Notes: generated from the letters alone by a model not told the origin. A stretch of DNA of 64,000 nt from Candidatus Multivoradales bacterium (GCA_965248925.1 CBDFLE010000006.1:3776001-3840000); one strand, 5' to 3'. Positions 1-64,000 are shown, counted from the first letter of the stretch. Translations and numbers: made by a program.

Positions 1-250
1 TGTCGGAGGCCCACAGAACATCCCACGGTTTGCGGTCCAGCTCCTCGATCGCTGTTGCCATGCTGATCGGCGCATGACGCATGCGCCACTTCCAGTGATG
101 GGGCGGCAGGGTGAGCAGTTTGAACTGGTGCCGGCTGTGGGCGATCCAACCATCGATGAAAGCGCGATGGCTGCCGCCGTAGTAGGGCTCCAGCGCCAGC
201 ACCCGCAGCGGGGCGGTTGCTTCCTCCGGGGGCTGGTGATCAGGGGCCAT
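1..250 (-). CDS. DUF3524 glycosyltransferase (GTDC1/QTMAN-like), N-terminal part; runs off the window
   Basis: Manual translation from ATG at 250 gives MAPDHQPPEEATAPLRVLALEPYYGGSHRAFIDGW...LPPHHWKWRMRH...WASD. LEPxYGGSH and LPxxxWxWR are DUF3524 motifs. Not in the ORF track because it is truncated. Confidence 0.8.
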   Translation of the reverse strand, partial: MAPDHQPPEEATAPLRVLALEPYYGGSHRAFIDGWIAHSRHQFKLLTLPPHHWKWRMRHAPISMATAIEELDRKPWDVLWASD

Positions 251-264
251 CAACCTGGTTTTGC

Positions 265-2097
265 CTACCCAGATGGGCTTTTGCAGTGTAGGCGAAAGCG
301 CCTTCGCAGCAGGCGGTGCTCGTGCAGAGCAACCTTACGCAGGAGTTCTATCGCCTCTGCTTCGAACCAGCGTCGATGTAGTGCGGTGTGGCGCTCGATC
401 AGCCACCGGCCTTCTTCATCGTGGCTCAGGATCTGCCGCGACTGAGCCACTGCTTCGCTGACTTCTTCGTTGGCCGCCGCTGGCGGGCACCAAGCCGCCG
501 GCAGGCGCAGCCGCCAGCGCGCTTGGTGCGAGCCGGCCAAGAGAGACAGGTCCTGGTCGAGTTCGTCGAGTTCACGCGGTGCCGGCAGGTGGGCGGGGCC
601 GGGCAAGCGCAGCGAGGGGCGAGCATTGGCAGCGCCTTGCACCAGGTCGGTGAACCGAACAGCCGCCTGCACTTCGACGGTGGGGGCCGGGCCGTCGAGC
701 TGGCGCCAGCTGAGCTGGGTCGGCTGGCTGCCCGGAAGCAGGTTGTCGAGTAAGGTGCGCAGCGGTTCGTTGGCCTTCAGCGGTGGCTGTTCTTCGATCG
801 CCTGGGTGAGGGCGCTGGCGACGCGGCCCACCAGGATTAGCTGCAAGTCACCGCTGGCGTCGCCACCCTCGTCGAGTGATAGGTCGAGTTCGAGCCGGCG
901 GCTCTCTTGGGCCGGACGCAAGGGGGTGCGCACCAAGCCGTTGTTGCCATCGCCGATCACCAGGGCGTGTTGTGCTTGCACCCAGGGAGCCAGCCACCCA
1001 GCGTTGCCGCGGGTTTGGGTGGGATCGATGAACAGCAAGCCCTCGGCGACGGGATCCTCGGCCTGGCTGTCGACAGCGCTGGCGTCGAGGGCGACGATCA
1101 AGTGATTGAATTGGTCGGGGGAGGGGAAATCGGGATCGATATCCTCTCTGTAGGAACCACGGATTAGCGCCGGGTAGGCGGCGATGCCAGCTTCGGCGAG
1201 CAGGTCGATCAGCAGCATCGACTTGTCCTTGCAATCGCCCCAACGGCGTTCCAGAACCTCTCCCGAGGGGCTCGGGCGAAAACCGCCGACCCCGACTTCG
1301 ACCGCCACGTAGCGCACCTGGCGGCGAACAAAGGCGACCAGTGCCTCGAGCTGTTGGCGGGAGGAGTCGTGGCCAGCGATCAGCTGCCGGGCCTGAGTCT
1401 TCAAGGCGGCGTCGGCAGGCTCGGTGTCGGCCACTAGGGCTTGGTACCAGCGCTCGACTTCGGCCCAGGTGCCGCTTCTGTCCCAGGCGAAGCGCAGTAG
1501 ATCGCCAGCGGCGGCTTCGAGATCATGGCCGACGATCAGTAGGCGGCCGCTTTGCTCGCTGATCTCCAAGCCTTCGGTGTCGACCTCCTCCAGGCTCCAC
1601 CGCAGCTGCTCGGGGGGGCCGTCGTAGCGGATCTCCAGGTGCAGGTGTTGGGTAGGTTCACTGAGCCTGACCACGTCCCCGCCGCTGGGAAAGTAGGGTT
1701 CAACGACTACGCGGGTGTCGATCTGCACCACCGATCCGGGGGCCAGGGAGCGAAAGCTGAGTACCTCGAACTGTTGGCTGCTGTGCAAAATGCCGCTGCT
1801 CGACAGCTCTATGCGGTCGCGATCGCGCCGCCGCACTTCGACCCGCTTGCCGTGGGCGTTGGTGGAGAATGCCTCGACGCTTTCCAGCTGACGGTTGTCG
1901 TCGAGGTAGATCGGGTAGTTGGTCCAGCTTTCGAGATCGCTGGCGTGGTCTAGCCGGACTCGCAGCAGCTGATGCTCACGCACCACTCCGTCGGCGGCGA
2001 TGTGGACCTCTAATCGTCGCTCAAGGATGGTTGCCGCGCTCGCCGGCAGGGCGAGCAGCAGACTACTGGCGCACCAGAACCAGACTCTGCGCATCAT
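265..2097 (-). CDS. DUF3857/transglutaminase-like secreted protein, catalytic residues present
   Basis: Signal peptide MMRRVWFWCASSLLLALPASA; motifs VRYVAVEVG, RWGDCKDK, QFNH, IDPT. Confidence 0.85.
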   Translation of the reverse strand: MMRRVWFWCASSLLLALPASAATILERRLEVHIAADGVVREHQLLRVRLDHASDLESWTNYPIYLDDNRQLESVEAFSTNAHGKRVEVRRRDRDRIELSSSGILHSSQQFEVLSFRSLAPGSVVQIDTRVVVEPYFPSGGDVVRLSEPTQHLHLEIRYDGPPEQLRWSLEEVDTEGLEISEQSGRLLIVGHDLEAAAGDLLRFAWDRSGTWAEVERWYQALVADTEPADAALKTQARQLIAGHDSSRQQLEALVAFVRRQVRYVAVEVGVGGFRPSPSGEVLERRWGDCKDKSMLLIDLLAEAGIAAYPALIRGSYREDIDPDFPSPDQFNHLIVALDASAVDSQAEDPVAEGLLFIDPTQTRGNAGWLAPWVQAQHALVIGDGNNGLVRTPLRPAQESRRLELDLSLDEGGDASGDLQLILVGRVASALTQAIEEQPPLKANEPLRTLLDNLLPGSQPTQLSWRQLDGPAPTVEVQAAVRFTDLVQGAANARPSLRLPGPAHLPAPRELDELDQDLSLLAGSHQARWRLRLPAAWCPPAAANEEVSEAVAQSRQILSHDEEGRWLIERHTALHRRWFEAEAIELLRKVALHEHRLLRRRFRLHCKSPSG

Positions 2098-3994
2098 GAC
2101 GGGCGGCGGTGGAGAATTGCTCGCGCAGGGCGCCATAGCGCTGGCGACCGATGACGGCGACTGAACTGAGGTCGAAGCGTCGTTTGTATTCGACTCGGCG
2201 TTGCCCCTCGTCGACCTGCACCTCGTAGCTCAGCGCTCCGTCACGGTGATCGAGGGTGGTGGTCTCGGGTAGCAGGTCGATTTCCCATCCTTCAGGCCAG
2301 GTGACCTGGAGCGAGACCTGGTCGCGATCGGTAAAGGCGAGGAGTAGGGGGGTGGCCCGTTGTCCGGGCGGTTGATCGAAGATCTGAGTCAATGGACCGA
2401 ACGGGCGGCTGGGCTCGATGGTGGCTTCGTTGCCGAGCACTGTTTCCTCATGCTGCAGCAGCCCCCAGGTCAGTCCGACGGTGGTCGTCGCCACCGATTC
2501 CGCGACCTTTAGTTCACTGATTTCGAAATCTTCGAAGATTGCTTCCAACCATTCCTGCCATGCCTCGGTGGTGCCTTCCGGATCGTCCTGCCAGGCCAAT
2601 CGACGCCAGGCGTGGTGGCCGCTGAGCTGGAGTTCGCCGCTGCCGCTCAAGCGGCCCTCCGGGTCCAAAACCAGCTTGATCTGGGCCTGGCGCTGGCTGG
2701 CGGTGTAGGGGGTCTGGGGCAGAGCCACCAACTGCGGCTTGCGGCGGTCAACGATCAGCGCCTCGGTGCCTTCGAAGAAGGGAGCCAGGCGGCCAAAAGC
2801 GAGCTGCCGATCGCTGGGATCGAGGAAAATGCGTTGGTCGCCGAGGATCAGGGTCACCAGGGTGCGGTCAAACCACCAGGGATTGGCGACGCTGGTGTCG
2901 ATCTCCCCATCGGTGCGGTCGGCGGCCCACAACAGCTGGGCGTCGAGGCCGGCGGCATCGAGCATCACTTGCAGCAGCAGAGCTTTCTCGGTGATCAATC
3001 CCCGGCGCTTCTTGAGCACGCCATCGACGCTGGAATTGTTACCGAGATTGATCCAGCCTGTGGGCTCGGAGAGGATCTCGTCGCGGACGAAGCGGTAGAG
3101 GATCTCCGCCCGTTGGCGAGGATCTTTGGTGCTGGCCACCAGATCTTTGGCTTGCTTCTTGGCCGCTCTGCTGCGGCGACGGGCTTGGCCGTAGATCTCG
3201 GTTTCGAAGGTGCCACACACCGACTTCCAGCTGTCGAGCAGGGGCACCGGAGTGCTGTTGACCACCACTGTCTTGGGCACCAGCATGAAGCGGCTGGAGA
3301 GATCGGCATCGGGAAAAGCCCAGGGCTCCCGCGGCAGGCTGGGTAAGTCTTCCATCCACACTCGTAGCGAGAGGCCGCGGGTGGATTTCTGGTCGTCGAA
3401 TTGGATCTTGCGTTTACTGGTTTCGTTGCCCCAAGGCTCGAGGCCGAGGTTGTCGGGTTTGTCGTAAGTGATTTCCGACAGTAGGGTGGGTAGGTGGTTG
3501 TCGAAGAACCAGGGTTCGAGGTAGTAAAACGAGTCCCAGCGCACGACATAGTGGTAATCGAGAATCGCCCCCACCTGCACCGAGGGAAAGACCACTTTGG
3601 TGACGAAAGTGTTCTCTGCCCGCGAGGCTTGTTGCACGAAGATCGAGCCCTCGGGCACCGGTACCACGGTGCCATCGGGCAAGACGGTGCGGGCCTCCAG
3701 GCTCTTGAGGCGCAGGAAGTTACTGTGCCCGATGGCGACCTCGCCATGCTCGGCCCCTTCTTCGCGCAGGATCTTGAGCCGCACCTGGACATCGAGGAAC
3801 GACGACACCTCGCGGGGATAGTCGAGCATCTTCATCCGTGCCCGCTTGAACAGCACCACGGCAGTGGCCTCGGGCTGCCAGGCAACTTGCTCCAGGGCGC
3901 GCTCGGCATCACTGATCGGGGCGAAATCGGCGCTCGCCGCCGGGCGGGCTGCCAGGGCGAGCAAGAAGGCCAGGCAGAGGTTGATCTTGGGCAT
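2063..3994 (-). CDS. DUF3857/transglutaminase-like secreted protein, probably non-catalytic paralog
   Basis: Signal peptide; FPSVQVGAILDY; YRFVRDEI; GLITEK in place of GDCKDK; FLDP. Confidence 0.8.
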   Translation of the reverse strand: MPKINLCLAFLLALAARPAASADFAPISDAERALEQVAWQPEATAVVLFKRARMKMLDYPREVSSFLDVQVRLKILREEGAEHGEVAIGHSNFLRLKSLEARTVLPDGTVVPVPEGSIFVQQASRAENTFVTKVVFPSVQVGAILDYHYVVRWDSFYYLEPWFFDNHLPTLLSEITYDKPDNLGLEPWGNETSKRKIQFDDQKSTRGLSLRVWMEDLPSLPREPWAFPDADLSSRFMLVPKTVVVNSTPVPLLDSWKSVCGTFETEIYGQARRRSRAAKKQAKDLVASTKDPRQRAEILYRFVRDEILSEPTGWINLGNNSSVDGVLKKRRGLITEKALLLQVMLDAAGLDAQLLWAADRTDGEIDTSVANPWWFDRTLVTLILGDQRIFLDPSDRQLAFGRLAPFFEGTEALIVDRRKPQLVALPQTPYTASQRQAQIKLVLDPEGRLSGSGELQLSGHHAWRRLAWQDDPEGTTEAWQEWLEAIFEDFEISELKVAESVATTTVGLTWGLLQHEETVLGNEATIEPSRPFGPLTQIFDQPPGQRATPLLLAFTDRDQVSLQVTWPEGWEIDLLPETTTLDHRDGALSYEVQVDEGQRRVEYKRRFDLSSVAVIGRQRYGALREQFSTAARHDAQSLVLVRQ

Positions 3995-4166
3995 GGAATC
4001 CTTCCGTTGAACCTGCGAGGGTGGTGGTGCAAGCTGTTCTCACTACTCTCAGGCGTCCGAGACGTCAGATTGTTACACGCCAGGAGAAGTTTCTTCATGC
4101 TCCGGCCCTATGATCTGCCCCTCGTGTCGATCTCACGTTGATCTCGAGGCAGCAGCTGAGGGAGTC

Positions 4167-4931
4167 ATGGGCAGAGCACACCTGATCGAAATCCACGAAC
4201 AGAGCTGGTGCCCGTCACCGGTGCGCGACGGCGCCACCGACTTCCTACGCTTCTTCGTCGCCACCTTTCATCCCTACGCGGCGGTAGCCGAGCGTCTGCT
4301 GGCGGCGGCGCGCTCGTCGTCTCCTGGCGGGGGGGTGGTCGATCTGTGCTCAGGCGGTGGCGGCCCCTGGCCTCGGCTGCTCGAAGGGCTGCAGGCTGAG
4401 GAACGACCGCGGGTCGTGCTGACCGATTTCTTTCCCAACACTCGGGCGGGCGAGTTAGAGACCGAGTGGCTTAGCTACCGTCTAGAGCCGGTCGATGCCC
4501 GGGCCGTGGCGGAGGATCTGTCGGGTTTCCGCACCCTTTTCGCCTCCTTCCATCACTTCCGCCCCGACGATGCGGCGGCGATCCTTCGCGACGCCGTCGA
4601 GCAGGGCGAAGGAATCGCCATCTGCGAGCTCGGCGCCCGCAAGCTGAGTAGCATGGCAGGGGTTTTTCTGCTGACCCTGCTGCATCTGCTGAGCGTACCC
4701 TGGCAACGCCCCTTCCGCTGGTCCCGTCTTTTTTGGACCTACTTACTGCCCGCGATCCCGCTAGTGCTGTGCTTCGACGGCCTGGTTTCCTGCCTGCGAA
4801 CCTACTCACCCGCCGAACTCGAACGGATGGTCGAGGGCATCCCAAGTGAGGGATATCGCTGGCAAGTGGGCGAAGAGAAGATGGGCTGGCTGCCCCTGCG
4901 AGTGACCTATCTGATCGGCACGCCAGGGTGA
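4167..4931 (+). CDS. Class I SAM-dependent methyltransferase-like protein
   Basis: VVDLCSGGGGP, VLTDFFP, SFHHF motifs; GGAG RBS before ATG 4167. Confidence 0.8.
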   Translation: MGRAHLIEIHEQSWCPSPVRDGATDFLRFFVATFHPYAAVAERLLAAARSSSPGGGVVDLCSGGGGPWPRLLEGLQAEERPRVVLTDFFPNTRAGELETEWLSYRLEPVDARAVAEDLSGFRTLFASFHHFRPDDAAAILRDAVEQGEGIAICELGARKLSSMAGVFLLTLLHLLSVPWQRPFRWSRLFWTYLLPAIPLVLCFDGLVSCLRTYSPAELERMVEGIPSEGYRWQVGEEKMGWLPLRVTYLIGTPG

Positions 4932-4942
4932 TGGTTGGTTTT

Positions 4943-5992
4943 TCAGGACCTTGCGGAGTTGGCGGGCGAGCTGTCCGCGAGTCGCTGTTCGAGCTTTTGC
5001 AAGTAGGCGGTGTCCTTTGCTAGATCGGGATGCGAGGTTTCTTTGTCGATCTCGACGGTGACCTTGGCCAGCTCGATGGCTTGCGGAAGGTCTCCGCGCC
5101 GCTCGTGTTCCAATGCCAGGTTCCTTGAGGTCACGCCTTCCCCAGCCCTGTCCCCGATCTCCTTTCTGATGTCCAGAGATAGGTGATAGTGGGCTAGTGC
5201 TTCCGGTAGTTGTGAACTCAGCTGCAATGCAAAGCCTAGGGCATGCTCAAGATCAGCCAGAAGCTTTCCGGGCTGGCCGGGCAGTAGGCCGATTCCTTCG
5301 AAAGCAACGTCGGCGGCAAGCTTCTGTGCCCGCCGCCGCCTGAGCCATTGAGAAAGGTTGAGTAGCAAGGCGGCTTGGTCTTCGGGTTTGGCGGATTGCT
5401 GGGCAAGTTTGCGAACTTGTGCGATGTGCTCGCGGATCTCCTGCTGGCCGCTCTCGGGCAAGGCCAGCTGATCGATTTTCGCGGGCAGCTCTTGCCAGAC
5501 GCTTTTCCCGGCCATTCGTCGGTGGGTCAACCAGTAGGTGTGGTGGCGGAAGTCCCACAGGTCACCGGCACGAGTGATCAGAGCTTCGGCTTCGGCGGAG
5601 TGTAGGAAGAGCACCCAGCGTAGGCGGCGCTCGGCCATCCGATCGCGGTGGAGGTTGAGGTAGTCGAGAAAGGCGCCTTGCGACCGACTGCCACTTTCTT
5701 CTCGGGGTAAGGCGGTGACTAGATTTAAGGTTTCGGCGCCGTGCTCCGCCAGGGCGCCATAGAGCTTGCCGGTGCCATGTTCTGGGTGGTGGGCCGGGTC
5801 GTAAGTGCGGGAGGGCAGGCCGGCTTCGCCCAAGGTGGCGCGTAGGGTGTCGAGGAAGCTCAGCTTGTCGGCTTCGTGCTCGTAGTGGATCAGCAGGAAG
5901 AGAGGCAGGTCGGCTTTGATCGCCGCCTGGTGCTGCTCGCCGACCTGTGCCGCGATGGCAGTGTACTCTTCGTCCGCTGCAGAATCAGTCAT
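4943..5992 (-). CDS. TPR protein with N-terminal degenerate NTPase-like region
   Basis: C-terminal TPR (ALAHYHLSLDIRKEIGDRAGEG); N-terminal LNLHRD...AGDLWDFR; start overlaps the upstream ATPase stop. Confidence 0.75.
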   Translation of the reverse strand: MTDSAADEEYTAIAAQVGEQHQAAIKADLPLFLLIHYEHEADKLSFLDTLRATLGEAGLPSRTYDPAHHPEHGTGKLYGALAEHGAETLNLVTALPREESGSRSQGAFLDYLNLHRDRMAERRLRWVLFLHSAEAEALITRAGDLWDFRHHTYWLTHRRMAGKSVWQELPAKIDQLALPESGQQEIREHIAQVRKLAQQSAKPEDQAALLLNLSQWLRRRRAQKLAADVAFEGIGLLPGQPGKLLADLEHALGFALQLSSQLPEALAHYHLSLDIRKEIGDRAGEGVTSRNLALEHERRGDLPQAIELAKVTVEIDKETSHPDLAKDTAYLQKLEQRLADSSPANSARS

Positions 5993-7271
5993 TGGGCTCA
6001 GGCAGGCCGCGGACATAGGCTTTTAGCGGATAGCGCAGGTCGAGCCACAGCTCGTCGTTTTCGTATTCCACTACGGCCCGCGATTGCAGGAAGGGTTCGA
6101 CCCCCGGCACCCAGCCGGTTGGGCTGCCGAGTACCGCCTGCAGCACACCGATGGCATTACCGCGAATCATGGGCTGGTATTCCTTCTTTATCTGGCTGAA
6201 GACCTGTGCCAAATCTTCTTCACTCACCGCCTCGCCGCTGCGTAGCAGGGCGTAGGTGGCGGCTTCGCGGATCACTCGGGCGGTTTCGCGGAACAGCCCA
6301 CCGCCTAATAACAGGATCTCGTCGAAGAGGCTCTCGGACAGCACTCGCGGATCGGCCAGCCGGCACTTGATGAATTCCCTCATCAGTCGATAACCGGGCA
6401 GCTTACCGTCTGGATTGGGACGATCGCGCAATCTGCTGACGTGGGAGTAGAGTCGAGCAGCCGGGAAGGCATAGATCTGATCTAGCGGAATGCGACTGCC
6501 GGGCAGGGCGCGAAAGTAGACCGGCAGGGTGTAGATGATCGATAGCCGTGGCTGTACCAGGGTCTCGTAGTGCTCCTGGAAGAGCCGCTGGTGCATTTCC
6601 TTGTGGGCTGATGACTCCACTTTTTCCAGATCGTCGACGATCACCAACACTTCGCGTCCGGAGCGGTTCTCCACGTCCTGCGCCAAGCGGTTGACGATGC
6701 CGATCAGGTCCTGCACCCGCGGCTCGAGGATCTGCTTCTGCTCGGTCCTCCACTCCCTCCGGGTCTTGAGCATCGCCCTGAAGTAGGCCAGCCAGGCGTT
6801 TCCCCCGGCGCCAGCTTCGGCCTCGGCAGCCTCGCTCTTGAGGAAGGTCTTGACCACCTCCTGCCCCCAGCGATCGAGTTCGCCAGCCAGCTTGGTGGGC
6901 ATGCCATGCTCCTCGCCGAGCCGCACCAGGCCGCGGCCGATCTCCACCAGCAAGCCGTCGTGGGTCAGATGTACCGAGTCGTTGCCGAACTCAGCGGTGG
7001 TGAGGAAGATGGTGAGGTAGCGCTGCTGAATCTCCTCGGAGGCGGCCAGGCGGCGCAACTCAGTGGTCTTGCCGCTGCCGCGATGGCCGCAGAGGAAGGC
7101 GTGCAGCGGTTCGAAGCAGCCGCTGAGGTCGAGTTTTAAGCGCAGCAGCGCCTGCTCGTCGCGCTCGACATAGAGATCAGACTTTGGATCGACGGCTAGT
7201 TGCGGGTCGAAAACGATCCGCAAATCTCTCAGGCTGGTGGCCTTCTCGGGCCTGTTGGTGGGCGGGAGCAT
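5985..7271 (-). CDS. P-loop AAA-like ATPase
   Basis: Walker A GHRGSGKT, Walker B VIVDDLEK, GGGLFRE motif. Confidence 0.85.
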   Translation of the reverse strand: MLPPTNRPEKATSLRDLRIVFDPQLAVDPKSDLYVERDEQALLRLKLDLSGCFEPLHAFLCGHRGSGKTTELRRLAASEEIQQRYLTIFLTTAEFGNDSVHLTHDGLLVEIGRGLVRLGEEHGMPTKLAGELDRWGQEVVKTFLKSEAAEAEAGAGGNAWLAYFRAMLKTRREWRTEQKQILEPRVQDLIGIVNRLAQDVENRSGREVLVIVDDLEKVESSAHKEMHQRLFQEHYETLVQPRLSIIYTLPVYFRALPGSRIPLDQIYAFPAARLYSHVSRLRDRPNPDGKLPGYRLMREFIKCRLADPRVLSESLFDEILLLGGGLFRETARVIREAATYALLRSGEAVSEEDLAQVFSQIKKEYQPMIRGNAIGVLQAVLGSPTGWVPGVEPFLQSRAVVEYENDELWLDLRYPLKAYVRGLPEPND

Positions 7272-7320
7272 GGCTCATTCTAGCGCATGCTGATCGCGCC
7301 ACTACCGGGTTTTAGCCGGC

Positions 7321-8748
7321 TCAAGCAGTGCTGGCTTCGATTTCGATGTGGCGCCAGCCGCCTTGGCGGAAACGGGCCATGGACAGCAAGCAGCGGGTCA
7401 GGTGACCGGCGACGATGGCGCTCCAGATGTGGTGTGGCTGGAGAATGCCGGTGGCGTCGAAGAAGGCGCAGATGGCTAGCGGTAGGGCGAGTTGCGATAC
7501 CAGAGTGATGTACATCGGGCTGCGGGTGTCGCCGCTGCCTTGCAGAGCGCCGGTGTAGGCCAGGGCGGTGGTCAGGAAGATGCCCGTAATACTGAGGAAG
7601 CTCAGCAGCTGGCGCCCCAGCGCCACCACCGCCGGCTCGCGCAGGTCGAAGAGACCGAGCAGGGGGCCAGGCATGAGCAGGAAGAGCAGCCCCACGGGAA
7701 TTGCTGCCGCCAGGCCGAGCAAGGAGGCGGTGCGGGGGGTGGCGCTGGCTCGCTCTGGCAACTTGGCGCCCAGGCTCTGACCGGCGATGGTCGAGGACGC
7801 CGCCATCAACGCCACGGAGGAGAAGGTGACGAACGAGAACAGCTGGGTGTAGCCGACGGTGTAGATCGCCTGCGCCTTGGCGCTTTCGTCGAGGGAACCG
7901 ATGAAGCGCAGCAGCAGCACGCCGCCGATATTCATCGCGATGCCCTGAAAGCCGGTGGGCAGGCCGAAACGGAAGATCGAGCGAATCGTCGCCAGGTGAG
8001 GGCGCAAGCCCATGCCGAGGGAGAAGCGCACCACCAACTTACCCTTGAACAACAACCACAGCGCCCAGGCGGAGACGATGGCCGAGGAAATCACCGTGCC
8101 CATGGCCGCGCCCAGGGTGCCAAAGGCTGGAATCGGGCCGAGGCCGCGAATCAGTACTACGTTGAGCAATAGGTTGAGCACGGTCATCACCACGCCGAGG
8201 CGTAGCGGCGTCTTGGCGTCGCCAGCAGCGCGCAGGGCGCCGCCGAGGAGGAAAAAGAAGAGCATGCCGATGCTGAAGACGAACATGGTCGTCAAGTAGG
8301 GCAGGGCTTCGGCCTTGACTTCGGGTGAGGCGTTGACGAAGTCGAGTAGCTGGGGGGTGAGAAAGAAGCCCAACGGGGCGAGCAGGAAGAGATGAAACAG
8401 CACCGCGGTGATGAAACCCTGGTAGACCACCCGATTGACCTTCTCCGGCTCTTCGGCACCGGCATAGCGCGCCACCAACACCCCCATGCCGGTGAACACC
8501 GAACCGAGAAATACCACCACCACCAGAAAGATCTGCCAGCTGACGCCGATCGCCGCGTTGCCGGAGTAGCCAACGAAGCGGCCCACCATGACGTGATCGA
8601 CCACCCCTTGCAGGCCGGCGATCAGGTTCTGTAGCAGGCTCGGCCAGGCGATCTTCCACACCGCGCCGAGCAACGGGCCTTGGGTTAGGGAGCGGTCGAA
8701 GGAGCCATTCTTGGCGGCGGGCTGGGGTGAGTTTTTCTCTGTAGACAT
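7321..8748 (-). CDS. MATE family efflux transporter
   Basis: Multiple TM segments; LRAAGDAKTP and LQGSGDTRSP MatE repeats. Confidence 0.92.
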   Translation of the reverse strand: MSTEKNSPQPAAKNGSFDRSLTQGPLLGAVWKIAWPSLLQNLIAGLQGVVDHVMVGRFVGYSGNAAIGVSWQIFLVVVVFLGSVFTGMGVLVARYAGAEEPEKVNRVVYQGFITAVLFHLFLLAPLGFFLTPQLLDFVNASPEVKAEALPYLTTMFVFSIGMLFFFLLGGALRAAGDAKTPLRLGVVMTVLNLLLNVVLIRGLGPIPAFGTLGAAMGTVISSAIVSAWALWLLFKGKLVVRFSLGMGLRPHLATIRSIFRFGLPTGFQGIAMNIGGVLLLRFIGSLDESAKAQAIYTVGYTQLFSFVTFSSVALMAASSTIAGQSLGAKLPERASATPRTASLLGLAAAIPVGLLFLLMPGPLLGLFDLREPAVVALGRQLLSFLSITGIFLTTALAYTGALQGSGDTRSPMYITLVSQLALPLAICAFFDATGILQPHHIWSAIVAGHLTRCLLSMARFRQGGWRHIEIEASTA

Positions 8749-8809
8749 AGGCGGCGGCAGGATAGCGTGTTCGGTCGGCGAAAAATCGCAGCTTGCTCGA
8801 TTGCCAACG

Positions 8810-8838
8810 AAAAAGGCCGGCGGAAGTTGCCGCCGGCC
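8810..8838 (-). terminator. Rho-independent terminator of lon
   Basis: GGCCGGCGG-6nt-CCGCCGGCC stem followed by TTTTT on the minus strand, 45 nt after the lon stop. Confidence 0.75.
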
Positions 8839-8883
8839 GTGCTATTGGCTGCTAATTGTTTCTATTCGCTATCCCGGAGAGGG

Positions 8884-11445
8884 TCAGTTCTCGAGATTGT
8901 TCGATAGGGGTACCACGTCCTCGGGTTTTTCGTCGCCAAACAACAGCCGCCCTTCGCGGAAGGAGGCGTCGCGCAGCGCCACTGCCAAGACTTCGCCGAG
9001 TTCGCTGGCGGTGATGACCTCGATCGAGTCGCGCACTTCGGGTGGTAGATCGTCGAGATTGCGCTCGTTTTCTTTGGGCAGGATGAAGGTGCGGATGCCG
9101 GCGCGTACGCCGCCGAGGATCTTCTCCTTGACACCGCCGATCGGCAGCACTCGGCCGGAGAGGGTGATCTCACCGGTCATCGCGATGTCGTGCCGGGCCG
9201 GCCGGCCGGAGAGGGCGGAGACCAGGGCGGTGGCCATAGTGACCCCGGCCGAGGGTCCGTCTTTGGGGATGGCGCCAGCCGGGGCGTGGATGTGAATATC
9301 GCGGTTGAAGCTCTGCGGGTCGATGTGCAGCGCCGCGGCATGGCTGCGGGCGTAGGACCAGGCGGCGCGGGCCGACTCCTGCATCACATCGCCAAGCTGA
9401 CCGGTGAGGTCGAGCTTGCCCTTGCCCGGCATGGTGGAGGCCTCGACGAACATGATGTCGCCGCCGGCAGGGGTGAAGTACATGCCGGTGGCGACGCCTA
9501 TTTGATCGTGGCTGGCCTTCTTTTCTGGATGCACCTTGGGGTGGCCGAGCAGCTCGTCGATTTGCTGCCGGCCGATCTTCACCGCCTTCACCTCGCTGCT
9601 GGCGATCTTGCGCGCCACTTTGCGCGCCACCCGGCCGATCTCGCGCTCCAGCTGGCGGACGCCAGCCTCGCGAGTGTACTCGGTGATCAGCTTGGCTAGT
9701 CCCGAGTCGGTGATTTGCAGCTGCTCGCTGTCGAGTCCGGCGCCGCGCAGCCGTCGCGGGATCAGGTATTGCTGGGCGATGGTGTTTTTCTCGCCTTCGG
9801 TGTAGCCATCGAATTCGACCAGCTCCATGCGGTCCATCAGCGGGCTGGGGATGTTCTGCGCGAAGTTGGCGGTGCAGACGAAGAGCACTTCAGAAAGATC
9901 GAAGGGCAGGCCGAGGTAATGGTCGGTGAAGCTGTCGTTCTGGGCCGGGTCGAGCACCTCCAACAAGGCCGAGGAGGGATCGCCCTGAAACGAAGTGCCG
10001 AGCTTGTCGATTTCGTCCAGCAGGAACACCGGGTTTTTAGTTCCGGCCTGCTTCATACCCTGGATGATGCGGCCCGGCATGGCGCCGACGTAGGTCCGCC
10101 GATGGCCGCGGATGTCGGCCTCGTCACGAGCCCCGCCGAGGGAGATGCGGACGTATTCGCGGCCCATGGCGCGGGCGATCGACTTGGCCAAGGAGGTCTT
10201 GCCGACTCCTGGTGGGCCGATGAACAACAGAGTGGGGGTACGGCCGACTTCTTCCTCCGCGTTCTTACGGTGCTCGTCGTCTGGGGCTGTGGCGTCGTCT
10301 GGGGCTGTGGCGTCGTCTGGGGCTGTGGCGTCGTCGTCTGGCGGCTCGCTGTCGCCGTCAGGGGAGGCTTCGAGCTTTGCTTCTTCCTCCGCGGCCTCCT
10401 GCTCGGCGATGCTCTTGGCCCTCAGTTGGCGGACGGCGAGGAACTCCAAGATACGATCCTTGACATCTTCCAGACCGTAGTGGTCTTCGTCGAGAATCCG
10501 CTGCGCTTCGACCAATTCGAGACGTTCCTCGGAACGCTCTGACCAGGGCAGCTCGGCGACGGTTTCGAGGAAAGTGCGGATCACTTGCGATTCCATCGCC
10601 TCGGGGTTGATGCGTGACAGCCGGCGCAGTTCGCGGTCGACTTCTTGGCGCGCTTCGGGGCTCAGCTCGAGGGCTTCGAGCTGCTCGCGCAGCTCTTCTT
10701 GGTCCTGGTTGTCGCCGTCGTCGCCGAGTTCGGCTTGGATGGCCTTCAGCTGCTCGCGCAGGTACATCTCTCGCTGGCGGTCGCCGAGCTCTTCCTGCAC
10801 CTTGGTCTTGAGATCTTCCTGCGCATTGAGCACGGTGAGCTGACGCTGGACATGGATCAGCACTCGCCTGAGGCGCTCTTCGACCGATAGGGATTCGAGT
10901 AGCGCCTGGCGGTCGGCCACCGGCACGTCGATGTAGCCTGCCACCAGGTCGGCCAGGCGGCCGGGTTCTTCGATCCCCGAGAGCACTTGGCGCACCGCGT
11001 CTTTGGGCAGGCCCGATTTGTGGCCCAGTTCGGCGGCGCGGGCCCGAGCTTCGCGGTAGAGGGCCTGATAGGCCGGATCTTTGGCATCGACGGGCGGCAT
11101 TTCCTCGACATCGCGGATCACTGCTTCGATGGAGCCGTCTTCGTTGCTGGTGTAGCGCAGGGCGATGGCTCGCCGTTCGCCGTGCAGCAGCACCTGGATG
11201 CCGGCCAGGTTGCGTTGCAGCTGTTCTATACGGGCGATAGTACCGATGGTGTAGAGGCCTTCGGCGGTGACGTCTTCGACGTTTTCGCGTTGGGTGACGG
11301 CGAAAACCAACGGCGACTCCGCAGCTTGGGCGCTCTCGATGGTGCGCAGGGTTCCGGGTCTGCCAGCGGCGATCGGTACCGCGACACCGGGGAAGACCAC
11401 GACGTCGCGGAGGGGCAGAACTGGCAGGGTGATGGGCTCGGTCAT
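8884..11445 (-). CDS. lon: ATP-dependent Lon protease
   Basis: LPVLPLRD N-domain, GPPGVGKT, GHRRTYVGA, PKDGPSAG catalytic Ser motif. Confidence 0.97.
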   Translation of the reverse strand: MTEPITLPVLPLRDVVVFPGVAVPIAAGRPGTLRTIESAQAAESPLVFAVTQRENVEDVTAEGLYTIGTIARIEQLQRNLAGIQVLLHGERRAIALRYTSNEDGSIEAVIRDVEEMPPVDAKDPAYQALYREARARAAELGHKSGLPKDAVRQVLSGIEEPGRLADLVAGYIDVPVADRQALLESLSVEERLRRVLIHVQRQLTVLNAQEDLKTKVQEELGDRQREMYLREQLKAIQAELGDDGDNQDQEELREQLEALELSPEARQEVDRELRRLSRINPEAMESQVIRTFLETVAELPWSERSEERLELVEAQRILDEDHYGLEDVKDRILEFLAVRQLRAKSIAEQEAAEEEAKLEASPDGDSEPPDDDATAPDDATAPDDATAPDDEHRKNAEEEVGRTPTLLFIGPPGVGKTSLAKSIARAMGREYVRISLGGARDEADIRGHRRTYVGAMPGRIIQGMKQAGTKNPVFLLDEIDKLGTSFQGDPSSALLEVLDPAQNDSFTDHYLGLPFDLSEVLFVCTANFAQNIPSPLMDRMELVEFDGYTEGEKNTIAQQYLIPRRLRGAGLDSEQLQITDSGLAKLITEYTREAGVRQLEREIGRVARKVARKIASSEVKAVKIGRQQIDELLGHPKVHPEKKASHDQIGVATGMYFTPAGGDIMFVEASTMPGKGKLDLTGQLGDVMQESARAAWSYARSHAAALHIDPQSFNRDIHIHAPAGAIPKDGPSAGVTMATALVSALSGRPARHDIAMTGEITLSGRVLPIGGVKEKILGGVRAGIRTFILPKENERNLDDLPPEVRDSIEVITASELGEVLAVALRDASFREGRLLFGDEKPEDVVPLSNNLEN
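10275..10328. repeat. 18-bp tandem repeat x3 inside lon (PDDATA)
   Basis: CGTCGTCTGGGGCTGTGG repeated three times. Confidence 0.9.
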
Positions 11446-11599
11446 AGGCGCTTACCTCTGAACTCCGTCATGGGCCGGAGTGAAAAATCGCGGTGTCCTG
11501 GTTCAAGGGTGTGGCTCGACCTTGCCGATCACCGCACCCTGTCCAACCCAACGGGTCCGGGAAAGAAGAAAATTCCGCAAGCGACCCTGACTACGGTCG

Positions 11600-12361
11600 C
11601 TAACCGGTGGTCACCTCGCTGGTCTCGTGGACCCGGTGTCGGCGGTGATGCCAGCGAAAGCGAGCGATCTCGGCCAGCATCAGCAGCGGATCGAGCCAAG
11701 GTCGAACACGGGTTTCAGGTGAATTGGCCCAGGTGATGCCGACCTCGCACACCCGGTAGCCGCGCTGTCGTGCCAGCCAAACCAGCTCGACATCGTAGGC
11801 GAAGCCGGCGGTGATCATGTCGGCGAAGAGGTCGCGGGCAACGGCGCCGTCGAGCAGCTTGAACCCACATTGGGTATCGCGAATGCCGCGCACGCCGGCG
11901 AGTTGGATGATCTTGTTGAAGGTCTTGCCCATCAGCTCGCGGTAGAAGGGCTGCCGCTGGGTTAGCCGGGCGCCGGCTACAGCGCGGCTACCGAGCACCA
12001 ACTCGGCTTCGGCGCAATGAGCCTCGAGCAGCGCAAGGTCTTCGATCGGCGTAGATAGATCGGCATCTGAAAGCAACACCCGGTGACCCTTGCTGGCCGC
12101 AACCGCCAGCTGTAAGGCGGCGCCTTTGCCGCGGTTGGGCTGGTGGCGCAATACTTTGACGCTACGCTCGGCAAAGCTCTGGGCGACCCGTGAGGTAGCG
12201 TCTCGGCTGCCATCGTCTGCCACTAGCACCTCAAAGGACTGGCCCCGATGCTCTAGATAGCCGAGCACTTGCTCGAGGGTGGGTCCCAGGCGCCGCTCTT
12301 CGTTGTAGGCCGGAATGACCACTGAGAGGGCGGTTGCCGGGGGCTGAGTTGGTGCGCTCAT
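11600..12361 (-). CDS. GT2 glycosyltransferase (dolichyl-phosphate glucosyltransferase-like)
   Basis: SVVIPAYNE, DDGSRD, NRGKG, DADLS, DTQCGFK. Confidence 0.92.
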   Translation of the reverse strand: MSAPTQPPATALSVVIPAYNEERRLGPTLEQVLGYLEHRGQSFEVLVADDGSRDATSRVAQSFAERSVKVLRHQPNRGKGAALQLAVAASKGHRVLLSDADLSTPIEDLALLEAHCAEAELVLGSRAVAGARLTQRQPFYRELMGKTFNKIIQLAGVRGIRDTQCGFKLLDGAVARDLFADMITAGFAYDVELVWLARQRGYRVCEVGITWANSPETRVRPWLDPLLMLAEIARFRWHHRRHRVHETSEVTTG

Positions 12362-12481
12362 CGGAACTCTTCGTGGATTGGGATCAGCGCCAATCGTATC
12401 ACTGGTCGCGGATTTGCTTGGCTGCCGGCTGCTAGGCTCCAATTCTGTCAGACCAGCGCAGACTGGGGAGCCACGACGAAG

Positions 12482-13771
12482 ATGGGTGAACGAGTGACAA
12501 AAGACTACAGAGCCCTTTTCCTGCCGATCGTCCTAGGTCTTGGGGGGTGGCTGCTGGCCGGCTGCGCTGGCAAGGTGCCCGAGGCTTCGGAGCCGGCTGC
12601 TGGGGCTGCTCCAGCGAGGGATTTACTGCGTTCCTTACCCTATGCCGGGTCGGTGCCGCTGGCCGCGGACCAGCCGGTGGCTCGGGGAGTGGTAGTTCAT
12701 GATCGGCAGCAGGCGCAAGAGGGATGGAATCTGTTCACGCCGCGGGACCAGCGGCGCGCCTACTTGATCGACAACGAGGGTCGAACGGTGCATTCGTGGT
12801 CGGCCGAAGTGTCAGATGGCGCCGGCTGGCAACATGTCGAAGTCGATCAGCAGGGCGATCTCTTCGTCATCATCAAAGGGCAGGCTCTGCTGCGCCTGGG
12901 GTGGAATTCGCAGCTGCGCTGGCGGCTTGAGGGGCGCTATCACCACGATGTTGCACCAACTCCGAGTGGTGATGTTTGGGCGGCTGTGCGACGGGCCGAA
13001 GTGGTTTCTCTTGCTGGCCGGCGGCTACCGGTCATCACCGATTCTCTGGTGCGCCTTTCGGCGACAGGAGAGACTCTGCAGGAGATCCCCCTACTGCCGC
13101 TGCTGGGCGATTCGGTACTTCCCTGGCGGACGGACCTGATTGTCGAGATGACCGCCCAATACGGCGATCCGCTGGCCGCTCTGGCTCATTTGCAACCCGG
13201 CAAAGCGCCGGATCTCTTCCATCTCAACAGCATTGAGTTGCTGGGCGGTGCCGGCGCCGCTTTGGGAGCTGCCGATGACTTGCTGATCTCGGTGCGCGAA
13301 CTCGATGAGGTCGTGGTGCTGGATGCGCAGAGCGGCGAGCTGCGCTGGCGTTGGGGTCGTGGCAAGCTCGATGCGCAGCACCACCCGACCATGACCGCGC
13401 GCGGTTCGATGCTGATTTTCGACAACGGTCGGCGCCGCGGATGGTCGCGCGCCCTCGAGATCGACCCGACCAATGGCGGCATTGTCTGGCAATACCGGGG
13501 CAGTGAGGAGGCGGCACTCTACAGCCACAGCCGGGGAGCGGCTCAACGCCTGGCCAATGGCAATACCTTGATCACCGAAAGTGATGCGGGTCGCGCTTTC
13601 GAGGTGACCGCCGCTGGCGAGGTGGTGTGGGAGTTCTTCTGTCCGGTGATCACCGAGAAGCCGGATGGTAGTCGGCAGCGAGCGGCGATGTATCGGCTCA
13701 AACGGCTGACCCCTAGCTCCCATCCCCAGATCGCGGCGCGCCTCGCCACGGCGGCTCGGGCGGCTCACTAG
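12482..13771 (+). CDS. Arylsulfotransferase (ASST)-like beta-propeller lipoprotein
   Basis: Lipobox LAGC; YHHD, FHLNSI, AQHHP, IFDNG, QRLANGNTLITES. Confidence 0.85.
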   Translation: MGERVTKDYRALFLPIVLGLGGWLLAGCAGKVPEASEPAAGAAPARDLLRSLPYAGSVPLAADQPVARGVVVHDRQQAQEGWNLFTPRDQRRAYLIDNEGRTVHSWSAEVSDGAGWQHVEVDQQGDLFVIIKGQALLRLGWNSQLRWRLEGRYHHDVAPTPSGDVWAAVRRAEVVSLAGRRLPVITDSLVRLSATGETLQEIPLLPLLGDSVLPWRTDLIVEMTAQYGDPLAALAHLQPGKAPDLFHLNSIELLGGAGAALGAADDLLISVRELDEVVVLDAQSGELRWRWGRGKLDAQHHPTMTARGSMLIFDNGRRRGWSRALEIDPTNGGIVWQYRGSEEAALYSHSRGAAQRLANGNTLITESDAGRAFEVTAAGEVVWEFFCPVITEKPDGSRQRAAMYRLKRLTPSSHPQIAARLATAARAAH

Positions 13772-13772
13772 G

Positions 13773-16001
13773 TCAGAGACTCTCCAGCTGTGCCAGGCGG
13801 GCGTTCGCACGCGCTTCGCCAGCATCCAGGATACGGTCGTAGAAGGCCAGAGCTCCGACCCGGCCATACCAGGTGCGGCCGCCGCTCCAAGCTTTGCCGA
13901 GCACCAGGGGTCGGGGTTGCCAATGGTAGAAGCCACCGCTAATAGCGGTGCTGTGGAGTACCTTGCGGCCGTCCAAATAAGCTTGCAAGCGGCCGCTGGA
14001 GTAGCTCACCAAGAGATGGATCGGGCGCCCGCGGGGCAGGGTGGCGAGTTCGATTTGCGGCTGGTTCGAGAGCTTACCGGTGGATGGGGTGCGCAGGCGC
14101 AGCCACAGACGATCCGCGCGTTGCACCAGGGTCAAGTTGCGTGATCTGGGGCTGCCGCTGAAGGACAGTAGGGTGCCTTCTGAGGAGTTGTCGAAAGAGC
14201 GTTCGTCGGCAGTGAAGAGCAACTCCACGGTGAGTTCATGGGTGCGCCGCGCACCCTTGTAGAGGCGCTCTATCGGTGCCGAATCGAAGTAGGCCCGGCC
14301 GCCGCTGAGGAGCAAGCCGCCGGACTCCGCGAGTCGGGCAGCGCCTTCGACGGCAAGTCCAGACTCACTTTCTGCGCCAGCCGCCGCGGGCCAGCGCAGC
14401 AGTAGACCGCGCGGGTCGCTGGGCCAGCTTGGGGCGGCGATGGGTAGCTCCTGTGGTGGTGCCAGGTTGGCTGGCTCGGCGAGGTCGCTGATACCCGCCA
14501 GACGCAGAGTGTCTGCGGTGGTGAGGTCGCCGCCCAGCAGCAACAGCAGCTCGCTCGCGGGATCGCCGAGCTGTCGCGCCAAGATGGGCTGGCCGGAAGC
14601 CAGCTCGGCCTGCAGCGGAGTGGCGCGGATCGGTTCGTCGAAGCGCACCAGCACACTACTACCAAGGGCTATCGCGGCAATGGCTTGGGGAGCTCGGGCG
14701 GGCAGCACGCGGACCACCCCCAGGCGCGAGAGCTGACCACGGCTGGCTTCGACGATGTAAGTGCCGGGGGTGCTCCAGCGGTAGCGGATCGACTGGCCGC
14801 GGGCAGTGGCACCATCGCCCAGCCGCCAGTTCCAATCAGTGTTCTCCGGACTGTCGTCGTCGATCTTGAATTCGACGGTGAGGGGTGCTTCGCCGCGATG
14901 GCGGCCAAGGTACAGGGGTTCGGCCCAGAGGTCGGGATAGCGATCGGTGCCGGGATCGATGGTCAGCCGCTGCGGGCGGCCGACGATAGTCAGGCTGTCG
15001 GGGTCGGTTTCGACGACGAAGAGGTCATAGTTGGAACGCTGGTGATCGTGCTGGTTCGGGGAGGCGGCGAAAGCTAGCCAGCGGCTATCGCGGGACAGCA
15101 TCGGGAAGTAGAGATAGCCCTGGCCGGCGGGCAGCAGAGGGTCGTTCTTGCGCAGCAAGGTAAAGCTGCGACGCTCGGCGAGTTCCATCGCTTGCAGCGG
15201 GCCGCCAGCGCCGGCGGCCCAGAAACCCCAGCGCCCATCGTGGGAGAAGTAGGGTTCGCAGCCCCCCAAGGAGTCCATGGCTTCGACCTGGCGCTGCTCC
15301 GGGTCATAGGGCGAGAAGGTCGGGTCGCCTTGGGTGGCCCAGCGCAAACTGGCGTCCACCAACCAGCCGTGACGGGGGAGCTCGTTATCGATCAAAGGTA
15401 GATTCTCGCCGCTCGACAAGCGAAAAAGACGGGTGCGGCCACGGCCATCGATGTAGATCAACTGGTCATCGTTGCGCCACACCGCGGCCCGGTGCTCGAA
15501 GTAAGTCCGCGCCCGACCGGGTAGGGTCTGCACGCTGCCGCCATCGATCCGGACCACGCGCAAAATGCCGCCGGCACCCTGCCGCGGATAGCGCTCGCGG
15601 CCGCGGGCTAGGCTGAGGTAAGCCACCTGTTGGCCATTGGGCGAGAGGTGCGGGCAGCAGTGGTGGCGCCCCGGCTCGTCGGCCGATAGCTGACGGGCGG
15701 GACTGCCATCGAAAGAGCGTAGCCAGATGCGCCAGTCGGTGGCGCGGTTGGACTCCCAGACCACCCATCCGTGCTCGACCATGGCGTCTACCGGTGCGGG
15801 TTCGAGACCCGCGGTGGGGGGAGTGGTCTCGCTGAGGGTGTCGCTGGAGAGGGTGGGGGGTAGCGTCGCCGATCGGGCGGGCGTTGGCGGCTGGCTGCCA
15901 CCGCAGCCGGTGAGCCAGCCGGCCAAGAATGTTAGGAGCGCTAGCCTTGCTGGCCAGGCCAACAGCCAGGCCGCTTGGCGAGCGCTCTCAGGGCGTTGCA
16001 T
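13773..16001 (-). CDS. Lipoprotein with TolB-like propeller, PKD and LamG-like domains
   Basis: LTGC lipobox; SPNGQQVAY and SRDSRWLAF repeats; WNWRLGDG...PGTY (PKD); C-terminal LamG-like YLDG...YDRIL. Confidence 0.7.
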   Translation of the reverse strand: MQRPESARQAAWLLAWPARLALLTFLAGWLTGCGGSQPPTPARSATLPPTLSSDTLSETTPPTAGLEPAPVDAMVEHGWVVWESNRATDWRIWLRSFDGSPARQLSADEPGRHHCCPHLSPNGQQVAYLSLARGRERYPRQGAGGILRVVRIDGGSVQTLPGRARTYFEHRAAVWRNDDQLIYIDGRGRTRLFRLSSGENLPLIDNELPRHGWLVDASLRWATQGDPTFSPYDPEQRQVEAMDSLGGCEPYFSHDGRWGFWAAGAGGPLQAMELAERRSFTLLRKNDPLLPAGQGYLYFPMLSRDSRWLAFAASPNQHDHQRSNYDLFVVETDPDSLTIVGRPQRLTIDPGTDRYPDLWAEPLYLGRHRGEAPLTVEFKIDDDSPENTDWNWRLGDGATARGQSIRYRWSTPGTYIVEASRGQLSRLGVVRVLPARAPQAIAAIALGSSVLVRFDEPIRATPLQAELASGQPILARQLGDPASELLLLLGGDLTTADTLRLAGISDLAEPANLAPPQELPIAAPSWPSDPRGLLLRWPAAAGAESESGLAVEGAARLAESGGLLLSGGRAYFDSAPIERLYKGARRTHELTVELLFTADERSFDNSSEGTLLSFSGSPRSRNLTLVQRADRLWLRLRTPSTGKLSNQPQIELATLPRGRPIHLLVSYSSGRLQAYLDGRKVLHSTAISGGFYHWQPRPLVLGKAWSGGRTWYGRVGALAFYDRILDAGEARANARLAQLESL

Positions 16002-17181
16002 GACGCTCGGCGAGGATCAAGCCGCCACCGGCGAGGTCACCGTTGTAGCCCACCCGGAAGCCTAGTGGGGCGTCCTCTGATCGCTCGGCGAAGGCGCGCG
16101 TCAGATCGTCCTGCTGATACTCGTGGAAGGCCGCCAGAGTGCCGGCATAGTGACCGAAAAGGCCGATCTGCCAAGTAGCGGGGTCGAAGGCCGCGAAAGG
16201 GACGCCACTGTCGTCCTGCAACACGGCAGCCGCTGTCTGCACCATCGCCCGGACAGAGGAGAAGCTGTCCAGATGGGGTAAGTATTGGGCCGATTTGAGC
16301 AGCGCGTTGTAGGGGCCCAGGTGGCCGATAAAGCGGCCGAAAGCCGGGTTCTCGGCGAGTCCATCGTCAGACAGGTCTTGGGAGAAGAAATAAAGCCGTC
16401 GTGGGATGTCATCAAGGATGAAGTCTAGCCGCATCGCGCTCGGGGCGGTTTGCGAGTCGGCTAGAGGATGCTCGATGCCCTCCTCGTCGAGGGTGATGTA
16501 GTGAGCCGCGGTGGGTGTAGCGCCAGCTCGGGCAAGCTGGATGTAAAACACCGAGATGATGCCACTCCAGCGGCCGGGTAGGTCCTGGCGCATGCGTTTG
16601 CGAACGAAATAGCCGGCTTCGACCAAGTTGTCGAGCACCTGGCGCAGCCGGCCGAGTTCTTCAGTCAGCTCGGCGGCTCGCAAGTCGGCCAGGCGCGGCA
16701 GCTCGCCGGGTTCTTCCAGCCCTACCAAGATGTAGGTCGAGGCGGCGGGGAAGAAGTGCAGAGCGTGCATCAGGTCGGGGCCACCGAAAGGGTAGAAGAG
16801 GGGGGCGGCCGGCACGGTCAGAGCGGCCAGATGTTGGCTGGTGAAACGGTCGATCGGCTGCAGGTATTCCTCGGTCAAGCGCTGCCAAGCCGAGTCCATG
16901 CTGCTGGCGTGGGGCCGCCATGGTTCGAGCAGTTCGGCGGGTACTTGCTCCGGGTCAGTCGCTTGCAGGCCAGCGAGAAAGCGAGCGCTGGCCTGAAGCG
17001 CCCGCGGGCCGCCATCGTCACGATGGCTCACTTGACGTTGTTGTGGGCTGTCTGACCCCGGTCGCCAAGCAGAGGATTCGCTGTTGTTGGTGGGTTGCTG
17101 CTCGCCACAAGCGGCGAGCAGCAACGCCAGGCCGCTCAGGCAAGTCCAGCCTAGAATTCTACGGCGGTAGTGGGCGGTCAT
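15988..17181 (-). CDS. Conserved hypothetical lipoprotein (FYPFGGPD motif)
   Basis: LAAC lipobox; FYPFGGPD, LKSAQYL, LQDDSGVPF; coupled to both neighbours. Confidence 0.7.
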   Translation of the reverse strand: MTAHYRRRILGWTCLSGLALLLAACGEQQPTNNSESSAWRPGSDSPQQRQVSHRDDGGPRALQASARFLAGLQATDPEQVPAELLEPWRPHASSMDSAWQRLTEEYLQPIDRFTSQHLAALTVPAAPLFYPFGGPDLMHALHFFPAASTYILVGLEEPGELPRLADLRAAELTEELGRLRQVLDNLVEAGYFVRKRMRQDLPGRWSGIISVFYIQLARAGATPTAAHYITLDEEGIEHPLADSQTAPSAMRLDFILDDIPRRLYFFSQDLSDDGLAENPAFGRFIGHLGPYNALLKSAQYLPHLDSFSSVRAMVQTAAAVLQDDSGVPFAAFDPATWQIGLFGHYAGTLAAFHEYQQDDLTRAFAERSEDAPLGFRVGYNGDLAGGGLILAERHATP

Positions 17182-17182
17182 G

Positions 17183-18508
17183 TCAATCGTTCTCCCGACA
17201 GTTCGAGCGCTGCTTCGATAGCAGGTAAAGCGGAATACCCAGCAACACCGTGGCGAGCCCAGCGAGGCTTTCCCAGGGTTGCGCGCGGGCGGTGTAGACG
17301 ATGGTCATCAAGCTGATAGCGGCGAAAAGCAGCGGTGTCACGGGATAACCCCAGGTGCGGTAGGGGCGGGGTAGGTCGGGCTCGTGGTGACGCAGCCAGA
17401 ATACCGCCACCACGGTGAGCAGGGACGAAGTGGTCAGGGCGATCTGAGTGTAGATCAGCACTTTGTCGAAAGTTGCGGTGAGGATCAAGACCACGGTGAT
17501 CATGGTCTGCAGCAGGATTGCCCAGATGGGGATGCCGGCGCGGTTCTTTTGGGCCAAGCGGCGAAAAAGGGTGAAGTCCTCACCCATCGCCATGGTCACT
17601 CGCGGCCCCACCCAGATCATTGAGCTAATCGACGACACCAGCGCAATGCACAGCAGGCCGCTCATTAGCCGGCCGCCGAGTTCGCCGAAAATCCGGATGG
17701 CAACGGTATGTCCCACCGAGACCTTGTCGCTCTGCGTTTGCAGTTCGGTGATGGGTGTGGAGTGTAGGAAAGCCCAATTGAGGGCCAGGTAGAGCAGTAG
17801 CACCAGGGTAGTGCCGAGGATCAGCGAGCGGGGCACATTGCGTGCTGGATCTCGCACTTCACCAATGATGTAGGTCGAGGCGTTCCAGCCGGCGTAGGCA
17901 TACATCACAAACAATAGGGACACCGCAAACGGGGCGCCGCCAATCTCGCGCCAGGCCGCAGCGGAGGGCGCGAAGTCAATGCCGGTGGGGGTGCCCATAC
18001 GCCAAGCGGCGGCGGCGAAGGCGAGCACCAACAACACCTTGAACAGGGTGAAGAAGTTCTGAAACATGCTACCCAGGCGCAGGTTGCGCAGGTGGGCCAG
18101 GGTCACCAAGACGATCAGCACGATCGACGCCCACTGCGGCGATGCCGCCGGCAGCAGGCGGTTGAAGAAGCTACCGAAAGCCATCGCCGCCAAGGCGATC
18201 GGCGCCGCGAAGCCCACCGTCAGTGAGATCCAACCGGCGAGGAAACCGAGCAGGGGATGAAAGACTCTGCTCAGGAAGTGGTATTCGCCGCCCGAGCGGG
18301 GCAGAGCCGCCGCCAACTCGGCATAGCTCAGCGCGCCGCAGAGAGCGAAGACACCGCCCACCAGCCACAGCGAGAGCAGGGCAAAGCCGGTCTCGATATC
18401 GAGCACTTGAAAGCCTAGGCTGGTGAAGACGCCGGTACCGACCATGTTGGCGACCACGATCGAAGTAGCTGTGGGCAGGGCGATCTTGTGGCGTGGGTCG
18501 GCGGTCAT
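17183..18508 (-). CDS. APC family amino acid permease
   Basis: NMVGTGVF, LSYAEL...PRSGGEY, YAGWN, RPYRTWGYP. Confidence 0.93.
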   Translation of the reverse strand: MTADPRHKIALPTATSIVVANMVGTGVFTSLGFQVLDIETGFALLSLWLVGGVFALCGALSYAELAAALPRSGGEYHFLSRVFHPLLGFLAGWISLTVGFAAPIALAAMAFGSFFNRLLPAASPQWASIVLIVLVTLAHLRNLRLGSMFQNFFTLFKVLLVLAFAAAAWRMGTPTGIDFAPSAAAWREIGGAPFAVSLLFVMYAYAGWNASTYIIGEVRDPARNVPRSLILGTTLVLLLYLALNWAFLHSTPITELQTQSDKVSVGHTVAIRIFGELGGRLMSGLLCIALVSSISSMIWVGPRVTMAMGEDFTLFRRLAQKNRAGIPIWAILLQTMITVVLILTATFDKVLIYTQIALTTSSLLTVVAVFWLRHHEPDLPRPYRTWGYPVTPLLFAAISLMTIVYTARAQPWESLAGLATVLLGIPLYLLSKQRSNCREND

Positions 18509-18677
18509 GGGAGGAGAGTATCGCGTTCGGTCTCCACTGGTCTCGCGGTGGTCTCGCCGGTGGGTCGGCGGAGCTTCGAGGGTCGGGTGAGGGTAAGAAT
18601 TACGCGGTGATGGGCGTTATGTGGGTAAAGGAATTCGAAACGTTGCCCATTTGATGGCTAGAGGAGCCCCGCCGCCG

Positions 18678-19592
18678 ATGCTCGAGATCACAGATTTGGT
18701 AAAGGTGTATCCCGGACCCGTTGCCGCTCTTCAGGGTATTCACTTGCAGATCCCCCAGGGCCTTTTTGGTCTGCTCGGGCCCAACGGCTCGGGCAAGACG
18801 ACGTTGATGAGGATTTTAGCCGGTGTCTTGGAGCCGACCTCCGGGCGCATTGTTTGGGATGGCGAGGATGTGACTCAGCGGCCCGAGCGCATTTGGCCGC
18901 GGCTCGGCAATTTGCCGCAGTATTTTGGCTTCTACCCCAATCTGACCGGTGAACGGATGCTGCTCCATCTACTGCGCCTCAAGGGAGTGCACGCGCCGGG
19001 GGGGTTGGGCAAGCTCTGCGCTGAGTTGCTCGCGCGGGTCAACTTGAGCGCCGCCGCCAAACGCAAAGTGAAGGGTTACTCCGGCGGCATGCGGCAGCGA
19101 CTGGGCATTGCCCAGGCGATCGCCGGCGACCCGGACCTGATCATCGTCGACGAGCCCACCGCTGGACTCGACCCGGAAGAGCGGATCCGCTTTTACCGAC
19201 TGCTCGCTGAGTTGGCCGAGGAGCGCATCGTGCTGTTGTCGACTCACATTGTCGAAGATGTGGCGGTGCTCTGTCCGCGCTTCGCCGTCATCCGCCAGGG
19301 CCGGCTTTTGACTACCACCACTCCAGCCGCGGCGAGAGCGGGGATCGAGGGCCAGATCTACGAGGGCGAGGTCAGCCATGCAGAACTTGCTGAGCTGTCA
19401 AGGAGCCAGCTGGTGACCCAAGCTTACCTGGTCGAAGGGCGCAACATCATCCACCTGCATGTGCCCGAGGGGCCGCCCCCAGCCGGTTTCAAGGCCAAGG
19501 AACCTAGTCTTGAGGATGCCTATCTGGTGTTGATGCGGACCGCGGCTACCGATGCCAATCTTCAGCCTCTGCCGGCTGGAGTTCGGGCGTGA
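18678..19592 (+). CDS. ABC transporter ATP-binding protein
   Basis: GPNGSGKT, YSGGM, VDEPTAGLDP, STH. Confidence 0.95.
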   Translation: MLEITDLVKVYPGPVAALQGIHLQIPQGLFGLLGPNGSGKTTLMRILAGVLEPTSGRIVWDGEDVTQRPERIWPRLGNLPQYFGFYPNLTGERMLLHLLRLKGVHAPGGLGKLCAELLARVNLSAAAKRKVKGYSGGMRQRLGIAQAIAGDPDLIIVDEPTAGLDPEERIRFYRLLAELAEERIVLLSTHIVEDVAVLCPRFAVIRQGRLLTTTTPAAARAGIEGQIYEGEVSHAELAELSRSQLVTQAYLVEGRNIIHLHVPEGPPPAGFKAKEPSLEDAYLVLMRTAATDANLQPLPAGVRA

Positions 19593-22500
19593 GCAGCGGC
19601 CGGACCCTGGCCGTTGCCGGCCTTGAATTCAGGACCCTGGCCAAGGGGCCGCTCTTTTGGTGCTTGGTGTTGGCGACCACGCTGGCGACTTTGGCGATCA
19701 ACCCGGCGGGGATGATTCCCAATGGTGATCCGGGTGGCTTGCAGCCGTTCATGAATTCTAGATACGCGGTGGCGCAGCTGTTCTGCTTGACCGGCTTCCT
19801 GGTCTACAGCTTTTTTGCCGCGATCATGGCTGGGATGTCGATTATCCGCGATGACGAGGCGGAGATCTCGGAGCTTCTGCACAGCACGCCGCTTGCCGCC
19901 CGCGAGTACATCCTCGGCAAGTTCGCTGGGGTGATGGCGGCGCTGGCCGGTGTCTTGGTCTTGCACGTATTGGTGGCGATGGTGTGCTTGGAACTGCGTC
20001 CGGTGACCGACGCGGCGACCCAGCGGGGCCCCTTTCGCTTGGCCAGCTATTTTCTGCCGGTGCTGGCTTTCGCCGGGCCGGCGATTTGGGCGTCGGCGGG
20101 TATCGCTTTCGCAGTGGGCGAGAGGACGCGCAAGCCGCTGTTGGTGTACGCCGTGCCCACCGCCTTATTCGCGGCCACGGTCTTCATCTTCTTACCCAGC
20201 CGTGGCGCGGACCTCGACCCATGGCTCGACAACTTACTGTTGATTCTCGACCCCTCGGGTTTGGGGTGGTTGATCGAGAGCTTTTTTCTTGTCGACCGAG
20301 GTGCGGAGTTCTACAACACCGCACCGTTGGCCTTTGATTGGATCTACTTCACCCGTCTCGGGTTGGCGCTGGTGCTTCCTATGCTGGCGGTGCTTGGGTC
20401 GATCGGCCACTGTGGAAGAGTCGCTCGGGGCAAGGCGGGCGGTTTCGACTTCTCGAGGTGGCGTCGGCCAGCTGTTAGGCAAGGGGTTCGTCCAGCATCT
20501 CTGGCGACCGAGAGTTCGAGCTTTCGACCGTTGCGCGATCTCCAGATGACGACTTCGAAACCCGGTTTCCTGGCCAGCACCTGGCATATTTTGCGGGCCG
20601 AGCTGGCGGAGCTGCGCGGCCAGCCCAGCATCTATGTCTTCATAACGCTGGTCTTACTAATGATTCCAGAGGGAGGGCTGAATCGTCACGGGGTCTACGG
20701 CGCGTCGCTGCTGCTGACCGCCGGCACCATGGCGAGGGCGACGCTGAGCCTGATCGGCCTGCTGGTTTGTTTGCTGCTGCTGTTCTTCACCGTCGAGTCC
20801 TTGCAGCGAGAGAAGATCACCGGTTTTGGCTCGATCTTCTATGCCTTGCCCTTCCGGACAAGTGCCTTGCTGTTGGCGAAAGGGCTGGCCGGAGCGGTGA
20901 TCGTCAGCGTCACCTTGGCGGGGAGTGTTGCGCTCTGTCTTGCTTTGCTGGCGTTGCAAGAGGGCACTCGCTTCGAAGTTTGGCCTTTCGTGGTGGTGTG
21001 GTGCGGGGTGTTGCCGGCGACTTTCTTTGTCTGGACCTCCTTCATCGTCGCGGTCTACGCCGGGTTGCGTCAGCGCTACCTGACCTATGCCGTGGGATTG
21101 GCGGCGTTGGCGGTGACCTTTGGTTACTTTCAGCGTGGCAAGTTGACTTGGGTGACCAATTGGCCGCTTTGGGGTACGTTGCGCTGGAGCGACATGGGCA
21201 CTTTCGATTTGAATGGCCGGGCCTTGTTGCTCAATCGCAGCCTGGCGCTGGTGGTGGGGGTTTTCTGTGTCGCTGTCGCCATCCAGTTTTTTGCCCGAAC
21301 AGAACCCGACGCCACTGCCGCGGCTTGGCGCCGACGGCCAGGAAAAGTGTTGCATCGGGCATTGCGGCTGGCGCCTTTTGCGCTGCTTCCGCTACTCCTT
21401 GGCGGCTATCTCAACCAGCAGATCGGGGTGGGGTTTCAGGGCGCTGTCGCGCAGCAGACGGCCAAGAACTATTGGCGACGCAACTTGGCGACGTGGTTTG
21501 ACTTTGAGACGGCAAAGATCACACATGTCGATCTGGCAGTCGAGTTGTGGCCCGCCCGCCGCGGCGCCACCATCGCCGGCACCTTCACTATGGTCAACCA
21601 GTCCGAGCAGCCGATGCGCTGGTTTCCCTTCACCGTCGCGCCGTCGTTTGGCGAGGTCAGCTGGACTCTCGATGGGCGTTCAGCGGCGGCTGAGAATCGC
21701 TCCGGCCTGGCGTTGCTCGAACGCCCTACGTCCCTGGCACCTGGTGGTCAGGTGGTGGTCGGCTTCGCCTACGATGCCGTCTATCCTCAGGGAATGACTC
21801 GCAATGGTCGGGGTGTGGAGCAGTTCGTCCTGCCGGCAGGGGTGGTGCTGCACACTTTGAGAGACTCCTTCTTGCCCACCCCTGGTTTTGTCGAGAGCAT
21901 CGGCGTTGGCGAGGACAATCGCTATGCGCCGCGGGCGCTCCCCGCCGACTTGCGGCAGCGAGAAGAGGCGCAGCCGGCGAGTGGCGATGGGGTGCCATTC
22001 ACCACCCGGATCGAGGTCACTGCACCCAGTGTTTACACGGTTAATTCGGTCGGCAACAAGACCGCGGAGTACACCGATCACGGTCGTACCACGGTGGTTT
22101 GGGAGAGCGACTATCCGATCGGTGCGGTCAATATCTTGGCGGGGCGTTGGCAGAGCCGGCAGCAGGGCGGTGCGGCGGTGTATTTTCATCCCGATCACCA
22201 GGGCAACATCGATCAGATTCTCGGCACTCTAGCCGCCGCGCGGCGGTACTACTCAGAGTGGTTCTTTCCTTATCCCTGGCAGCAGCTGCGGCTGAGTGAA
22301 TTCCCCAATCTGGTGACCAACGCGCAAGGTTTTCCGACCAATATCTCCTTTTCAGAGGGCATTGGATTTCTCGAGCGGCCGCAACTTGAGGGAGCACCGT
22401 TCTCGATGGTGGCCGCCCACGAAGCGGCCCATCAGTGGTGGGGCAATCTGGTCGCTGCGGCCGAGGGTCCTGGCACCGCTCATTTGGTCGAGGGAATGGC

Positions 22501-23185
22501 TCATTTCTCAGCCCTCCTGCTGCAAGAGGCCCAGAACGGGCTGCGTGGCCGGCTCGAGCTGAGTCGCAAGATGGAGGCCAGCTACGGCCGCAAGCGGCGG
22601 CTCGATGGCGAGCGGCCGGTGGCCGAGATGGTCGACGATCGAGAGACGTCGGATTGGACGGTGGTCTATGAGAAGGGCGCTTGGGTGATGTGGATGCTGC
22701 ACAATCATCTGGGACCGGCCAAGTCCTTGGCTGGGTTGAGTGAATTTGTACGGCAATTTCATCATCATCCCAAGCCACCGGTGACCGCGGATCTGCTGAC
22801 AGTACTGCGGTCTCAAGCAGTGGATCCCGAGGCGTTCGACGCCTTTGTCGAGCAGTGGTTTTATGATGTGGTGCTACCGATTTATCGCTGGCGAGAGGTC
22901 TCGGTAAGGCGGGTCGGCGAACGCTTCGAAATCAAAGCGACAATCGAGAACATTGGCACCGGCACCGCCACGGTGGAGGTGTCGGCGGTCCGCGGCCAAC
23001 GCTTCGCTGATCGGGCGCCGGGCGGTGATTCGCCCTACCAGGACCAGCGAACCTCGGTGTTGCTCGGGGGAGGCCAATCGCGGCAGGTTTCCTGGACGGT
23101 CGACTTCGACCCGGAGCGCCTGGTCATCGATCCCGACCTGTTGATCTTGCAGCTCGATCGTGATTTGGCGGTGGCTGAACTCTAG
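19589..23185 (+). CDS. ABC-2 permease fused to M1 aminopeptidase
   Basis: N-terminal multi-TM region; HEAAHQWWG...EG zinc motif; YEKG. Confidence 0.9.
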   Translation: MSSGRTLAVAGLEFRTLAKGPLFWCLVLATTLATLAINPAGMIPNGDPGGLQPFMNSRYAVAQLFCLTGFLVYSFFAAIMAGMSIIRDDEAEISELLHSTPLAAREYILGKFAGVMAALAGVLVLHVLVAMVCLELRPVTDAATQRGPFRLASYFLPVLAFAGPAIWASAGIAFAVGERTRKPLLVYAVPTALFAATVFIFLPSRGADLDPWLDNLLLILDPSGLGWLIESFFLVDRGAEFYNTAPLAFDWIYFTRLGLALVLPMLAVLGSIGHCGRVARGKAGGFDFSRWRRPAVRQGVRPASLATESSSFRPLRDLQMTTSKPGFLASTWHILRAELAELRGQPSIYVFITLVLLMIPEGGLNRHGVYGASLLLTAGTMARATLSLIGLLVCLLLLFFTVESLQREKITGFGSIFYALPFRTSALLLAKGLAGAVIVSVTLAGSVALCLALLALQEGTRFEVWPFVVVWCGVLPATFFVWTSFIVAVYAGLRQRYLTYAVGLAALAVTFGYFQRGKLTWVTNWPLWGTLRWSDMGTFDLNGRALLLNRSLALVVGVFCVAVAIQFFARTEPDATAAAWRRRPGKVLHRALRLAPFALLPLLLGGYLNQQIGVGFQGAVAQQTAKNYWRRNLATWFDFETAKITHVDLAVELWPARRGATIAGTFTMVNQSEQPMRWFPFTVAPSFGEVSWTLDGRSAAAENRSGLALLERPTSLAPGGQVVVGFAYDAVYPQGMTRNGRGVEQFVLPAGVVLHTLRDSFLPTPGFVESIGVGEDNRYAPRALPADLRQREEAQPASGDGVPFTTRIEVTAPSVYTVNSVGNKTAEYTDHGRTTVVWESDYPIGAVNILAGRWQSRQQGGAAVYFHPDHQGNIDQILGTLAAARRYYSEWFFPYPWQQLRLSEFPNLVTNAQGFPTNISFSEGIGFLERPQLEGAPFSMVAAHEAAHQWWGNLVAAAEGPGTAHLVEGMAHFSALLLQEAQNGLRGRLELSRKMEASYGRKRRLDGERPVAEMVDDRETSDWTVVYEKGAWVMWMLHNHLGPAKSLAGLSEFVRQFHHHPKPPVTADLLTVLRSQAVDPEAFDAFVEQWFYDVVLPIYRWREVSVRRVGERFEIKATIENIGTGTATVEVSAVRGQRFADRAPGGDSPYQDQRTSVLLGGGQSRQVSWTVDFDPERLVIDPDLLILQLDRDLAVAEL

Positions 23186-23249
23186 CTGGCTGTGGGCAGC
23201 TGGGCGACGTGCTAGCCTGCCGGGCAGAGTCCACCGCCCCTAGCCGCCG

Positions 23250-24128
23250 ATGAAGAACGCCCCTATTCGCCACCGTCTAGAGCAGGTCGCCTACCTGGCG
23301 GCCAAGGGTTGGTTGCGTGCCCATTCGCATGCTGGCGTGCGGCGTTTCGGCCATCGCTTCGGACGCTTGGCGCACCGCTTGCTGAGCAGCCAGCGGCGTT
23401 TGGCTCTGGCCAATCTGGAGCTGGTCTTGCCGCGGCTCGGCAGGGCTGAGCACGAGCGCATTGTCAAGGCTTGCTTCGAGCACTTCGGCGCCTACTTCTG
23501 CGAGTTCCTCTCCGCGGGGCGTTTCGATCGTCAAGCCAGCGATGCCCTTTTCGAGGTCGCGGGCTGGCAGCACGTCGAGGCCGCCGAAGCGGCTGGCGAC
23601 GGTTACTTTTTGATGACCGGCCACTACGGTGCTTTTGAACTCGGTGCCCATCCCTTCACTTTGCGCGCCGGCCCGGTCCACATGGTCGCCCGTCCGGCCG
23701 ACAATCCACACATCGAGGCCGACCTGGCTCGCCTGCGCTGCCGCTTCGGCAATCAGGTCATCCACAAACGGGGTGCTGCCCGGCGCATGTGGAGCGCGGT
23801 GCGCAAGGGCGCGCGGGTGGGCATTGTCATCGACCAGCGGGTGCCGTCGGATATTGGCATTCAGGTGCCTTTCCTAGGACAACCAGCCTGGAACAGCCCG
23901 GTGCTGGCGGCATTGTCGATCCGTACTGGCGCGCCGGTGCTACCGATCTTCACCGAACCCATCGAGGCCGATCGCTACCGCCTCACCGTCGGCGAGCCGA
24001 TCCTGCCAGAGGGCAAGGGTGAGGAAGCCGAACGCGCCCTTACCGAGCGCTACCTGGTAGAGATTGAAGGCTGGATCCGCCGCCGGCCCGAACTCTGGCT
24101 GTGGATGCATCGCAAGTGGCAGTTGTGA
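23250..24128 (+). CDS. Lipid A lauroyl/myristoyl acyltransferase family
   Basis: TGHYGAFE, VIDQ, PELWLWMHRKW. Confidence 0.88.
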   Translation: MKNAPIRHRLEQVAYLAAKGWLRAHSHAGVRRFGHRFGRLAHRLLSSQRRLALANLELVLPRLGRAEHERIVKACFEHFGAYFCEFLSAGRFDRQASDALFEVAGWQHVEAAEAAGDGYFLMTGHYGAFELGAHPFTLRAGPVHMVARPADNPHIEADLARLRCRFGNQVIHKRGAARRMWSAVRKGARVGIVIDQRVPSDIGIQVPFLGQPAWNSPVLAALSIRTGAPVLPIFTEPIEADRYRLTVGEPILPEGKGEEAERALTERYLVEIEGWIRRRPELWLWMHRKWQL

Positions 24129-24159
24129 GGATGGCAACGGCTAAGGCTGCCGAGTCTCT

Positions 24160-24420
24160 TCAGACCGGACTGTGTTCGACGGCGCCAGCTGGGATGGCCT
24201 CGTCTTCGAGCAGGATTGGGATGTCGGAGACGATCGGGTAGACCAGCTGCGAGGTCTCGCAGTAGAGCCCTTGGGAGACCTCGGGTTCTTCATCCCGGAA
24301 GTGTTCGCGGTACTTCTCGACCAGACTGTCGCAGGTCGGCTGGTCGAGCTTGACCAGGCTCAGCTCGCCGCGGCTTTTTGGGCAGATCAGAATGTCGAGT
24401 AGCTCGGTGTCGATGGCCAT
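24160..24420 (-). CDS. Trm112/YcaR family protein
   Basis: LLDILICPKSRGEL...YPIVSDIPILL. Confidence 0.85.
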   Translation of the reverse strand: MAIDTELLDILICPKSRGELSLVKLDQPTCDSLVEKYREHFRDEEPEVSQGLYCETSQLVYPIVSDIPILLEDEAIPAGAVEHSPV

Positions 24421-24498
24421 GGAGGTCTCCTCAGCAGTTTGAGAATTGATCTTAGACCATTGGTGGTGGTCTTCGCACCCCTGATACCGGGTCGGCAG

Positions 24499-25248
24499 TT
24501 ATAGGCCGCCAGCAAGGTCGATCAAGGTACCTGTGGCGTAAGAAGCTTTTTCGGAGAGTAGCCAGAGAATCGCCTCGGCTACCTCCTCCGGCCGGCCGCT
24601 GCGCTGCATTGGGATCTTCGCCTTGACGCGCTCTAGCCGATCGGGTTCACCGCCGCTCGCATGGATCTCAGTCTCGATAAATCCAGGCCGCACGGCGTTG
24701 ACCCGGATGCCCTGCGCGGCGACCTCTTGGGCGAGCCCAAGGGTCATCGTGTCGACGGCACCTTTGGAGGAGGCATAGTCGACGTACTCGCCAGGTGCGC
24801 CCAGCCGCGCCGCCGCAGACGAGACGTTGACGATGCTTCCACCCTGCCCGCCGTGCGCCGTCGACATGCGGCGTATGGCTTCGCGGGCGCAGAGAAAGGA
24901 GCCGAAGACGTTGGTTGCGAAGACTCTCCGCAAGCGCTCGATGCCGATCTCCTCGACCCGCATCTGCGGTGCCAGAATACCGGCATTGTTAACCAGGGCA
25001 GATAGCGAGCCGAGTTTTCGATCTACCGTCTCGAACAGCCGCACGACATCCGCTTCCACAGAAATGTCGGCGCCTACCGGCAACGCTGAACCGCCCGAGG
25101 TGCGGATCTCCCGCACGACGTCCTCAGCCGCCGCCTCGTTTGTCCGGAAATTCACACACACCGTGTAGCCGTGGGCGGCGGCAAGCTTGGCGGTTGCCCG
25201 GCCGATTCCTCGGCTGGCGCCGGTGACTAATAGGATGGGCTTCCTCAT
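24499..25248 (-). CDS. SDR family oxidoreductase
   Basis: TGASRGIG, NNAG, YASSK. Confidence 0.93.
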   Translation of the reverse strand: MRKPILLVTGASRGIGRATAKLAAAHGYTVCVNFRTNEAAAEDVVREIRTSGGSALPVGADISVEADVVRLFETVDRKLGSLSALVNNAGILAPQMRVEEIGIERLRRVFATNVFGSFLCAREAIRRMSTAHGGQGGSIVNVSSAAARLGAPGEYVDYASSKGAVDTMTLGLAQEVAAQGIRVNAVRPGFIETEIHASGGEPDRLERVKAKIPMQRSGRPEEVAEAILWLLSEKASYATGTLIDLAGGL

Positions 25249-25311
25249 CAACCTGCTTTCTTGCACCGGATGTCACGACAACCAGAAGCCGTAGTTTGTC
25301 CCCCAGGCGAA

Positions 25312-26094
25312 TCAGCTAGTCGGGATTAACAACCGCTCGACGCTGCGGGTCTTACCCGTAACCTCGTCGACGTCGATCACGGCGCCGGCCAGGCGCAGGT
25401 CGTGTTTGGCGATTTCTAGGGGCACGCGGGTTTGTAGGGCGAAGCGCTTGAGCACTTTGGCGGCTTTGAAGCCGATGATGCCGTCGTAGGGGCCGGTCAT
25501 GCCGACGTCGGTGATCAGGGCGGTGCCGCCGGCCAAGACGCGCTCGTCGGCGGTGGGTACGTGGGTGTGGGTGCCGAAGACGGCGCTGACTCGGCCGTCG
25601 AGGTAGAAGGCCATCGCTTGCTTCTCGCTGGTGGCCTCGGCGTGGAAATCCACCACCACCACCTTGACCTCCGAGGGTAGGTCGGCAAGCAGCCGGTCGG
25701 CGGCTTTGAAGGGCGAGTCGAGGTTCTTCATGAACACCAGCCCTTCGAGATTGATCGTCGCCACCGGCACCCCGGCTGCGGTCTCGCCGACATAAACACC
25801 GCTGCCGACATTGCCCTCGGGGTAATTTGCAGGACGCAACAAGCGGGGGTCGGAGCTGAGCAGCGGCAGACCCTCCTTCTTGTCCCAAATGTGGTTGCCA
25901 GTGGAGTAGCAGTCGATGTTCAACGCATCAAGTTCTTGGATGATCGCCGGGGTCACGCCGAAGCCGCCGGCGGAGTTTTCGACGTTGACGATCACGTAGT
26001 CGAGTTCGTACTGGTGGCGCAACTCGGGTAGCAGGCGTTGCAGGGTGCGGCGGCCGGGCTTGCCGATCAGGTCGCCGACGAATAGCAGCTTCAT
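25312..26094 (-). CDS. ymdB: YmdB-like metallophosphoesterase (TIGR00282)
   Basis: GDLIGKPG, GNH, DFHAEATSEK, GTHTH; follows rny. Confidence 0.93.
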   Translation of the reverse strand: MKLLFVGDLIGKPGRRTLQRLLPELRHQYELDYVIVNVENSAGGFGVTPAIIQELDALNIDCYSTGNHIWDKKEGLPLLSSDPRLLRPANYPEGNVGSGVYVGETAAGVPVATINLEGLVFMKNLDSPFKAADRLLADLPSEVKVVVVDFHAEATSEKQAMAFYLDGRVSAVFGTHTHVPTADERVLAGGTALITDVGMTGPYDGIIGFKAAKVLKRFALQTRVPLEIAKHDLRLAGAVIDVDEVTGKTRSVERLLIPTS

Positions 26095-26104
26095 CTCCGG
26101 TACC

Positions 26105-27679
26105 TCATCGGGCGTGTTCGATGGCGCGGGTTTCGCGAATCACCGTCACTTTGATCTCGCCCGGGTAAGTGAGTTCGTTCTCGATCCGCTTGGCGATGTC
26201 CTTCGACAACCACAGCGAGGCTTCATCAGATAGCTTGCCGGAGTCGACGATGACCCGGATCTCGCGGCCGGCCTGGATGGCGAAGGTCTTCTGCACTCCT
26301 TTGAAATCGCGCGCGATCTCTTCCAGCTTCTCGAGCCGCTTGATGTAGCTCTCGAGCACTTCGCGGCGGGCCCCCGGACGGGCCGCCGACAGCGCATCTG
26401 CGGCGGTCACCAGCACCGCTTCGACGGTCTCCGGATCGAAGTCGCCGTGGTGGCAAGCCATGCCGTGGACCACTTTCTCGGACTCGCCGTACTTGCGCAG
26501 CAGATCGATGCCGAGATGCAGGTGGGAACCCTCCATCTCGCGGTCCACGGCCTTGCCGATGTCGTGCAGCAGGCCCGCGCGTTTGGCGGTGTGGATGTCG
26601 GCGCGCAGTTCGGCGGCCATGGTGGCGGCCAGATAGGCGACCTCTTTGGAGTGCTTGAGCACGTTCTGGCCATAGGACGTGCGGTAGCGCAGGCGGCCGA
26701 GCAGTTTGACCAACTCGGGATGGATGTCGGCCAGGTTGAGTTCCAGGAGAGCCGCTTCGCCTTCTTGCTGCACCCGGGTCTCGAACTCGGCTTTGACCTT
26801 CTCAACCACTTCCTCGATACGGGCCGGGTGGATGCGGCCGTCGGTGATCAGGCGTTCCAGAGCCACGCGGGCGATCTCGCGGCGAAAGGGATCGAAGCCC
26901 GAGAGGATCACCGCTTCCGGCGTGTCGTCGACGATCAAATCAACCCCGGTAGCCATCTCTAAAGCGCGTATGTTGCGCCCCTCGCGGCCGATAATGCGGC
27001 CTTTCATCTCGTCGCTGGGCAGCAGCACCACCGAGACGGTGGTCTCGGCGACGAAGTCCGAGGCATTGCGTTGAATGGCGTTGGCGAGGATACGTTGCGA
27101 CTGTTTGTTGGCTTGCTCGCGGGCTTCGTCTTCGATCCGCTTGACCAGGTGGGCGGCTTCGTTGCGGGCATCGGTCTCGAGCACCCGGATGAGGTCCTCT
27201 TTGGCCTGGTTGGCGGTCAAGCCAGAGATTTGTTCGAGCTTGGTGCGCTCTTGCTGAATCAGCTGATCGAGATCGGTCTGGGCGCGGTCGACTTGCTTTT
27301 CTTGGCTGGCCAGCTGACGCTCCAGCTCGGCAGAAGTTTGCTCGCGCCGAGTGACTTCCTGGTGCCGCCGGTCGACGGAATCACCTTTCTGTGCCAGACG
27401 ATGCTCGATCTTCTCCAGCTCGCTACGCCGTTGCCGCGACACCTTCTCGAACTCGTTGCGGGCTTGAAGCAGCTTTTCCTTGACCACCAGCTCACCTTCG
27501 CGCAGCTTGGCTTCGCTGTCGCGGCGAGCGTCTTCGACTACTTTCTGGGCCTCTTTCTGTGCGGCTTCGATCTGCTGTCGGGCGGACCGCTGAATCAGCA
27601 GGAAATATAGCTGTACGGCGATCACGATCGCCACCAGGACGATCAAGATCCAGAGGATCGGGCTGGTCACTTCGTTCAC
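26105..27679 (-). CDS. rny: Ribonuclease Y
   Basis: N-terminal TM and coiled coil, KH ([11 protein letters not shown]), HD (LLHDIGK), AIQAGRE. Confidence 0.97.
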
Positions 27680-27765
27680 CCCCAGATAGAGGTAGGTGCA
27701 TCAGCAGGAGGCAGGCTGATCAATGCGTCGCCATCGTTGGTGGCGGCCAAGGCAGAGAAGACCAA

Positions 27766-27956
27766 GCATCCCCCGTGGGGGTAAGGTGGGGCTCCTTTGG
27801 TTAGAACCGGGCTCCAACCAGGTGGGTGTCCGCGCCGCTGGCCGTCAGCGTCCTCGTGCAGGCGAGGCTGGCACGGGCCAGCGGGTGAAGACTCCCTATT
27901 TCATGACGTTGGTTCTAGCAATCTCAGAGACCCAGTTACCCATCCACGAGGGATGC
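27766..27956 (-). ncRNA. ssrS: 6S RNA
   Basis: About 190 nt between zapA and rny; complementary ends (GCATCCCTCGTGG / CCACGGGGGATGC); internal TAGAACC/GGTTCTA pairing; the zapA-6S position is conserved. Confidence 0.85.
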
Positions 27957-28018
27957 AAGACTTATGATGCCTTAGGCGCTTACAAGTTAGGCGCTTACCA
28001 GTGGCCAGCTTGGAGCTT

Positions 28019-28321
28019 TCAGGTGTCCAACGCTTCGTCGAGCTCGCCACTCAGCTCGGCCACTTTCTCCATGATCTGGACCCGTTCCCCTTCTAGCTGC
28101 TGAGTGCACTGAAGCAGTTCGTCGGCCAGATTCAGGGCCGCCAAGACAGCGATCTTACCGGAATCTACGGTCGTCACGTGTTCAGCGATCTCCTGCATCT
28201 TGCAGTTGACGAGGCCTGCTAGTTTTTGCATGTATTCGCGGCCGTGCTCGCTGCGCACATGGAAGACTGCGCCGTGGATCTCCACGTCGATCGAAGTGAT
28301 GCTTCTCGCTAGTGTTGCCAT
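28019..28321 (-). CDS. zapA: Cell division protein ZapA
   Basis: VEIHG...KIAVLAALNLADEL. Confidence 0.9.
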   Translation of the reverse strand: MATLARSITSIDVEIHGAVFHVRSEHGREYMQKLAGLVNCKMQEIAEHVTTVDSGKIAVLAALNLADELLQCTQQLEGERVQIMEKVAELSGELDEALDT

Positions 28322-28424
28322 GCCCGTGCGACTCCGCAAAGTGTCTCGCTCCGCGGGCAACCCATGCCCTGCCAGAGATTTAGACGCGGGTGAACTATAG
28401 CACAGGGCGGTTGGCCCAGGCCCC

Positions 28425-28667
28425 CTAGCTTTGGTCGGTGAGCAGTTCTTCGAGGTGCTCGACCAGGCTGCCAACCCGCTGCTGAATGTCGTCCCGCTCT
28501 TGCTGCCAGGCGGTGACTTCTTGCTGATTCTTCTGCGCCTCGGTGAGGGCGCTCTCTAGTTTGCCGACACGGGCTTCGAGTTGGGTGTTCTGCTCCCGCG
28601 CTTGACGCAGGCCTTTGGCGGCGGCATGAACTTTCTCTTCTAAATCTTTGAGCCAGGCGGTAGACAT
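28425..28667 (-). CDS. zapB: ZapB-like coiled-coil protein
   Basis: 80-aa coiled coil (LEEKV...ERDDIQQRVGSLVEHL) between pheT and zapA. Confidence 0.7.
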   Translation of the reverse strand: MSTAWLKDLEEKVHAAAKGLRQAREQNTQLEARVGKLESALTEAQKNQQEVTAWQQERDDIQQRVGSLVEHLEELLTDQS

Positions 28668-28700
28668 TTCTTCTCCTGCGGGCAGGCCCTCGGCACCGAA

Positions 28701-30764
28701 TCAATGGGCCAGGCCGAATCGCTTCTCGAGCTGCGCCGCCAAGTCTTGGTGGCGCTGGTTGATTTCGTCTTGAGTCAGTGAGCCGGCCGTCGAGCCGTAT
28801 TGGAACCAAATCGTGGTGTTGACCGCTCCTGCCGGCACCCCCCTACCGCTGTAGCGGTCCTTGAGGCCGAAGGAGAGCAGGTCGGTGATTTGCTGCTGGT
28901 CGATGGTGCGGCCGATCTCGCTCCAGGAGACTTCGACCGCGTGGGTCAAGGTGGTATCGGCCGCGATGCCGGGGTGCTTGGACGGGATATCGACCCGCAG
29001 AGCACTTTCCTGGTCATCCCTGAGCAGAGCGCTGCAGGCCAACTCGGCGACCAGTAGCGGCCAGGGGCCATCCTCGTCGAGCTGGCCGAGGTAGCCCACT
29101 GGCTGCTCCGGCTGGTCGGCGACAAACAGGTCGGAGGTATGGCCGGGCAGCAACTGCGGCCGGCGGCTCGGGCGCGCTTCGAGGGTCACTCCAAGAGCCT
29201 GCGCCAGGCTGTCGACGACCCCCTTGAGGTCGAAGAAGTCGACCTCGGCCGGGCGTTGCCAAGCGCTGCCAGCGGCACCGCCAGCGACCAACGCGAGGGT
29301 CTCGAACTCGCGCACGCCAGCTACCGGTGAGGTCACCCCAGCATCGGCGGCGAAGACATGGGCAATCTCGAACAGGCGCACTTCCCCGGCGCCGCGGCGC
29401 TGGTTGTAGCGCGCCGTGCTCAGCAAGCCGGGCAACAGCGAGCGGCGCATCACCGCATAGCGGTCAGATAGGGGATTGGCCACCTGCAAAGCGGGAGCAG
29501 CGCTCAATAAGCCGGCGAAGGCGTCGTCGGACTGGCGATCGTGGAAGGCGTAGTTGATCGCTTCGGCGAAGCCGCAGGCCGCCAGGTGATCCTGGATCTG
29601 TCGCCGCAGTCGGTGGTTGGGACTCTCGGCAGCATCGAGGCCGGCGATCTGCGGCAAGCTGGAGGGCACGTTGTCGAAGCCATGGATGCGCAACAGCTCC
29701 TCATAGAGGTCTGCCGGGAAGGGGTTGTGAAAGTCGTACCAGCGCCACGAGGGGGCGCTGACCCGCCAGCAATCTTCGCCCTTGGACTCGGCCGCGAAAC
29801 CCAGGGCGGTCAACGTTGTCTCGATCTCAGCGGGGGCGATGTCGACCCCGCCGAAGGCTGCCAGCCGGTGCCGTTCGAGGTCCAAGGTCGGTGGCCAGTC
29901 GGGGTCTAGATGCTGTGGATCTACCTCACCGGCCAGCACTTCGCCACCGGCTAGCTCGGCGATCAAAGCTGCCGCTCGCTGAGCTGCCCAAAGGCAGGCC
30001 AGGGGGTCGGCACCGCGTTCGAAACGGTGGCTGGCGTCGGTGTGTAGGCCGAGTTTTTTGGCCCCACGGCGGACGACGTTGGGGTCGAAATGGCCGCTTT
30101 CGAGCAGCACCGTGGTGGTGCTGTCGGTGACCTCGCTATCGCGCCCGCCCATCACTCCCGCCAACCCCACCGCTCGTTCGGCATCGGCGATCACCAGCAC
30201 CTCCGGATCGAGCTTGTGCTCGTTGCCGTCTAGGGTCACCAAGGCTTCGCCGGCATGGGCGCGGCGGACCCGGATCTCAGCTCCGGCGAGCTTGTCGTAG
30301 TCGTAAGCATGCAGCGGTTGGCCGGTTTCCCAGAGCACGAAGTTGGTGATGTCGACGATGTTGTTGATCGATCGCGAGCCGATCGCTTGCAGCCTCTCGA
30401 CCAGCCAGCTCGGACTCGGTCCGACGGTGACGCCGCGGATCATCAGCGCGCTGTAGCGCCGGCATAGCAGCGGCTCTTCCAGGGAGATGATGATCTTGCC
30501 GTCGATCGACTCAGAGCAGGTGCTGGCAACCAACTCGGGCGGCCGTAAGGGTTGGCCAAAGACCACCGCAACTTCCCGTGCCATGCCGAGGTGGCACATG
30601 CAGTCGGGGCGGTTGGTGGTGATGTCGAGATCCAGCACCACGTCGTCGCCCACTTGGCGTTGACCTTCGACCGCCAGCCCGGCGTCGGTCAGTCCGCGGG
30701 CGAGCTGATCGAGATCCTCGGGTAGCTCGACATAGTCGCCAATCCAATTGCGTGAAAGCTCCAT
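28701..30764 (-). CDS. pheT: Phenylalanine--tRNA ligase beta subunit (short form)
   Basis: TTNRPD, INNIVDITN, DASHRFERG, MRRSLLPGLL; 687 aa. Confidence 0.95.
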   Translation of the reverse strand: MELSRNWIGDYVELPEDLDQLARGLTDAGLAVEGQRQVGDDVVLDLDITTNRPDCMCHLGMAREVAVVFGQPLRPPELVASTCSESIDGKIIISLEEPLLCRRYSALMIRGVTVGPSPSWLVERLQAIGSRSINNIVDITNFVLWETGQPLHAYDYDKLAGAEIRVRRAHAGEALVTLDGNEHKLDPEVLVIADAERAVGLAGVMGGRDSEVTDSTTTVLLESGHFDPNVVRRGAKKLGLHTDASHRFERGADPLACLWAAQRAAALIAELAGGEVLAGEVDPQHLDPDWPPTLDLERHRLAAFGGVDIAPAEIETTLTALGFAAESKGEDCWRVSAPSWRWYDFHNPFPADLYEELLRIHGFDNVPSSLPQIAGLDAAESPNHRLRRQIQDHLAACGFAEAINYAFHDRQSDDAFAGLLSAAPALQVANPLSDRYAVMRRSLLPGLLSTARYNQRRGAGEVRLFEIAHVFAADAGVTSPVAGVREFETLALVAGGAAGSAWQRPAEVDFFDLKGVVDSLAQALGVTLEARPSRRPQLLPGHTSDLFVADQPEQPVGYLGQLDEDGPWPLLVAELACSALLRDDQESALRVDIPSKHPGIAADTTLTHAVEVSWSEIGRTIDQQQITDLLSFGLKDRYSGRGVPAGAVNTTIWFQYGSTAGSLTQDEINQRHQDLAAQLEKRFGLAH

Positions 30765-30777
30765 CGCGCTGTTCTCC

Positions 30778-31821
30778 TCAGCTGCGGATCTGGCGTAGCA
30801 GGCGTTCGTCGTTGTCGAACAGTAAGCGGATGTTAGGGATGCCGAAGCGGATCATCGCCACCCGGTCGATGCCGAGGCCGAAGGCGAAGCCAGAATAGCG
30901 CTCGGGGTCGATACCGCAGCCAGCCAGCACCCGCGGGTCGACCATGCCGGTGCCCAGGATCTCCATCCAGCCGCTGCCCGAGCACACCGCGCAGCCCTTG
31001 CCGTGGCAGAATGGGCAGGTGATGTCGACCTCGGCCGACGGCTCGGTGAAGGGGAAGAAGCTGGGTCGTAGTCGAACCCCGGTGTCGGCGCTGAACAGGC
31101 GCTGAATGAAAGCTTCCAAGGTGCCCTTGAGGTCCCCCAGGGTGATGCCCTCACCGACCGCCAGTCCTTCGATCTGGTGGAACATCGGCGAGTGTCGAAG
31201 GTCGTTGTCCTTGCGATATACCCGCCCCGGGCAGATCACCCGAATCGGCGGCTCACTGCGCTCCAACATGGTGCGGATCTGCACCGGCGAGGTGTGAGTG
31301 CGCAGCAGTAGATCTCTGCTGCTGCTTTCACCGCCGAGGAAAAAGGTGTCCTGAGTGTCGCGGGCCGGGTGGCCGGCGGGAATATTCAGCGCCTCGAAGT
31401 TGTGGTAGTCGTCCTCGACTTCGGGACCCTCGGCAACGCTGTAGCCGAGTTCGGCGAAGATCTCTTCGATCAGCCGGGCGGTATGGGTCACCGGATGCAG
31501 CGCGCCGATTCGAGGTATCCGGCCGGGTAGGGAAACATCGATCGGCGGCGGGCCGCTGCGGGCCGAAGTTAGATTGTCGCGCAGCTCGCCGAGGCGCTCT
31601 TGAACTTGTTGTTTGAGCCGGTTGACAGCCTGGCCATAGTCGCGGCGATCGGCCGCCGCGATGTCTTTCATGCGGCCCAGCAGGGCGCGCAGCCGGCCTT
31701 GCTTCTTGCCGGCCCAGCGCAGACGCAGAGCTTCTAGATCCTCGGTGGTACATACCGCCGAGGCTTCGCTAGTGAATTGCTCGGCCAGCTGGTCGAGCTC
31801 GGTGGCGGCGTTATCGCTCAT
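30778..31821 (-). CDS. pheS: Phenylalanine--tRNA ligase alpha subunit
   Basis: HPARDTQDTF, LRTHTSPVQ, FFPFTEPS, GFAFGLG. Confidence 0.98.
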   Translation of the reverse strand: MSDNAATELDQLAEQFTSEASAVCTTEDLEALRLRWAGKKQGRLRALLGRMKDIAAADRRDYGQAVNRLKQQVQERLGELRDNLTSARSGPPPIDVSLPGRIPRIGALHPVTHTARLIEEIFAELGYSVAEGPEVEDDYHNFEALNIPAGHPARDTQDTFFLGGESSSRDLLLRTHTSPVQIRTMLERSEPPIRVICPGRVYRKDNDLRHSPMFHQIEGLAVGEGITLGDLKGTLEAFIQRLFSADTGVRLRPSFFPFTEPSAEVDITCPFCHGKGCAVCSGSGWMEILGTGMVDPRVLAGCGIDPERYSGFAFGLGIDRVAMIRFGIPNIRLLFDNDERLLRQIRS

Positions 31822-31845
31822 CGGCTCGGCCTCCGTTGGTGAGGC

Positions 31846-32340
31846 TTAGCCTTCCTCGGCCGCTTGCTTGGCGTCCTCGGGCTTGGCCTTTTTCCTTGGC
31901 TTGGCGGCGGCCTTCTTCTTCGGCTCGGCCTTTTTCTTTGGCTTGGCTTCTTCAGCCGGCGCCTCCGGGTCGGCGCTGATCTCGCCGGCCATGCCCTTCT
32001 TGGCCAGCTCGGCGAGATCGCCGAAAGCCTTCAGGTCGTGTACCGCTATATCGGCCAAGACCTTGCGGTCGAGGTCGCAGCCGGCCTTGCGCAGGCCGCC
32101 CATGAAGGTGTTGTAGGACATCTCGTGCAAGCGGGCCGCGGCATTGATGCGGACGATCCACAGGCGGCGGAATTGGCGTTTGCGCTGGCGCCGGTCGCGG
32201 TAGGCAAAGGACAGTGCCCTATCGACCGCTTCTTTGGCGACGCGATGGGCCTTGGAGCGGGCGCCGTAGTAGCCCTTGGCGCTCTTGAGGATCTTACGGC
32301 GTTTGTCGGCACGCTTAGTGCCTCTGCGAACTCTCGGCAT
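31846..32340 (-). CDS. rplT: 50S ribosomal protein L20 with C-terminal K/A/E-rich extension
   Basis: MPRVRRG...AKGYYG...[23 protein letters not shown]. Confidence 0.97.
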
Positions 32341-32489
32341 GACTGGAACCTCGTTTGTTTAAGGGCGCTCGCTCGCGGCGGCGTCCGTGGCGTGCCGGAT
32401 GAGCGGCGCGCCTGAGCCCCGGCGGACAGGTTCGTTCCGCCGGTAGCCGGGTTGTTCTGGCGGCCGCGGTCGACGCAGCCGGTCCCGCG

Positions 32490-32681
32490 CTATCGCAGGA
32501 GCTTCTTGATGGTGCCCACCATGGCGGGAGACACCTCGGTACTCTTGCGCAGATGGCGCTTCCGCTTCTGGCTTTTCTTGGTGAGCATGTGGCTGGCCAT
32601 CGACTTGTGTCGTAGCACCTTGCCAGTGGCCGTCACCTTGAAGCGTTTGGCTGCTCCGCGATGGGTTTTCTGTTTCGGCAC
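32490..32681 (-). CDS. rpmI: 50S ribosomal protein L35
   Basis: [21 protein letters not shown]. Confidence 0.97.
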
Positions 32682-32792
32682 GGGTTTGCTCCTTTGTCTA
32701 CCGCGTGTCTATTAGCCGCGCCGCAGGCGCGAGTCGCTCTTTATATCCTAGATTTGGTCCGCAGTCAGCTTTTTGCCGCACCTTACAGCTGG

Positions 32793-34724
32793 CTACAGCT
32801 CATTGCTGTGCGAATCGCTCTGCTGAACGGCATGGGCGAGGAAATCTTCGACGCTCAGGCTACCCAGGTCGTCGCCCTGCCGGCGGCGCACGCTGACGCA
32901 GCTGGATTCCTGCTCCCGGCCTCCGACCACCAGCATGTAAGGCACCTTCTGCAGCTGCGCTTCACGGATCTTGTAGCCCAGCTTCTCGTTGCGTGAGTCC
33001 AGTTTGGTCCGCAGACCGGCGCCGTGCAGCTGGTCGCGGACTTGCTGGGCGTAGTCCAGGAACTTCTCCGACACCGGCAGCACGATGGCTTGCACCGGAG
33101 CTAGCCACAGGGGAAAGGCACCGGCGGTGTGCTCGATCAGGATGCCGATGAAGCGCTCCAGCGAGCCGAGCATGGCGCGGTGGATCATCACCGGGCGGTG
33201 TTCGGCGCCGTCGCTGCCGACATATTCCAACTCGAAGCGCTCGGGCATCTGGTAGTCGAGCTGCACGGTGCCGAGCTGCCAGCTGCGGCCGATGGAATCG
33301 CGGACTTGGAAGTCGATCTTTGGGCCATAGAAGGCGCCGTCGCCTTGGTTGGTGTCGTAGGCGATGCCTTGGCGGTCCAACGCCGCCCGCAGCGCGCCCT
33401 CGGCGCGGTCCCACATCTCATCGCTGCCAATGCGTTTCTCCGGTCGGGTGGAGATTTCGATGTCGATCTCAAAGCCGAAGGTGCCGTAGATCTGCTGGAT
33501 CATCTCCACCGTGCGCAGGACCTCTTCTTCAACCTGTTCTGCGGTGCAGAAGATGTGGCCGTCGTCCTGGCAGAAAGTGCGCACCCGGGTCAGCCCAGAG
33601 ACCACGCCGCTGCGTTCGTAGCGATGCAGCCGGCCGAAGTCGGCATAGCGGATCGGCAGGTCGCGGTAGGAGCGCAGCCGGGTGGAGTAGATCAAGCAGT
33701 GGGTCGGGCAATTCATCGGCTTGACCGCCAGCTGGCGGTCGTCGGCATCGATGAAGAACATCGCCTCGCGATAGTTCTCGTAGTGGCCCGAGGTATGCCA
33801 GAGGTCGACGTCGAGGATCTGCGGCGTCACCACTTCGTCGTAGCCGTATTGGTGGTAGAGCTGGCGCACATGCTCGATCAGCTGATTGTAGATCACCGTG
33901 CCGTTGGGGTGAAAAAACGGGCTGGCGGGCGCCTGCGGGTGAAAGCTGAACAAGTCCAGCTCCGGCCCCAGTCGCCGGTGGTCGCGCTTCCGCGCCTCCT
34001 CGATCTGTTGCAGATGGGCGGCGAGTTCCTTCTTCGAGCCGAAAGCGGTGCCATAGATTCGTTGCAGTCGCTCGTTGGCTTCGTCCCCTTTGAAGTACAC
34101 CCCGGAGGCTTCTAGGAGCTTGATGGCGCCGATCTGACCAACGTTCTGTACGTGCGGCCCACGGCATAGGTCGGTGAACCGGCCATGGCGAAAGAGGGTG
34201 ATGGTCTCGCCCTCGGGGATATCCTCCAAGCGCACCTGTTTCAGAGTCTCGCCGAGTTTGGCGAAGATCTTCGCTGCTTCCTCGCGGCTCACTTCGATGC
34301 GCTCGAAGGTTGCCTTCTCCTTCAGGATCTCCTTCATCTTGGCTTCGATCTGCTCTAGATCTTCAGGGGTGAAGGCGCGCGAAAAGCGGAAATCGTATTG
34401 GTACTTCTCCGAGTGGTCCTGGCGTCCGGCGTCGTACTCGACCTCTGGCCAGAGGCGTTTGACCGCGTCGGCCATCACGTGCTCGGCCGAGTGGCGGATA
34501 AATTGGCCGGCCTCGGCGTCGCGGGAGGTGAAGAGGCGGAAGCGACCGCTGTGGTGCATCGGTTGGCGCAGATCCACCAACTCACCGTCAAGTTCGGCGC
34601 CGAGGGCTGCTTTGGCCAGGCCGGGGCCGATTTCAGTGGCGATATCCAGCGGTGTGGCGCCGTGGGCGGTGGAGCGAACCGAGCCATCGGGGAGGGTCAG
34701 TTCAAGGGTGGTGGGTGTGCTCAT
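32793..34724 (-). CDS. thrS: Threonine--tRNA ligase
   Basis: TGS domain, DLCRGPH, RDHRRLG, KPMNCP, GAFYGPK, IHRA. Confidence 0.98.
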   Translation of the reverse strand: MSTPTTLELTLPDGSVRSTAHGATPLDIATEIGPGLAKAALGAELDGELVDLRQPMHHSGRFRLFTSRDAEAGQFIRHSAEHVMADAVKRLWPEVEYDAGRQDHSEKYQYDFRFSRAFTPEDLEQIEAKMKEILKEKATFERIEVSREEAAKIFAKLGETLKQVRLEDIPEGETITLFRHGRFTDLCRGPHVQNVGQIGAIKLLEASGVYFKGDEANERLQRIYGTAFGSKKELAAHLQQIEEARKRDHRRLGPELDLFSFHPQAPASPFFHPNGTVIYNQLIEHVRQLYHQYGYDEVVTPQILDVDLWHTSGHYENYREAMFFIDADDRQLAVKPMNCPTHCLIYSTRLRSYRDLPIRYADFGRLHRYERSGVVSGLTRVRTFCQDDGHIFCTAEQVEEEVLRTVEMIQQIYGTFGFEIDIEISTRPEKRIGSDEMWDRAEGALRAALDRQGIAYDTNQGDGAFYGPKIDFQVRDSIGRSWQLGTVQLDYQMPERFELEYVGSDGAEHRPVMIHRAMLGSLERFIGILIEHTAGAFPLWLAPVQAIVLPVSEKFLDYAQQVRDQLHGAGLRTKLDSRNEKLGYKIREAQLQKVPYMLVVGGREQESSCVSVRRRQGDDLGSLSVEDFLAHAVQQSDSHSNEL

Positions 34725-34823
34725 CGCCTTGCCTAGATGCCTTGGTCGGAGAATCCGCTGCCGGTAGGGCGCGGAAGGGCCAGTTGCTTCTTCGGGGAAC
34801 GGGGGGAAATCGCGAGCCGACCC

Positions 34824-34900
34824 TGGTAGGCGCTAGCGGACTCGAACCGCTGACCTCTACCGTGTGAAGGTAGCGCTCTAACCAGCTGAGCTAAGCGCCT
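34824..34900 (-). tRNA. tRNA-Val(CAC)
   Basis: AGGCGCTTAGCTCAGCTGGTTAGAGCG-CTACC TT CAC AC GGTAG-AGGTCAGCGGTTCGAGTCCGCTAGCGCCTACCA. Confidence 0.96.
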
Positions 34901-34958
34901 AGGATCTGGATTACTCGACGACTCCACCCGACCGACTGGCTATCGGCCATTCTCGCCT

Positions 34959-35035
34959 TGGTAGGCCCGAGCGGACTCGAACCGCTGACCTCTACGATGT
35001 CAACGTAGCGCTCTAACCAGCTGAGCTACGGGCCT
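34959..35035 (-). tRNA. tRNA-Val(GAC)
   Basis: AGGCCCGTAGCTCAGCTGGTTAGAGCG-CTACG TT GAC AT CGTAG-AGGTCAGCGGTTCGAGTCCGCTCGGGCCTACCA. Confidence 0.96.
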
Positions 35036-35083
35036 GAAACTGTCCTCGGATCGCCGCCGCGAGGCGGCTGCCAAGGATCGTGG

Positions 35084-35113
35084 AGGGTAGCAAAGGGGCG
35101 GGTGGGGTGTCAA
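35084..35113 (-). promoter_or_regulatory. Sigma70-type promoter of the tRNA-Val/thrS cluster
   Basis: TTGACA, 18 nt, then TACCCT preceded by TGn; about 50 nt upstream of tRNA-Val(GAC). Confidence 0.7.
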
Positions 35114-35320
35114 CCCAGCTGCTCCCCAGCGCAGTCGCTCCTCCAGAACGGCTGGCAGCGCCCGCCGGACACACCGCCAATGCCGCTCCGGCTAGGTAGA
35201 CTTATTCGTTTCTTGGCAGCCACGTAGAAGGCAGTTGAACATCCCGTCTGATCAAGCTGTACTCCTCAGTCAGCGAATCCTGGACAGAGATTATGAAGTG
35301 TGAAACACTACTATTGCTAG

Positions 35321-36817
35321 CAGCCCGTGGCAGAAGTCCGTTTCTACAAAATGTGGCCTAAATTGAGGCCAGCCGGCGCAGGTGGTCTGATCGAAGATCT
35401 TAGTGGCCAATATCCGCTCTCGTGCGGCAGAAGCCAGCTCAGCAAGCTATATACGGCGCGAAAGCCCTGTTCGAGAGCCGAAAGAAAGCCCTGAAGGGCC
35501 CGTGGAGTGCCGGCTCCATACATTTGACGAAGCAGCAGCCCAAGATTGAATCCCGCGATGTGAATCAGCAACCTTTTGCGGATGTTGTCGTGACCTCGAA
35601 GGTGGGTCCTTCTCATACCGCCAGTCTCGTAGCAATGGGCAAAGGTGCGTTCTACTTTCTCTCCTCGACGCCGCGACAGCTCGCGGCCTCGACGACCCTT
35701 GATCCGTCGACGGTTGGCATACACCGCTTGCTTCTCCGCCTCTTTGCCGCACCAGTTGCGTCGGCCTCGATCCGGTTCCGAAATATAGGTTCGAATCTTC
35801 CCTTGACGCTGTGCCTTCATGACCGCGTTACTGTGATAGCCCTTGTCAGCCACCAGCTCTGAACGGACTTTCTCGCTCAAGTGATCGCCAGCCCCCGAAT
35901 CCTCAACGACATCTTCCAGCACCGCAGCGACTTCATCCAACGTCCGCTCTAGGCTCGACGTGTCCCCTCGGTCTGCAGGTTGCACCGTCACCGCCACAAC
36001 CGCACCCGTCTCCATATCCACCGCATGCTCGGCTTTGTGCGCCAGATGCGTCCGCCCATCCTTCATTCGCGTGACTTTGGCGTCGGGATCGTGGGGGTTC
36101 TTCCAGTCGCCGTTCGACGTCTTTTTGTTCTTCCTTTGGCGGTCAAAACGCGCCAGATCCGCTCGCGTCGGGGTCTCCACACCCGAAGCCTCGGCCAGGC
36201 GCGTGAGAAACTCTTCGTTGCTCTCGCCCGAGTCTCGACGCACGATGCTGCGCATCGCCGCGTTCGCCTCGAGGGTCGTCGCATCGATGCCCAGCGTCTT
36301 TCCCCGGAGCAAGCCAGCCTTCGCCAGTACTTGCAAAGCCCAAGCAAACACCGCCTCATGGGTCTCGAGATCGATCAGGCGACGGGTCCGAGAGAGCGTC
36401 GAATGGTCCGGGGTCTGGTCCGAGAGTTCGAAGCCCAGAAAGTCGCGCAGAGTCATCGAATCCGCAAGCCGCCATGCGATACCTCGCTCAGAGTCGATAC
36501 CCTCGAAGAAGCCGATCAACAGCAACCGAAAATACACCGCGGGCGCCAGCGAAGGCCGTCCCATCCTCGTAGCGTAAAACCTCGCGCACTGCTCCTCGAT
36601 AAAGCGATCGAAACCGTGCTTGTCGAGAATCTTGGACAGACGCTCGTAGAAAGGATGTCCTGGGGACTTGGCCAGCGCCTGGGTTTCCACCCAGAGCTGC
36701 CGCTGTCTTCGTTTGCTTCGCCTGCCCATCGCCATGGTCGCTACCTCCCTCGGGTGGAAAGATTCTACCAGGGAAGATCGCCAAGACGGCCGTAATCGGG
36801 ACTTTCACCACGGGCTG
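35321..36817 (-). mobile_element. Complete insertion sequence, IS1182/IS5-like
   Basis: Terminal IRs CAGCCCGTGGCAGAAGTCC and GGACTTTCACCACGGGCTG; CTAG on both flanks (35317-35320, 36818-36821). Confidence 0.9.
35344..36735 (-). CDS. DDE transposase with DUF772-like N-terminus
   Basis: GRPSLAP, TPDHSTLSR, IDATTLEANA, DPDA, VADKGY, VERTFAH. Confidence 0.93.
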   Translation of the reverse strand: MAMGRRSKRRQRQLWVETQALAKSPGHPFYERLSKILDKHGFDRFIEEQCARFYATRMGRPSLAPAVYFRLLLIGFFEGIDSERGIAWRLADSMTLRDFLGFELSDQTPDHSTLSRTRRLIDLETHEAVFAWALQVLAKAGLLRGKTLGIDATTLEANAAMRSIVRRDSGESNEEFLTRLAEASGVETPTRADLARFDRQRKNKKTSNGDWKNPHDPDAKVTRMKDGRTHLAHKAEHAVDMETGAVVAVTVQPADRGDTSSLERTLDEVAAVLEDVVEDSGAGDHLSEKVRSELVADKGYHSNAVMKAQRQGKIRTYISEPDRGRRNWCGKEAEKQAVYANRRRIKGRRGRELSRRRGEKVERTFAHCYETGGMRRTHLRGHDNIRKRLLIHIAGFNLGLLLRQMYGAGTPRALQGFLSALEQGFRAVYSLLSWLLPHESGYWPLRSSIRPPAPAGLNLGHIL

Positions 36818-36858
36818 CTAGGGGGCTACATTGCAAGATCCTATTTGGATGAGCTATC

Positions 36859-38652
36859 ATGCTAAGCAAATCTTCCCTCAATCCTTCTACCTCCCACTTT
36901 GTTCTAGGCTTCATTCTATTTTGGCTAGTTGGAAGACTTCCTGCAAGTAGCGACGAGTTAATAAGCCCCTATTGGGAGACCGGTCCTGGTTTCTCAACTA
37001 AGGTAGAAGTCACCAACAACGCTGAGTCCCCCCGCTCTTTCACCCTCTCGGCCTCAATCCGTGGGGTTGACGATGTCGTCCTGGCGTCACAAACCATCGC
37101 TTCGCTCAGTACCGTCACCCTCGACCTTGAATCCCTGCTTCAGGGTGAGTTCAGAGGCCGATTGATGTGGGGCTCTGCAGTCCTCTATGGTGCCGACCTT
37201 ACCGGCGTGATCGCCTGGATTGTGTCTGGCGATACCGGTAGATCGGCGCAGAAGGTCAGCACCTTCATCTGGTCTCACCAGACCGCTAAGGGACTCATCA
37301 CACAGTGGCAGCGGCCAGATCCAGACACAAGTCTCAAGATTTTACTCTCCAACCCTGGGCCACAGCCTTCCCGTCCGACGGCGACGATTTGCAATCAGGA
37401 TGGGAGTTGCCAGGAGCAGACCCTGCTCGTGGGGCCCGGCAGTACCAAGCTTCTCCACTACTCGGCGTCACACCTGCGGAGTCTCGGCGACAGCGGCTAC
37501 GTGAGGATCTCGGCCAGCTCCCAGGGGCTCCTCGGTCGCGGTGTTACGTCCTCGCGTTCTAGCTTGAGATCAAGCTCTGTCGAGTTGCAGCCGCTGAATC
37601 TCTATGGCACCAGACTACAATCGACGCCGGTACCGTTCGGGGTGCCTGGCGAAGAGTACGGCTTTCCGGTTCGGGGCTATTATTCCAACAGCTTGTTGAT
37701 TTCGAACGTCTCAGAGAGCCGGCGTGAAGTTGCCATCGTCTCCTATCGGGACGATGGCTCTCGCCGCGAGCACAGTCTCCTCACACTGGGTGGTTTTGAA
37801 ACCAGGCTGATCAAAGATCTGCCCGCCAGGGGGCGGGGAGGTTTTAGGTCGATCGAAATCGTCGACTCCCATTCGACGGGTTCCATCATCGGCCAGGTTG
37901 TAACCTCGATGCGGGGCTCGACGGCGGAGTACAGTTGCCCATTGACCAGCGTAGAGCTGGCAGGCACACATAAGTTCGCGGTGACTTTCGATCTTAAGCC
38001 GGGGAGAACAACGGTCCTGTCCGCCAAGAATGTTGACGACGAAGAGACTACCTTTTCCATCGCTCTTCATTTTGCCACCGAGAGCGGCTCCGGCGTTTGG
38101 ATTTTCCACCCCTTCAAGGCCAACCCACAGGGGCTGATCACGGTAAACCTGAAAGATCTGCGCGACCAACGCACTCTGGGGTATGACGGCAGCCCTTTGC
38201 CGTTAGATCTAGTGCATGGCAGTGCGGTGATCGGCTCTTCGAACTCGCGGATGTTGGCGGCAGATCCGACTTTTGACTTTTCAAGGAATACTGTGGCGCT
38301 CTGCAATCAGCATTGCGGTGAAGGCGATACTGTGGGTGGAGATCACGAGATGATTATCACTCCTTGCGAGCTGCTTTTTGGGCCGCCGCCGCCAGATTCC
38401 GTAACAAACATTACTGACATAGGGGAGGTTTTCTACGAACTTGTCAACAATCAGGAGGTTGCGCCGAATGTTTTTAACTGCACTTATAAGCCGTGCGAGA
38501 CAGGCAAGTGTCGCAGGACTTTTCTTGAACTTGGTACTAGTTTCTGTCCTCCTGGGATTGTGAACTACTGGTTCGAACTGAAGCACTGGTATATTTTCAG
38601 ATACTGTGAGCGAATTATCCATAGGCACATCGGATTTAGGCCCTGCCTGTAG
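36859..38652 (+). CDS. Large secreted hypothetical protein with Cys-rich C-terminal domain
   Basis: 597-aa ORF; hydrophobic N-terminus; beta-rich body; multiple Cys in the last ~115 aa. Confidence 0.75.
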   Translation: MLSKSSLNPSTSHFVLGFILFWLVGRLPASSDELISPYWETGPGFSTKVEVTNNAESPRSFTLSASIRGVDDVVLASQTIASLSTVTLDLESLLQGEFRGRLMWGSAVLYGADLTGVIAWIVSGDTGRSAQKVSTFIWSHQTAKGLITQWQRPDPDTSLKILLSNPGPQPSRPTATICNQDGSCQEQTLLVGPGSTKLLHYSASHLRSLGDSGYVRISASSQGLLGRGVTSSRSSLRSSSVELQPLNLYGTRLQSTPVPFGVPGEEYGFPVRGYYSNSLLISNVSESRREVAIVSYRDDGSRREHSLLTLGGFETRLIKDLPARGRGGFRSIEIVDSHSTGSIIGQVVTSMRGSTAEYSCPLTSVELAGTHKFAVTFDLKPGRTTVLSAKNVDDEETTFSIALHFATESGSGVWIFHPFKANPQGLITVNLKDLRDQRTLGYDGSPLPLDLVHGSAVIGSSNSRMLAADPTFDFSRNTVALCNQHCGEGDTVGGDHEMIITPCELLFGPPPPDSVTNITDIGEVFYELVNNQEVAPNVFNCTYKPCETGKCRRTFLELGTSFCPPGIVNYWFELKHWYIFRYCERIIHRHIGFRPCL

Positions 38653-39524
38653 TGGATAGCGACACGGCCATCCACGTCCTGCGATCAGCAGAGCATCAGC
38701 ACCCGGTCGCTGTCCATCTGGCCTTCGAGGCCGCTCGGTCGCGCCGGCTCCTGGCTGCAAAGCCGGTGATCTTGCGTATGCTACAAGAGCGGATTCGAGA
38801 GGTGCCCGATCTGGTGATGGACTCAAGGGCTCGGGGTTGTGTCGCCTATCTTGGGGCCGTCGGGGACAGCAGCGATAGGAAGCTCCTGGCCGATCTCTCC
38901 GAGAAATATCCGCGGTTTCTGGCGACGATCGGTTTTTCGATGACGGAGGCGGGAACTGAAGAAGCCAGGAGTTTGCTCGTCAATGTCATGCATCGTCCGG
39001 GCGAGGAGCCAGAAAACAAGGCTCGGGCCTCATCTCTCTTGTTGAGTAGGTTTGGCGACCATCAGGGTCTGCGTATGTTCGCGCGGGGGCTGTGTAGTGG
39101 CGAGGTGCCTGAATTCAGGAGGAGTCTCAATGCCTTTAGCCAGGTGCCGAGAACCGCTCAGGGTGAGAAGTACGATGAGATGGTCTGGGCGGCAATCGCT
39201 CAGCAACAGCACCCCGATATGTTGGTGACGGTACTGAATTCCGTTCAGTTCACCCGTCAGCTGAATTCAGAGCGACTGGCGCTACTCGCCGGGCTCTTGC
39301 TGGATAAGCGTCGCGGCAGAGAGTTTTACGGCGGCCGACCATCGAACCGTGGGCGAGTGGCCCGCGTTCAACACTTCGCGGGTCACTATCTGTCCTTGCA
39401 GTTTCAACATCAAGGAAGCCCGGTTGGCGACCCCGACGCCTTTTTCTCGTGGTGGCCCCCCAGACGGCAGAAACACCTCGATCTGGTGACGGGTGAGGTT
39501 GCTGCCCTGCGATCGCAGTCCTGA
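38652..39524 (+). CDS. Hypothetical alpha-helical (HEAT-like) protein
   Basis: 290-aa ORF whose GTG overlaps the upstream TAG; the start is uncertain. Confidence 0.6.
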   Translation: MDSDTAIHVLRSAEHQHPVAVHLAFEAARSRRLLAAKPVILRMLQERIREVPDLVMDSRARGCVAYLGAVGDSSDRKLLADLSEKYPRFLATIGFSMTEAGTEEARSLLVNVMHRPGEEPENKARASSLLLSRFGDHQGLRMFARGLCSGEVPEFRRSLNAFSQVPRTAQGEKYDEMVWAAIAQQQHPDMLVTVLNSVQFTRQLNSERLALLAGLLLDKRRGREFYGGRPSNRGRVARVQHFAGHYLSLQFQHQGSPVGDPDAFFSWWPPRRQKHLDLVTGEVAALRSQS

Positions 39525-39695
39525 ACCTGGCGGTGAGTCTGTTGGCTGCCCTTCTTGGCACCGCCGCCGCGATTTAAGAAGTGGCCGGCCAGCGGCCACG
39601 GCGGGGGATTGCGCCGCGTGTTGACGGCCGTGGCCGGTGGGCGATGAAGTTAAGGGCGGATTCCCTCAACGCGCCCAATCGCAGCTCTGCCGGAG

Positions 39696-39766
39696 AAAAG
39701 CCCGGCCGGTGGTTGCGAGGGGGTGGCGAGCGTCCGAGTGCTCGCTCCGTTAACCACCGACCGGGC
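39696..39766 (-). terminator. Long hairpin with T-tract after the small-gene operon
   Basis: GCCCGGCCGGTGGTT pairs with AACCACCGACCGGGC (14/15); inner GCGAGC/GCTCGC stem; TTTT follows on the minus strand. Confidence 0.6.
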
Positions 39767-39794
39767 TGCCGAACCCACCTGGCAGGAGCCTCAG

Positions 39795-40136
39795 TCAGAA
39801 CCTCAAGGAGCTAGGGGTATCGCCTCCGCGCCTCGCGGCAAGCCAGATCCTGACGGTCCCATTGCCGTAGCTAGCGGCCACCAAATAACTTGAGATCAAT
39901 GCTGCGACAGTGCGATCTTCGAGGGCCAGAATCTCGGCGAATCTGAGTTGCCAACGACCGTTCCAAATCGCCCAGATAGCCAGGGTCAAGACCCTTTCCC
40001 TGGGCGGCGCTTGGTCGATCTCTGAGAGATGCTCGTAGGCAGTATTCTTGGGTCCATTCGCCCCCCACAGCTCGGCGCGGCCCATTCGATCGAGCAGCAG
40101 GCGGCAGACGGCCAGGCGCAGCTTTGGATCAACCAA
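39795..40136 (-). CDS. Small hypothetical protein
   Basis: TTG start overlapping the upstream stop; AVCRLLL...LWGANGP...ERVLTLAIWAIWNG. Confidence 0.6.
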   Translation of the reverse strand: MVDPKLRLAVCRLLLDRMGRAELWGANGPKNTAYEHLSEIDQAPPRERVLTLAIWAIWNGRWQLRFAEILALEDRTVAALISSYLVAASYGNGTVRIWLAARRGGDTPSSLRF

Positions 40137-40590
40137 ATCGAAACCCCCGAAGATTCGGTAGCGGACAGGGGCACATCGAGCGCACGGACCGTGCCGGGTG
40201 CTCAATGGGTCGAATTACAACGTCGAGCGCCTGCCAGTGCGCGTCAACCGTCTTGGAGAGCCCGGCTAGTGCCCTTAGCTCAAGCCATGACGGTTGCTCT
40301 GCGCCGCCAATCCACAGCACCACCGCGGCGGGGTCGTAGGGCTGCCCGGCGAGCAGCAGCTCGGTCACATCGAGCGCCGCCAAGCCAGCGGATGCTAGGC
40401 AATGAGCCACCGGAATGTGCTGGGCGTCGAGCAGCAACACGCCGCCGGGCTCGGATCTACTGAGCAGTAAGTTCAGAACCAACGCCGCCTCAGCGACCGA
40501 CGCTAGCCCCTGGCAGGTCCACATCTCCCCCAGCTCGACCTGGACGACCTTTGCCTTCGGGTGCTGCCCGATCAAGGCTTGAGTGCTCAC
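40129..40590 (-). CDS. Small hypothetical protein
   Basis: GTG start in a GTGA overlap with the upstream gene stop (MSTQALIG...). Confidence 0.55.
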   Translation of the reverse strand: MSTQALIGQHPKAKVVQVELGEMWTCQGLASVAEAALVLNLLLSRSEPGGVLLLDAQHIPVAHCLASAGLAALDVTELLLAGQPYDPAAVVLWIGGAEQPSWLELRALAGLSKTVDAHWQALDVVIRPIEHPARSVRSMCPCPLPNLRGFRFG

Positions 40591-41120
40591 CTCTGCCCAC
40601 CCGGACCCCGTGAGATCTGGACCAGCTCGTTGCCGGCTTGTCGTAAGAACCCCAGAGCTGGCGCGAACTGCCTGCAAGGCGGCGAGATGGCAATATCTCT
40701 CTGCGCCAGGGTCGAGTGGCGCAGGGCGGCCAGAGCACCAATTCGGACCTCGCCGGCAGCCACCACCGCGCTATCGATCTGTTGCTCTACAGCGCCGCGC
40801 CAGCTAGCTAGCTGGTGGTCGGCGGCGGCCGCGTCCTCTGCGGTCCACAGTTCACCGGGCGGTGCCTGGCCGAGGAGCAGAAGGGTATCAAGAGTGGCTC
40901 GAAGATCGGCCACCAACGAGCCATAGCCGCCCAGTGGGAAGACCTCAACCGGCGCTCTATCTGCCGGGTCGTCGGGTCGCGCTCCGGGGGGCCTCGGGGC
41001 CAGCGGCACCAACACCCAGGGCAGCACCATCGCACGCTCGGCGGCGACGATCAAAGCTGCTGCTTCGAGGCAGCCTCGGCGCAACTGCTGCGGCGCGACT
41101 GGATAGAGCAGTGTGCTCAC
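40587..41120 (-). CDS. Small hypothetical protein
   Basis: GGGAG RBS before GTG; 177 aa; coupled to the downstream ORF. Confidence 0.6.
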   Translation of the reverse strand: MSTLLYPVAPQQLRRGCLEAAALIVAAERAMVLPWVLVPLAPRPPGARPDDPADRAPVEVFPLGGYGSLVADLRATLDTLLLLGQAPPGELWTAEDAAAADHQLASWRGAVEQQIDSAVVAAGEVRIGALAALRHSTLAQRDIAISPPCRQFAPALGFLRQAGNELVQISRGPGGQR

Positions 41121-41193
41121 GAGTTTGGCTCCCTATTGGCGGCGCTGCAGGTTCGCTGGCTGGCGACTAACTCGGCATCTACAGCGGGCCGGA

Positions 41194-41607
41194 TCACTGC
41201 ACCGTCCTCAGTCGCTGGCCGCTGGATCTCACCAGCAGGGCGATGCGGGCTCGCTGATCGGCGCCGCGCCGCTCCAGCCAGCTCTCGATCAGCTCCTCCT
41301 CCGAGATCTCGGCCGCGTCACTCAGCAGGCCGATCGTGGTGCCGACCTGCTCCGTTGCCAGCTCCGTGGCACCGAGCATTGCTTCCAAGATCGTTGGCGG
41401 TTGAAGCTCGGCGCTCGCCAACTCCCGCTTGGCAAAGCCGCCACGATGGGTCGGCACGGTGGGCGGATCGGGGAGCATAGCCAGCAGGTCAGCCAGCTTG
41501 TCCTCCAAGCGCCGCAACTCGGCGCCGGTCTCTAGCATCACCGCCCGCGCCTGGGATTCGATTTGCTCGGGCGAAGCAACTTTCGCAACTGGTTGTGGGT
41601 CGCTCAT
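41194..41607 (-). CDS. Small helical hypothetical protein divergent from the HTH-TPR gene (intact copy)
   Basis: MSDPQPVAKVASPEQIESQARAVMLETGAELRRLEDKLADLLAMLP...; its 5' part is duplicated at 45605-45712. Confidence 0.7.
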   Translation of the reverse strand: MSDPQPVAKVASPEQIESQARAVMLETGAELRRLEDKLADLLAMLPDPPTVPTHRGGFAKRELASAELQPPTILEAMLGATELATEQVGTTIGLLSDAAEISEEELIESWLERRGADQRARIALLVRSSGQRLRTVQ

Positions 41608-43278
41608 GGGCTGCACTGTAGGCACAGACCGGGCCTGGCAGGGCAACGAATCTCAGCGCGACAATCTATCAACCCTCGGCCAATTCCGATTCCAATGACC
41701 TGAGAACCGGGATCCATTAGCCTCGCCGCCGGCTACCTCGGGCAGCGAGTGCTCAGGCGCAATACCGAGGGTATAGGGTAAGCTCGCTGGAGCTATAGAC
41801 TATGGATAGTTAAGAGGGACCAGGGATGAACAGTGAGACTGCGCGAGCAGACCAGGCGCTTGCGTCAGCAGTTGCGCCGATACTTTGACCTGCACCGTGG
41901 CCGGCAGAGTTCCGTCGACCGCGAAAGCGGCCACTCTCCAGGTTGGAATCGGACGATATTCGGGCGCGGGCTCCGCCGGCTCACCGGTTGCCAGATCATC
42001 TCCAGTGCTCAGGGCATGGGCCTCGATCTCGGTGAGCTGGTGGCCGAGACCACCGCGCCTGGCTCGGCCAAGTTGCTGCGCAGGGTCCGCGAAGGCACCC
42101 ACGGCCAGCGGGAATACACCCTCGCCAGGCGGTCCACGGTCAAGGTCGAGACCAAGACCGCAGAGACGGAGTCCGCCCCGGCCAAAGCCGAGCCTGTCGT
42201 GGTCGAAGCCAAGGCCGAGACCCAGGCCGAGGCTGAGGTCAAGAAAGTCCTGCTCAAGACGCCACCGACCGCCATCCTCAACCTCGAATCAGCCGCTAGG
42301 CAGGTGGCCTGCCGACGCCTCGAACAAAGCGAACTCTCGCCGCCGCCCGCGCCCACCGCCGAGGAAGCCTTCAGCTGTTTGCTCGATGCGCCGCTGAATC
42401 ACCGCCGGCAGGTGCTCCGTCAAGAACCCCGCTGGCGTAGCCTGGCTGGGGTCAAGCATGCTGCTTTGGCGATCGACAAGCTTCGGCTTTGCGCCCCCAA
42501 GGAAGCCAGGGCGCTGGCGCAGATCCTGGCGATCGAGATCGCCGCCAAGATCAAAGGCGCAGATTGCGCCGAGGCGTTCTGCCGGGCAGCTGGGGTGCTG
42601 GGTTCGAGCCACAGAATCGGCGCCTCCATGGAAGGCGCCGCCTTCTGCCTAGAGACAGCCCTAGTGATCGCCTGCTGGGCACCGCCAGGGGTGCGGGCGG
42701 ATCTACTGCAAAGGGCGAGCTTCGTTCTGTCGAATCACGGCGCCATCGAGGCCGCTCTGGCAGTCTCCGGCAAGGCAATGGCCATCTATGCTGAGCAGCG
42801 GGACAGTGCTGGCATGGGCAAGGTCTTCGTCGATCAAGCAACCTTCTTGGCCTATTCAGGTCAGTACGAAGAGGCGCGTGGATCGTGGCTGAATGCTCTG
42901 GCTCTGCTACCCGATACCGAGAAACATCACCGCGCAGCGGTCTATCAAGGATTGGCCCACCTCGATGAGCAAGCTGGCCGGCTCGATACCGCCATTGAGC
43001 ACTTGCGGCTAGCTCAGGAATTCATCCCTCAGCGCGCGACCTACCTTCGAGGCAAGGTGTCTTGGGCGGCGGGTGAGATAGCAAGAAAGCAAGGGCGATT
43101 CGGTGCTGCGGAGAGCCAGCTTCGGCAGGCGGTCGCAGAGCTGGGAATGATCAACCCGTTTGATCTCGGCTTGGTGACTCTCGATCTTGCTGAGTTGCTC
43201 TTGGAGACCGGCCAGGCCGCCGAGGCAGTGGAGCTGGCCAAGGACACGGAAGCCCTGCTCAAGCTGTTCAAGAGCAAC
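41500..43278. repeat. Imperfect direct repeat, copy 1 (~1.78 kb)
   Basis: Aligns by eye with 45605-47377 from GTCCTCCA to AGAGCAAC. Confidence 0.95.
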
Positions 43279-43305
43279 CCGAGCAGAGTAAAAACGACAG
43301 AATGA
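41826..43305 (+). pseudogene. HTH-like/TPR protein, copy 1: +1 insertion near the start and 3' truncated
   Basis: GAGACT-G-CGCGAG versus GAGACTCGCGAG in copy 2 puts ATG 41826 out of frame (GTG 41833 could rescue it). Homology ends at ...FKSN (43278) and the C-terminal ~45 aa are missing. Confidence 0.75.
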
Positions 43306-43453
43306 ACTGCTGGTAAGGTGCGTGGCACCCCATTTGGTGTATGTCGGGTGCGTTTGCTGGACAAGTAGAGGGCCGGGCGAAGCGTCGAATTCGAACGACC
43401 CCACCCGGCCCATCTAGAGCGCGTTGCTCTCTCAGTCTGTAATTACGTGTGCC

Positions 43454-44084
43454 TCAGCATGGACACGCGATCTGAACCATTTGGGTGATCTCCCCTGAAG
43501 ACATCGCGCTCGGCGTGCTTGGGAATTCTCCGAGTCCGCTAGAGTGAAGCGCTTCGTGGATCAGAGGTATGGCGCGCGAATAAGGGAGCGGGAAGAACAG
43601 TCCTGAGCAAAGGTAAACCGTAAACGATCCCCGATAGGTGAAAGCCAGGGCTGTGCTGTCGCAGGCGACGTTCACGCCGTCACCTGGCTTGTACCTGGTA
43701 AGTTCGATGGTCGTAATCCCGTCACCGCTAATCCCGTTGCTTGGCCAAAGGTTGGCGCAGGATGTTTGCAGAAGCTTGAAGAAGGCGTTGGCTCGGGCTT
43801 GGTCGAGTTTTATCTGCTGGTAGTTGGTGAAACCGTTCTCGTTAAAGGGGGCTGTCATCGCCACCACCGCCACTACCACCACCGCCACTGCCGCCACCAC
43901 CGCTACACGAGTACCCCCAATCGCCGAGCGGGCAGGTCAAGGTGCCGGTGGCTGAGGAACTATCCCATTCCCACGTACAGTCGTCCAAGTCGACGTTAAG
44001 TGGCACCCACCCACAGTCACCATGCGCCGAGGTGGACATCAGGGCGACCAGAACAGAGCACAACAAGGCGGCTCGCGCGCTCAT
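43454..44084 (-). CDS. Secreted HEXXH zinc-metallopeptidase-like protein split by a +1 frameshift at ~43845
   Basis: ATG 44084 overlaps the upstream TGA. Signal peptide, Cys/Trp domain and Gly linker end at CCC CTT TAA; the +1 frame continues FNENGF...IHEALHSSGLGE...C. Confidence 0.7.
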
Positions 44085-45133
44085 CTTGCCACCACATTCC
44101 GGGGGTGCTCGACCAGGACCGAATGCGCGGTTCCGGCCGGGCCTGTGAGATAGAGCCAAAGACGGAAATTCCTGTCGGTGTAGTCTAGGCGGTCTGCGGT
44201 AAACGCCTGTCTATCATCGTTGTTCGAGACCATCAAGGGCAGGCTAATCGATCGCCAGATCTCCCCATGGTCGCCCAGCGGTAGCAGAGCATAGGGATAA
44301 TTGTCGAGTGGAATCACGGCCGATCCCTGTGGATACAGCTCGACATCCCATTCACCGATAAGGGGTTGGCCAAATAAGCTGCCGGGAGGGTTTGAGCCCC
44401 AGAGGCGGGCGCCTGCTCGCGGCTCCGGCGGGGCCTGATGGCTCCAAGTGCCGAGGACCTTTCCCCCGATGGTGCTGAGTCGTTTCTCTGTCCAGTGAAA
44501 AGCCTCGACGATATCGGTGGGATCGGATGGGTAGATGTATTCAAGGATCAGTTCGAGACCGATATGAATCTTGAGTGGGCGGCCTTCCACATCCCACTCA
44601 ACGCCTGCCAGCGGCCCGTTCACATCTTTTGCCCAGAGGAGCCCATGACGGTTGCGGCTCTGGTGGCGCTCGCCACCGAGTGAATCCTTGATGATCACCA
44701 CTCTTTCTTTGGAGCGCTGGGGGAACCGTACCCCGACTCTCTTGGTGACGGTGAGCTGTTGGCCGAGCGACTCAGCCTGAGTTTCAAAGATCGCTTGCTC
44801 CGGGAGCACTGTTCCGGGCTCGAACGCGTCAGTAGGAGGTAGGACGCTTCGGTACAGCCTCCAGTAGTAGGCGGATTGGGTGGTCGTCTCCCATTTGCCA
44901 TCGGCCGCTTTCGTGTCGAAAGCCGAGGCGGCGGCGCTGTGACCGCGCTGCCAGGCTTGGAGCCAGTTGAGGATCTCAGCTTGTCGTTCGTCGGGTAGGC
45001 CAGTGGTGGTCAAGAGGCGTTGGCCGTCGTCGCCAGTGTGGGAGGTCAGCCACGTCGGATCAGGGTCTGACGACAGGGCGGGGGCTGTTGGCCACAGCAG
45101 AGCGGCGACCAGCAGGACAGGGGCAATACGCAT
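44081..45133 (-). CDS. Secreted hypothetical protein
   Basis: AAGGAG RBS; signal peptide MRIAPVLLVAALLWPTAPALS; 350 aa. Confidence 0.75.
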   Translation of the reverse strand: MRIAPVLLVAALLWPTAPALSSDPDPTWLTSHTGDDGQRLLTTTGLPDERQAEILNWLQAWQRGHSAAASAFDTKAADGKWETTTQSAYYWRLYRSVLPPTDAFEPGTVLPEQAIFETQAESLGQQLTVTKRVGVRFPQRSKERVVIIKDSLGGERHQSRNRHGLLWAKDVNGPLAGVEWDVEGRPLKIHIGLELILEYIYPSDPTDIVEAFHWTEKRLSTIGGKVLGTWSHQAPPEPRAGARLWGSNPPGSLFGQPLIGEWDVELYPQGSAVIPLDNYPYALLPLGDHGEIWRSISLPLMVSNNDDRQAFTADRLDYTDRNFRLWLYLTGPAGTAHSVLVEHPRNVVAR

Positions 45134-45202
45134 GCAAGACTCCTTTCTCATCCTCTCTCTAGTTGTTCTGAATTCAACACATTCACTCCAATCTACAAGA
45201 AG

Positions 45203-45570
45203 GTAAGCGTCCCAGCAACCCCACCTTCCCCTCGCGCTTCTGAGCAGCCAAGATCAGCCGTAGGAGGTGACCTATGGTTGAAAGCACGAATCGGTCGCGC
45301 TCTCGCCGGAGCAGGGCGTCTTGGCAAAGAACGATTGAACCGTGGAAGAGCAGCGGCCTGTCCCAGGTGAAATTCTGCGAGCAGAACGACCTGGCGTTGG
45401 CGATTTGCGGGTGGTGGTACAGACCTCTGAAACGTGACGCTGTGGCCAAGACCGCACCCTAGCCGTCTGACGCGAACGAGCTTCTGCCTCTGGTACCAGC
45501 GGCTGGAGAGAGGGCGCTTCCGCCTGCCTGAGACAAATGAACCGAGCGTCGAGATGGAGGCTGCGGAGTC
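45203..45570 (+). mobile_element. IS66-family remnant (left end, tnpA fragment, tnpB fragment)
   Basis: GTAAGCGTCCCAGCAACCCC terminus; AGGAGGT RBS plus WQRTIEPWKSSGLSQVKFCEQNDL (TnpA-like); FCLWYQRLERGRFRLP...SVEMEAAE (TnpB-like); no tnpC. Confidence 0.8.
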
Positions 45571-45604
45571 GGGAGAGCCGGGTGCCATACGCTTCTGCCG
45601 AGTC

Positions 45605-45712
45605 GTCCTCCAGGCGCCGCAACTCGGCGCCGGTCTCCAGCATCATCGCCCGCGCCTGGGATTCGATTTGCTCTGGCGAAGCAACTTTCGGCTCTGGTTG
45701 TGGGTCGCTCAT
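45605..45712 (-). pseudogene. Truncated copy of the small divergent gene
   Basis: MSDPQPEPKVASPEQIESQARAMMLETGAELRRLED, after which homology stops next to the IS66 remnant. Confidence 0.8.
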
Positions 45713-47377
45713 GGGCTGCACTGTAGGCACGGTCCGGGACTGGCAGGGCAGCGAATCTCAGCGCGACCATCTATCACTCCTCGGCCAATTCCGATTCCAA
45801 TGACCTGAGAACCGGGATCTATCAACCTCGCCGCCAGCCGCCTCGGGCAGCGAGTGCCCAGGAGCAATGCCGAGGGTATGGGATAAGCTCACTGGAGCTA
45901 TAGACTATGAATAGTTCAAGAGGGGCCAGGGATGAACAGTGAGACTCGCGAGCAGACCAGGCGCTTGCGTCAGCAGTTGCGCCGATACTTTGACCTGCAC
46001 CGTGGCCGGCAGAGTTCCGTCGACCGCGAGAGCGGCCACTCTCCAGGTTGGAATCGGACAATATTCAGGCGCGGGACGCGCAGACTCACCGGCTACCAGA
46101 TCATCTCCAGTGCTCAGGGCATGGGCCTAGATCTCGGTCAGCTGGTAGCCGAGACCACCGCGCCTGGCCCGGCCGAGTTGCTGCGCAGGGTCCGCGAGGG
46201 CACCCACGGCCAGCGGGAATACACCCTGACCAGGCGGTCCACGGTCAAGGCCAAGACCGCAGAGACGGAGTCCGCCCAGGCCAAAGCCGACCCCGTCGTG
46301 GTCGAAGCCAAGGCCGAGACCCAGGCCGAGGCTGAGGTCAAGAAAGTCCTGCTCAAGACTCCACCGACTGCCATCCTCAACCTCGAATCCGCCGCTAGGC
46401 AGGTGTCCTGCCGACGCCTCGAGCAAAGCGAACCCTCGCCGCCGCCCGCGCCCACCGCCGAGGAAGCCCTCAGCTGTTTGCTCGATGCGCCGCTCAATCA
46501 CCGCCGGCAGGTGCTCCGTCAAGAACCGCGCTGGCGTAGCCTGGCGGGAGTTAGGCATGCTGCTCTGGCGATCGACAAGCTACGGCTTCGCGCCCCCAAG
46601 GAAGCCAGGGTGCTGGCGCAGATCCTGGCGGTCGAGATCGCCGCCAAGATCAAAGGCTCAGACTGTGCCGAGGCGTTCTGCCGGGCAGCTGGGGTGCTGG
46701 GTTCGAGCCACAGAATCGGCGCCTCGATGGAAGGCGCCGCCTTCTGCCTGGAGACCGCCCTGGTGATCGCCTGCTGGGCACCCCCAGGGGTGCGAGCGGA
46801 TCTACTGCAGAGGGCGAGCTTCGTTCTGTCGGGTCACGGCGCCATCGAAGCCGCCCTGGCAGTCTCCACCAAGGCCATGGCCATTTACGCCGAGCAGCGG
46901 GACAATGCTGGCATGGGCAAGGTCTTCGTGGACCAAGCAACTTTCTTGAACTACACCGGCCAGCCGGAGAAAGCGCGGCGCTCATCGCTATACGCCCTGG
47001 CGCTGCTACCCGACACTGAGCAGCACCAGCGTGCAGCGATCTATCAGGGTTTGGCCCATCTTGATGAACAGGCTGAGCGGCTCGACAGTGCAGCGGAGCA
47101 TTTGCAGCTAGCCCAGGCGTTCATTCCTCGGCGGGCAACGTATCTGCGAGGAATGGTGTGTTGGTCGGCGGGTGAGATCGCCAGAAAGCAAGGGCAGCTC
47201 AGTCTGGCAGAGCGCCATCTGCGGCAGGCGGTGGAGAAGCTAGCCAAGATCAACCCCTTCGACCTAGCGCTGGCAACTCTTGATCTTGCTGAGTTGCTCT
47301 TGGAGACCGGCCAGGCCGCCGAGGCGGTGGAGCTGGCCAAGGATACGGAAGCCCTGCTCAAGCTGTTTAAGAGCAAC
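45605..47377. repeat. Imperfect direct repeat, copy 2
   Basis: Aligns with 41500-43278. Confidence 0.95.
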
Positions 47378-47515
47378 GAGATCGCTCACGCTGCGGTAAG
47401 GCAGCTCGCCAGCGTGGCCCGGCGCGGAGAGTTCGATCTGGCGGTTGTCAAGGTGGCCAGGGAGGTGATCAAGGGCGAGCGGCATCGCGGTATCCGCCCG
47501 CCCAATTGGCGCTAG
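45932..47515 (+). CDS. HTH-like/TPR protein, copy 2 (full length)
   Basis: TAGACT -10 at 45901; N-terminal QSSVDRESGHSPGW...QIISSAQGMGL (XRE-HTH-like), A/E/K linker, then TPR-like repeats. Confidence 0.8.
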   Translation: MNSETREQTRRLRQQLRRYFDLHRGRQSSVDRESGHSPGWNRTIFRRGTRRLTGYQIISSAQGMGLDLGQLVAETTAPGPAELLRRVREGTHGQREYTLTRRSTVKAKTAETESAQAKADPVVVEAKAETQAEAEVKKVLLKTPPTAILNLESAARQVSCRRLEQSEPSPPPAPTAEEALSCLLDAPLNHRRQVLRQEPRWRSLAGVRHAALAIDKLRLRAPKEARVLAQILAVEIAAKIKGSDCAEAFCRAAGVLGSSHRIGASMEGAAFCLETALVIACWAPPGVRADLLQRASFVLSGHGAIEAALAVSTKAMAIYAEQRDNAGMGKVFVDQATFLNYTGQPEKARRSSLYALALLPDTEQHQRAAIYQGLAHLDEQAERLDSAAEHLQLAQAFIPRRATYLRGMVCWSAGEIARKQGQLSLAERHLRQAVEKLAKINPFDLALATLDLAELLLETGQAAEAVELAKDTEALLKLFKSNEIAHAAVRQLASVARRGEFDLAVVKVAREVIKGERHRGIRPPNWR

Positions 47516-48255
47516 GCTGGGCTACCGTTTGGTTCGATCATTGGACCGAACCCGGCCTGGTCGCCTTGGTGCCCGATGATCGGGCCAACTCGCCCGCGCC
47601 TTCTTTTCTGCTTGCTCATTTGAAACTCCCCGACACGCCGCCGCCTTGGCCGAGCTGAATTGCTCGGGCAAGGAGAGCGTGTCCGTTGGGAGTCTAGCTA
47701 TCGACCGGCAACGGCTGCGCTGGCAGTTTTCGAAGCGGTGGGCAGACGGGAGTGGCGATCCGAGTTAGTGCCCGAGCTGGTGCCGGTCACTTCTGCCGGC
47801 GATAGGTCTCTCGGCCGAGGTACGGAGCTAGATCTGCTTCTGGGTACTTCGACGAAGTACGTTCAAGGACTCGGGGGGCAGCAAGGAGCCAGAAAGAAGA
47901 GACTTAGAACGGCCACGACGGTGAAGAGAAGAGTGGCGATGAAGAAGGACGATGAGAAGCTTGGGTGACTCCGAGAGTGTCTTGGAGCTTGGACTCCGTG
48001 TGCCAGATGGGAGCGCCCTCTTTGGGTCTCTAGACGCAAAGATCACAGTATACCGGCCTCTGATCAGGCCTCAAAGAGTGTGAATAGAAGCTCGTCCGAT
48101 CAGACCCAGTCACCAGCGAGAAATCATCGACCAGAATCCACCATTCTGCTTGACTTGAACCGTCCGACTCATAGAAGACATTGCGAATCAAGAATCTTGG
48201 TCTTTGTTCAGTAGATCGAAGATCGTATCTCGGATCCGGACAACCAGTGCCACAT

Positions 48256-50415
48256 CTACTGTGTTGGATGCAGGAGTTGGGTCCGAAAAAGTGCAACCGA
48301 GCGAATTAGTGTGGCGGTAGTGTTGTCGCTGACCTCCACCCGCAAGCTGTAGTCGCCGGTCGGTAAGGTGCCGAGTTCTAGCTCGAGATGAAACTTGTCG
48401 ATCCCGTCAATGGCTGTCGCCGTTCGTTCAATCAATTCCAGACGCGGCTGGTCGACGATTTTGCCGGAGCTGTCGAGCACCTGCCCGGTGAAAATCAGTG
48501 GGCCCGCGGCGAGTTCGTAACCGATCAGGTAGAGGGCCGTCGGGCCCGAATTCAATCGCGGCCGGGCCGCCGGTACGAAGAGCTTTCCGGCGAAAGTGAA
48601 GGGGTAGACCACCTGGTCGGTGCCAGTACCCGCGGCGTTTTCGCGCACCAACATCCAACTATCCAAGGGCTCGGGGAAGAGGGGCGGCAAGATTCTCACT
48701 GTACCGTCGGTGAAATCAGGCACCACGAGGCTTAGGCTGCGGGCGCCGGCGCGGCCGGTTTCGGCATTGCGCACCAAGGTTCGCAGCAAGTAGTTGCCCG
48801 CTCCCAACTCGAGGTGGCCATAGAATTTGAGACCTTTGCCGAGATGCTCGCGGGCGTTCTCGAGCGCGATTTTCACCACCTGGCTGAACAGATCGCGCAG
48901 GGTGCCATCGGAGTCGGTGACGTAGACATAGATTTCAATCGCCAGAAGCTCACCACCGTGGTCTCGCAGCAGGTCTTCCCCGTCGGCTTCGATAATTACC
49001 GGCACATAGGCAATATTCGAGCCGGTTCTGAAGGGTGTTGCTAGCAAGTCGAGGGTGATTTCCCGGCGCGGCTCGGCGCTGGCGATGACCTCGGCGGCGA
49101 GCAAGCTTTTTTCCAGAGGATGCAACTCGGCGAAGGGCTGGGGCCCGTAGTAGCCGGCGCGATGCGAGATGCGACCCTTGTGGCCTGCCACTTTGACTTG
49201 CAGCCGGTGGTAACTACCGTCCTTGGGCAGGTCGTCAGCGCGGAAGGTCAACAGGTAGGTCAGCCGCGAGCGGTTGAGTGCCCGTTCGAGCTGCGGGCCG
49301 AGTTGGTTGGTGTCTTCGAAAAGCTCGCCACCGGTGCCGTGGGCAATGTAGAAAAGAGCGTCTTGACCGGTTCTGTCGATGCGCGTGGCGGCGGCCGAAC
49401 CCGCTTTCAGACCGCCGATGTCGATCGCTTGCAGCACGCAGTCGGCACGGCGTAGCTGTTCGAGCATGCTCTCGATGTCGTTCTTCAGTGTGCCGTTGCC
49501 GTAGATGTCGTCGTTGTCCACCAACCCGTGCAGGCCGCGATGGGTGAGTTCTTTGTCCAGTTCTACTTGTGGATCTTGGGCGTCGGCTTCGCGGCCGAGA
49601 AGCAAGCGACCGTCAAAACCTTCTGAGAAGTAGAGAATATGTTTGCGCCCCTCGACGCTTGCGAGAATCCGCGCCATCTTGCCGAGGGCGCTGGCCCAGC
49701 CCGAGATACGAGCGCGCTCGAATGCCTTGTCACTCTGCCGTAGTTGTTTGCTGATGAGCAACGAATCGGTAAATTCTTCGCTGCTGCTCAGCGTCGAATC
49801 TCCGCGGTTCCCGGCCATCAGCGGGGTGATGTTAGACGGTTCTTCGATCAGGAAGTGTAGGGGATCGCGGGCCCGCGCTAGCTGCCTGGGTGCACCCAGG
49901 TTATCGATGGCGCGAACCAGTTGGACGCGGTCGAGGCTGAAGGTCACCAACAACTCGAGGCCTCGCTTACGGCTGTAGACGGCCACCGCCGCCAGGTCGG
50001 TGGGATGTAGCGAGGACAGGGCGAGTTCTCTTGCCGCCTGCCGCGCTCGAGCTATCGCTTGTGGGCTTGAGAAAGCGAGATCGAAGAGCAGCAGGAAATG
50101 GCGCCTACTGGCAGCCGGCAAACGCCGCGCGGCACGGCGGGCGGCAAACGGGTCGGCAGGGTCGAGGGTGGCGAGATCGATGACTTCAACGCTTTCTATC
50201 GGTCTCGGGAGGCCGTCGTCGAGGAGCTCGAAGTGCTCGATTCCAAGCCCGCCGATCGGCTGGCCGCGCTGGTCGACTACATTCACCGGCACCTCGACGG
50301 AAATCACCTCAGTCTTGCCCGCAAAAGTCTGCTCTGCTTGCTTAGCCGCCACCGTCTGGACGCTGGCCAGACTTGCCAGAAAGGCCAACAGGGCAACAGC
50401 GTGCGGGCTTGTCAC
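48256..50415 (-). CDS. VWA domain-containing secreted protein (acidobacterial VWFA-related type)
   Basis: VEVPVNVVDQRGQPIGGL...F.LLDDG, LLLFDL, GRKHILYFSEGF, TGG, YHRLQVKV...HRAGY. Confidence 0.85.
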   Translation of the reverse strand: MTSPHAVALLAFLASLASVQTVAAKQAEQTFAGKTEVISVEVPVNVVDQRGQPIGGLGIEHFELLDDGLPRPIESVEVIDLATLDPADPFAARRAARRLPAASRRHFLLLFDLAFSSPQAIARARQAARELALSSLHPTDLAAVAVYSRKRGLELLVTFSLDRVQLVRAIDNLGAPRQLARARDPLHFLIEEPSNITPLMAGNRGDSTLSSSEEFTDSLLISKQLRQSDKAFERARISGWASALGKMARILASVEGRKHILYFSEGFDGRLLLGREADAQDPQVELDKELTHRGLHGLVDNDDIYGNGTLKNDIESMLEQLRRADCVLQAIDIGGLKAGSAAATRIDRTGQDALFYIAHGTGGELFEDTNQLGPQLERALNRSRLTYLLTFRADDLPKDGSYHRLQVKVAGHKGRISHRAGYYGPQPFAELHPLEKSLLAAEVIASAEPRREITLDLLATPFRTGSNIAYVPVIIEADGEDLLRDHGGELLAIEIYVYVTDSDGTLRDLFSQVVKIALENAREHLGKGLKFYGHLELGAGNYLLRTLVRNAETGRAGARSLSLVVPDFTDGTVRILPPLFPEPLDSWMLVRENAAGTGTDQVVYPFTFAGKLFVPAARPRLNSGPTALYLIGYELAAGPLIFTGQVLDSSGKIVDQPRLELIERTATAIDGIDKFHLELELGTLPTGDYSLRVEVSDNTTATLIRSVALFRTQLLHPTQ

Positions 50416-51569
50416 TCGCCGCCCTTTCGCTTGCCGCGGTGTTTGGCCAGCAGCTCAGCCCAGTGTTGCGCTGCTTCGTGGGACGGGTCGAGGCGTAGCG
50501 CGCGGCGCAGATGGTGGCCGGCGGAATGCAGCTCACCGAGGGCCAGGTAAACCTTCGCCAAACCGACGTGGACAGCGGGAATCTCACTCGAACGCCTCAG
50601 TGCTTGGCGCATCAAGCCGAGAGCATTACCGAGGTCGCTGGCAGCCAGTGCACGCTCACCTTGATAGATGAAGAAGAACGGGCTGGCTTGTTGCAGTGTC
50701 TCGATCGTGGCGAGTAGCTCGTCGGCTTCGGTGGTGCGTCCCTGCAGCTGGTAAGTCAGGGCCAGATTGCTCAACAGAGCCGCATCGTCAGGTTCTTCGC
50801 CCAGCCCTTTCTGGAAGACCTCGCCGGCCTCGCGATAGCGCTGCTGCCGGGTCAGGGCCAGGCCCAGGTTGCTGAGCCCGCGGACGAAACCAGGAGCTAG
50901 TTCTACGGCGGTGCGCAGGTGCTGCTCGGCTAGGGTGGCGTCGCCGGCTAGCAGAGCTTCAGCGCCCAGATTGTTGTAGTGATGGACGGTGGCGGTGAGG
51001 TCGTCGATGGGCTGGAACTTGTGGTAGGAACGGGGCCGGCCAGGAAGAAAGTCCGACAGCTCTAAGTGGCCATCGAGATAGTGCCCGGCGACGATGTGGC
51101 CTTGGCTCAGAACCATTCCTTGGTGGTAGCTCCAGCTATGTCGGTCGGTGACCTCGACATAGAAAGAGTTAATCCGCTGATGCCGGGTCAGGGCGACGAA
51201 AAGGTGGGCAAAAGAAAGACAGTTGCCCTGCGCCGTGCTCAGCACATCGAGGGCGTTGCGGGTCGGCCCCAGAGCGTAGACAAGGCCCAGACGGCGGAAG
51301 ATGAAGTCCTCGGTGGCGCGTACCCTATCCGCCGCGCTGCCTCTGAGGCCGATGTGGTCCTCGACCTCCGCCAGCTTCTCCGCCGGTAGCTCGAAGGGCA
51401 GCTCAAGCCGCGCCGCCGGCTCGGCGCCCAGGCGCTCGCTCAGCTCGCTGCGCAGGTGCTCTATAGAGTCGAAGGGCTCGGTTTGAGTGCAGGCCAAGGC
51501 CAGCAAGATCGAGATCGCCAGCGCCGTGGTGGTTGGGAATCGATGGGGAGTCGGGTGCTTGCTGTTCAT
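50412..51569 (-). CDS. Transglutaminase-like/TPR lipoprotein
   Basis: LALAC lipobox; GNCLSF...GHI; C-terminal TPRs (YNNLG, SNLG). Confidence 0.8.
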   Translation of the reverse strand: MNSKHPTPHRFPTTTALAISILLALACTQTEPFDSIEHLRSELSERLGAEPAARLELPFELPAEKLAEVEDHIGLRGSAADRVRATEDFIFRRLGLVYALGPTRNALDVLSTAQGNCLSFAHLFVALTRHQRINSFYVEVTDRHSWSYHQGMVLSQGHIVAGHYLDGHLELSDFLPGRPRSYHKFQPIDDLTATVHHYNNLGAEALLAGDATLAEQHLRTAVELAPGFVRGLSNLGLALTRQQRYREAGEVFQKGLGEEPDDAALLSNLALTYQLQGRTTEADELLATIETLQQASPFFFIYQGERALAASDLGNALGLMRQALRRSSEIPAVHVGLAKVYLALGELHSAGHHLRRALRLDPSHEAAQHWAELLAKHRGKRKGGE

Positions 51570-51675
51570 CGCCGGGTTGCTCCGGGTCAGCGTAGCATGG
51601 CGAAACCTACCCTCTGGGCGCCGGCTGGCAAGAGGACAGCCGGGTAGCCGTCAGAAGTTGTAGACTGCCGCGGCG

Positions 51676-52929
51676 ATGAATGATGACTGGGATTTTTCGC
51701 CACCTCCGCCTGCCGAATTGGTTGACCACGACGTACCGCTACTCGGTCGCCAGCTGGTTGGTCGGCGAGTGGCGCTGATGATCTGTGGCGGTATCGCTGC
51801 CATGAAGACGCCGTTGCTGGCTCGGGCGTTGCGCAAGCGCGGCGCCGAGGTCACCGCCTTCGTGTCGCGCGAAGCCTTGCGCTATGTCACCGCCGACGCC
51901 CTTGAGTGGAGCACCCACCGGCCGGTGATCGAGCGCCTCAGCCCGGCTGCCGAGCATTTGAGCGACGCCTCGCCCTTCGCTGCCTATCTGCTACCCCAGG
52001 CGACCTACAACACCATCAACAAACTCGCCGGTGGCGTCGCCGATGGCGTCGTTACCTCGACTCTGGCTTCAGCGATGGGCCGGATGAGTCGCGGCCAGGC
52101 GGCGGTGTTGGTGGTGCCGACCATGCATGGCAGCATGCACAATCCGATCCTCACCGAGTCGTTGCGCAAGCTCGATGGCTTGGGGGTACGGATCGTGCCG
52201 CCGCGGCCGGGCTATGGCAAACACAACATTCCCGACGATCCGGTCTTGGTGGCCGAGGTCTGCCGAGCGGTCAGTCGGTCGCCGCTGCGCGGCCGCAAAG
52301 TGCTGGTCACCGGCGGTCCGACCCCGGTCGAGATCGATGCCGTACGCCGGCTCACTAATCGCTTTCGCGGCCGACTAGGCATTGCCATCACCGAAGAACT
52401 CTGGCTGCGCGGCGCCGAGCCCCTGCTGGTGCATGGCGATGGTGCCCACCCGGCGCCGCTTTATCTGCCGCATAGGGTGGTGCGGACTTTCGACGAGTAT
52501 CGCGAGACGGTGCATGAGCGGTTGGCCGCGGGCGACTACCTGGCCGGCATCTTCACCGCCGCGGTGGCCGATTACCGGCCCACTGAGGTGCTGCCGGGCA
52601 AGACCCCCAGCGGCGGCCGGTTGCGCCTCGACATGGTGCCAACCCCGAAAGTGATCGAAGAAGTGCGCCAGCGCCACCGGGATCTGCACATGGTGACCTT
52701 CAAGTATCAGGAAGGCGTCAGCCACCAAGAGCTGATGGCGATTGGCCGCGAACGCTTGCAGACCTACGACGCGGTGGTCGCTAACCGCGGCGAAGAGACT
52801 ATTCTCGAAGGTCCCCAGGTTGCCTGGTTGCTGCGCCGCGATTCCGAACCGGAGCGTCTGGCGGGCAAGCCTGAGATCGCCATCGCCTTGGCGGATTATC
52901 TAGAGTCGGTGCTCGCCAGCCGCGGTTAG
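51676..52929 (+). CDS. coaBC: Bifunctional phosphopantothenoylcysteine decarboxylase/ligase family
   Basis: GGIAAMK, ATYNTINKLAGG, VTGGPT..IDAVR.LTN, AAVADY. Confidence 0.85.
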   Translation: MNDDWDFSPPPPAELVDHDVPLLGRQLVGRRVALMICGGIAAMKTPLLARALRKRGAEVTAFVSREALRYVTADALEWSTHRPVIERLSPAAEHLSDASPFAAYLLPQATYNTINKLAGGVADGVVTSTLASAMGRMSRGQAAVLVVPTMHGSMHNPILTESLRKLDGLGVRIVPPRPGYGKHNIPDDPVLVAEVCRAVSRSPLRGRKVLVTGGPTPVEIDAVRRLTNRFRGRLGIAITEELWLRGAEPLLVHGDGAHPAPLYLPHRVVRTFDEYRETVHERLAAGDYLAGIFTAAVADYRPTEVLPGKTPSGGRLRLDMVPTPKVIEEVRQRHRDLHMVTFKYQEGVSHQELMAIGRERLQTYDAVVANRGEETILEGPQVAWLLRRDSEPERLAGKPEIAIALADYLESVLASRG

Positions 52930-53964
52930 CAGCTGATCGACCGCCTCGGCTGGGGTGTCGAATGCACAAACCAGTCGGATAACCACCCGGTTCTCCACCG
53001 TGTTCCAGCGGACGAAGCGAAACCCATCGCTTTCCAGCCGTTCAGTTAACGCTCGCGACAAGCTGGCGAAGACTTGATTGGTCTCGACCGGATGAGCTAG
53101 CTCGATGCCAGGGATCTGGGCCAGGCCATCGGCCAGGTGGGCTGCCTGTTGATTGGCGTGGCGGGCGTTGCGCAGCCACAGATCATCTTCGAGCAGGGCC
53201 CGGTGTTGCGCTGAGAGAAAGCGCATTTTGGCCCACTGCTGGCCGCCACGCTTGAGCCGCAAGTGGGCCTCGCTGGCGAGTTCGGGGTCAAACAGCAGCA
53301 AAGCCTCGGCGGCGAGGGCGCCGTTCTTGGTGGCGCCGAAAGCCAGGGTGGTGACCCCCGCTTTCCAGCTCAGCTCGGCGGGGCTGGCGCCGGTCGCCAC
53401 CACCGCGTTGGCGAAGCGGGCGCCATCGACATGCACCCGCAGGCCATGCTGGCGGGCCGCCGCCGTCAGCTCGGCGATCTCGTCGGCCTGGTAGATGGTG
53501 CCGAGTTCGGTGGCCTGGGTCAGGCTGAGCACCGACGGCGGCATCATCATCGGGCCGCTCGTGCCGGCCAGCTGTTGCAGCGAGTCGGCCACGGTCTGAG
53601 GACTCAATCGAGCATGCTCGGCGGCCAGTGGTAGCAGCTTGGCGCCGCCGCTGTAGAACTCGGGGGCACCGCATTGGTGGGCGTAGATGTGGCTCTCGGC
53701 ATGGCAGATCACTTGCGAGTAAGGCGGCGCCAGCAGGCCCAGGGCGAGGGCATTAGCGCCGGTACCCGCGGCCATCAGCAGCACCTCCAGGTGGTCGGTC
53801 TCGAAGACTTCGGCGAAATCCGCCTGGATGTGCTGGCTCAGCGGATCGTTGCCGTAGGGGGCCATCGAGCCCTCGTTGGCCGCGGTGATCGCCGCCAGCA
53901 CCTCGGGGGAAGCGCCGCGGATGGTGTCGCTGAGAAAATTCAACAGGGTCGGGTCGTTGCTCAT
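52900..53964 (-). CDS. ltaE: Low-specificity L-threonine aldolase
   Basis: FLSD, YGND, GTGAN, TQATELG, HVDGARFANA, GATKNG (PLP Lys). Confidence 0.9.
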   Translation of the reverse strand: MSNDPTLLNFLSDTIRGASPEVLAAITAANEGSMAPYGNDPLSQHIQADFAEVFETDHLEVLLMAAGTGANALALGLLAPPYSQVICHAESHIYAHQCGAPEFYSGGAKLLPLAAEHARLSPQTVADSLQQLAGTSGPMMMPPSVLSLTQATELGTIYQADEIAELTAAARQHGLRVHVDGARFANAVVATGASPAELSWKAGVTTLAFGATKNGALAAEALLLFDPELASEAHLRLKRGGQQWAKMRFLSAQHRALLEDDLWLRNARHANQQAAHLADGLAQIPGIELAHPVETNQVFASLSRALTERLESDGFRFVRWNTVENRVVIRLVCAFDTPAEAVDQLLTAAGEHRL

Positions 53965-53993
53965 TGGGGGTGCTTCATCGGTGGCCTAGTAGT

Positions 53994-54027
53994 GGTACTC
54001 CACGCGGTGCGGTACTCCACGCGGTGC
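53994..54027. repeat. 17-bp perfect tandem duplication
   Basis: GGTACTCCACGCGGTGC x2. Confidence 0.9.
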
Positions 54028-54053
54028 CAGTCCAGTCGCCTCTCGACCAGCTG

Positions 54054-54308
54054 CTAGCTGGCGCGCTTCAGTTCCTCGCGCAGGACGCGTCGCAAAGTGT
54101 CCGCCAGTGGTTCCGCGGCGGTGGCGATATGCTGCCGCAGTGCGCTGTTGATCATGTTCTGGTAGCTGCCGCCACCTGCTCTATGAACCTGTTGTTTGAA
54201 CCAGGACACAACGTCCTCATCCAGCCGGATTGTGATGCGGGTCTTGCCTGTCGCCACCGGCCGGACTGGCCCTCGCTTTGCCTCGCTGAAATCGTATTCC
54301 TTTTGCAT
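54054..54308 (-). CDS. brnA: BrnA antitoxin family protein
   Basis: MQKEYDFSEAKRG...KTRITIRLDEDVVSWFK...YQNMINSALR. Confidence 0.88.
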   Translation of the reverse strand: MQKEYDFSEAKRGPVRPVATGKTRITIRLDEDVVSWFKQQVHRAGGGSYQNMINSALRQHIATAAEPLADTLRRVLREELKRAS

Positions 54309-54381
54309 TAGCCTTCCTCGTAAAATCGACCCCATGCTTGCCGAGGTTCTGATCAGCCTTCACAGGGTCCCACTCATACAT
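54308..54381 (-). pseudogene. brnT: BrnT toxin remnant (internal deletion)
   Basis: ATG 54381 gives MYEWDPVKADQNLGKHGVDF; an out-of-frame YEEG-TAA follows, overlapping the brnA ATG. Confidence 0.8.
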
Positions 54382-54455
54382 TCATCAATAGTATGTACAA
54401 ACGTGCAGCAGGCCAAGTGGAGAGACCATCTCCAAGGCTGCTATTCTCGGCTCCA

Positions 54456-55823
54456 ATGGACACTCTGATCGAAAGCAGTGCCCTCGCCCTGCGTTCGTTG
54501 ATCGATGCGGCGGGCGGGCTGGAGTCGGTCGAGGTGCTACGCCAGCACCTCGATATGGCGGTGGCGCGGGGTTATTTCCGGCCGGCGGAGGAGGACCGTC
54601 TGATGGCCTGGATGGGGGCTCTGCTGAGCGTTCGGAGCGGGTTGTGGGAGATCCTCGAAGAGGTCTCGGAGCCGATCGAGGGGGCTCTGGACCGGGTCCT
54701 TACCGTCGATCATCAGCGCCTCTTCCTGCTCGGCTACGGCGCGGCTTGCCAGATCGTCAAGCTCGACCGTTTCTTGGTCCACAGTCTGGCCACCGAATCG
54801 CTGGTACAGCGCAAGATCAATGAGGGGGACGAGGAGCGGCGTATTCCCCGCAAGCAGTTCACTGAGGTTTTCAAGTCCCTTTCTGATCCACTGCTGGCCA
54901 AGTGGATGCACGACGCCATGCGCCACGCCAAGAGGTTTCGCGGCGAACTGGAAGCACTGGCCTGCGATCCCACGGTCGGTTTTGTCGCCGAGTGCCTGGA
55001 GCAGCTCGAACAGCCGCTCAATCCGCGCAAGCGACGGTTCTTCGGCCTGCTGCTCGCCTATCGCGAACACTCGCTGCGGCGGCGCGGTGCCTCGGCGCGG
55101 CAGAAGACCGAATTGACACTTCTCGAAGCCGCGGGCCGGCTAGTTGCCGAGGTCAACGGGCAGCTGATGATGCCGCGCATCCACACCGGCGTACAGGAGC
55201 GGCTGAACGAGATCTTGAAGCCGGGCGATGTGTTGGTGACTCGGCATGATCTGGCTCTGTCGAATCTCTTCCTGCCTGGCTTTTGGCCGCATGCGGCGCT
55301 CTATGTGGGTAGCGAAGCGGAGCGGCAGGAACTCGGGGTGGAACTCGATGAGGAGCGCCGCGGCCGCTGGCGTGGATCGCGACGGGTGCTTGAGGCGCGC
55401 AAGGATGGGGTGCTTTTCCGTGCGCTGGCGGACACCCTGGAGGTCGATGCGGTGGCGGTGATCCGACCACGGCTAGAGCCGGCCGAGATCGGCCGCGCGC
55501 TGAGCCGTGCCGCTACCCACGAGGGCAAGATGTACAACTTTGATTTCGATTTCTTTCGCACCGATCGCTTGGTCTGCACTGAGGTGATCTACCGGGCCTA
55601 CGATGGCATCGGAGCAATGCAGTTCGAACTCGCTGAGCGCTCGGGCCGCCTGACTTTATCGGCGGAAGATCTTCTCGACTTGGCGCTGGCGGGGGAGATG
55701 TTCGAGCCGGTGGCGGTTTTTGGTGCCCCCTCTTGCCTTGGTGAACTGGTCTGTGGCGCCGCCGCTCGCCAGGCGCTGGCGGCTAGCTACCAACCGGCGA
55801 AGGGCGAAGTGCAGCTTTCTTGA
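54456..55823 (+). CDS. YiiX/YebB-like permuted NlpC/P60 (papain-like) hydrolase with long N-terminal region
   Basis: LKPGDVL, FWPHAALY, GKMYNFDF, LVCTE. Confidence 0.85.
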   Translation: MDTLIESSALALRSLIDAAGGLESVEVLRQHLDMAVARGYFRPAEEDRLMAWMGALLSVRSGLWEILEEVSEPIEGALDRVLTVDHQRLFLLGYGAACQIVKLDRFLVHSLATESLVQRKINEGDEERRIPRKQFTEVFKSLSDPLLAKWMHDAMRHAKRFRGELEALACDPTVGFVAECLEQLEQPLNPRKRRFFGLLLAYREHSLRRRGASARQKTELTLLEAAGRLVAEVNGQLMMPRIHTGVQERLNEILKPGDVLVTRHDLALSNLFLPGFWPHAALYVGSEAERQELGVELDEERRGRWRGSRRVLEARKDGVLFRALADTLEVDAVAVIRPRLEPAEIGRALSRAATHEGKMYNFDFDFFRTDRLVCTEVIYRAYDGIGAMQFELAERSGRLTLSAEDLLDLALAGEMFEPVAVFGAPSCLGELVCGAAARQALAASYQPAKGEVQLS

Positions 55824-55930
55824 CCATGGCTCGGGGCGCCAGATAGACTACCAACTGTCCTTTTCGGGGCAAGATTCAACCGCCCTATTTCAATCCCGCA
55901 ACAAGCCCCGTCAACTTCGGAGGCCCGAAG

Positions 55931-57145
55931 ATGTCCGAGCAGCAACCGTTTAGTACCGTCGAAGAAGCTATCGCGCGCCTACGCCAGGGTGAGATGGTGA
56001 TTGTCGTCGACGATGAAGATCGCGAGAACGAAGGGGATCTGGTGATCCTCGCCGAGAATGTCACTCCTGAGGCGATCAACTTCATGGCCAAGCACGGGCG
56101 TGGACTGATCTGCCTGGCGCTCACCGAGGAGCGCTGTGCCGAACTCGATCTGCCGCTGATGGTGGAGGATAATTCGACCCCCTTTGGCACCGCCTTCACC
56201 ATCACCATCGAAGGGCGCGGCAAAGTGACTACCGGCATCTCGGCGGCTGATCGTGCGGCTACGGTGCTGACCGCGATCGACTCGCGCACCCGGCCGCAGG
56301 ACTTGATTCGGCCGGGCCATGTATTCCCGATTCGGGCGCGCTCGGGGGGGGTGCTCAAACGCGCCGGCCACACCGAAGCAGCGGTCGATCTGGCGGTGTT
56401 GGCGGGGGCCAAGCCTGCCGGCGTGGTGTGCGAGATCATGAATGATGATGGCACCATGGCGCGGGTTCCCGAACTGCTGCGCTTTGCCGAGAACCAGCAA
56501 TTGGCGATTATCTCGGTGACTGCCTTGATCAAACACCGGATGATGCACGAGACCCTGGTCGAACGCATCGCGGCACCGAAGTTGCCCACCGCTTACGGCG
56601 AATTGCGCGCCCATGCCTACCGCTCCGAGGTGACTGGCGAGGAGCACTTGGCGATGGTGTTAGGCGATATCGACGAAAAGCAGCCGGTGCTGGTGCGGGT
56701 CCACAGCCAATGCTTGACCGGCGACATCTTCGGCTCAGAACGCTGTGATTGCGGGGTGCAACTGCACCGCGCTCTGGAGATTATCCAGGCCGAGGGTCAG
56801 GGCGTGTTGCTCTACTTGTTGCAGGAAGGTCGCGGCATAGGCCTGTTTAATAAATTGCGCGCTTACGAGTTGCAAGAGCAGGGGCACGACACCGTCGAGG
56901 CCAACGAGAAGTTGGGTTTCAAGGCCGACGCGCGCAACTATGGCATCGGTGCCCAGATCCTGCGCGATCTCGGGGTCCGCCGAATGCGTCTGATGACTAA
57001 CAATCCCGGCAAGTACATCGCCCTCGATGGCTACGGTCTAGAGATCGTCGAGCGGGTGCCCCTAGAGGTAGTGCCGACGGACAAGAGTCGCGACTACTTG
57101 CGCGCCAAGCGCGACAAAATGGGCCACCTGCTAAAGATGGTCTGA
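55931..57145 (+). CDS. ribBA: DHBP synthase / GTP cyclohydrolase II
   Basis: DDEDRENEGD, RAGHTEA, RVHSQCLTGD...RCDCG, QEGRGIG, TNNP. Confidence 0.97.
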   Translation: MSEQQPFSTVEEAIARLRQGEMVIVVDDEDRENEGDLVILAENVTPEAINFMAKHGRGLICLALTEERCAELDLPLMVEDNSTPFGTAFTITIEGRGKVTTGISAADRAATVLTAIDSRTRPQDLIRPGHVFPIRARSGGVLKRAGHTEAAVDLAVLAGAKPAGVVCEIMNDDGTMARVPELLRFAENQQLAIISVTALIKHRMMHETLVERIAAPKLPTAYGELRAHAYRSEVTGEEHLAMVLGDIDEKQPVLVRVHSQCLTGDIFGSERCDCGVQLHRALEIIQAEGQGVLLYLLQEGRGIGLFNKLRAYELQEQGHDTVEANEKLGFKADARNYGIGAQILRDLGVRRMRLMTNNPGKYIALDGYGLEIVERVPLEVVPTDKSRDYLRAKRDKMGHLLKMV

Positions 57146-57154
57146 CCTTCGGTT

Positions 57155-59149
57155 TTATACCGAGGGCCTACTGACCACAGCGTCCTTATCGTGGACCTGA
57201 GTCTCAGCCGGCAGTTCCAGGTTGGCTTCGGGGATGACTTCTTGCAGGTAGTTGCGCAGATGCTGGTGGTGGCCGTTGCTCGACAGCAGCCGTAGCTTAT
57301 CGAGCATCCGCAGTAGCAGATCCTCGCTGTAGGGTTGCAGCTGACCGATGAAGATCTTCGGATGGCCGGTCTTGGCCAGATGCTCGTTCTCTAGCTCTAA
57401 TTCCTCGAACAACTTCTCTCCCGGCCGAGTGCCGGTGAATTCGATGGCGATGTCCTCGCCCGGTCGTAGGCCGGCAAGGCGGATCATGTCGTTGGCCAAG
57501 TCGACGATCTTCACCGCTCGGCCCATGTCGAGGACAAAGATCTCGCCCCCCTCGCCGATGCCGGCGGCATGTAGCACCAGCTGCGCGGCTTCTGGGATGG
57601 TCATGAAAAAACGGGTCATTTCCGGATGGGTGACGGTCACCGGCCCCCCGGCCTCGATCTGCTCGCGAAAGATCGGGATCACCGACCCGGTGGAGCCCAG
57701 CACATTGCCAAATCGCACCGCCATGTAGCGGGTGGCGAAGCGCTTCTCGAGGTCGAGCAGCAAAATCTCGGCGAGACGTTTGGAGGCGCCCATCACCGAA
57801 GCGGGGCGCACCGCCTTGTCGGTCGAGATCAGCACGAAGCGTTCGATCCCGGCTTCACCCGCTAGACGGCCCAAACGGTGGGTGGCCAGAGTGTTGTTCT
57901 TGATCGCCTCGGTGGGGTTCAGCTCCATCAGGGGTACATGCTTGTGCGCCGCGGCGTGCAGGATGAGCTGAGGTCGCTCGTCCTGCAGTAAGGTTCGCAT
58001 GCGCTCATCGTCGGCTACATCAGCCACCCGAGCGGTGATTTCCAGGTTCGGCCAGCGAGCGCGTAGCTGACGGTCGATCTCGAACAGCGCCGGCTCCGCG
58101 CGTTCCACCAAGATAATCCGGCTGGCCTGGTAGAGCGCTGCTTGGCGCGCCAGCTCGGAGCCGATCGAACCCCCGGCACCGGTGACCATTACCCGAGCGC
58201 CGCCGATCAGCTCGGTCAAGCGCCGCCGATCCTCACCGTCTTCGAGCTGCACCTGCTCCCGGCCGAGCAAGTCTTCGATTCGCACTTTGCGAAAGCGGGA
58301 CACACTGAGCCGACCTTCGAGAATCTCGAACAGGCTCGGCATGATCCGCACCTCGACTTTGAGCTGGCGGCATAGATCGACCAGGTCCATGGCCCGGCGG
58401 CGTTCGACTCGCACCATGGTCAACAGCACCTGGTCGATGTCGAGCGCCGAGATCAGTTCGGGTAGATCGTCGGAGGTGCCGAGCACCTTGATGCCGTGCA
58501 GCACCGAACCCACCTTGTGGGGATCGTCGTCGACGAAGCCGACTACTTGCAACTCCGAAGCCGCTGCCTGTCCCGCCAGCGCTCGTACCGCCCGCAAGCC
58601 GGCGCGGCCGGCACCGAATAACAGGACTTGCTGGCGTTGTCGGCGATTGCCAACGTCGTCGAAAGGCAGGTGGCTCTCGAAGCGTTCGTAGAGACTACGG
58701 CGCAGAATGCGGATGCCGAGGACGCCGCCGAAGGCGAAGGCGGTGTCCATGACGATGATCGAGATCGGCACTCGCAGGTCACCGAGCTGCGGGGGCAGGC
58801 CGAAGCGCAAGGCCAGCAATGGCAGGGCGGAGAACAGCGCGGCGAGGATGAAGCTCTGCATCTCGGCCATGCCAATGTAGCGCCAGATGAAGCTGTAGAT
58901 GCCGCAGAGGAAGATCGCTGCCAGCTGAACTAACACCACCATCGGCAATTGGACCAGCGCGTCGTCGCGGATCTGCGGCGTCAAGGAGAATTCGAAGCGC
59001 AGCAAATAAGCCAGGCAGAAAGCCGCCACCAACACTGATAAATCGAGCAAGAACTGGATTTCACGGCGCAAATGGTAGGTCCAGAAGGGCCGGGTGGTGG
59101 GCGGTGGGTCTTTCTTGACCCCTTGGCGGCTGTTCGTGGGCTCCGTCAT
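57155..59149 (-). CDS. Nucleoside-diphosphate sugar 4,6-dehydratase (CapD/WbpM/PglF family)
   Basis: N-terminal TMs; TGAGGSIGSE, HAAAHKHVP, STDKAV, VRFGNV, RPGEKL. Confidence 0.93.
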   Translation of the reverse strand: MTEPTNSRQGVKKDPPPTTRPFWTYHLRREIQFLLDLSVLVAAFCLAYLLRFEFSLTPQIRDDALVQLPMVVLVQLAAIFLCGIYSFIWRYIGMAEMQSFILAALFSALPLLALRFGLPPQLGDLRVPISIIVMDTAFAFGGVLGIRILRRSLYERFESHLPFDDVGNRRQRQQVLLFGAGRAGLRAVRALAGQAAASELQVVGFVDDDPHKVGSVLHGIKVLGTSDDLPELISALDIDQVLLTMVRVERRRAMDLVDLCRQLKVEVRIMPSLFEILEGRLSVSRFRKVRIEDLLGREQVQLEDGEDRRRLTELIGGARVMVTGAGGSIGSELARQAALYQASRIILVERAEPALFEIDRQLRARWPNLEITARVADVADDERMRTLLQDERPQLILHAAAHKHVPLMELNPTEAIKNNTLATHRLGRLAGEAGIERFVLISTDKAVRPASVMGASKRLAEILLLDLEKRFATRYMAVRFGNVLGSTGSVIPIFREQIEAGGPVTVTHPEMTRFFMTIPEAAQLVLHAAGIGEGGEIFVLDMGRAVKIVDLANDMIRLAGLRPGEDIAIEFTGTRPGEKLFEELELENEHLAKTGHPKIFIGQLQPYSEDLLLRMLDKLRLLSSNGHHQHLRNYLQEVIPEANLELPAETQVHDKDAVVSRPSV

Positions 59150-59156
59150 AAGCGAG

Positions 59157-59873
59157 CTAGTTCTTGTCAAGTGGCTTGTTTTCAGTAGTTTGCGTTTCAT
59201 TGTCGAGCTTGAAATAGTCCAGGCTCGGCGGAATTCGTACACTCGGCATGACTATCTTAAGCACCGTCCATGCCAGAACCAAGCTATCTGTCGTTGAATT
59301 CCTCTGCCGTTGGTAAGCGACATAACCGGCGAGTTTCCGCGGCAGTAGTTGCTCGCGGTAATAGCGTTCCGGGTCTTCGGGGTAGTTGCGCAGCAGACTT
59401 TCTTCGTCGCGCAATGCCAGAGTCACCGGATCGGTCAGACCAGGACGAGTCACCAGGACTTGTTGCCAAAGCTCGTCGTTAAGGTTGACAAATTGTGGCA
59501 CTTCGGGCCGGGCGCCGACCAAAGACATGTCGCCGCGCAGCACATTCCACAGTTCCGGCAGCTCGTCGAGCTTGCTGCGACGGAGCAGGGCGCCAACTCG
59601 GGTGACGCGAGCATCGCCGCCAGCCGTGACCCCGGGCCCGGCCTGGTCGATGGTCATGCTGCGCAGCTTGTAGAGCAGGAAGGGACGGCCTCCACGGCCG
59701 ATCCGCTGTTGACGGAACAGTATTGGCCCCGGTGAATTCAGCTTGACCGCCAGCGCGGCGGCGGCCAAGAGAGGCGCCACCAGGAGGAGTCCGCCGCCCG
59801 CGGCCAATGCTTCGAGCCAGCGTGGCAGACCGCCGTGCCGGTGTTCTAGGGGCGGTGGGTCGGCCGGGCTCAT
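59157..59873 (-). CDS. Bacterial sugar transferase (phosphoglycosyltransferase)
   Basis: SPGPILFRQQRIG, KLDELPELWNVLRGDMSLVG.RPE. Confidence 0.93.
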   Translation of the reverse strand: MSPADPPPLEHRHGGLPRWLEALAAGGGLLLVAPLLAAAALAVKLNSPGPILFRQQRIGRGGRPFLLYKLRSMTIDQAGPGVTAGGDARVTRVGALLRRSKLDELPELWNVLRGDMSLVGARPEVPQFVNLNDELWQQVLVTRPGLTDPVTLALRDEESLLRNYPEDPERYYREQLLPRKLAGYVAYQRQRNSTTDSLVLAWTVLKIVMPSVRIPPSLDYFKLDNETQTTENKPLDKN

Positions 59874-61300
59874 TCCTGATCGCCGCCGGCCAGCCCGCCA
59901 TCCGCAGCGGCGCTGGGTGCAGTGCCAAGTTTCGAAATCACCGCTTGGAATTTACCTGCCTTGGTGCGGGGAATCTCCTTGACCACCTCAACTTCGACTT
60001 CGACGCCTTTGCCCAGCCGTTGCTGGATGCGTTCACTGATGGTTTGGTGATCGACGGCGTCCCAGCCGGCCGCTGGCACCACCTTGACTCGGATCCGGTC
60101 GAGGGCTTCCTGGATTACCTGGCCCTCGTGGACTTGGGGTAGATCGACGAAGACGCCATGGAAACGCACCATCTGGCGACCGTCCGGGCCGACGACGACA
60201 TCCTCGACCCGGCCGACCACTTCTTGCAGCACCGGCAACGGCCGGCCACAAGGGCAGGGGTCAGCGGGGTCGGCCCAGGTGGCGACATCGCCAAGGCGAA
60301 AGCGCACCAAAGGTTGGTAGGGCCGCATCAGGCAGGTGGTGACCACCTCGCCGGGTTCGCCGGGTGCGCAGGAAGTGCCGTCGGGGCGCAAGATCTCCAG
60401 TATTCCGGCATCCTCGCTGACGTGCAAGCGGCGGTGTTCGCACTCGCTGGCGAACACCGCGTTCTCGACCGTGCTGTACTCCTCGAACACACCGCCGCCG
60501 AAGGCTTGTTGCAGAACCTTGCGCATCCCTGGGGTGAGCTTCTCGCTGGTGGTGACGATAGCGTCCAGCGGCGGAATCTCGAGGCCGCGATCGAGGGCGA
60601 AGCGAGCCATCAGATACACCCCGACAGCGTAGCCGGTCAGCCAGCGGATGCGGTGCTGGGCGAGCGCTTCAAGGTAGCGGCCAACGGTGTCGGGAGAGAG
60701 GTGAAAGGCCGAGAAGTAGACCTGGCGTTCGACCCTGTTGTAGCGATGAAAGGGACCCTGGCTGTGGGGATCGGGCACTACGATGCGCCCTGAGAGCGAG
60801 GCCCGAGGTAGGTTGAACGACACCCCCGCCCAGCCTGCTGAACGTGCTTCGCGCAGAGCGAGGGAGTTGCGCAGCTCGTCCACCGTCCAGAGAGTGGCAA
60901 TCGGCGTGCCGGTAGAGCCGCTGGTGTGAAAGACCAGCTCGCGGCTCGGCTCGAGGTCCCGGCGCAAGAAGCGGCGGGCGTCGGCCCGTGGCGCCTCCTT
61001 GCCGAGAAGGGGCAGGTCCGCGAGTCGGCCGGCGTGGGCGGCGCGCTTGTTTTCGCTACTCCAAGTGTCGCGATAGTACGGCACTTGTTCGGCGGCGGCG
61101 CTGAGCAAAGCCCGGAGTCGTTGGTCTACAGCGCTGCGCCAGGCCGCTGGATCGAGAATCTGACGCTGCAAATAGCCGTTTAGATGGCGTTGGTAGCCGG
61201 GGCCAAAGCGCAACCTTCGCCAGTAGAGGCCATAGGCGCTGACCGCACAATGCTGTGCCCAGACGGGCAAATGGGCGTAGATCGTGTCGAGCTTGGACAC
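59870..61300 (-). CDS. Phenylacetate-CoA ligase-like adenylating enzyme (CapK-like)
   Basis: TSGSTGTP, YSTVE, PLVRFRLGD, VGRVED, AGKFQ. Confidence 0.88.
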   Translation of the reverse strand: MSKLDTIYAHLPVWAQHCAVSAYGLYWRRLRFGPGYQRHLNGYLQRQILDPAAWRSAVDQRLRALLSAAAEQVPYYRDTWSSENKRAAHAGRLADLPLLGKEAPRADARRFLRRDLEPSRELVFHTSGSTGTPIATLWTVDELRNSLALREARSAGWAGVSFNLPRASLSGRIVVPDPHSQGPFHRYNRVERQVYFSAFHLSPDTVGRYLEALAQHRIRWLTGYAVGVYLMARFALDRGLEIPPLDAIVTTSEKLTPGMRKVLQQAFGGGVFEEYSTVENAVFASECEHRRLHVSEDAGILEILRPDGTSCAPGEPGEVVTTCLMRPYQPLVRFRLGDVATWADPADPCPCGRPLPVLQEVVGRVEDVVVGPDGRQMVRFHGVFVDLPQVHEGQVIQEALDRIRVKVVPAAGWDAVDHQTISERIQQRLGKGVEVEVEVVKEIPRTKAGKFQAVISKLGTAPSAAADGGLAGGDQE

Positions 61301-61403
61301 TAGAGGCTCCGCGGAGGGGGGCGAAGATCAATCATAGCAGTCAACGACTTCGCTACAATCGCCCCTCAGCCAATTCAAGCAGACCGACCCAAGGAGGTAG
61401 CCA

Positions 61404-61667
61404 ATGGAGCCCGACAAGCGGCTGCGCCAGTATTGGCGCAAGAATCAGACTTTGATAGCGATCTTGCTGGCGATTTGGTTCTTGGTCTCGTTCGTCTTCG
61501 CGATCTTCCTCGCCGAGCCGCTCTACGGCGCGCGCATCGGCAAGCTGCCGGCCAGCTTCTGGTGGGCGCAGCAGGGTTCGATGTTCGTTTTCGTGCTGCT
61601 GATCTTTATCTATGCCTGGAAGATGGACCGGCTCGATCGCCAATACGACCTCGACGAGGAGGATTGA
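61404..61667 (+). CDS. DUF4212 small membrane subunit of a solute symporter
   Basis: YWRKN...FWWAQQGS...YAWKMDRLD; AGGAGG RBS. Confidence 0.9.
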   Translation: MEPDKRLRQYWRKNQTLIAILLAIWFLVSFVFAIFLAEPLYGARIGKLPASFWWAQQGSMFVFVLLIFIYAWKMDRLDRQYDLDEED

Positions 61668-61670
61668 GCG

Positions 61671-63317
<1,647 letters not shown>

Positions 63318-63879
63318 GGATGTCTCTGCTGATGGGTACTGCCCAAATGGTCAGAGCTACAATTGCACGCGCGATCCGCGCACCGGCATCGTGCTTCGGC
63401 ATCTCCTGCACGAGAGCACAGTACAGCGCGCGAACCCTCGATCTGCGTGGGCGTGGAGGGATGCCCGGGAAGTCTACTCGGCAGCTGAAGCGCTCAGGTT
63501 GCGGAAGTTGCTGGCGTTCATCCGTCAGCCAAAGAATCTGAAAAACAGCGTCCGTGCACTCGTTAGTAATGGAGACAGGCATTCGAACGGGCCGCGAGTG
63601 CGTGCGGTAGATGACGCTCCCGGCCGTGTTCCGACGCATGAAGCGCGCCCCGCCGGTTGCCAATTTCACAGTGCTCTCGGTCGCTTGACCGGCCACGCCA
63701 TACTCGGTACGCTCTTTGATACGAAGTACTTACTTCATGGCAGCTGCACTGGCCGGCCGGGAAAATTCCGGCAAGCCGGTGCGCGCTACGCATGCTGGTG
63801 GCCGTCCGCAGAAGTTAGTAGATCATAAGGTTATGCGCAGGAAGCTAAGCAATTTCGAACTAGTGAGTGAGTGGATCCG

Positions 63880-64000
63880 ATGCTAGGACGTTTTCTCGGT
63901 ATCGCGCTTCTACTTGCTCTCGCAGGCGGCTTCGTGCTGCTGGCGGTACTTCTATTCAGTTCACAGAGTGAAGAGCTCGTGCCGCTCGTCAAAGAGATCC
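63880..64000 (+). CDS. Partial hypothetical membrane or secreted protein
   Basis: MLGRFLGIALLLALAGGFVLLAVLLFSSQSEEL..., open to the window end. Confidence 0.45.
   Translation, partial: MLGRFLGIALLLALAGGFVLLAVLLFSSQSEELVPLVKEI

Follow-up and report, generated by a model that had tools for sequence, protein, structure and literature searches.

The window, by which we mean the whole stretch of 64,000 nucleotides analyzed, contains two copies of a regulator gene (A and B), each facing, across a spacer, either an operon of four small genes (s1 to s4) or a remnant of its first gene. A sequence-only reading of this DNA had reported a 527-aa ORF on the plus strand (45932-47515) and four ORFs on the minus strand within 41607-39795, and all of them were confirmed. 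The features are the following:

39699..39767, minus strand: long hairpin with a 16-bp outer stem and an inner stem-loop, followed by UUUUCU (MFE structure)
39795..40136, minus strand: s4, about 113 aa, helical, TTG start, no known family (ORF and C3 paralog)
40129..40590, minus strand: s3, 153 aa, possibly a degenerate RadC/JAB-like protein in which the HxH motif is gone (weak evidence, hhalign)
40587..41120, minus strand: s2, 177 aa, orphan helical domain (ORF, AF2 model, fusion in type III paralogs)
41194..41607, minus strand: s1, 137 aa, helical, first gene of the operon, ATG at 41607 (ORF and paralogs)
41500..43278, no strand: repeat unit, copy A (self-BLAST)
41608..41832, no strand: spacer A, 225 nt, presumed promoters and operator (spacer comparison)
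41833..43305, plus strand: regulator copy A, 490 aa, HTH, linker and TPR (ORF, self-BLAST, family comparison)
45605..45730, minus strand: s1 remnant, its first ~36-42 codons (85% identity over 53 aa)
45605..47377, no strand: repeat unit, copy B (self-BLAST)
45731..45931, no strand: spacer B, 201 nt (spacer comparison)
45932..47515, plus strand: regulator copy B, 527 aa, intact (AF2 model, profile comparison)

Self-BLAST of the 64-kb window gave two repeat pairs and no third: the two tRNA-Val genes, and the units 41500-43278 and 45605-47377, with 89.35% identity over 1784 nt and 11 gaps. The latter repeat comprises about 36 codons of s1, the spacer and the regulator as far as residue 482, with its left boundary at ~41497/45602 and a sharp right boundary. 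The earlier claim of a double occurrence of regulator, spacer and first gene holds for the regulator and the spacer, s1 being repeated over those ~36 codons only; ORF 45272-45730 is a chimera in which the s1 remnant runs on into unrelated sequence. Contigs of four runs, all from one sample that is probably the source of the assembly, agree with the window with 0 differences, and a single 2527-nt contig (43197-45723) spans both inner repeat boundaries. In copy A, the conserved ATG (41826) is out of frame through a 1-nt insertion, the start being the GTG at 41833, and the stop lies 8 codons past the right repeat boundary, so that the family's conserved C-terminal ~45 residues are missing. The parts are therefore divided between the copies: copy B has the whole regulator and its operon is gone, while copy A has the whole operon and a cut regulator. 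Comparison of the two regulators gave a dN/dS of 0.19 at a dS of 0.34, and we conclude that the duplication is old and has been maintained under purifying selection on both copies.

Regarding the regulator, the AF2 model of copy B (pLDDT 89.4, pTM 0.87) has a helical N-domain at residues 1-92 (helices 24-33, 40-46, 54-63 and 68-74), a disordered linker rich in Lys, Ala and Glu at 101-139, and a TPR superhelix at 146-515. The TPR region gave Pfam matches under gathering cut-offs and aligned to many TPR proteins with VIA-align Z scores of 19-25. For the N-domain, no Pfam HTH model matched the window's own regulator, and a profile from the six type I N-termini only found no HTH structure, its sole match being annexin VI (E 0.009-0.037). 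The type I N-terminus aligns with the remaining N-termini of the family (hhalign probability 97%, E 1.1e-10), and the profile of the family N-terminus matches XRE-type HTH structures, namely C.BclI (1.6e-5 to 2.4e-5), an XRE regulator, ClgR, C.AhdI and DdrOC. Pfam HTH_31/HTH_3 are reached unaided by three of the 33 family members, two of which exceed the gathering cut-offs. Since type I N-termini match no HTH model or structure directly, the HTH call rests on transitive homology together with the AF2 model. This same divergence could be taken to mean that the protein does not bind DNA and instead serves the small proteins as a TPR scaffold or chaperone, with a degenerate helical bundle as N-domain. 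We consider this very improbable, because the type I N-terminus is clearly homologous to members that do match XRE HTH models and structures, and the head-to-head layout is conserved. The window regulator is best read, from profiles and model, as a putative divergent XRE-type HTH to which a disordered linker joins a long TPR superhelix, in line with the HTH, linker and TPR architecture first suggested for it.

The spacers had been described as a conserved ~220-bp sequence; they are indeed about 90% identical to each other, with actual lengths of 225 and 201 nt. Spacer A contains an RTAGGKTAAG block common to type I spacers, which is nonspecific genome-wide, since 26 sites were found against ~77 expected. 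A sigma-70 scan found 0 promoter-like sites (1.1 expected), with no consensus match in spacer A. No inverted repeat or operator is convincingly conserved in the spacers, and they have no clear palindrome in common.

In the operon, s1 and s2 are separated by a 73-nt gap, and the last three genes overlap, as had been noticed: s2 and s3 by 4 nt (GTGA), and s3 and s4 by 8 nt (TTGGTTGA in the window, ATGGTTGA at the same place in the L002 paralog). Against the C3 paralogs, dN/dS was 0.24-0.37 overall (s1 0.31-0.37, s2 0.27-0.33 and, versus C3, s3 0.37 and s4 0.24). According to these values, s1-s4 are real genes, with all four ORFs intact; the overlaps are features of an operon. The long hairpin announced after the operon was also recovered (z = -4.3, with 0 of 200 shuffles folding equally well), and its predicted structure makes it the likely terminator of s1-s4; a simple terminator scan did not report it because its loop exceeds the length allowed by that scan.

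C3, L002 and L003 have s1 paralogs adjoining their type I regulators, with two copies each in L002 and L003. For s2, only 4 matches were found at E<=1e-10 among 1.84 billion representatives, and its AF2 model (five helices, pLDDT 64.5) gave no fold match at E<=0.001; in type III proteins of 330 aa, the s2 domain is fused with a DCoH-like one. The product of s3, which in C3 is fused to s4 through an 11-nt insertion, gave a weak hhalign match to the RadC domains of the genome (29% probability, E 5.9e-4), whose 84 aligned columns keep the JAB motif in register and show W-I and a gap at the HxH site. Its gene takes the position of RadC in type III modules. The Pfam RadC model (PF04002) does not match s3, and the window is absent from the 11 six-frame RadC matches of the genome. 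No match to s4 was found in Pfam, NCBIfam, PADLOC or PHROG, and s1-s4 show no recognizable toxin fold or catalytic motif.

The regulator family has 33 distinct loci in the genome. Of 34 regulator loci counted, 25 have divergent small genes of shared families on the other strand, at most 3 kb upstream of the regulator, in support of the head-to-head linkage first noticed in the window. These small genes come from a shared pool: s1-like, F16, the s2 domain, DCoH/PCD-like, RadC/JAB-like or its degenerate form s3, s4 and F4. The cassette has multiplied in this genome in three variants, among them that of the window module, and each variant places the HTH-TPR gene head-to-head with small genes. Type III modules have an intact-looking RadC/JAB domain (PF04002, E 3.9e-32), and Pterin_4a-like proteins (PF01329, E 8.2e-11 to 1.4e-4) are found in type II and III paralogs and, among the kin genomes, in G017. 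In paralogous modules the genes for these two kinds of protein occupy the places of the window's s2 and s3; no Pterin_4a domain was found in s1-s4 themselves. The DCoH-like copies lack, in an alignment inspected by eye, the His-His-Pro stretch that we take to be the motif of the DCoH enzyme. The family is also multi-copy in kin, which fits the expansion mentioned in the sequence-only reading: among 23 genomes of the same family, 22 have matches, with 2-20 per genome.

The suspected mobile-element flavor is likewise present in related modules. C1, which we read as a mobilizable plasmid, a ~18.7-kb circular contig with ParA and a MobA/VirD2 relaxase, carries a module just upstream of the relaxase, and its family member is divergent from an operon running into the relaxase gene; C3 bears a Tn3 transposase, a resolvase and DnaB beside its module. 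The window module itself lies in a stretch of lower GC, adjoining an IS5-type transposase and the two tRNA-Val genes. At 9 of the 34 regulator loci, an Rhs gene is located 113-820 nt downstream on the same strand, a link that does not apply to the window copies, because their nearest Rhs gene is 117-121 kb away.

Copy A is cut, the L002 regulator is only 183 aa long, and two other type I copies have been interrupted by insertions with IS3-type and 797-aa transposases, so part of the family may be decaying. One could extend this to the window and regard its copies as remnants of an integrated mobile element, leftover cassettes that no longer regulate anything of consequence here. The shifted start and lost C-terminus of copy A, the replacement of the copy B operon beyond ~36 codons of s1, the broken type I copies, the lower GC with its IS5-type transposase and the lack of any integrase or transfer gene left in the window would all fit. 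However, the dN/dS of the regulators speaks of long purifying selection on both copies, the four small ORFs are intact and constrained against their C3 paralogs, and one whole regulator and one whole operon have been kept between the two copies. As an overall explanation, we regard decay as unlikely.

Our preferred reading, held with slightly better than even confidence, is that the window module is a lineage-restricted, one-component transcriptional switch of the mobile-element type with orphan partner proteins. It builds on the observed anatomy, fold class, family relations, linkage and purifying selection; for binding to the spacer, for the way in which regulation runs and for the ligand, we infer the following. 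The 527-aa copy B would bind the ~200-nt divergent spacer through its divergent XRE/Cro-C1-type HTH and, once bound, would control the s1-s2-s3-s4 operon opposite as well as its own promoter. The TPR superhelix would be the sensor half. Its ligand would most likely be a partner protein or peptide, in preference to a small secreted pheromone, and binding of that partner would alter DNA binding. Since the spacers are ~90% identical, copy B could plausibly act in trans on spacer A.

XRE-HTH repressors opposite small operons are common in toxin-antitoxin-like and defense systems, and the locus could be a conflict module of this kind (toxin-antitoxin-like, anti-phage or anti-defense), with a small protein as effector and the HTH-TPR protein as sensor or antitoxin-type repressor. 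Besides the layout, the combinatorial parts, the many copies and the vicinity of Rhs polymorphic toxins, IS elements and a plasmid in the family agree with it, as does the intact-looking RadC/JAB domain of type III modules: a passage in Zhang et al. 2012 (PMC3482391) reports the proposal that RadC-clade JAB domains are nucleases. But s3 of the window, should it be a JAB domain in the first place, has lost HxH, and s1-s4 have nothing recognizable as a toxin. PADLOC-DB 2.0 gave 0 matches for the regulator, s1-s4 and the paralogous partners, except for a weak JAB match (E 0.0044) of the type III RadC protein, and PHROG gave 0 for the regulator and s1-s4. The defense-related role once suggested for this locus gained no support from these searches, and we judge a conflict module to be rather improbable.

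A wider reading takes all the HTH-TPR cassettes together as undescribed self-spreading regulatory modules, whose small proteins serve a TPR-sensing repressor that gates costly or dangerous genes; we offer it as a speculation with little probability. The partners, that is, non-enzymatic DCoH-like proteins, s2-domain proteins and dead or live RadC-like proteins, would be protein co-factors or signals, and the gated genes would be Rhs polymorphic toxins, plasmid mobilization and transposon cargo. The pair in the window would be a split version, with copy B controlling the operon beside the cut copy A. In animals, DCoH is both a transcription co-factor and an enzyme. If true, the speculation would provide a bacterial counterpart to the co-activator role of animal DCoH and a new control of Rhs toxins.

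Among known systems, the RRNPP receptors (PlcR, NprR, PrgX, Rgg, AimR) resemble the window regulator in joining, within one polypeptide, an XRE-type HTH at the N-terminus to a TPR-type sensor at the C-terminus; Rap is a member without HTH. They are often found on mobile elements, and PrgX can be divergent from the operon under its control. The locus had accordingly been called RRNPP-like, which in its strict form would make the regulator a quorum-sensing receptor whose TPR binds a short, secreted and re-imported peptide encoded alongside. Rap and NprR do figure among the top VIA-align rows (phi3T Rap Z 21.7, RapF 21.6, NprR 21.0, Rap of pLS20 19.2), but the match appears to be one to long TPR superhelices generally, since APPBP2, APC subunits, LGN and MalT domain III have equal or higher Z scores. 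No RRNPP Pfam or NCBIfam model matches the window regulator, which differs also by its ~40-residue disordered charged linker, and the lineage, apparently Acidobacteriota (TIGR03436 match in a neighboring gene), is outside Firmicutes. Neither a conserved short ORF nor a gene for a secretion-type peptide was found beside the regulator copies: the 50-aa ORF downstream of copy B (47506-47658) has no counterpart at other copies, and s1-s4 (113-177 aa) show no signal peptide by eye. A true RRNPP receptor is thus highly unlikely.

The conjugation switch of pLS20 (PMC3814332) consists of the Xre-type repressor RcoLS20, the TPR anti-repressor RapLS20 and the Phr* peptide. There, as might be the case on C1, whose family member would regulate the relaxase-containing operon divergent from it, a plasmid transfer operon is under the joint control of an Xre-type repressor and a TPR sensor; the difference is that pLS20 has HTH and TPR on separate proteins and signals through a secreted peptide, while the window family has them fused and no peptide gene was seen. 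The controller (C) proteins C.BclI (2b5a) and C.AhdI (1y7y) and other small XRE/Cro-C1 regulators, ClgR and DdrOC, are the best sequence-profile matches of the family N-domain, but these proteins have 66-130 aa and no sensor domain, and the window subfamily gives no direct match to them. The WhiJ/BldB-type loci of Streptomyces are also many-copy XRE-HTH regulators, each with small partner genes of unclear function. In this they resemble the window family, whose partners, in contrast, have no DUF397/BldB-like or anti-sigma-like ATPase Pfam match and whose C-terminal domain is different. Finally, DCoH/PCD and RadC-like JAB proteins are carried by the paralogous modules, whereas the window has no DCoH-like gene and s3 would be at best an inactive RadC relative. 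By these comparisons the type of regulator is familiar, and its small partner proteins are not.

The sequence-only reading had set a regulator gene head-to-head with a run of small genes, and all of the ORFs are present: the regulator at 45932-47515 (plus strand, 527 aa) and four minus-strand ORFs (s1 to s4) running from 41607 to 39795. The start/stop overlaps claimed among the last three small genes are found at both junctions, and the hairpin said to follow the operon is borne out as well (z = -4.3 for the region, with 0 of 200 shuffles folding as well).

Features of the module and its left edge
34824-35035, two tRNA-Val genes (cac and gac), sharing 89% identity across 80 nt
35344-36735, IS5-type transposase (DUF772 and DDE_Tnp_1), past the tRNA-Val pair
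39699-39767, minus strand, hairpin with a 16-bp stem, then UUUUCU
TTG start at 40136, minus strand, s4, 8-nt overlap with the s3 stop
GTG start at 40590, minus strand, s3, 4-nt overlap with the s2 stop
40587-41120, minus strand, s2
41194-41607, minus strand, s1, with an ATG start
41833-43305, plus strand, regulator copy A, 490 aa
45932-47515, plus strand, regulator copy B, 527 aa

All four small genes look genuine from their substitution pattern, because their dN/dS values against the paralogs on contig C3 are 0.24-0.37; the s4 pair formed by the window and L002, a locus of the same cassette type (type I), was left out of this analysis for its inconsistent numbers. The L002 paralog has an ATG at the exact position of the TTG start of the window s4. 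On C3, an 11-nt insertion joins the s3 and s4 frames into one 264-aa ORF (L001:7001-7795); the window and L002 retain two overlapping s3/s4 genes. PADLOC, PHROGs and NCBIfam gave zero matches for s1-s4 and the regulator, and Rfam gave none within 39300-48300. Foldseek returned no match at E ≤ 0.001 for the low-confidence AF2 model of s2 (pLDDT 64.5), ESM Atlas no named family for s2 (best 0.75) or s3 (best 0.84), and the s3 profile no match among PDB sequences. Aligned to RadC by hhalign, s3 gave 1.3% with thin profiles and 29% (E 5.9e-4) with richer ones, in register with the JAB motif and with the HxH absent; it may be an inactive RadC relative, which we regard as a lead and not as a finding. 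Between s1 and F36, the first gene of the type III cassettes, hhalign gave only 0.5%, a value that does not show homology. The spacer block RTAGGKTAAG was ruled out as a specific block, with 26 sites in the genome versus ~77 expected.

Self-BLAST of the window gave one long repeat, 41500-43278 against 45605-47377 (89.35% over 1784 nt, 11 gaps), the sole further repeat pair being the two tRNA-Val genes. Both ends of the long repeat are sharp, the left one ~36 codons inside s1 and the right one after regulator codon 482. The regulator and spacer are thus repeated as had been claimed, but the first small gene is not: given the position of the left boundary, the second s1 is a stub only, and ORF 45272-45730 has an N-terminus as in s1 (85% over 53 aa) followed by unrelated sequence. 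Copy A stops 8 codons past the right boundary and is without ~45 C-terminal residues that are conserved family-wide, and a 1-nt insertion just past its conserved ATG at 41826 leaves the GTG at 41833 as start. Contigs of four short-read runs from one sample, probably the assembly source, match with zero differences; one short-read contig bridges both inner repeat boundaries.

With many copies of the family broken, one could argue that the locus is a decaying remnant, and if so it would be a commonplace by-product of a genome rich in IS elements. However, copies A and B show a dN/dS of 0.19 at a dS of 0.34, which indicates that the duplication is old and that selection acted on both copies during most of the time since, and this selection on the window pair argues against decay. 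Their dS (41833-43278 against 45947-47377) varies from 0.18 in the N-domain and 0.06 in the linker to 0.45 in the TPR part, an unevenness that suggests partial gene conversion taking in the 5' part and the spacer. The spacers of the two copies are ~90% identical.

The AlphaFold2 model of copy B (33-row alignment, pLDDT 89.4, pTM 0.87) has helices within residues 2-92, a disordered segment at 101-139 and a superhelix of all-helical repeats at 146-515. The Pfam matches of the regulator are TPR models only, all under gathering scores; Foldseek and VIA-align show a resemblance to many long TPR proteins, and the BFVD fold search gave generic TPR proteins only. The VIA-align Z scores of RRNPP sensors were 19-22 (phi3T Rap 21.7, RapF 21.6, NprR 21.0, pLS20 Rap 19.2), and those of non-RRNPP proteins were 25.4 for APPBP2, 22 for APC subunits, 20.6 for LGN and 20.1 for MalT domain III. 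The TPR fold class of the model is clear, yet it indicates no particular family, because APPBP2, APC, LGN and MalT score as high as or above the RRNPP sensors. As for true RRNPP signalling, one defining feature is an adjacent peptide gene, but we found none beside the regulator.

Regarding the N-domain, no HTH model matched the window regulator in Pfam, and a profile built from the N-termini of six type I regulators reached no HTH structure among PDB sequences, only annexin VI (E 0.009-0.037). This six-row profile matched the N-termini of 20 other members (hhalign 97%, E 1.1e-10, 77 columns), whose own profile finds C.BclI (1.6e-5), ClgR, DdrOC and an XRE regulator, all structures with an HTH of XRE type; a mixed 24-row profile gave the same picture. 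Pfam HTH_31/HTH_3 is reached singly by 3 of the 33 members, two of them above the gathering cut-offs. One rival reading would make the protein a scaffold that does not bind DNA; we read its N-domain as a divergent XRE-type HTH, a reading that is not yet direct and that for type I goes through transitive homology. In this sense both parts of the claimed architecture are supported, the TPR-like C-terminus by the AF2 model and fold searches and the HTH-like N-terminus through its relatives. The proposal of an RRNPP-like or defence-related switch holds as a probable HTH plus TPR switch; the RRNPP peptide gene and a PADLOC match are both missing.

The window lies on the 5.2-Mb contig of a six-contig, 8.0-Mb genome, in which tblastn located 34 regulator loci, 33 of them distinct and one an assembly-overlap copy on contig C1; 26 regulator ORFs have at least 400 aa. 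Clustering of the neighbours gave three layouts, each with the regulator head-to-head with small genes.

Cassette types in the genome (F4, F16 and F36 are further partner families)
Type I: s1, sometimes F16, s2 and s3/s4; in the window, on C3, at L002 and at L003
Type II: two Pterin_4a (DCoH/PCD-like) proteins and F4 (139-155 aa)
Type III: F36, a 330-aa s2-domain/DCoH-like fusion and a RadC-like JAB protein

We tie the three types together because of the gene fusions. Opposite-strand small genes of shared families lie ≤3 kb upstream of the regulator at 25 of the 34 loci, a recurrence that supports the expected linkage of regulator and small genes. A neighbouring gene matches TIGR03436, which points to Acidobacteriota. 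Two of the type I loci are rearranged: at L002 (C6:2640001-2657000), s1 is present twice and the regulator is shortened to 183 aa, and at L003 (C6:611001-631000), an IS3-type insertion interrupts the regulator, which is accompanied by two s1-like ORFs. A DCoH/PCD-like profile gave 46 six-frame matches in this genome versus 0-6 per genome in 40 related ones. By eye, the copies in this genome are without the His-His-Pro stretch, which we take to be the DCoH/PCD enzyme motif.

Several copies have mobile or toxin genes as neighbours. The terminal overlaps of C1 (L057:1-18744) cover 10.8 kb at 99.9% identity, indicating a circle of about 18.7 kb, which carries ParA and a MobA/VirD2 relaxase split by an IS3-type element. 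Its module sits just upstream of the relaxase gene: F16 and an s3-like gene run into that gene, and the regulator diverges from them. On C3, a complete type I module adjoins a resolvase, a Tn3 transposase and DnaB. The genome also holds 35 Rhs-like intervals, many of them forming arrays with a spacing of about 12-23 kb, and 9 of the 34 regulators are followed 113-820 nt downstream by a same-strand Rhs interval, with nine further loci ≤8.6 kb from one; the window copies are 117-121 kb from the nearest. The arrays lie on C4 (155-285 kb), C5 (0-65 kb) and at other sites, with RHS_repeat matches on ORFs of 1576-2474 aa. This genomic context is suggestive of a toxin-antitoxin or defence-type conflict module, but no match to one was found.

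The window module itself occupies a lower-GC stretch (0.55-0.61 at 35-40 kb versus 0.60-0.67 at 24-35 kb), with the IS5-type transposase and the two tRNA-Val genes at its left edge and housekeeping genes on both sides. The transposase recurs beside other modules in the genome, and GC at 35-39 kb is 0.55-0.59. Directly beyond the operon hairpin are two back-to-back plus-strand ORFs, 36859-38652 (597 aa) and 38652-39524 (290 aa), neither of which has a paralog in the genome or a match in Pfam, NCBIfam, PADLOC or PHROG. Two minus-strand ORFs lie between the regulator copies: 43454-43900 (148 aa), which is hydrophobic at its N-terminus, contains a HEALH motif and matches Aspzincin_M35 weakly (E 0.0049), and 44081-45151 (356 aa), with a signal-like N-terminus; a diverged pair of these genes is at C6:2383145-2384490.

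The TPR part of the regulator family is also found elsewhere: 22 of the 23 genomes from the same taxonomic family have 2-20 matches apiece, versus 36 in this genome, and of the 41 genomes searched overall, this one counted, 34 have a match. Within this genome, the nearest relatives of the outside matches are mostly copies without a partner operon. Two loci of G017, a genome of a related genus (L054 on C832, L055 on C60), carry a co-directional operon of regulator, unknown, Pterin_4a-like, unknown and unknown genes, the four products other than the Pterin_4a-like one having no Pfam family. In G004, another related genome, a regulator homolog and a DCoH-like match share a strand and are ~1.9 kb apart. 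Together these loci indicate that the regulator-DCoH link reaches beyond this genome in another layout.

A word-index search with the window regulator gave one outside protein at 57% identity (P0002, the sole outside type I homolog, on a 3978-nt contig) and three distant ones. The s2 domain is rare: its profile matched none of 23 other genomes of the taxonomic family and none of 400 others in the phylum, with five candidates scored per genome in the phylum search; among 1.84 billion cluster representatives it had only 4 matches at E ≤ 1e-10, of which at least two come from elsewhere (P0008 and P0009, the latter again an s2-DCoH fusion). For s3/s4 there are two outside relatives, on contigs of ~1 kb each. 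Metagenome scans with the s2 and type I regulator profiles confirmed no relative, and tblastn of copy B found no match in 72,556 plasmids or 50,697 phage records. Judged by these searches, the cassette variant of the window appears nearly unique.

The most likely reading is a one-component switch, which agrees with the gene layout, the HTH and a TPR domain of sensor type. The regulator would bind the shared spacer and control its own gene and the facing operon, and a partner bound by the TPR domain would alter this control. Such a partner is likelier to be an intracellular protein, maybe an operon product, than a secreted pheromone, because of the missing peptide gene and because the partner genes co-vary with regulator type. 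Given how similar the two spacers are, the operon next to the truncated copy A is probably served by copy B, which is intact.

To our knowledge, little is known of how Acidobacteriota regulate mobile elements and large Rhs toxin arsenals. Should the family prove to work as a switch, it would give a handle on when Rhs toxins and mobile elements turn on, and three or four orphan domains (s1, s2, s4 and F16) would join the list of regulator partners. As an XRE-HTH plus TPR protein, the regulator itself is of a known type. Four features set the cassette apart: the partners (the orphans s1, s2, s4 and F16, DCoH-like proteins that look non-enzymatic, and RadC-like domains, live or dead), the combinatorial variants, the spread over 33 loci and the placement before Rhs genes. 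No description of these features came up in PADLOC, PHROGs, NCBIfam, Rfam or the literature searched, which took in passages of the polymorphic-toxin survey PMC3482391. The closest working analogy is the Gram-positive plasmid pLS20 (PMC3814332), where an Xre-type repressor and a TPR protein control the transfer genes; in contrast to pLS20, the HTH and TPR functions are here fused in one chain.
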